Virus record (IMG/VR): IMGVR_UViG_3300046103_000373
Coordinates: 1 to 25,766 of that record
Source: a virus
Taxonomy: Duplodnaviria > Caudoviricetes
DNA length: 25,766 nt
Reading direction: 5' to 3' (one strand)
Numbering within the stretch: position 1 is the stretch's first letter; every line of letters begins with the position of its first letter. Positions 1-25,766 of this stretch are shown one piece after another. The notes beneath the pieces were generated by a model. That model saw only the letters and a program-made list of their open reading frames with translations, made no database searches and was not told the origin of the DNA. The translations under genes and the position numbers were made by a program.

Positions 1-53
1 GTTTCCTGAGCAAACAAAAAATTCTTATCTATTTCTGTTTTAAATTGTTTCAT
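1..53 (-). CDS. N-terminal fragment of a hypothetical protein running off the window edge
   Basis: Hand translation from ATG at 53 gives MKQFKTEIDKNFLFAQET, open to the edge and overlapping the stop of the upstream nuclease gene. Confidence 0.4.
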   Translation of the reverse strand, partial: MKQFKTEIDKNFLFAQE

Positions 54-822
54 ATAATAAATATTCGTTTAAATCTGTGTCCTTGTGATCATTGTATTCT
101 TTAACTGCAGCTTCACACTTCTGCTCACCAGTTAGATAAAATTCTTCCGATACATCTATCCATTTAGGAACTAGTGTCCCTTTATCAATAGCTATAAATT
201 TAAAATCCTTGTAAGATATTCCAAATAAGTTACAATATATAAAACATTGTAAATCATAACTAAAATCTTTAAAAGCCCATTTAGTGTTTTTTATGTTAAT
301 CGTTGTCTTGAGATCTATGATCTGCCCAGTTTCAGTAATAATATCTGCTTTCCCACGAAAAGGCATTCCCATTACATTCCCTGCGATTGCAACTTCAAAT
401 TCTGCGTTTTTTAAAACAGATACTAATTTGCTATTCATAAGGAATCCATCCGCTAAACGCTCTGCACTTGTTCTTTCTGCAACAGTAAAACACTTTCCGT
501 ATTCTATTTCTGCTTCTTTGAATGCTTTAGTCGTTCTTCCCTTTATATCAATAAATTGCTGTGCTTCAAAAACGTGAGGTTCTAGGATAGCTGTATGAAA
601 TAACCAACCATCTCGTAAAGCCTGAGTTTCTTTAGTACCCCATTTTAATTCTTTTACAAATTTCTTATAGGAGTGCAACAAAGTTTTTGCTATGCTACTG
701 CTTAACATATTCTTACCGCAAACATTATAATAAAATTCATCATCATCCATTTTTTTGATTAACTCTGCTTTATTCCAAACAGTTCCATCTAATAATTTAA
801 TAGTCTCTACTTTCTTTTCCAT
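40..822 (-). CDS. PD-(D/E)XK exonuclease, RecE/Exo VIII-like (DUF3799-type)
   Basis: 260 aa with LSSS, G-x-L-F-H-TAILEP, FRGKADII...IIDLKTT catalytic motifs and YDLQCFIY, typical of phage Exo VIII-like nucleases. Confidence 0.8.
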   Translation of the reverse strand: MEKKVETIKLLDGTVWNKAELIKKMDDDEFYYNVCGKNMLSSSIAKTLLHSYKKFVKELKWGTKETQALRDGWLFHTAILEPHVFEAQQFIDIKGRTTKAFKEAEIEYGKCFTVAERTSAERLADGFLMNSKLVSVLKNAEFEVAIAGNVMGMPFRGKADIITETGQIIDLKTTINIKNTKWAFKDFSYDLQCFIYCNLFGISYKDFKFIAIDKGTLVPKWIDVSEEFYLTGEQKCEAAVKEYNDHKDTDLNEYLLYETI

Positions 823-1088
823 ATCTTATTAATGTGTTTTTTTTTCCATATTAGTTTTAATTTATTTCTTTGCTTAACAGTTGGCATTTTGCCCATTTTG
901 CATACAGATTTTACAAATTCATAATCTTCATACGATAATGTTTTTTTAAGTAAATTCTTCAACCATACGACAGCTTCTTCTGTTAATGGCTTACGACCTG
1001 TATCTGCTCCTGCTTTATAACTAACTCCATATCTAAAATCTGAATCATAGACAGATCTTTTTTGATTGCTAAACCTATCCTTTGCCAT
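807..1088 (-). CDS. hypothetical basic protein
   Basis: 93-aa ORF in a tightly packed minus-strand run, overlapping the downstream gene start. Confidence 0.65.
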   Translation of the reverse strand: MAKDRFSNQKRSVYDSDFRYGVSYKAGADTGRKPLTEEAVVWLKNLLKKTLSYEDYEFVKSVCKMGKMPTVKQRNKLKLIWKKKHINKIWKRK

Positions 1089-1099
1089 CTATATGAATT

Positions 1100-1432
1100 T
1101 TATCGTCTTTCATCCCAATCGTTTTTAATTATAATAACACTTTCTACTATGCTTTCGTAGTCTTGATATGCATTCATTAAAGAATGTTCAAGGTCTTTAA
1201 CTTCATCCCATCTTGCACCGTGTTCACAATCATCCCAAGTAAATTCTAACGACTGTACTTCTTTTTTGTTTTTATAAATTATAATTTGATATTCACTAGG
1301 CATATCTAGTTTCCATCTTTCTTGTCGTACTTGTTTGTCTGAATCTTCTAATCTAGTTATTAATTCTGCTTTAGTGCATTTTTCTAAAATCTCATAAAAG
1401 GATTTGTGGAAGTGTCTTTCTTGTTTTTTCAT
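1100..1432 (-). CDS. hypothetical protein
   Basis: 110-aa ORF with ATGA overlap to the upstream gene. Confidence 0.7.
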   Translation of the reverse strand: MKKQERHFHKSFYEILEKCTKAELITRLEDSDKQVRQERWKLDMPSEYQIIIYKNKKEVQSLEFTWDDCEHGARWDEVKDLEHSLMNAYQDYESIVESVIIIKNDWDERR

Positions 1433-1623
1433 AATTCTATTTCGTTTAATTTATTGTATACATAAGTTAAGTCTATATATAAACTTGATTTTTCAGAATC
1501 AGTTAAATCTAAACCATAAACCTGTTCTTTAAGAAAACAAATTTTTCCCATTGCCCTACCTGCTCTTTTAGAATTTCTTGTATTTGCTGATTGATAATGT
1601 TTAATAAGTTCTTTATTTTTCAT
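1429..1623 (-). CDS. hypothetical protein
   Basis: 64-aa ORF overlapping both neighbours. Confidence 0.65.
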   Translation of the reverse strand: MKNKELIKHYQSANTRNSKRAGRAMGKICFLKEQVYGLDLTDSEKSSLYIDLTYVYNKLNEIEL

Positions 1624-1858
1624 TGTTCATATGTTTTTTAATGTCTCTTAATTTTGCTACCATTTTAATGGCACTACCTGAGATGCCAAAATATTTTTTA
1701 ACATCAGTTATTCTCCAATTTCTGTGAGGTCTTAATCCTTTAGAATACCATTCTAGATCTCTAATACTAATCAGTAAATTATAATAACCTACTGGCATAG
1801 GGTTGCTATTAACATCAATTGTTTTTTGTAAGTCTTCAATAAATTTTGGTTCTTTCAT
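1613..1858 (-). CDS. hypothetical protein, possibly small DNA-binding
   Basis: 81 aa; WRITDVKKYFGISGS resembles a helix-turn-helix segment (weak). Confidence 0.65.
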   Translation of the reverse strand: MKEPKFIEDLQKTIDVNSNPMPVGYYNLLISIRDLEWYSKGLRPHRNWRITDVKKYFGISGSAIKMVAKLRDIKKHMNNEK

Positions 1859-1870
1859 TTGTTCTTTGTA

Positions 1871-2152
1871 TTAAGTTTGTTTTTCTGCTGATCTAGCCCT
1901 TTCTATTGCTCGAAGTTTATCGGATCTGTATTCTGAAATCGTTAAATGATACAGTTTTTTTTCATAACTAAGTTTATTACATATCCTAGTCAAAACAATA
2001 GCAGCATCTTTCAGAGATACTAAGTCGGGGTTTTCAGGCTTTGCCTTGTACCATTTCAGTACAATCTCCTGCATAGTAAGTAATGCAGTATTTAAATCAA
2101 CGTCTTCTAAGACATCAAATTTTTCTCTCATCATATACTTTTTAATATCCAT
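1871..2152 (-). CDS. hypothetical helical protein
   Basis: 93-aa ORF directly downstream of a TATCTTTA promoter-like element. Confidence 0.7.
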   Translation of the reverse strand: MDIKKYMMREKFDVLEDVDLNTALLTMQEIVLKWYKAKPENPDLVSLKDAAIVLTRICNKLSYEKKLYHLTISEYRSDKLRAIERARSAEKQT

Positions 2153-2156
2153 ATAG

Positions 2157-2167
2157 TAAAGATACTA
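2157..2167 (-). promoter_or_regulatory. candidate Bacteroidota sigma70 -7 element
   Basis: Minus strand TAGTATCTTTA; the identical 11-mer occurs at 5640-5650. Both are intergenic and upstream of an ATG. No exact TTTG at the 19-nt spacing here. Confidence 0.55.
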
Positions 2168-2182
2168 AAAATTGTTAATAAG

Positions 2183-2602
2183 TTACATAGTATTGTAAGT
2201 TATTTCTGAAGCGTGATTTTCTGGTAATAAGTAACAAGGTTTAGTTACCTTTTTCTTGGTCCAAAGTGTAGTATCTGGACACCACATATCAACTGGTTTA
2301 GGTAATTCCATATTATTTAACCAGAACAAATAGTTTCCCTTAGGATCATTTATGAAATACAACTTAACTAAATCACTAGGCATTTTCATTAGCTGATCAT
2401 ATTTATATTGTTCTAACATTTTATCTTCGTAGTACTTGTTGCGAAATTTCATCTCCATTACGCATTCCTTTCCTTTAGGAGTAGCACCAACAGCATCATA
2501 GTGTTCAAATCCACCACCACACCATTCTAGGTCCCATCCACTAAACGTATTAAAAAATAGTATTACTGCTTTTTCGAGTTTATGTACACCTTCAATATCC
2601 AT
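2183..2602 (-). CDS. small PD-(D/E)XK-fold endonuclease
   Basis: 139 aa with E...HYDA...VMEMKFR, the D-x(n)-E-x-K arrangement of restriction-endonuclease-like folds. Confidence 0.65.
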   Translation of the reverse strand: MDIEGVHKLEKAVILFFNTFSGWDLEWCGGGFEHYDAVGATPKGKECVMEMKFRNKYYEDKMLEQYKYDQLMKMPSDLVKLYFINDPKGNYLFWLNNMELPKPVDMWCPDTTLWTKKKVTKPCYLLPENHASEITYNTM

Positions 2603-2817
2603 TACTGTCCGTTATTGTACAAATTATTTATGTCTTGTATCCAGTTATTATAAGTTTTAGGACTACAGGTACAAGGAACGTGATATTGGTGGTTAAAGTA
2701 TTCTGAATGTAATCTTGCTAAAAATTTCTGTTCACCTTCATCTAGAGTATTACTGTTACTAGACTTAAAGTTTTGCCATTTTTTATAGTCTTGTGCTGTT
2801 AATTTAATCTTAGCCAT
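2602..2817 (-). CDS. hypothetical protein with PCTC motif
   Basis: 71 aa, TAATG overlap with the downstream gene; HVPCTCS may bind metal. Confidence 0.7.
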   Translation of the reverse strand: MAKIKLTAQDYKKWQNFKSSNSNTLDEGEQKFLARLHSEYFNHQYHVPCTCSPKTYNNWIQDINNLYNNGQ

Positions 2818-2965
2818 TCCTAGATATTTTAATTTTGTTTAACATATTTTTTCTTTCATCACATTTACAATTTTTCTTACCTAATAAGTCAAACCATATT
2901 TTATTATGTAGCCATTTTATACCTGAGTAATAAAAAATCTTTTCTACTAAATCTCCTAATCTCAT
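2810..2965 (-). CDS. small hypothetical protein with CxC-DERK motif (not in ORF track)
   Basis: Hand translation: MRLGDLVEKIFYYSGIKWLHNKIWFDLLGKKNCKCDERKNMLNKIKISRNG (51 aa). ATGA overlap with the sigma factor stop and an 8-nt overlap with the next gene; fills the gap exactly. Confidence 0.75.
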   Translation of the reverse strand: MRLGDLVEKIFYYSGIKWLHNKIWFDLLGKKNCKCDERKNMLNKIKISRNG

Positions 2966-3492
2966 AGCTGTTTATTTATGTTCCTGTTAATTAATTTTTC
3001 TAATCTTTTTTTAACCTTGTTGTAAGTATTGTAAACCGAATAATAACTAATCGTTGTTTTATCAGACAGGCCTTTAATAGATTCACCACCCTCTATGTAT
3101 CTATAAATTTTTTCATCATACCAATGGAAAGTGTCTAGAGCATTATTAACCATTTCATAGAATTTTTCTACATCATCAATTTCGTTGTACTCAGGTTGTT
3201 TCATTAATTCTTCAATAGGTTTACCGTTAGAATCCGTAAGAGATACAATTTTTATCTTACTTTGTTTTCTAGTCAGATCAATAAATAAAGATCTTAGGGT
3301 ACGAAAAATATAATAGTGATTTATTTCTGTTTCATTGTACATAACATCTGTTCCTTTAGAAACTAGAATGTGAATTTTAATGTACATTTCTTGAACTATG
3401 TCTTCTGCGGTTTCAAAGTTGCAGCCAAAACTTTTAACAATTCTTATCCAATCATTATGCTGTTCTGCTACAATCTCTAAAGTAGATTTCAT
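2962..3492 (-). CDS. ECF-like RNA polymerase sigma factor
   Basis: Region-2 motif AEDIVQEMYIKI...YIFRTLRSLFIDLTRK and C-terminal HTH (SIKGLSDKTTISYYSVYNTYNKVKKRL). Start moved to ATG 3492 (MKSTLE, 176 aa), which gives an ATGA overlap. Confidence 0.85.
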   Translation of the reverse strand: MKSTLEIVAEQHNDWIRIVKSFGCNFETAEDIVQEMYIKIHILVSKGTDVMYNETEINHYYIFRTLRSLFIDLTRKQSKIKIVSLTDSNGKPIEELMKQPEYNEIDDVEKFYEMVNNALDTFHWYDEKIYRYIEGGESIKGLSDKTTISYYSVYNTYNKVKKRLEKLINRNINKQL

Positions 3493-3683
3493 ATTCGAAA
3501 CCAAGTAATATGAATACCACATACACAAAACATAAAAGTAATTTGTTCGTAAAACTCATCTTCTTCTAAATCCTCTGGATCTGGTTCTAAATTAGGGTTA
3601 TAATATAAAATTCCAACTGAAAGTCCGTAAATAGGGACTAACTGAATATTAACTTGAGTGTTATTTATATTAAAATTTATCAA
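3489..3683 (-). CDS. small hypothetical protein
   Basis: 64 aa, ATGA-coupled on both sides; two hydrophobic beta-like segments around an acidic loop. Confidence 0.7.
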   Translation of the reverse strand: MINFNINNTQVNIQLVPIYGLSVGILYYNPNLEPDPEDLEEDEFYEQITFMFCVCGIHITWFRI

Positions 3684-4594
3684 AACGGTAGGTCTGTTTG
3701 TACTCTCTTAGGTAAATCTAGTAAATTTTTTCCATTTATTTCAAATCCTACGTTATTTTTTACTGATCTAAGCACTATAGGGCTATCAATTGATGTCGGT
3801 CGACCCCCTGTATCCACATCCTTTACTTTTCTAACGTGAATCAAGCTATTCATCCATTCTGTTGGATGTTGAATATACCTGTGAATAACAATGAAATCAT
3901 CAGCACGATTTACAAATTTACCTCCACCCTCTACATCACTTGCCATTGGGGGAATTGGATGCCCTGCATATTCGTGTCTGTCTGAATGCCTCTTTCTTAA
4001 TGCTTCTGTATTTGCGTGAGTGTTTAGCCATAAACTTATTTGATTTTTCTTACAAAATACCCGCATTTCACTAGTAGCAAAATAATCATATTCGTGTCCG
4101 TTATGAGTCCTAGATAAATCTTTGTCTTTTATTAACGAATTAAATGGATCGATTAACAAGCCCTGATAATTCCAAGCCTTTTTTAATTCAGTAGCTAAAT
4201 CTAAAATATTTTTATAACTATATAATTCTTGAGGATCAATAAACTTAAAATGCTCATTTATAAATTCTGATCTATTCTTGAAATGTTTTTCTTCTATTTT
4301 GTTGATGACATTACCCTCCATAAATTCTATCATCTTTTTCATTAAAGTGTAGGGTTCATTTTCACTACTAAATACTAACCATTTTAAATTGTGTTTAATT
4401 GAGTACAACAACATTAAGTATAAAATAACAGTTGTCTTACCTGTGTTTGCGTGTCCGAGAATTACATTAAAGTTTGAAGTTTTAAATCTAAAATGCTCAT
4501 CTATTTCAGGTATGTCTAATTTTAAGCCTTCTTTAATTTTACCTGATCTAACCATTTGAAGCTTTTCAATATGATCACTAAAGTTTATTATCAT
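3680..4594 (-). CDS. DnaB/T7 gp4-like SF4 replicative helicase (helicase domain only)
   Basis: Walker A GHANTGKT, catalytic SSEN, Walker B LLIDPFN, LNTH, GGGKFVNRAD and VRKVK. Start moved to ATG 4594 (MIINFSD) because the track start lies within a terminator. Confidence 0.88.
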   Translation of the reverse strand: MIINFSDHIEKLQMVRSGKIKEGLKLDIPEIDEHFRFKTSNFNVILGHANTGKTTVILYLMLLYSIKHNLKWLVFSSENEPYTLMKKMIEFMEGNVINKIEEKHFKNRSEFINEHFKFIDPQELYSYKNILDLATELKKAWNYQGLLIDPFNSLIKDKDLSRTHNGHEYDYFATSEMRVFCKKNQISLWLNTHANTEALRKRHSDRHEYAGHPIPPMASDVEGGGKFVNRADDFIVIHRYIQHPTEWMNSLIHVRKVKDVDTGGRPTSIDSPIVLRSVKNNVGFEINGKNLLDLPKRVQTDLPF

Positions 4595-4609
4595 CTTTGT
4601 AAGTTTTTT

Positions 4610-4640
4610 TAAATGTAAGGGAAAAAAAAAGAGTAACAAA
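4610..4640 (-). promoter_or_regulatory. candidate Bacteroidota sigma70 promoter for the helicase operon
   Basis: TTTG (4640-4637), 19 nt, TACATTTA (4617-4610); matches the -33 TTTG / -7 TAnnTTTG consensus except at the last base. Confidence 0.6.
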
Positions 4641-4653
4641 TTAATGCTACTCT
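4622..4653 (-). terminator. intrinsic terminator
   Basis: AGAGTAGCA-TTAATT-TGTTACTCT stem-loop (one G-U pair) followed by a T run, downstream of the putative SSB gene. Confidence 0.8.
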
Positions 4654-4677
4654 CCTTTTGGTTTTAACGTGTCAGAA

Positions 4678-4944
4678 TTAAAACGGTAGATCGTCTCTAT
4701 CTGGCGAATGCTGAGAAGCACTTACCTGTTCCTGTTTTGCATTGTATAAATTCCAAGTTGGATACAGTTTTGTTCCGTCTTTAGAAATACAGATATCTAA
4801 GTTTACAAATCCTCTTTCATTTGCATATTGTTTCATTTCTTGAAGTTCTGCAATTGCTTCATCTATCTTACATCCTACTACCGCAGGTTTCCAATCTACA
4901 TTTCCTTTACTTACGTAAAATCCTTTTGCTAATTTATTTTCCAT
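4678..4944 (-). CDS. putative small single-stranded DNA-binding protein
   Basis: 88 aa ending in a flexible tail DRDDLPF (SSB C-terminal type), directly upstream of the helicase. Confidence 0.6.
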   Translation of the reverse strand: MENKLAKGFYVSKGNVDWKPAVVGCKIDEAIAELQEMKQYANERGFVNLDICISKDGTKLYPTWNLYNAKQEQVSASQHSPDRDDLPF

Positions 4945-4945
4945 T

Positions 4946-5380
4946 TTATAATTGATTTAAAAATTGTTTTAATGATTTATAATCTTCTACTGTGTTTTGT
5001 ATTACTACATCTCTCTTATCTTTCGCATAAGCTGCCATATTCTCTTTATAACAAACCTGTAATAGTATGGAGTCATTTGTTGTAAAAGATCCTTTAGGGG
5101 TCATTTGTGGAGTTATAGAGCGTATGTTACTAACTACTTGAATTGGTTGTTCCAAACCCTTTGCTCCTTTTGCAAATTTATACTGTTCGTTTGATACCTC
5201 AAACTGTATTTCTGTTCCTACTGAAAATTTAAATTCCCCTACAGCAGAAAAAGTGTACTCAGTACCGTCAGCAAATCCTACTAAATGTTTATCAAGTTGA
5301 ATCTCTTCTTTTTTTACCTGATCGAAAAAGGGTTTACCTTTGCCTTTTGGTGTTATAAATGTAATTTTACCTGTTTTCAT
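4946..5380 (-). CDS. hypothetical replication/recombination protein, possible OB fold
   Basis: 144 aa; beta-rich aromatic N-terminal half, linker and helical C-terminus; adjacent to SSB and helicase. Confidence 0.6.
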   Translation of the reverse strand: MKTGKITFITPKGKGKPFFDQVKKEEIQLDKHLVGFADGTEYTFSAVGEFKFSVGTEIQFEVSNEQYKFAKGAKGLEQPIQVVSNIRSITPQMTPKGSFTTNDSILLQVCYKENMAAYAKDKRDVVIQNTVEDYKSLKQFLNQL

Positions 5381-5489
5381 ACTCTGTCTTTGTTTTTGTT
5401 TCTAATTTGATTTCCAGATCTAAAACCTTAGTCCTTAAGAATTCTACTTCTGTTTTAAGTAATCGAATAAGATCATCGTTATAAGTCAT
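5367..5489 (-). CDS. small coiled-coil protein (not in ORF track)
   Basis: Hand translation: MTYNDDLIRLLKTEVEFLRTKVLDLEIKLETKTKTEYENR (40 aa); heptad leucines; overlaps both neighbours. Confidence 0.65.
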   Translation of the reverse strand: MTYNDDLIRLLKTEVEFLRTKVLDLEIKLETKTKTEYENR

Positions 5490-5622
5490 TTTTTGAAAAT
5501 TTAATTTCTACACGTTTAGAAAGTTCAGCCTTTGCGGCATTCCTAGTTCCGTCTAACAATTCCTTGTTGTTTATTAATTCAGCAAGATCGTCATTAGTTA
5601 AAAAGTCTACTAGTGCTATCAT
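5479..5622 (-). CDS. small hypothetical protein (not in ORF track)
   Basis: Hand translation: MIALVDFLTNDDLAELINNKELLDGTRNAAKAELSKRVEIKFSKNDL (47 aa); first gene after the 5640-5670 promoter, with an A-rich leader. Confidence 0.7.
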   Translation of the reverse strand: MIALVDFLTNDDLAELINNKELLDGTRNAAKAELSKRVEIKFSKNDL

Positions 5623-5639
5623 ATTAATTGTTGTTTTTA

Positions 5640-5670
5640 TAAAGATACTAATAATTTTTAATAAAACAAA
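5640..5670 (-). promoter_or_regulatory. candidate Bacteroidota sigma70 promoter
   Basis: TTTG (5670-5667), 19 nt, TATCTTTA (5647-5640). Confidence 0.7.
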
Positions 5671-5697
5671 AAAGGGATCCTAATTTAATAAGACCCC
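5668..5697 (-). terminator. intrinsic terminator after ninG
   Basis: GGGGTCTT-ATTAAATT-AGGATCCC stem-loop (two G-U pairs) followed by TTTTTT. Confidence 0.8.
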
Positions 5698-5737
5698 TTT
5701 TCAAACAAAGTAAAAAACAATTACACTTACAAAGAAT

Positions 5738-6133
5738 TCAAATGTAGTTTAAATCTAAATCATTTACAAGTTTATTATAATAACTTATTTTTTCTTCAAG
5801 ATCTGAATCTGTAAACTTAACAGTTTGTTTGCTTAATTGAAGTAATTTATTACTGGTCCTTTTACCTAAGAATATACTAAATTCAAATTGCTTTCCCTGC
5901 TGCATAACATTACAGCCGAAACATTGAGGATAAACATTCTTTTCATCCCATCTTGTTGAATAGTGTTTTCTACTCATAAAATGCCCTGCTTGAATTGATT
6001 TAAAATGATAATCTCTGCCACAAGTAACACAAGTACAATATCCTGAATGATCAGCATTTTTCAATCTAATGTATCTGCTAAAAATTGTGTCTAATTTCTT
6101 AACTATTTTAGAACGTGATAATTTTTTTGCCAT
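5738..6133 (-). CDS. ninG: NinG/Rap-family recombination endonuclease
   Basis: KKLDTIFSRYIRLK, CVTC, QAGHFMSR, RWDEKNVYPQCFGCN: the lambda NinG-type zinc/HNH-like pattern. Confidence 0.88.
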   Translation of the reverse strand: MAKKLSRSKIVKKLDTIFSRYIRLKNADHSGYCTCVTCGRDYHFKSIQAGHFMSRKHYSTRWDEKNVYPQCFGCNVMQQGKQFEFSIFLGKRTSNKLLQLSKQTVKFTDSDLEEKISYYNKLVNDLDLNYI

Positions 6134-6167
6134 TTAATTTGGATAGAATAAAAAAAAGGTTTTATTA

Positions 6168-6202
6168 TACTATAGTAATACTATACTACTATAGTAATAC
6201 TA
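6168..6202. repeat. two 16-bp direct repeats, each containing a perfect 10-bp palindrome
   Basis: TACTATAGTAATACTA at 6168-6183 and 6187-6202; TACTATAGTA is self-complementary. Confidence 0.85.
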
Positions 6203-6219
6203 ATACTTATGTAATAAAG

Positions 6220-6459
6220 CTAGTCTAAAGCCTTTAATAACATAGTACCAATTTCATCATCAACGGTTTTTAGTTGTTTATATATAAACTTACTGTCTGA
6301 CTTTACTTTAGTAATTTCTGATTTAGTACTATCAATTCCTAATTTAGTATATTGATCACAATCAATCCTAAGTAATTCATCAGTCCTTTCTTTAATGCTT
6401 AAAGCAAAATCTTGTGCTATTTTTTCTGCTAAGTCTCTAATAGTACTTTTGTCTGTCAT
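6220..6459 (-). CDS. hypothetical protein
   Basis: 79-aa helical ORF between the holin and ninG, preceded by TACTTTTA (6487-6480). Confidence 0.7.
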   Translation of the reverse strand: MTDKSTIRDLAEKIAQDFALSIKERTDELLRIDCDQYTKLGIDSTKSEITKVKSDSKFIYKQLKTVDDEIGTMLLKALD

Positions 6460-6506
6460 TCTTCTAATTTAATTAATAATAAAAGTAATGAAAAAAAATT
6501 AAACGA

Positions 6507-6920
6507 TTACTGGTGTTTATTGTTACCGAATACCTTTTCTACTCCTCTAGATCCAAAGTATCCACCAATTACAATACTAAGCAGCCCAGTAATTGAGTCT
6601 AAAGGATAACCCATATACCAACCGATTACATAACTTACGGTCAAGAATACCAATGTCAAAGGTCTTACGTTAGAAGATAGCCAAGAACCGCTTCTAGAAT
6701 CAGCTACCCATCTACGAGTAGTACCATCTATTTCCGCACGTTCTATGTCAAGTTTTTTTAAAGCTATTTGTTTGTCGGAATCACTCATATCTGAGCCACC
6801 TATAATAGCCTGTATTACTGATCCTACTGGAGTATTTCCTGCAATAGCACCAACTACATCAGGTATCTTATTTAAAAGAAATTTACCTACTTGTGTATCT
6901 TTGAATTTTTTCTTATCCAT
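6507..6920 (-). CDS. holin (GTA-type 3TM holin-like)
   Basis: RWVADSRSGSWLSSNVRPLTLVFL...GGYFGSRGVEK pattern with hydrophobic helices; directly downstream of the endolysin. Confidence 0.8.
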   Translation of the reverse strand: MDKKKFKDTQVGKFLLNKIPDVVGAIAGNTPVGSVIQAIIGGSDMSDSDKQIALKKLDIERAEIDGTTRRWVADSRSGSWLSSNVRPLTLVFLTVSYVIGWYMGYPLDSITGLLSIVIGGYFGSRGVEKVFGNNKHQ

Positions 6921-6938
6921 AGTGTGTTTCCTACGGTG

Positions 6939-7289
6939 CTAGTATGTCCAGACTGAATTTGGTTTACTTTCGTCATTGTCGCAATGGATAAAAGTTTTTG
7001 CAACTCCCAACCTACGGAATCCTGCTTTGATAAGGGCATTAAGAATAATGTATCTTTCTGAACCATTTCCAATGGCAATGTCTGAAGCTTTTCCGACAAG
7101 GTGACTTGAGTTGGAAACACCTCCCACCAATTCATTTCTTTCTTTTGTTCTGTAGCCAGAGGTAATTTTAAAGGGTATCCCTGCAATACCACGTGCGTCA
7201 TCGAGCATCTGCAAAAAACTATGATCCATATTAATGCCAGAGTTCTGGAGATCAGGCGAGTCAAATTCATACGATTCAAAATGTAACAT
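6939..7289 (-). CDS. endolysin, peptidase M15 family
   Basis: ITSGYRT..RN..VGG...SSHLVGKASDI...FIHCD: the H-x6-D...H zinc ligands of M15 peptidases. Confidence 0.9.
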   Translation of the reverse strand: MLHFESYEFDSPDLQNSGINMDHSFLQMLDDARGIAGIPFKITSGYRTKERNELVGGVSNSSHLVGKASDIAIGNGSERYIILNALIKAGFRRLGVAKTFIHCDNDESKPNSVWTY

Positions 7290-7291
7290 AT

Positions 7292-7369
7292 TTATTTAAG
7301 ATGAGTTCCGTCACAATATCCGTTAGCATTTGTTGTGTTTCCACATTGACAAATTTTAGGCTCTTTCAT
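7292..7369 (-). CDS. 25-aa CDGSH-type iron-sulfur motif micropeptide (not in ORF track)
   Basis: Hand translation: MKEPKICQCGNTTNANGYCDGTHLK. ATGA overlap upstream; ends 2 nt before the endolysin ATG; motif C-x-C-x2-T-x6-CDGTH. Confidence 0.75.
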   Translation of the reverse strand: MKEPKICQCGNTTNANGYCDGTHLK

Positions 7370-7536
7370 TTTTTGTTATTTGAAATTTTCTTTTTAATTT
7401 TTTTTCTTAGTTCTTCTACATTATCTTCAATAACATCAGGAATTCCATCTTTATCTTTGTCTTTAAAAACACCGTTGTAAGTTAACACAACTAATCCTGC
7501 TGATATTAACACTAATATACCAATTATTTTTATCAT
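7366..7536 (-). CDS. small membrane-anchored protein with DxDxDG motif (not in ORF track)
   Basis: Hand translation: MIKIIGILVLISAGLVVLTYNGVFKDKDKDGIPDVIEDNVEELRKKIKKKISNNKK (56 aa). Confidence 0.75.
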   Translation of the reverse strand: MIKIIGILVLISAGLVVLTYNGVFKDKDKDGIPDVIEDNVEELRKKIKKKISNNKK

Positions 7537-7539
7537 AAT

Positions 7540-7935
7540 TTATTTATTTTTTTTATCGTCAAAGTCCATTGCTTGTTTCAATATAAATTTATCAAACATA
7601 TCATCCTGATTTTTTAACATATCCTTTTGTAGTTTAATAATCATTGCTTCGTATTCGTCTTTGCTTTTAGTAAGAGATTCAATCGTTTGTTCTTTACTAT
7701 CTAGTTTGCTTTTAAGAGCATTTATATCGTCTGGTTTTGATCCTGTAATTGTTGATATAACCATAGCTAAAGAAGCAGAGAGAGTACCTACCAACATCAT
7801 TACAACTTCTTTGTTCGAGTCTAGTACAGGGTATTGAATAAACACTACTACTAATGCAACAATAAAAAAGAAGATTAATAATGCTCCGCTATATGAACGG
7901 ATCTCTTTTGCTACACCGTTTTTTGGTAAATTCAT
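7540..7935 (-). CDS. two-TM membrane protein with C-terminal coiled coil (lysis-associated)
   Basis: Hydrophobic helices ALLIFFFIVALVVVFIQY and VVMMLVGTLSASLAMVISTI, then a heptad region. Confidence 0.7.
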   Translation of the reverse strand: MNLPKNGVAKEIRSYSGALLIFFFIVALVVVFIQYPVLDSNKEVVMMLVGTLSASLAMVISTITGSKPDDINALKSKLDSKEQTIESLTKSKDEYEAMIIKLQKDMLKNQDDMFDKFILKQAMDFDDKKNK

Positions 7936-8075
7936 TTCTTAATTTTCTTATAGATTGATATTATTGTAAATACTATTGCAAGGCTTAAACTTATCGTTTG
8001 AAGTATAGGATTTGCTTTGCTTATTGATAAAGCCAAAGCTGAAACATTAATAAGTCCTATTTTCAAATCTTCCAT
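7932..8075 (-). CDS. small hydrophobic holin-like protein (not in ORF track)
   Basis: Hand translation: MEDLKIGLINVSALALSISKANPILQTISLSLAIVFTIISIYKKIKK (47 aa); two hydrophobic segments, basic tail, ATGA overlap downstream. Confidence 0.75.
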   Translation of the reverse strand: MEDLKIGLINVSALALSISKANPILQTISLSLAIVFTIISIYKKIKK

Positions 8076-8078
8076 TAT

Positions 8079-8945
8079 TTACAATGTAAAATCGTGAATT
8101 TGTTTAGATTCTGTCATACAAACATAAAGGTGCGATGCGTCTAAATTAAGTTGTACACACCTCATAGTGCCATTAGTACTTATAACAGAGGACAAATCTT
8201 TTTTTAAGAAGTTTGATCTTGTACTTGGATCATAAGCAGTTGATAAATCATATTGACCCATAATTCTATTATCGCCAAAGACATACATTCTAGTTCCGTT
8301 TAAATTAAATCCTATACCACGACAAGAAGCCCCCATATCAGTCACAATTCCACCACTTGAATAGGTAGTACCACAGCCAGTTCCCTGAGATGAAAAATCA
8401 TTAGGAGTATTTAAGGTGTATCTTCTAATATTATAAGTTGATGTTATAAATAATTTAGTTCCATCGTGGGAAACACATTGAGAAGCTGAAACTCTGTCAC
8501 CGCCTCCCCTTGAGCAAGAGCCTGTACCTAAAGTACCAAGTGTTGAAAGGTCTCCTGCGGTTCCAAAAGGTCTTCTGTAATAGTTATTCGTTGAATAAGG
8601 GTCAAAACTAATCCAACTATTATCATTGCTTGTGCAAAGTCCAGTCAGATAATCTGGAATTGAAGCTTGTGTCTCTTGAAATGTTTTTTGTACGGTTGTT
8701 ATAGTTGAAACATCAAAGGCAGTTCCGAAATTATATTGATTAAACCAATTTTGTCCACTACTTTTGTGTGAAGTGAATATTCTAGTACCATCTACCGACA
8801 TAAATATTCCACGAGGGTTTCCTTGACTACCTGCCGTAATTGTTTTTGTGGCACTTAAAGACATATTTGTAATGTCTCCAGATGATCCACTAGGAGAAGA
8901 AGCTACAATTCCTGCGGTAGTAAAAAACTTTTTATTAAAACCCAT
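8079..8945 (-). CDS. virion appendage/receptor-binding protein, probable beta-propeller
   Basis: Repeated blades: DGTRIF..QYNFGTAFDVST, DGTKLF..RYTLNTPNDFSS, NGTRMY..QYDLSTAYDPST; Ser/Thr/Gly-rich. Confidence 0.65.
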   Translation of the reverse strand: MGFNKKFFTTAGIVASSPSGSSGDITNMSLSATKTITAGSQGNPRGIFMSVDGTRIFTSHKSSGQNWFNQYNFGTAFDVSTITTVQKTFQETQASIPDYLTGLCTSNDNSWISFDPYSTNNYYRRPFGTAGDLSTLGTLGTGSCSRGGGDRVSASQCVSHDGTKLFITSTYNIRRYTLNTPNDFSSQGTGCGTTYSSGGIVTDMGASCRGIGFNLNGTRMYVFGDNRIMGQYDLSTAYDPSTRSNFLKKDLSSVISTNGTMRCVQLNLDASHLYVCMTESKQIHDFTL

Positions 8946-9413
8946 TTAGTTTAAATTTGGTAAAGAATAAGATGCAATTGATGCCTTTGTAGTAAGTGCA
9001 GAAATTTCTCCTTCTTTTGTTGCACATTCGGTTCTTAATCCAGACCTAGAATCTATAATGCTTTGAGGTGCATCCGTACCTTCTTGGGCTCTTATAATGT
9101 ACCAGTCTGTTTGAACTAGTTTTCTGTTGTAGATATTTTTAAGTTCTTCAATTTTTTCTGCTTTTAATTCCGCTACCGTTTCACTCCAAGTCTTATTCAC
9201 AACAGAGTATGTGAAAACCTTTGCACTATTATTCCAAATTAAATTCGTTGTGTTTTGAGTTGCTGAATTATACTCAGGTATTACAACATCATAAAATCCT
9301 GCTGCTTGATGTTCTGCGGTTGACATTAAATGGAATCCTCCAATTACATTATTCCAAGACTTAGGAATTGTTCCGTATTGTTTTATTTTATTTCCTATTT
9401 TTATTGCTTTCAT
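8946..9413 (-). CDS. tail fibre assembly chaperone-like protein
   Basis: ELKAEKIEELK...LVQTDWYIIRAQE...R..LR pattern of Tfa-like proteins; lies between two fibre genes. Confidence 0.6.
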   Translation of the reverse strand: MKAIKIGNKIKQYGTIPKSWNNVIGGFHLMSTAEHQAAGFYDVVIPEYNSATQNTTNLIWNNSAKVFTYSVVNKTWSETVAELKAEKIEELKNIYNRKLVQTDWYIIRAQEGTDAPQSIIDSRSGLRTECATKEGEISALTTKASIASYSLPNLN

Positions 9414-9416
9414 AAT

Positions 9417-10403
9417 TTATGGTGTTGTATCAACTGCAAACGTTGCAATTGCGTAAGTTAAAATAGCTGCGTTGTCCGTGTCATCTACACAAAGAACTTG
9501 AATAATATTTTTTGCAGATTGATCTAATTCCGTTGTTCCTACTTTATTAATTGCAGAAGTTGAAAAATCATCTGCTAAAGTAATCACAGCACTACTATTT
9601 GTTCCGCTTAAAAGAATATCAATAACTTGTCCCTTTTTTATGTTTTGTATATTAAAAGTAGCTGTTGCAACATTACCTGTGAAATTAAAAGCAGCATAAG
9701 TTTGAGCAGCTAAGTTTATAGTTCCACTAGTCGTTGTGATCGTTTGTAAAGCAGTATACCTACCTTCCAATTTATCGTGAGTAACATTGTCATCTAAGAT
9801 ATTACTGGTAACTACTTTTCCAGTTCCTATTGTTAAAAGACCATCGCCTGTTACGTCTCCTGTATGGGTTGCGTTTGTTAATTTAGCTGTGTTAGCAGTA
9901 ATTGCTGAGTTAATTGCGTTAGCCAATTTATCAGTTGTAACTGCATCGTCTGCTATTTTAGCAGTTGTTACATTTGAATTTAAGATTTTATCCGTAATAA
10001 CTTTATCCGCTCCTATTGAAACTACTCCTGCATTTGTCATTGTAGCATCACCACTTAAAGCTGCAGCAGTCATTCCAGTTCCATCACCTATAAGTATTTG
10101 TGTAGTTGCTAATGCTTTTTCAGTCAATACTCCACTACTGTTAGCATCACGGACTAAAAGTGAATTAGCTGCTACATTTTGCACTTTAGCAAGTGTTACT
10201 CCTGCGTTAGCTAAAGATATTGTAACTGCTCCTGTTGCTGAATCTCTTACAATAGGTGCGGTTGCTGTTATTGAATTAACATCTCCTGCATCATCTGTGT
10301 ACAACTCCGTAAAGTTGTCATTTACCATATCAAAGGCTTCTCGCAGAGGTGTTCCTGTACCATCATTTGCTGTCGTGCCTAAATTAATTGTCTGTTTTGC
10401 CAT
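9417..10403 (-). CDS. tail/collar fibre protein
   Basis: N-terminus KQTINLGTTANDGTGTPLREAFDMVNDNFTELY (T4 gp9/gp10-like attachment motif) and repeats VTLAKV, VITDKI, VTTAKI, VTTDKL, VTHDKL. Confidence 0.8.
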   Translation of the reverse strand: MAKQTINLGTTANDGTGTPLREAFDMVNDNFTELYTDDAGDVNSITATAPIVRDSATGAVTISLANAGVTLAKVQNVAANSLLVRDANSSGVLTEKALATTQILIGDGTGMTAAALSGDATMTNAGVVSIGADKVITDKILNSNVTTAKIADDAVTTDKLANAINSAITANTAKLTNATHTGDVTGDGLLTIGTGKVVTSNILDDNVTHDKLEGRYTALQTITTTSGTINLAAQTYAAFNFTGNVATATFNIQNIKKGQVIDILLSGTNSSAVITLADDFSTSAINKVGTTELDQSAKNIIQVLCVDDTDNAAILTYAIATFAVDTTP

Positions 10404-10414
10404 TTAGTTATATA

Positions 10415-10594
10415 TTAAAAATTTGTTTTATCTGCGGTATATTTTGTGTTGTCTGCCGAAACCAACGTAGTGTCTGCTCTAAAATTTGAATTATCAGCAT
10501 TAAAAGGATAAATAATTCCCCATCCATTTGCCTCATTCACAGCACCCCACCAACTTATGTCGTAAATATAACCGAAGTCTATATCATTTGCCAT
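10415..10594 (-). CDS. small structural adaptor-like peptide with xAD heptad repeats (not in ORF track)
   Basis: Hand translation: MANDIDFGYIYDISWWGAVNEANGWGIIYPFNADNSNFRADTTLVSADNTKYTADKTNF (59 aa). Confidence 0.75.
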   Translation of the reverse strand: MANDIDFGYIYDISWWGAVNEANGWGIIYPFNADNSNFRADTTLVSADNTKYTADKTNF

Positions 10595-10670
10595 TTTTTT
10601 CTATTTTTTTAATATAGTTTTTTAATTTAACTACATTTTTTTCTTTAGGCTTATATATATTTTTTCTCAA
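10584..10670 (-). CDS. putative 28-aa basic peptide with TTG start (not in ORF track)
   Basis: MRKNIYKPKEKNVVKLKNYIKKIEKNGK; the TTG overlaps the upstream TGA (TTGA) and the ORF fills the gap. Confidence 0.45.
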   Translation of the reverse strand: MRKNIYKPKEKNVVKLKNYIKKIEKNGK

Positions 10671-11176
10671 AGTACCCATCCATTAAATAAACTGTCTTTA
10701 TCAGGATAAACATCTTCATTATTATTTGTGTTGTATTCTGGATAGTCGCTTATATGAAATGTAACGTAATCTATCATTCTTCTTGTATAATATTCTGCAA
10801 ATTCTCTCTCTTTATTTACAAGATAATCAACTTCTGACTTGTCAACACTTTCAGAATTCTCACTTATATGTTTAAAAACCCCACCATTTTTGATCTGATA
10901 AGCTGCGAAAGGTAAATAGTCCACCATTGCATAATGTATCAACATAGGCTGTATATAGGTATTAACCAATAGTAAATATGCTCCTGTAAGTGATGCACCA
11001 CCAGTTCCAATTATATCAGTTGAAATTTTATTGTACAATTCCGAACCCATATAGTTTTTAATATGGATCTCCTGTGCTATTTTAATAAATTGAATAAATT
11101 TATCAGTATCAACGTTTCCATCTAATACTGTATTTTTTACTAAATCTGTTCTCGATATGAATAATGCTGTAGCCAT
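10667..11176 (-). CDS. head-tail connector/adaptor protein
   Basis: 169-aa helical protein immediately downstream of the portal; LDGNVDTDK..IKIAQEIHIKNYMGSELYNKI pattern recalled from Bacteroidota phage adaptors. Confidence 0.65.
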   Translation of the reverse strand: MATALFISRTDLVKNTVLDGNVDTDKFIQFIKIAQEIHIKNYMGSELYNKISTDIIGTGGASLTGAYLLLVNTYIQPMLIHYAMVDYLPFAAYQIKNGGVFKHISENSESVDKSEVDYLVNKEREFAEYYTRRMIDYVTFHISDYPEYNTNNNEDVYPDKDSLFNGWVL

Positions 11177-11179
11177 TTC

Positions 11180-12910
11180 TTATTTATTTACAAATCCTTG
11201 ATTCGGCATATCTTTTGGTTTCATAGATACTTCCCTTTCGTTAACTGGATTAAATCCATCTTTTCTTGATTTATTTGTAGATATGTTCGGATCTACATTA
11301 GCAATATTACCTTCAGTCTTTCCTTTAAAAGTTTGTCTTAGCCATTTATGATGACAAGCCCCTCCACCTTTGTAAAGCCATATTGAATATGTTGCTGCTC
11401 CGTTTAGTCCCCAACCCTTGTTGACTGCCTGACTACCCATTGCAATTATGTCTTCTTTTCTATACAGTTTTTTAGCAGCTACCATTTTTTTACAAAATTC
11501 TCTGCTGTTGGAAGACACACTTTCTGGACTGTATTTATATCGAACTTTAAATTCAACTCCTCTTACCTTTTTGTCTTGTTTAGATTTTGAGTTTGGCTTT
11601 GCTGTTCCTGCTCTAGCTAATCCTATCATTTTATCTAAAACTTCTTCTTGATCATAATCAACTTCACGTTCATCAACCAATTCCCATTTATCTAAATCTT
11701 CATCTTCACCATATTGTTTCAGCAAATTGTACATTTCATCATCATCAAACTGAACTTGTTGTGAGGACATCTTTACTCCAGTTTCTTCTTCTATTACATC
11801 ACTATCAGTAACACCTTCCATATCTGTGAATTCTAATGGCTGTAGTGTTTCAAAGTAAAGTTTTAAAGCAATACCGTTGAATCCTAGAATTTGATCAAAA
11901 CTATCAATTAATAGATCCTGAAATGGTTTTACTACCACATTGTCGCACAATATAGAAGCCGTTTTAAGCTCCTCTGCGTTGTTTCCAAGTCCCGTGTTAT
12001 CCTTTATACCAAAAAGCATCGGAGAGACGATCCTGTGGCTTACTAGTATCTTCTTAGACGATTCATCCGAAAGGAACTGGTACTGGTTATGAGCGTCACT
12101 TAACTGAACTGGTTCTAATGAAGCACTTGTCTCTGTATTGTCATTAAATGAAAGTATAAATTTTCCTGCTGATGAAGATCCACTAAACTTGTCATAGATT
12201 CTTTGTTCAATCAACTCTCTTTCTTCTTCATTAGGAATACCATTGTTAAAATTAATCAACATACTAGGAGCTAGTCCATTCTTAATATTGTTTAAATGGT
12301 AGTTAGCTATTTCTTCTTCTAATTCTGCGTATTGTAAGCCACCTTGATAATCTACTGGACTGTAGTAATAAAATCCTGCTCTATATGGTTTAACACAAAT
12401 AATTTCTATATCTTCTTTAGACTTTCCAAATGCAGGAATTCTTTTAGGCTTATCCATTGGCTTTAACTTAGACCAGTCTGCTGAATAGTAATAACCTTCA
12501 ACTTCATCTGAATCTTCGTTTACTTTTTCTGCTCTTATTGTTTCAATTGGTAAATGTTCTACTTGTGCTATCTTGGTCCTGTCTTTAGAATAAATGACTT
12601 GTATCGCACATTGACCCATTAGTTTAAGATCGTAGCAAAATTTTCTTACTGTATCTTTTTTAAATAACGATACCATTTGTGCATACTGATCAGGTTTTTT
12701 ATTGCTGTCTGTTGCATTTAGTCCCTTACCAAAAATCATTTGAGAAAGTCCATTTACAATAGCATTGTTTGTAGGGCTACCGTTATATCTGTCAATTAAA
12801 TACTGATAGTAATTGTTATCTTCACCGTAAAAAATCCAGTCTTTATTCTTTATCTCTTTTATTTCTGGAGAACTATAATTACTGAGGTTTACTATTCCTA
12901 ATTTTTTCAT
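11180..12910 (-). CDS. portal protein with C-terminal extension
   Basis: YGEDNNY..YLIDRYNGSPTNNAI, GQCAIQVIY, NGLAPSMLI, FSGSSSAGKF, ILVSHRIVSPMLFGI: HK97-like/PBSX-type portal pattern; 576 aa. Confidence 0.88.
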   Translation of the reverse strand: MKKLGIVNLSNYSSPEIKEIKNKDWIFYGEDNNYYQYLIDRYNGSPTNNAIVNGLSQMIFGKGLNATDSNKKPDQYAQMVSLFKKDTVRKFCYDLKLMGQCAIQVIYSKDRTKIAQVEHLPIETIRAEKVNEDSDEVEGYYYSADWSKLKPMDKPKRIPAFGKSKEDIEIICVKPYRAGFYYYSPVDYQGGLQYAELEEEIANYHLNNIKNGLAPSMLINFNNGIPNEEERELIEQRIYDKFSGSSSAGKFILSFNDNTETSASLEPVQLSDAHNQYQFLSDESSKKILVSHRIVSPMLFGIKDNTGLGNNAEELKTASILCDNVVVKPFQDLLIDSFDQILGFNGIALKLYFETLQPLEFTDMEGVTDSDVIEEETGVKMSSQQVQFDDDEMYNLLKQYGEDEDLDKWELVDEREVDYDQEEVLDKMIGLARAGTAKPNSKSKQDKKVRGVEFKVRYKYSPESVSSNSREFCKKMVAAKKLYRKEDIIAMGSQAVNKGWGLNGAATYSIWLYKGGGACHHKWLRQTFKGKTEGNIANVDPNISTNKSRKDGFNPVNEREVSMKPKDMPNQGFVNK

Positions 12911-13266
12911 ATAATAATAAAGTCGTTATCAAAACTGGTGTCTGATGTATATTCGTTCTTGTTAATTGTGTACTCCTGATTTAATTCTTGATTTACACCT
13001 TGAACTGTACAAAATATTTTATCTAAATATATAATTTTATTAGCAGTATTTTTTAAAACAAGATCGTAATATCTACCTTCAACTAAAACAGGATTAAAAG
13101 TAATTGGTACTGACAAATGATTACCTGAAGTTGTACAATTTATACTGCTGTAAGTTTTAACTGTCTTTGTACTGTCATCAGTTAGTACTGCTGTTGCTGT
13201 TGTGACATATTCTCTAGGAATAACTTTAAATGTTTGAGTCGATCCACTTGTAGTTAATACTTTCAT
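12907..13266 (-). CDS. hypothetical virion protein, beta-sandwich-like
   Basis: 119 aa, Thr-rich, LVEGRYYDLVL..IYLDKIFCT; ATGA-coupled to the portal. Confidence 0.65.
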   Translation of the reverse strand: MKVLTTSGSTQTFKVIPREYVTTATAVLTDDSTKTVKTYSSINCTTSGNHLSVPITFNPVLVEGRYYDLVLKNTANKIIYLDKIFCTVQGVNQELNQEYTINKNEYTSDTSFDNDFIII

Positions 13267-13271
13267 ATCAG

Positions 13272-13299
13272 TATAACGAAATTAATAAATAATCTTGTA
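13272..13299 (-). promoter_or_regulatory. candidate phage late promoter (portal operon)
   Basis: TACAAGAT-N12-TCGTTATA, directly after a terminator; same architecture at 16759-16786. Confidence 0.65.
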
Positions 13300-13301
13300 A
13301 A

Positions 13302-13335
13302 AAAAAAGGGTAACATTTCTGCTACCCAATTTAAT
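13302..13335 (-). terminator. intrinsic terminator, copy 1 of a 34-bp direct repeat
   Basis: ATTAAATT-GGGTAGCA-GAAA-TGTTACCC-TTTTTT with a GNRA loop; identical to 13625-13658. Confidence 0.9.
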
Positions 13336-13337
13336 TA

Positions 13338-13538
13338 TTACCTCATTTTAGAATGCTCCTGTTGCCAAGACATTTTTTTCATTAATTTTATATAAGCTTC
13401 TAATATTTCTACTAAAACTTCATTCTCTTTTCCCATTAATTTTCCGTAAACAGAAGTAGAGTCTATACTAGCTAAAAGTTCTTCAACTTTAGCTTTACAG
13501 TTTAAATATTCTTGAATGTGATTATTATTGTAAGTCAT
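13338..13538 (-). CDS. hypothetical protein, moron-like insertion
   Basis: 66-aa helical ORF with its own upstream region, bounded by duplicated terminators inside the structural module. Confidence 0.65.
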   Translation of the reverse strand: MTYNNNHIQEYLNCKAKVEELLASIDSTSVYGKLMGKENEVLVEILEAYIKLMKKMSWQQEHSKMR

Positions 13539-13624
13539 AACATAAATTTAAAAATTAATATCAAAGTCTTTCCTTGATCTAATGTAAAAGTAAAATGTTA
13601 ATGCGAACAATAAGTTCGTATAAT

Positions 13625-13658
13625 AAAAAAGGGTAACATTTCTGCTACCCAATTTAAT
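13625..13658 (-). terminator. intrinsic terminator, copy 2 of a 34-bp direct repeat
   Basis: Identical to 13302-13335; follows the tail tube gene. Confidence 0.9.
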
Positions 13659-13674
13659 CAAAATGAAAAATTTA

Positions 13675-14250
13675 CTATGCGTTCGTACCTAAAGTAATCG
13701 TAATTGTTCCAGTCAATCCTGCGTAGTCCGTTACACTAAATGGGAAGTCAACATCTTTAGTATCTGAATCCATAAAGTTTGCAGGTGCTTTTTCTTGAGC
13801 AGCAAATGTCAAAGTATATCCTGACATATCTCCCATAGCTGCACCAGTTACAATTGTACCACCATTTACATCAGCACCGTTTTCTAAGCCCATCATAAAT
13901 ACATTTCCGTTATAATCTTCAACTGCGATATGTGGTCTACCGTATGCTAATAATTTTAACTCAGCATTGTCTTCTTTAGTTAATTTATGCAAACTTAAAT
14001 TTAAAGTCTGCTCGAAAAATACTGTTCCGTTTTCTCTTGAAGATGTTACAGTTTGTTCTAAACTGCTACTTCCTTTTAATTCGTACTTAAATGCTGTTAA
14101 GTCTCCCGAAGTTCCTGTCATATTAGTAATTTCGTCTGCGGTTAAAGTCACAGTACCCAAATCACCAAAGTCAACAAAATAAACATTCTTTAATCCACCT
14201 ACAACATCCTTGCACGGTTCTTTTCTACCTCTTGTTAAATCACACGCCAT
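13675..14250 (-). CDS. major tail tube protein
   Basis: 191 aa, beta-rich; MACDLTRGRKEPCKDVVGGLK, ENGTVFFEQTLNL, GAAMGDMSGYTLTF; follows the capsid gene. Confidence 0.75.
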   Translation of the reverse strand: MACDLTRGRKEPCKDVVGGLKNVYFVDFGDLGTVTLTADEITNMTGTSGDLTAFKYELKGSSSLEQTVTSSRENGTVFFEQTLNLSLHKLTKEDNAELKLLAYGRPHIAVEDYNGNVFMMGLENGADVNGGTIVTGAAMGDMSGYTLTFAAQEKAPANFMDSDTKDVDFPFSVTDYAGLTGTITITLGTNA

Positions 14251-14264
14251 TTTTATATGTTTTT

Positions 14265-14304
14265 AAAAAAAAAAGGTGAATAGGCACAACTGGCTTACCC
14301 ACCC
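14265..14304 (-). terminator. imperfect intrinsic terminator after the major capsid gene
   Basis: GGTGGGTAAGC-CAGTTGT-GCCTATTCACC stem (two G-U pairs, one mismatch) followed by T10. Confidence 0.75.
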
Positions 14305-14325
14305 TTTTAATTGGTTAATTAATTC

Positions 14326-15258
14326 CTAAGAATAAAGAACGATATCCGATCCAATTCCGTATTGTACTCCTGCTGTAAATCTCATTACAACACGTACATT
14401 TTGAGATCCATCAATATCAGCCATATCTATTACTTTTACTTCATTATGATCAGCTAGTAATCCAGTACCAAAGTATAAGTTAGACTTTTCTGCAGCCACC
14501 ATAGTATTGTCAGCTAAACCATTTGCTACAGCTATTTTCATACCGTCAAAAGTTAATGCTCCACCTGCATACCATTGAGTACCTTGATCTCCTGTACCTG
14601 CATTTGAAGTTGCTGCTACTGAGAATCCGCCTAAAGCTCTTACATATGCTCTAGCTATATTTTGTGAAACGTAAATAAACATATCTTCATTAGTGTAAAG
14701 GTTAGAACTAACCGCATCAACTACTGCTCCTAATTGAGCGATAACATTTGCAGCAGTAACACCACCACCTACAGCACCTACGTCTGTAACGTCACCATCA
14801 GCAGTCATTAATTCTGTGAATCCACCAAACTGGCCTTGAGTTGCAGCAGCACCATTCCAAATTGATTGCTCTGTTCTTTGTGCTACTTTAGAAGCCACGT
14901 GACCTATTAAAAAGTCAGCAAAAGATGGGGGTAAGTTATCAAAAGCTGAATAGCCCATTGCTACAGCTTCCCAGTCAGAACGAAAGTCTGCTTTACATAA
15001 TTGTAAATTCACTTGCTGAAAATCAGGCTGAATTACACGTTCTGTTAATGTCAAAGTAGATGTCGGATCAAAGTCACAAGTTGCATCTTTTACTATGTCA
15101 TCACTAGATACTTTTTTAAGAGTTTCTTTAAATTTAATATTAGGTTTTACAGTAATTAAACCGTTGTCCAAAGTTGTACCACTTAAAAGTGCAGCAGAGA
15201 TGTATTCACCTGCAAATTCACCTGCGTAAGTAGTTGTTATCGAATTAGTTGTTGCCAT
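14326..15258 (-). CDS. major capsid protein (HK97 fold expected)
   Basis: 310 aa downstream of protease and scaffold and followed by a terminator; TYAGEFAGEYISAALLSG, VAQRTEQSIWNG, VRVVMRFTAGVQYG. Confidence 0.88.
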   Translation of the reverse strand: MATTNSITTTYAGEFAGEYISAALLSGTTLDNGLITVKPNIKFKETLKKVSSDDIVKDATCDFDPTSTLTLTERVIQPDFQQVNLQLCKADFRSDWEAVAMGYSAFDNLPPSFADFLIGHVASKVAQRTEQSIWNGAAATQGQFGGFTELMTADGDVTDVGAVGGGVTAANVIAQLGAVVDAVSSNLYTNEDMFIYVSQNIARAYVRALGGFSVAATSNAGTGDQGTQWYAGGALTFDGMKIAVANGLADNTMVAAEKSNLYFGTGLLADHNEVKVIDMADIDGSQNVRVVMRFTAGVQYGIGSDIVLYS

Positions 15259-15284
15259 TTTATATTTCTTTTATTAATTAATTA

Positions 15285-15692
15285 TTATGATTCAGATGCC
15301 CAAACTCCGTCACCGCCTGTAATGTACCAGTCTGTTAAAGCTACTGCCTTAAGAGTAACCCAGTCACCTTTGTTTGCAGATGCTTTAGTATTGATCCAAT
15401 CTTTGTTGTTTACACCACCTGAAGATACTGCAGCAATAGTTCCGTGAATTGCATCTGTAGCAGCAGGACTAATAGTAATAATGTTATTACCATCTGCACC
15501 TGTGTTACGAAATGTAAATTCAGCACCAATGTTTTCTGCTGAAATTGTAGGAAGGGTCATAACCTTTGCATCTGTTGCAATGTTAAATTCTACACCTGCA
15601 TCATTAATACTAATATCTTGAGTAGTTGTCAAAGTTTCTTGCTTTGATCTTGCTCGTAATACGCTGTTACTTGTTGTTGTTGTTGTTCCCAT
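15285..15692 (-). CDS. capsid decoration/head fibre protein
   Basis: 135 aa between scaffold and capsid; TLP....IGAEFTFRN....ITISP...GDWVTL....WYI beta-sandwich pattern seen in fibre domains. Confidence 0.55.
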   Translation of the reverse strand: MGTTTTTSNSVLRARSKQETLTTTQDISINDAGVEFNIATDAKVMTLPTISAENIGAEFTFRNTGADGNNIITISPAATDAIHGTIAAVSSGGVNNKDWINTKASANKGDWVTLKAVALTDWYITGGDGVWASES

Positions 15693-15694
15693 TT

Positions 15695-16351
15695 TTATTT
15701 ATTATTAAAGTTTGATATTTTATTCATTACTCTATCAAGTGTACTATTCGATCTTTTTTGAGAATACAATAGTTTTTTCTTAACAGTTTCTTTTTCTGGA
15801 TTGTGCTTGATAGGATTTGCTGCAGGTTTTGCTAACTCCTCTTTTAATTGTTGCTCTTCTGCATATACTGTTTCAGTTGTTGTTTTTTCTGACTTAACTG
15901 ATCCACTTCCATCACTCATTTCTTCTTCTACTTCTTGACCGTCTTTAGGTAAAAGAATAGCTTTAATTTCTTCAACTACTTTTTTAACTTCTTCAAGTTC
16001 TTCTTTTGTAGCATAACCCATTTCTTCTTTAGGTTGATCAGGAGTTTCTTCTGGATTTTCTTCAGCAGCCACTTCTTCTTCTACTTCTGGAGAAGATTCT
16101 ACTGCACCAATAGATGCAATGATTCCTTCTTGCTCAATTTTTAAAGATTCACCTGCTTCTAGAGTGTAGTCACCTACTGGTAACGGTACTCTCTCATCTT
16201 CAGTTACAATGAATACTTCACTACCAATAGCAAAATCTTCTGATTCGATCACAGTACCATTTTCTAAGGTAGCTTGTGATAATTTGATCTTTTCTGAAGC
16301 CTCAACTCCAATGATCTCTTTTACTTTATTTAACATATCTGTCGCTTTCAT
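15695..16351 (-). CDS. capsid scaffolding protein
   Basis: 218 aa, highly acidic, with a basic C-terminal helix (STLDRVMNKI); located between protease and capsid. Confidence 0.75.
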   Translation of the reverse strand: MKATDMLNKVKEIIGVEASEKIKLSQATLENGTVIESEDFAIGSEVFIVTEDERVPLPVGDYTLEAGESLKIEQEGIIASIGAVESSPEVEEEVAAEENPEETPDQPKEEMGYATKEELEEVKKVVEEIKAILLPKDGQEVEEEMSDGSGSVKSEKTTTETVYAEEQQLKEELAKPAANPIKHNPEKETVKKKLLYSQKRSNSTLDRVMNKISNFNNK

Positions 16352-16363
16352 ATTTGATTTATA

Positions 16364-16741
16364 TTATTTTGGAAAAATATTTGCAAGATTTGATACAGGT
16401 GTTTTATTTACCATATCTGAAATGTCATCAACATATGTATCAATGTAATTTGGGGGTGTTTCATCTAACATTTTATATGCAGCCCTCATATCGTTAGCTA
16501 TTTTTGAAGCTTCCTTTCTGTTTTGTTGAAGTTTATCTTGGATTTTTTTATTCGATGTATTAACTTTTCTAAATTCTCTGTCAACTGCTGCTGCCTCTGT
16601 TACAGTATCTATCCACATATTCCCAGAAGTCTTTCGAAGTTCTTCTAATTGATCTTTTTTAGTTAAATCTACCTTAACATTTTTTAACTCAGTTTTTGGT
16701 TTACTAAGTTTTTCCATTACTACTCTTACTGATGGTTCCAT
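16364..16741 (-). CDS. hypothetical coiled-coil head-module protein, possible internal protein
   Basis: 125 aa, first gene after a candidate late promoter; KTELKNVKVDL leader. Confidence 0.65.
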   Translation of the reverse strand: MEPSVRVVMEKLSKPKTELKNVKVDLTKKDQLEELRKTSGNMWIDTVTEAAAVDREFRKVNTSNKKIQDKLQQNRKEASKIANDMRAAYKMLDETPPNYIDTYVDDISDMVNKTPVSNLANIFPK

Positions 16742-16758
16742 ATTTCTGGTCTTGTTAT

Positions 16759-16786
16759 TATTACGATTAATTTAATATATTTTGTA
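16759..16786 (-). promoter_or_regulatory. candidate phage late promoter (scaffold/capsid operon)
   Basis: TACAAAAT-N12-TCGTAATA in one of the few intergenic gaps. Confidence 0.65.
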
Positions 16787-16802
16787 TTTTCAAATTATTT
16801 TA

Positions 16803-16949
16803 CTAAGATGTTTTGGTAATATTTCCTATTCCTTGTGCATCAAAGCTACCATCACAGCATTTCTTGGAATAAGTAATACCATCTTTGCATAAACATCCAC
16901 GTTTCCTTCCTCTTGGTGAAGGTATTCTTCTGTCGTTATACTCTTTCAT
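16803..16949 (-). CDS. small four-cysteine peptide (not in ORF track)
   Basis: Hand translation: MKEYNDRRIPSPRGRKRGCLCKDGITYSKKCCDGSFDAQGIGNITKTS (48 aa); ATGA overlap with the protease stop. Confidence 0.8.
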   Translation of the reverse strand: MKEYNDRRIPSPRGRKRGCLCKDGITYSKKCCDGSFDAQGIGNITKTS

Positions 16950-17650
16950 TTTATTGGCACACAATTAGGAACGCTCTTACCATTCTTCATTTTAAAACCT
17001 ATCATTTCATAACCTGCCCAACAAGGTTCCTTCAGGTCTTCCTGTTCTAACTCTTTCTTTTCAAAAAAGTCTCTTAATTTATCTAGTCTATCCTGAGCAA
17101 CTAATTCTTCCTTTAAACCTGTGTCTTGAGGTTTCTCAATTTTGTCAGCAAAGTATCCTTCAATACTAAATCCTTTTACTAATCCAGTCTTAACATAGTC
17201 ATTCCAGATCTCATCATTGTCAACCTTTACAGTACCCATCCAAGTTCCTAAAGGAACATCCATATTATACTTAGCAGATTTATCGTGTACCATATCTTCC
17301 TTGATCCAACTTTCTACTAAAGTCAATCCTTGAATATTCATTTGGTGTTCGAGTGTGCTGTTCTTTTGGTTTCCACTCTTTAAGTACTTTTGGGATGCTT
17401 TAGAGACAGTTTCCCTTGAAAAATATATGTAGTATTCCTCGTCTTCGTTTTGCCTGTATATAGGTCTATTAGGAACAAGCAATGCTCCCATTAGTATTTT
17501 CTTTTCCTTATCTACTTCAGCAAGTTGTATTTTATCCTGTTTTTTTAATGCAATGAAATCTTCTTCAATTGCTGGGTTCTCAACAATACTGATAGCTTCT
17601 ATACCATTCAATTCGTCAAATTCATCTAAAATTAATTCTACTATTTTCAT
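16946..17650 (-). CDS. prohead serine protease, XkdF-like
   Basis: ILMGALLVPNRPIYR, TLEH, LVESW, GTWMGTVKV, VKGFSIEGYF (catalytic His and Ser motifs). Confidence 0.85.
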   Translation of the reverse strand: MKIVELILDEFDELNGIEAISIVENPAIEEDFIALKKQDKIQLAEVDKEKKILMGALLVPNRPIYRQNEDEEYYIYFSRETVSKASQKYLKSGNQKNSTLEHQMNIQGLTLVESWIKEDMVHDKSAKYNMDVPLGTWMGTVKVDNDEIWNDYVKTGLVKGFSIEGYFADKIEKPQDTGLKEELVAQDRLDKLRDFFEKKELEQEDLKEPCWAGYEMIGFKMKNGKSVPNCVPIK

Positions 17651-17653
17651 ATC

Positions 17654-19366
17654 TTATCCTATTGATGCTCCTTCTGTTATATTACGATCTAATGCCTGTT
17701 GATTTGTAATTTCGTTGCTAACTACAAAGGCTTTTAGAGGTTTATCCTCTTTATTTCCTATTGCTTGTGCCAATTGATTCTCAGGTGCTGCACCTACCAC
17801 ATTAAAACTTGGTGATCTTGGTACTGAGGGCTGAGATGGACTTCCACCTCCAACAGAGGGTCCTATACTTGCTATTTTTTTAACGTTTGCAAATCCTGCT
17901 GCAACTGCTGCTGCTGCTGCAATTCCACCTAATACTGGTCCAACTACTGGTATTCCTGACAAAGAAGCGAATGCACTAGTAGCACCTTTATAAGTTTCTA
18001 TTGTTGTTTGTGCTATAGCTGCTGCTTTACCTGCTTTACTTTCTTCACCAAAGATTGAAGCTAAATCTCCCATAGCATTAGATGCTAAATCAATTTTTGC
18101 TTCAGTAGTTTGTTTATCTAGTTCAACTTGATTCTGACCGTTTTCTTGAGTTAATACGTCTATTTCATTTTGTGCTTCCTGAAAAGCTAAAGTACCTTCT
18201 TTATATAAAGCCTTCTTATCCTGTAAACGTTTTAAGTCAATTTGATATTCTTGTTCTGCAACATCTTTAAGAGCCAGTAACTTAGCATATTCACCTATTA
18301 TTATATCTGCATTAAATTGTAAAGCTGCTATATTTAGTTCTGCTTCTGCATCTGTCTTTGATTGTGTTAACTCAATTGACTCCCTGTCTAAAGCTAAATC
18401 ATTAGATTTTTGTTCTGATCTAAATCCTTCTATCTGAGCCTGTACAGATATCTTCTCGTTTTGAGCCTCAGTTAATGCTAGTAAATTTTCTTGGCTTTTA
18501 TTCTTATCATATTGTGCCTGTGCTGATTTAATAATAAGATCAACACCACTAAGCATTAATTTTTCTTGTTCGTCTAGTATCTCGTTCAGCTTATTGTTTG
18601 CTTCTACCCTTTCTTTTATGGTATTTCTCTCTTCATCTCGTATTTGTCTTTGCTGTTCTGCTTGTCTATCATACTTTTCTATCAATCCTTGATTAATAAC
18701 TGCTGCAAGTTCTGCTGATTTCTTGAGTTCTACGTTTGCTTTAGCAGTTTCGAAAGCTGCCGAAATACTTATATCTGTTATACTTTTAACTGCTGCTTTA
18801 AAATTAGTAACTATAGCTTTACCTGAATCTACAACACCATCTACAATTTCAAGAACCTCACTTTTAGCATTTATGATTCCTAAAGTTAATTCTGCTATTT
18901 CTTTCTCGCTTCCACCAGTAAATTGTAACCAAGCTTTTTTAGCAGTAAGGAAAGCAATTGTAAGTCCTTCTACAGCTAATTTAAAAGGTGCTAAACCAAT
19001 ATTTAAAACATTCTTCAGTACTTTACCTAATGCATTGAATTCACCATTACCTTTAATTACAGCTTCAACTACTTGGTTAAATACTATACTTATGGTTTCC
19101 ATTCCTGTAGCAAAAAGATCTGCTACCTGTTGGTTTGCCATAAATGTCTCCTTCAGAACATCGAACAATTTAATAATTATTCCTAATCCTAATCCGCCAC
19201 TTACTAGGTTCTTTAATCCTCCTAGTATTTTGTTGGTCTTTTTGGTTTCCTTTCCTGCTGCTGCTGTTCCTTTAGTTAGATCATCAACTTTAGCATTTAG
19301 TTGTCCAACTTGTTTAATTGCATCTTTAGCTAATGCTTCTAGTTCTATGGAATATTTCTGGCTCAT
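17654..19366 (-). CDS. tail tape measure protein
   Basis: 570 aa, Ala/Leu/Lys/Glu helical, with hydrophobic patches (GGLGLGIIIKLF; IPVVGPVLGGIAAAAAVAAG) and a long coiled coil. Confidence 0.8.
   Translation of the reverse strand: MSQKYSIELEALAKDAIKQVGQLNAKVDDLTKGTAAAGKETKKTNKILGGLKNLVSGGLGLGIIIKLFDVLKETFMANQQVADLFATGMETISIVFNQVVEAVIKGNGEFNALGKVLKNVLNIGLAPFKLAVEGLTIAFLTAKKAWLQFTGGSEKEIAELTLGIINAKSEVLEIVDGVVDSGKAIVTNFKAAVKSITDISISAAFETAKANVELKKSAELAAVINQGLIEKYDRQAEQQRQIRDEERNTIKERVEANNKLNEILDEQEKLMLSGVDLIIKSAQAQYDKNKSQENLLALTEAQNEKISVQAQIEGFRSEQKSNDLALDRESIELTQSKTDAEAELNIAALQFNADIIIGEYAKLLALKDVAEQEYQIDLKRLQDKKALYKEGTLAFQEAQNEIDVLTQENGQNQVELDKQTTEAKIDLASNAMGDLASIFGEESKAGKAAAIAQTTIETYKGATSAFASLSGIPVVGPVLGGIAAAAAVAAGFANVKKIASIGPSVGGGSPSQPSVPRSPSFNVVGAAPENQLAQAIGNKEDKPLKAFVVSNEITNQQALDRNITEGASIG
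17680..17708 (-). promoter_or_regulatory. candidate phage late promoter inside the 3' end of the tape measure gene
   Basis: TACAAATC-N13-TCGTAATA, ending 30 nt upstream of the protease ATG; spacer is one base longer than in the other two copies. Confidence 0.5.
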
Positions 19367-19503
19367 AATGCTTTTTTAAATTGTTTGTAGGCTTCGCTTA
19401 TTGATTCAGGATATTTGTTTTTACCTAGTGCTAGGTCAATGTAATTTCCTTTCCATTTTTCTTCTTCTGCCAGTTCTAATAATCTTAATATATTATTTAT
19501 CAT
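19363..19503 (-). CDS. small hypothetical protein (not in ORF track)
   Basis: Hand translation: MINNILRLLELAEEEKWKGNYIDLALGKNKYPESISEAYKQFKKAL (46 aa); ATGA overlap with the tape measure start. Confidence 0.75.
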   Translation of the reverse strand: MINNILRLLELAEEEKWKGNYIDLALGKNKYPESISEAYKQFKKAL

Positions 19504-19506
19504 AAT

Positions 19507-22161
19507 TTAAGTGCTTAAAGTTGTTTCTGAATGCATCTTACTTAATACAGATTTTATAGTATAATTTGTATCTGTGTTTGTAAATACATAGAATCTATAG
19601 TAAATAGTTTGTGATGCTGATAAACCAGTAATACCTGCATTAACTGTTCTTGGGTTAACTCTTTCATTTAAAGCTGTTGTTGTGAATTTAATTTCATTAA
19701 CAGAAGATATTCCCCTTAATATTGTAATATCATCAATAAGCATATCAGCTTGTGAAGTAGACCAAAAGAAACCATATTCATCTAATTGTTTTACATTACC
19801 TAAAGTTCCTAATTCATCTACAGTAGCTTTTAAAATCATAGTGTTTGTGCTTTTAGTAACCGTATCATTTATAGTAATTGTAGCATTAGTAACTGGAATA
19901 GGCTGTGAATGGTCATCTACTTGAGGATTGTTTCCTGTATCTATGTCATTAGGAATAACTTCATCTGTAGATATTATTTCTAAACCTTCATTATTACAAG
20001 AACCATCAACAGTAATTATATAATTATCTGCACCTGTTATTATATCATCTGCAGTAACACATACTGAATTTGGTTTAAACTTGTCTGGAATTATTGGTTC
20101 ATTAATAATTAAATCACCTGCTTGTGACTTTATATTTATTAATTCTAAAGTAGACTGAAGGGTTTCGAAATTAGTGGTGACTTTGTTTATTTTATACAAA
20201 CCTGTAAACACCTGTATTTTATCAGCTAATGTATAATTCAATAACAAGCTTAAAGGCAAATAAGCCTTAATAGTCGTAAGCCTTCTTTGTGGATCAAATA
20301 TTTCTTTAATGTAATTCTTATAATATTCGTTAAATAAAGTTTGTTTAAATGGACTTCCCTGAAACTCATTAGGCTCTGCATTAAAGTTTAAGTTTTTAGA
20401 ATCTGTAGTTCTTACTGAATTACTAGGAATAAATACACTTGGTTGAGAAGATAAACTTCCGTCTGTATTAATTACTCCAAAAGTTTCTGTTTTTAATATT
20501 GGATAAAAAAGCAAAGGTTTTCCAAGAAATGCTCCTTGTTTTATATCAGCACTCCATCCCCATTGCAAGTCTTTAGTCACTGATCCTGTTACATCAATAA
20601 ACCTTTCGTATTTAAAATGTTCTAATGGAATTTTTATTTTATAGATTTGCCCTTCAAACTTTTCACTTGATTGATATTGTAATTCTCCCCACTTTTGATT
20701 AAAAAGTTCATTGTGATTTTTAGCAAAGAAATTATTAAGACCTTCGTAGGTTAAATCTACTTGTTTAAAAGGTAATGCACTATCTGTGCTAGATTCATTC
20801 TTATCTACAAATTCAGTTATATTCCAAATCTTTGTACTGTTTTCATAAAAATTATCTAATGTTTTAACTTCTATTATTCCATTATCATTTTGGAAAGATG
20901 TAAGATTAAACATTTTATAAATAGACGTAAGTAAATCTATTACCTTAATGTCTGGCAATTGATTAAAAGTTCTTAATTGAACATTTGATAATACAGAAGC
21001 AGATCCTTCAAAGTATGCTTTATTTGAATTGTTAATTTTAACCTGCATTTTTACAACATAAGTTGACGGAGTTGCTGAGTCAATTGCAAAGCTATATGTT
21101 CCTGCATCTATTTCTAAATGAGTTATTTTATAATTTCCGTTTGAGTCTCTTTGAACATCTCCATATTTTTCAAAAACAGATCCATTGTTATAAATAATAA
21201 AAGTAAATTTATCTGATACACTAGGTTCAATAGTTACATCAAGATACCTTTGCTTCTTTCCTCTTGCTGAACCAGAGGCTAGTTGATCCGCTTGTGGGGT
21301 TGTGAATGAGTTATCTCCTAAATTAATTACTGCGCCTTTTGCATTTATATTACCAAAGTTTCCTATTGGACTTTCATTTCCTTCATCTGCAAAAAGACCT
21401 CCTGTTTTATTATGAAGCCATAAATACAAATTAAAAAAAGGCTCGTTATCTATATTAAAAAAATCAGTGCTAAAATTTATTAAAGGATATTGTGCTTCTA
21501 TTGCTTTAATTATAGGGTATAATCTTAATGCAGGTTTTAATTGTGATAATTGTAGACCGTGCTGTGTTCCATTTTCATAAGCTATATTGTTTTGAGTTTC
21601 TGTATTTGCACTAGAATCACCTGAATTATATACTAATCTTTTTGTATGTGATATTAAAGGGAACAAAATTGCATCAGTATAAGTAACACCTCTTGCAGTA
21701 ATATCTAAGCCATTAGACATATAGGTTTTTACATTTGCATCACTATAATTAAAACTAAAAGCATCTTCTTTTAATAGATCTAACACATCTAGCTTATCTT
21801 CTCCAATAATATCTTTTAAGTTTACACCATTACCAAAAAAAGTAATTCTATAGGTATGTGGTCTATTATTTTTCTTAGATACTCCTTCTAATTTAATCTT
21901 ACCAATTTTAAACGGTTCATTGTTTAAATATAGTTGTGCTTGTTTTTTCTTACGAGCATCAAATCCTATAATATGATAATTATAAAAATGCTGAAATATC
22001 TTGTTGTTTGTTTTTGAAGCAGGTACTGAAAACGTTCTTGTAAAATCTGAGAAAACTTTCTCTAAATTCTTAACATCTTGTATTGACTGAGTTAAAGTTA
22101 CAGATTCGTCATCATATAAATCTACCTGTTGGTTTTCTATAAATAGTTGAATACTTAACAT
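19507..22161 (-). CDS. tail tip/baseplate hub protein with C-terminal FN3-like domain
   Basis: 884 aa; VDLYDDESVTLTQSIQDVKN..FSDFTRTFSVPASKTNNKIF N-terminus typical of siphovirus hub proteins; C-terminal YGFFWST...GLSASQTIYYRFY. Confidence 0.7.
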   Translation of the reverse strand: MLSIQLFIENQQVDLYDDESVTLTQSIQDVKNLEKVFSDFTRTFSVPASKTNNKIFQHFYNYHIIGFDARKKKQAQLYLNNEPFKIGKIKLEGVSKKNNRPHTYRITFFGNGVNLKDIIGEDKLDVLDLLKEDAFSFNYSDANVKTYMSNGLDITARGVTYTDAILFPLISHTKRLVYNSGDSSANTETQNNIAYENGTQHGLQLSQLKPALRLYPIIKAIEAQYPLINFSTDFFNIDNEPFFNLYLWLHNKTGGLFADEGNESPIGNFGNINAKGAVINLGDNSFTTPQADQLASGSARGKKQRYLDVTIEPSVSDKFTFIIYNNGSVFEKYGDVQRDSNGNYKITHLEIDAGTYSFAIDSATPSTYVVKMQVKINNSNKAYFEGSASVLSNVQLRTFNQLPDIKVIDLLTSIYKMFNLTSFQNDNGIIEVKTLDNFYENSTKIWNITEFVDKNESSTDSALPFKQVDLTYEGLNNFFAKNHNELFNQKWGELQYQSSEKFEGQIYKIKIPLEHFKYERFIDVTGSVTKDLQWGWSADIKQGAFLGKPLLFYPILKTETFGVINTDGSLSSQPSVFIPSNSVRTTDSKNLNFNAEPNEFQGSPFKQTLFNEYYKNYIKEIFDPQRRLTTIKAYLPLSLLLNYTLADKIQVFTGLYKINKVTTNFETLQSTLELINIKSQAGDLIINEPIIPDKFKPNSVCVTADDIITGADNYIITVDGSCNNEGLEIISTDEVIPNDIDTGNNPQVDDHSQPIPVTNATITINDTVTKSTNTMILKATVDELGTLGNVKQLDEYGFFWSTSQADMLIDDITILRGISSVNEIKFTTTALNERVNPRTVNAGITGLSASQTIYYRFYVFTNTDTNYTIKSVLSKMHSETTLST

Positions 22162-23147
22162 TAACGTACATTATTTATCTTATTAAAAGCAAAATCGAAG
22201 TCTACTGTATAGTTTGCTAACTTATCATTTAAACTAGTTTTAAAGGTCATAGACTTACTTTTAGTAATTAATGGTAAAGTATTATTATCATATCTAATCC
22301 ATATGTTTTCAGACAGGAATAATTCTTCTATTGCTGAATTACTATCTTCATTAATAAATCCTGTGTTTAATGTAATGCTTTTGGTTGCATTAGTATTATA
22401 CCTTTCTTCTTGACCTGAATACTTTTGATAATCAGCAGTTAAATTTTTAATTGTATTTCTTTTATATTTTTCGTCTGTTACATTAAAAGCTTCTACACTT
22501 TTCTTAAAAAACCATAGGTCTTGATATGCTCCATACTTGTTTGTAAAAGTTATCTTATACGGTGTGTATTTAGGTTCACATATATTATATACATTAACCG
22601 TTCTTAATAATGTAGAATCATCTGTATCATAAATTTTAACTGTAGTTGTGTTTGCAGGAATTGTTAAATATTGGATCTTTTGGTTTGAGTTTCCACTATC
22701 ATTTATTTGGGTTGTTGTAGAATCTATAATAACTTTACCTACACCTTCTGCAAATATTGGTAACTTACCTGCTACATCTTCTGGCAAATACATACTATTA
22801 AAAGTGACTAATAAATTTCGTGACAATTCAGGGTTTGCTGAATCTTCAAAAAAACCATAGCCATCTGTTGCCAAATAAGTATTTGTTTCAGGTGATCCAT
22901 AAGAAAATACAACATTGTTTTCATCTAATAAAGTTGCTACTGTTGTAACCCAAATTGTTTTTGATAGGTAATCATTATTAAATGTTATATCTAAATAATC
23001 TCTCACAAGTTCAGCTATTTCAAATAATACATTAGTATCTGTTCCTATTATAGAATTTTGTAAAGTGTATTTTAAGTCTGTTCCAGTATAAGAACCTGAA
23101 GTTCCTTCGTAAATATATAAATGAAGTTGTACCGTTTTTAATGCCAT
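22161..23147 (-). CDS. distal-tail-like structural protein
   Basis: 328 aa; ITFTNKYGAYQDLWF, ITLNTGF, EELFLSENIW; directly upstream of the hub gene. Confidence 0.65.
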   Translation of the reverse strand: MALKTVQLHLYIYEGTSGSYTGTDLKYTLQNSIIGTDTNVLFEIAELVRDYLDITFNNDYLSKTIWVTTVATLLDENNVVFSYGSPETNTYLATDGYGFFEDSANPELSRNLLVTFNSMYLPEDVAGKLPIFAEGVGKVIIDSTTTQINDSGNSNQKIQYLTIPANTTTVKIYDTDDSTLLRTVNVYNICEPKYTPYKITFTNKYGAYQDLWFFKKSVEAFNVTDEKYKRNTIKNLTADYQKYSGQEERYNTNATKSITLNTGFINEDSNSAIEELFLSENIWIRYDNNTLPLITKSKSMTFKTSLNDKLANYTVDFDFAFNKINNVR

Positions 23148-24752
23148 CTAACTAATTTTAATAAATTTCTTAATTGTCCATTCTGCTGACCAAACTTCCA
23201 GAATCATTCCTTCTTGATTAATTAAAACATAAAAACTTTGTTCTAAATCGTCTGGTGATTGAGTAAAACTTTGTTCATTTCTACCTATTCTAAAATACGT
23301 CCCCCCTGTAGGGTTTGAATATTGAAAACTTGGTTTTGGTGCTTTAAATAGATTGCCTTTAAAAGAATCTGTTAAACGAGCCCTAATAACAAATGTGTTA
23401 ACATTTAATTCTGGGGTATCACTTGATAAAATAATAGCTGTTCTTGTAGGTTGCAAATTAAAAACTGAACTATACCCCCTTACTTCTGTTTGTGCTTCAA
23501 TATTTGTATAGCTACTATTTGGGCCAGTTGGTGCGTTTGGATAAGCAGCTTCATATTGAGCTTGAGTCATAAAAGGAGCATTATCACTATTTGCTATATA
23601 CCATTGTTTTGTTCCTACGACTGGAACGTTGGCAGGTTGTGTTAATGCAATTGTACAAGTAAGCGGTGAACCACCACTATTTGAATAACCACTTGAGGGA
23701 ACAGTAACCGTAAAATCTACATTTCTTGAAGTGTCTTGAGTTACTGCATCAAATCCTATTGGACTAAAAGCTGTTATTGTTCCTATATTAGCAATGCCTT
23801 TTCCTATTGAACCAAAAGAAGTAATTGATTGATTTGTTAGTGCTGCAAGGGAACAAGTAAAAGTCGGAAGCGATGCTGTAGGTTGTGAAAATAGTTTACT
23901 ACATTCTATGCTTCCAGAAGTATTACTGTAACCAGTTGGAACTGTTATGAGAAAATATAAGGTAACATTTCTTGCACTTCCAGTTGTATTTGCTGGATAG
24001 CTTGTTATTGCAGAACCACCGCTTGAACTTCTTATAGCTGTAATTGTTCCGCTTAAAATTGGATTTACTATTGTTCCGTTTTGTGCTATAGAACCACCAG
24101 AAAAATAAGTATCATTACAATCGTAAGCTATTTGAGATGTGGTTGTTATTTGTATTGGCTGAGTAGCATCACAAGTTGCAATTTCTCCATCTGTTGCTTC
24201 AACATATAATTTTTTAACTCCTGCTTTATTTTGTGAAAATATTGTTATAGTGCTTCCGTCTATAGAATGTTGAAAATAATCGAGATTGTTGTTTGTAACA
24301 TTATAAGCAGCAATAGGATCACTACCTGCTGTAAAATAAGACGCTAAATTTATACTAACTGAATCCCCACCTGTATCTAATGCTTGATTCGGAACAGTTC
24401 CATTTAATGTAACACCACCAGAACAAACAAGAGCAGGTTGTGAAACAGTAACACTACAGTCTATGGTGTCATCTGAAGCGTTTGAAAAGTTTGTGGGAAT
24501 ACTAATTTTAAAAACTATTGTTCTATTTGTTGCAGTTCCAACGGTTGCATATCTACCATCCACAAAACCACTATCACTTGAAGTGTAAGAAGCTATGTCT
24601 CCATAATCAGTACTTGGAAGCTGAACATCACCAAACATATTAACTCCTGCTAATTGTAAATTAATCAATGTACAGGTTAAAGCTACACTTGGTAATGCAG
24701 GTTCATCATATTTTAAATAGAATGGACTTCTTACATTTATTTTAGTACTCAT
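23148..24752 (-). CDS. virion protein with three Cys-bracketed repeats and an Ig/cadherin-like domain
   Basis: 534 aa, Ser/Thr/Gly-rich; repeats end IPTNFSN..CSVTVSQP, VPTGYSN..CSKLFSQP and VPSSGYSN..CTIALTQP. Confidence 0.7.
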   Translation of the reverse strand: MSTKINVRSPFYLKYDEPALPSVALTCTLINLQLAGVNMFGDVQLPSTDYGDIASYTSSDSGFVDGRYATVGTATNRTIVFKISIPTNFSNASDDTIDCSVTVSQPALVCSGGVTLNGTVPNQALDTGGDSVSINLASYFTAGSDPIAAYNVTNNNLDYFQHSIDGSTITIFSQNKAGVKKLYVEATDGEIATCDATQPIQITTTSQIAYDCNDTYFSGGSIAQNGTIVNPILSGTITAIRSSSGGSAITSYPANTTGSARNVTLYFLITVPTGYSNTSGSIECSKLFSQPTASLPTFTCSLAALTNQSITSFGSIGKGIANIGTITAFSPIGFDAVTQDTSRNVDFTVTVPSSGYSNSGGSPLTCTIALTQPANVPVVGTKQWYIANSDNAPFMTQAQYEAAYPNAPTGPNSSYTNIEAQTEVRGYSSVFNLQPTRTAIILSSDTPELNVNTFVIRARLTDSFKGNLFKAPKPSFQYSNPTGGTYFRIGRNEQSFTQSPDDLEQSFYVLINQEGMILEVWSAEWTIKKFIKIS

Positions 24753-24755
24753 ATT

Positions 24756-25265
24756 TTATTTCTTTAGTGTGTAATCAAAAAAGTCTTCTATGTCTAATCC
24801 AAAAGCCTCAATCAATTCTTTAGGTAGTTTTTCAAATCCTTGTTCAAATGGCTTAGTAAAAAATAACGAAGGCTTGATTCCTTTTTTCTGTATGCTTCTA
24901 GCAAATAAAAATCCTATAGTATTATAATTTCCTTTAGTGTATTTTCCCTTACTGTCTCTTAGTCTTATGTTTTTTAGTTTAGCCCAATCTGCTAGAGCCT
25001 TAATAGGTGGCATCTTAGATCCATAACTAAACGGAGTGTTATATTTTTGTTTCGTTCCGCTAACTCCTTTATCCTGAAACATACCGTAGTATGGCATATC
25101 AAATTTAACAGAGATACTATTGTTCATCTCCTTAACTTGTCCTTCTAGCTGATTATATAGATCCCCTGTAGCCTTCTTACCTGCCTTAGTTAATCTTGAC
25201 CTAGATTGTTGTATAACAAAGTTTTTAAAAGCCTCTAAGACCTTCTGTGTGTTTTCTAGTCGCAC
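24756..25265 (-). CDS. neck/tail completion protein, HK97 gp10-like
   Basis: 169 aa, basic; ATGDLYNQL, YGMFQDKG, GIKPSLFFTKPFE. Confidence 0.6.
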   Translation of the reverse strand: MRLENTQKVLEAFKNFVIQQSRSRLTKAGKKATGDLYNQLEGQVKEMNNSISVKFDMPYYGMFQDKGVSGTKQKYNTPFSYGSKMPPIKALADWAKLKNIRLRDSKGKYTKGNYNTIGFLFARSIQKKGIKPSLFFTKPFEQGFEKLPKELIEAFGLDIEDFFDYTLKK

Positions 25266-25729
25266 GTAGATATATCATTATTAGTTATTACATCAAATGT
25301 TGATGCCCATCCTGCTACTAGGTTTTCAAATCTGTCAATAAATGGTTCACAAGTTGGAGTACTTGTAATTTGGTAGCTGCTTGAGTATAAATTACCACGC
25401 TTCATTTCAATAAATAGTCTGTTCTGTACTTCTAACTGTGTATTCAATACATCCTGCATATTGTTGTTCCCTGCAAATTGATCTACTGTTTCTTGTTTAC
25501 TCTGATCAACTGAGTCCATAGAGAGAACACTTATGTTAAAACTAACTACATTATCTAAGAAGGTAACGTTGTTTACCATTACGTGTGATAGTGGAAAAAT
25601 AGTTTGCTTACTTAAATCTATATCCGTTATATTACCGAACGTAACTGTGTTACAATTTGGGTCCTCCAATAGTTGGGTTTTTATCGTATCTGTTATTTGG
25701 TAGAACGATCTTGTTCCTTGTTGGCTCAT
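25256..25729 (-). CDS. tail terminator-like protein
   Basis: 157 aa, acidic; IKTQLLED..VTFG...IFPLSHV...FENLVAGW; sits among tail completion genes. Confidence 0.6.
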   Translation of the reverse strand: MSQQGTRSFYQITDTIKTQLLEDPNCNTVTFGNITDIDLSKQTIFPLSHVMVNNVTFLDNVVSFNISVLSMDSVDQSKQETVDQFAGNNNMQDVLNTQLEVQNRLFIEMKRGNLYSSSYQITSTPTCEPFIDRFENLVAGWASTFDVITNNDISTCD

Positions 25730-25766
25730 TACTGATTTCTTTTAATTTGTTTAGCTTCTATTTCGT
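25729..25766 (-). CDS. C-terminal fragment of an upstream gene, possibly tail assembly chaperone
   Basis: Reads ...EIEAKQIKRNQ* with a TAATG overlap onto the next gene; product inferred only from position. Confidence 0.45.
   Translation of the reverse strand, partial: EIEAKQIKRNQ

Follow-up and report, generated by a model that had tools for sequence, protein, structure and literature searches.

Judging from its pattern of sequence variation, the 25-codon open reading frame (ORF) at positions 7292-7369 (minus strand, 7369-7292) is a real small gene under selection. It lies in the window, the 25,766-base record of an uncultured marine phage analyzed here, which is about 80% complete. The product is a CDGSH-like, motif-only peptide of 25 amino acids (C-x-C-G-x-T-x4-G-Y-C-D-G-T-H), and its link to lysis genes is a gene-neighborhood signal that is real but loose. 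Our preferred interpretation, which we hold with somewhat less than even confidence, is an optional, late [2Fe-2S] redox or iron buffer near the inner membrane, common to aquatic phages and bacteria, and not a core lysis protein.

The lysis cassette and evidence for a selected gene

The only cultured matches of the capsid protein are the Nonlabens phages P12024S/L (33.5% identity), which makes a flavobacterial host likely. On the minus strand, the cassette runs in the order 47-aa peptide, 131-aa hairpin, 56-aa peptide, CDGSH-like peptide, M15 endolysin, and putative holin. The first gene (7932-8075) encodes a hydrophobic peptide. The second (7540-7935) encodes a two-helix membrane hairpin with two hydrophobic segments and a C-terminal coiled-coil-like tail, for which only weak spanin-like PHROG matches were found (E 0.1-0.3). 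The 56-aa peptide (7366-7536) has one N-terminal hydrophobic helix and a DxDxDG motif, which we take to be Ca-binding-like. In 44 of 64 loci, a motif of this type precedes the endolysin, and a similar one starts the 93-112 aa protein found in place of the hairpin in other cassettes (L019, L055, L058, and L067). The label given to the endolysin (6939-7289, 116 aa) in the initial annotation was borne out by the matches to a zinc peptidase family (Pfam Peptidase_M15_3, PF08291, E 5e-14; phrog_894, E 5e-23). The putative holin (6507-6920, 137 aa) matches phrog_3427, "holin", at E 2e-11 and GTA_holin_3TM weakly at E 0.04; none of its segments exceeds the hydropathy cut-off used.

A consensus scan gave a single terminator-like hairpin in 5300-10800, at 5669-5702 on the minus strand. 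It would close the late unit after NinG, a weak assignment given one hit against 1.6 expected in shuffles. The promoter scan returned 26 sites against 25.6 expected. Elsewhere in the window, a 43-nt direct repeat (13293-13335 and 13616-13658; a hairpin and a T run on the minus strand) flanks a 66-aa ORF at 13338-13538. A contig from RNA run X1 skips 323 nt between the repeat copies, and thus the gene for the 66-aa ORF is absent in a population variant.

The translation of the 25-codon ORF was confirmed, and its strand, which had not been given before, is minus. The start codon of the ORF (7369-7367) forms an ATGA overlap with the TGA stop of the gene for the 56-aa membrane peptide, and 2 nt separate the stop of the ORF from the endolysin ATG at 7289, in agreement with the initial annotation. 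The description given there of the four ligands (C7, C9, C19, and H23), the Thr, the additional residue in the loop, and the lack of the canonical Pro is likewise correct. The window peptide has Ile at the first position of the motif, no P motif, and six residues ahead of the first Cys. Scanning with a DNA pattern for the motif gave a single match in the window and none in 100 shuffles.

Relatives were sought in viral loci that encode an endolysin relative, of which the best 80 among 105 were taken. A DNA profile located the peptide gene in 45 of these 80 loci, with 44 copies whole and intact and one cut by a contig end; broken frames, which the initial annotation had named as grounds for doubt, were found in none of the 45. 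Purifying selection, also proposed as a check, is indicated by a dN/dS of 0.178 (28 distinct sequences, 22 codons), with variation of 0.47 at third codon positions against 0.21 and 0.18 at the other two. All four ligand codons vary synonymously among the 28 sequences, and the two shifted frames contain stops in 25 of 28 and 28 of 28. At E<=0.001, a profile search with the peptide family recovered 324 clusters. Counts of conservation based on the DNA pattern are circular wherever the pattern fixes a residue, and we did not take them as proof. Contigs from three of four seawater RNA runs span the ORF, though they reveal nothing about strand or level and may partly derive from DNA; run X9 gave no cover over the ORF.

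A chance ORF would be compatible with a length of only 25 codons and with the absence of the exact peptide sequence from a collection of 15 billion proteins. This possibility is nevertheless refuted by the dN/dS value, the synonymous variation at the ligand codons, and the lack of broken copies; the large number of clusters and the movement of the gene between positions as one unit also argue against it. We therefore consider it extremely improbable.

The gene is optional. Among the 64 cassettes with at least 450 nt upstream of the endolysin, 40 carry it and 24 do not. The proposed position upstream of the endolysin is retained in a looser form: the peptide gene stands directly before the endolysin in 11 of 43 loci, whereas one or more small genes intervene in the other 32. 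It also swaps order with the 56-aa peptide gene among relatives.

The endolysin gene itself appears to hold a further gene. A 127-codon ORF (6887-7270, minus strand) is nested in its +1 frame and runs into the holin start. Over endolysin codons 8-116, this frame is open in 39 of 41 distinct genes, against 0.00 expected from the codon usage of the window, and has a mean of 0.17 stops where 9.43 are expected; control blocks were open in 0 of 40. With the endolysins' own codon usage, about 3.9 stops would still be expected over the gene. In the five codons of the endolysin-holin gap, the differences are 0.07, 0.16, and 0.55 at positions 1, 2, and 3 (31 distinct sequences). Because this third-position variation continues through the gap, the nested frame is very likely coding. 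In other M15 subgroups, the same frame contains 3-15 stops, and 3 of 52 copies of the nested ORF are interrupted.

The nested ORF has no family match. In the part of PMC6139136 available to us, lambda Rz1 is described as an embedded lysis gene in the +1 frame of Rz. The nested ORF is likewise a conserved +1-frame ORF within a lysis gene, and many copies, not all, have an N-terminal hydrophobic stretch followed by Cys. In contrast to Rz1/Rz, the outer gene is an endolysin and not an i-spanin, the start codon is not conserved, and the lipobox is non-consensus and missing in some copies. An o-spanin was defined by the lipobox [LVI][ASTVI][GAS]C together with a partner i-spanin, and no such partner was identified for the nested ORF. 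It is a candidate for an embedded spanin- or holin-like lysis gene.

Relation to CDGSH iron-sulfur domains

The peptide shares its ligand set, three Cys and one His in C-x-C...C-D-G-(S/T/A)-H, with CDGSH iron-sulfur domains (CISDs) of types 1-7 (PF09360; 3tbn, 3tbo, 3tbm, and mitoNEET), and in both a Ser or Thr stands three residues past the second Cys. The proposed check against the zf-CDGSH model had a divided outcome. The model is the only Pfam match of the peptide (E 0.005), but the score of 17.5 bits falls below the gathering cut-off of 29.5. Other motif-only members reach at most 16 bits, 10 of the 17 family members scanned show no zf-CDGSH match even at E 1, and five Polaribacter genomes hold the peptide without any PF09360 match. 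The top three PDB sequence matches are the CISD structures 3tbn, 3tbo, and 3tbm, at a non-significant E of 0.1-0.3. The Atlas lists a zf-CDGSH cluster at 0.82, which is a lead only. Among the profile matches listed, 6 of 146 new proteins are tandem CISDs that combine one variant and one canonical motif, as at locus L225 (61 bits). Because such type 6-like tandem CISDs carry the variant as one half, the homology of the motif-only family to CDGSH is well supported.

The portion of PMC3174974 available to us describes a CISD motif of 17 residues, three of which (the first, Pro11, and residue 12) are packed against a beta-sandwich. All solved CISDs are said there to need the beta-sandwich and the lid-proline motif, with two modules per dimer, and the smallest has 53 aa. 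The motif-only family differs in each of these respects. Nine residues, not eight, separate Cys2 and Cys3. Gly replaces Pro11 in 20 of 20 distinct peptides from endolysin-anchored loci, a set chosen with a pattern that fixes this Gly, and also in 28 of 28 distinct sequences from a looser C-x-C-x9-C-x3-H set. The first residue is usually Lys, being hydrophobic in only 6 of 178 short peptides, and a loose match to the P motif occurs in only 4 of the 178. The whole protein has 21-30 aa, and the 25 aa of the window peptide leave no room for the strands of a sandwich. Therefore, the extra residue, the Gly at Pro11, and the usual Lys at the first position place the family outside CISD types 1-7. The earlier description of the peptide as little more than the cluster-binding loop is apt; the scaffold features of every solved CISD are missing. 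An AlphaFold model of a 32-aa relative (pLDDT 71, pTM 0.28) has no strand of at least 3 residues and no Foldseek or VIA-align match; given the shortness of this chain and the lack of metal, the model is uninformative.

A different Pro, two residues before the canonical position, is present in 17 of the 20 distinct peptides. The window has Ala at this site, and a variant contig from RNA run X3 has Pro. A fourth Cys (C-x-C-G-C-T) occurs in 14 of the 20 (e.g., L015, L024, and most of L014-L064), and it could allow all-Cys ligation or cross-linking. The expected conservation of the Cys and His residues was seen in the copies from endolysin loci, where the ligands are intact, but one ligand is replaced in 9 of the 150 profile matches listed; two more read CDHSH.

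Other assignments fit less well. CCCH zinc fingers have the spacing C-x(7-8)-C-x5-C-x3-H, whereas that of the peptide is C-x-C-x9-C-x3-H, and no CCCH family in Pfam matched at E 10. Two features of core lysis proteins, a PHROG match and a hydrophobic segment, are missing from the peptide. Some relatives (the Opitutales tandem, a 43-aa phage form, and a 30-aa flavobacterial form) carry the JGI/IMG label "CDGSH-type Zn-finger protein", an automatic name only, and no NCBIfam model or PHROG covers the peptide. In the literature searched, we found no description of motif-only CDGSH peptides or phage CDGSH genes, although the tables of a 2022 phage small-gene catalogue may bear on this. The part of PMC5859297 available to us mentions neither viruses nor phages, and the supplements of PMC12856327 contain no CDGSH entry.

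Distribution in phages and bacteria

The strict pattern matched about 440 viral stretches (120 fetched) and about 510 stretches of GTDB genomes (120 fetched), both being estimates from part scans. When motif-scan loci were picked regardless of lysis genes, a holin or endolysin lay within 1.5 kb in 46 of 80 and none in 34. The proximity test used 34 whole contigs covering the neighborhood groups, with long records favored, one mixed group split into three by eye, and phrog_894 and phrog_3427 as markers; the 10 contigs with neither marker were dropped. Of the 24 contigs kept, 20 have a holin or endolysin no more than 2 kb from the peptide, against 2.85 expected under uniform placement. By group, the count is 12 of 15 against 1.87 expected (reached in 0 of 200,000 simulations), where the uniform null takes no account of the tendency of small late genes to cluster, and the name "holin" is the one used by PHROG. 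A first control, in which 0 of 79 canonical loci had a lysis marker, was discarded because the markers came from variant loci.

This proximity recurs in phages of 20-120 kb with different cassettes. The holin is only 3 to 27 nt from the peptide in four contigs. In four phage records of 110-122 kb, 96-100% complete, a holin is no more than 1.5 kb from the peptide, but phrog_894 has no match anywhere. Some groups place the peptide between head genes or among small basic genes. The initial annotation regarded the peptide as wired into the lysis cassette; the enrichment within 2 kb sustains an association, but the gene is optional and in other groups lies elsewhere. A tblastn search, whose sensitivity is low at 25-43 aa, gave one chance match and no cultured phage that carries the peptide or the hairpin.

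Bacterial chromosomes commonly encode this stand-alone peptide as well, next to yceI and genes for flavin/quinone reductases, and the peptide is therefore not a phage invention. An ORF call was obtained for 78 of the 80 bacterial loci whose flanks were complete. Among 54 Bacteroidota loci, 38 have YceI directly upstream of the peptide, 3 have it fused behind the motif, and 9 have an FMN reductase directly downstream; MarR, Crp-like, pirin, and DoxX genes are recurrent neighbors. The motif is fused ahead of the YceI signal-like helix at L218, L241, L263, L292, and L307, and such fusions would leave it on the cytoplasmic side. The Bacillales form has 25-26 aa, with an adjoining nitroreductase in 4 of 12 loci and a position between MarR and azoreductase in 1 of 12. 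In Opitutales, the motif is doubled. The 17-residue core matches Bacteroidota copies as well as it does Bacillota copies (mean 11.3/17 each); it does not separate even these two groups and gives no direction for phage-host transfer.

The motif is also appended to YceI, to the tails of ribosomal S16, and to several phage proteins, and this portability across unrelated proteins suggests an autonomous module. The variant motif lies in the acidic tail of what we take to be a ribosomal S16-like protein (L260:1644-2141 and L293:1-417) and at the C-terminus of a presumably PSP1-like protein (L230:1527-2066). In phages, the motif begins a 108-aa protein of unassigned function beside a GroES-like gene (L094:1483-1806 and seven related loci), with no lysis marker nearby. 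Minimal CDGSH peptides with canonical spacing are also found in viruses, in about 230 stretches, 40 of 95 distinct ones having at most 45 aa. These are often beside or fused to 2OG-Fe(II) oxygenases, and at L327, L336, L328, and other loci, they stand alone or at the N-terminus of such enzymes. Their other neighbors include thymidylate synthase, ribonucleotide reductase, and a ferrochelatase-like gene.

Possible roles of the peptide

We propose that the peptide would hold a labile [2Fe-2S] cluster through its three Cys and one His, because the ligand set is intact and tandem CISDs carry the variant as one half. Binding of such a cluster seems rather probable, and binding of Zn or another metal considerably less so, although a flexible 3Cys-1His peptide could equally take up Zn instead. 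The peptide would function without the beta-sandwich, since the missing residues are those that pack on the sandwich, and many unrelated proteins carry the motif as an appendage. The part of PMC9490426 available to us describes mitoNEET as passing electrons from FMNH2 to oxygen or ubiquinone. The chemistry of the peptide would mirror this transfer from FMNH2 through the cluster to quinone or O2, because its bacterial neighbors are YceI, FMN reductase, azoreductase, nitroreductase, pirin, and DoxX. As with mitoNEET, bacterial copies adjoin an FMN reductase and the polyisoprenoid-binding YceI, and the YceI fusions put the motif before a hydrophobic signal-like helix; this is a gene-neighborhood parallel only, and no such partners were seen beside the phage copy. 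The fit of this chemistry to the flavin reductase and YceI set leads us to read the phage copy as a late redox or iron buffer. Phages would keep the peptide in a late block of small membrane genes, and as virions fill the cell, it would take up or cycle iron and electrons. Any effect on holin triggering would be indirect. Against this reading, FMN reductase adjoins the peptide in only 9 of the 54 Bacteroidota loci, none of the annotated phage neighbors is a flavin or quinone gene, and the lysis-gene enrichment is stronger than a general buffer would need.

In a rival reading, the peptide would be a lysis timer, an idea raised in the initial annotation: its cluster state would report iron or redox conditions, and the peptide would act on the holin or the hairpin to advance or delay lysis. 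Besides the proximity of a holin or endolysin, starts and stops that overlap or nearly abut point to translational coupling. In the clade of the window, the hairpin gene is the steadiest companion of the peptide; 38 of 40 cassettes with the peptide have it, against 6 of 21 lacking the peptide, a co-occurrence that is confounded by relatedness. The same hairpin lies about 600 nt upstream of the peptide in a second phage group (L083, L100, L120, and L142), where the endolysin is 9-10 kb away. T4 RI and RIII antiholins are lysis-inhibition regulators and likewise small accessory proteins, and the peptide could tune lysis time in a similar manner; unlike them, it has no membrane anchor, it has no sequence likeness to them, and holin binding is unsupported. 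Conversely, the gene is missing from over a third of the cassettes, lysis markers within 1.5 kb are lacking at 34 of the 80 loci from the motif scan, and near-identical bacterial peptides stand beside non-lysis genes. The neighbor varies between groups (holin, endolysin, hairpin, or none), so the peptide has no single partner. No PAS- (sensor-) fused hairpin was found among 457 longer candidates, which is weak evidence. A complex prediction of hairpin, peptide, and 2Fe-2S cluster (L052 chains, as alignments) scored 0.00 against a mark of 0.32 and is uninformative either way. Taken together, we consider a lysis timer unlikely, and it ranks behind the redox or iron buffer.

Less likely again is a store or chaperone for Zn, or a binder of another mononuclear metal, for example serving the Zn-dependent M15 endolysin. 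CCCH ligation is common for Zn, ribosomes store Zn, and the motif occurs in ribosomal S16 tails; moreover, both in the window and at 11 of 43 loci, the peptide gene directly adjoins that of the M15 endolysin. The four 110-122 kb records with the peptide beside a holin and no phrog_894 endolysin match argue against a chaperone role for that enzyme. The CDG(S/T)H tail and C-x-C spacing are kept, and the bacterial neighbors are redox genes, not Zn genes. According to the available part of PMC5859297, CDGSH was itself first named a zinc finger and was later shown to bind [2Fe-2S]. Alternatively, the peptide may be a passenger of an insertion hot spot, used independently of the infection stage in a lysis block that merely tolerates small accessory genes. 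The shuffling of cassette gene order, the coming and going of small genes, and the placement of the peptide between head genes or among small basic genes in other groups accord with such a passenger. However, the lysis enrichment recurs in phages of very different size and cassette, and canonical-spacing viral CDGSH peptides had no lysis-class neighbor in the 63 of 121 neighbor clusters scanned. We find the passenger the most doubtful of these three alternatives. An equally doubtful proposal is a naturally free-standing 25-residue [2Fe-2S] switch, not half as long as the smallest solved CISD, on the holin or hairpin in many marine phages, through which host iron would set lysis, in a cassette that hides a second lysis gene in the endolysin.

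The lysis link, now only a gene-neighborhood signal, would, if true, tie ocean iron limitation to the timing of viral killing. If a cluster is bound, the CDGSH loop works without the beta-sandwich used by all solved CISDs, and the peptide would be a natural minimal Fe-S module that is accessible as a synthetic peptide. The roughly 440 viral and 510 bacterial stretches indicate a common marine small-protein family that has been missed by gene callers and by the Pfam cut-off.
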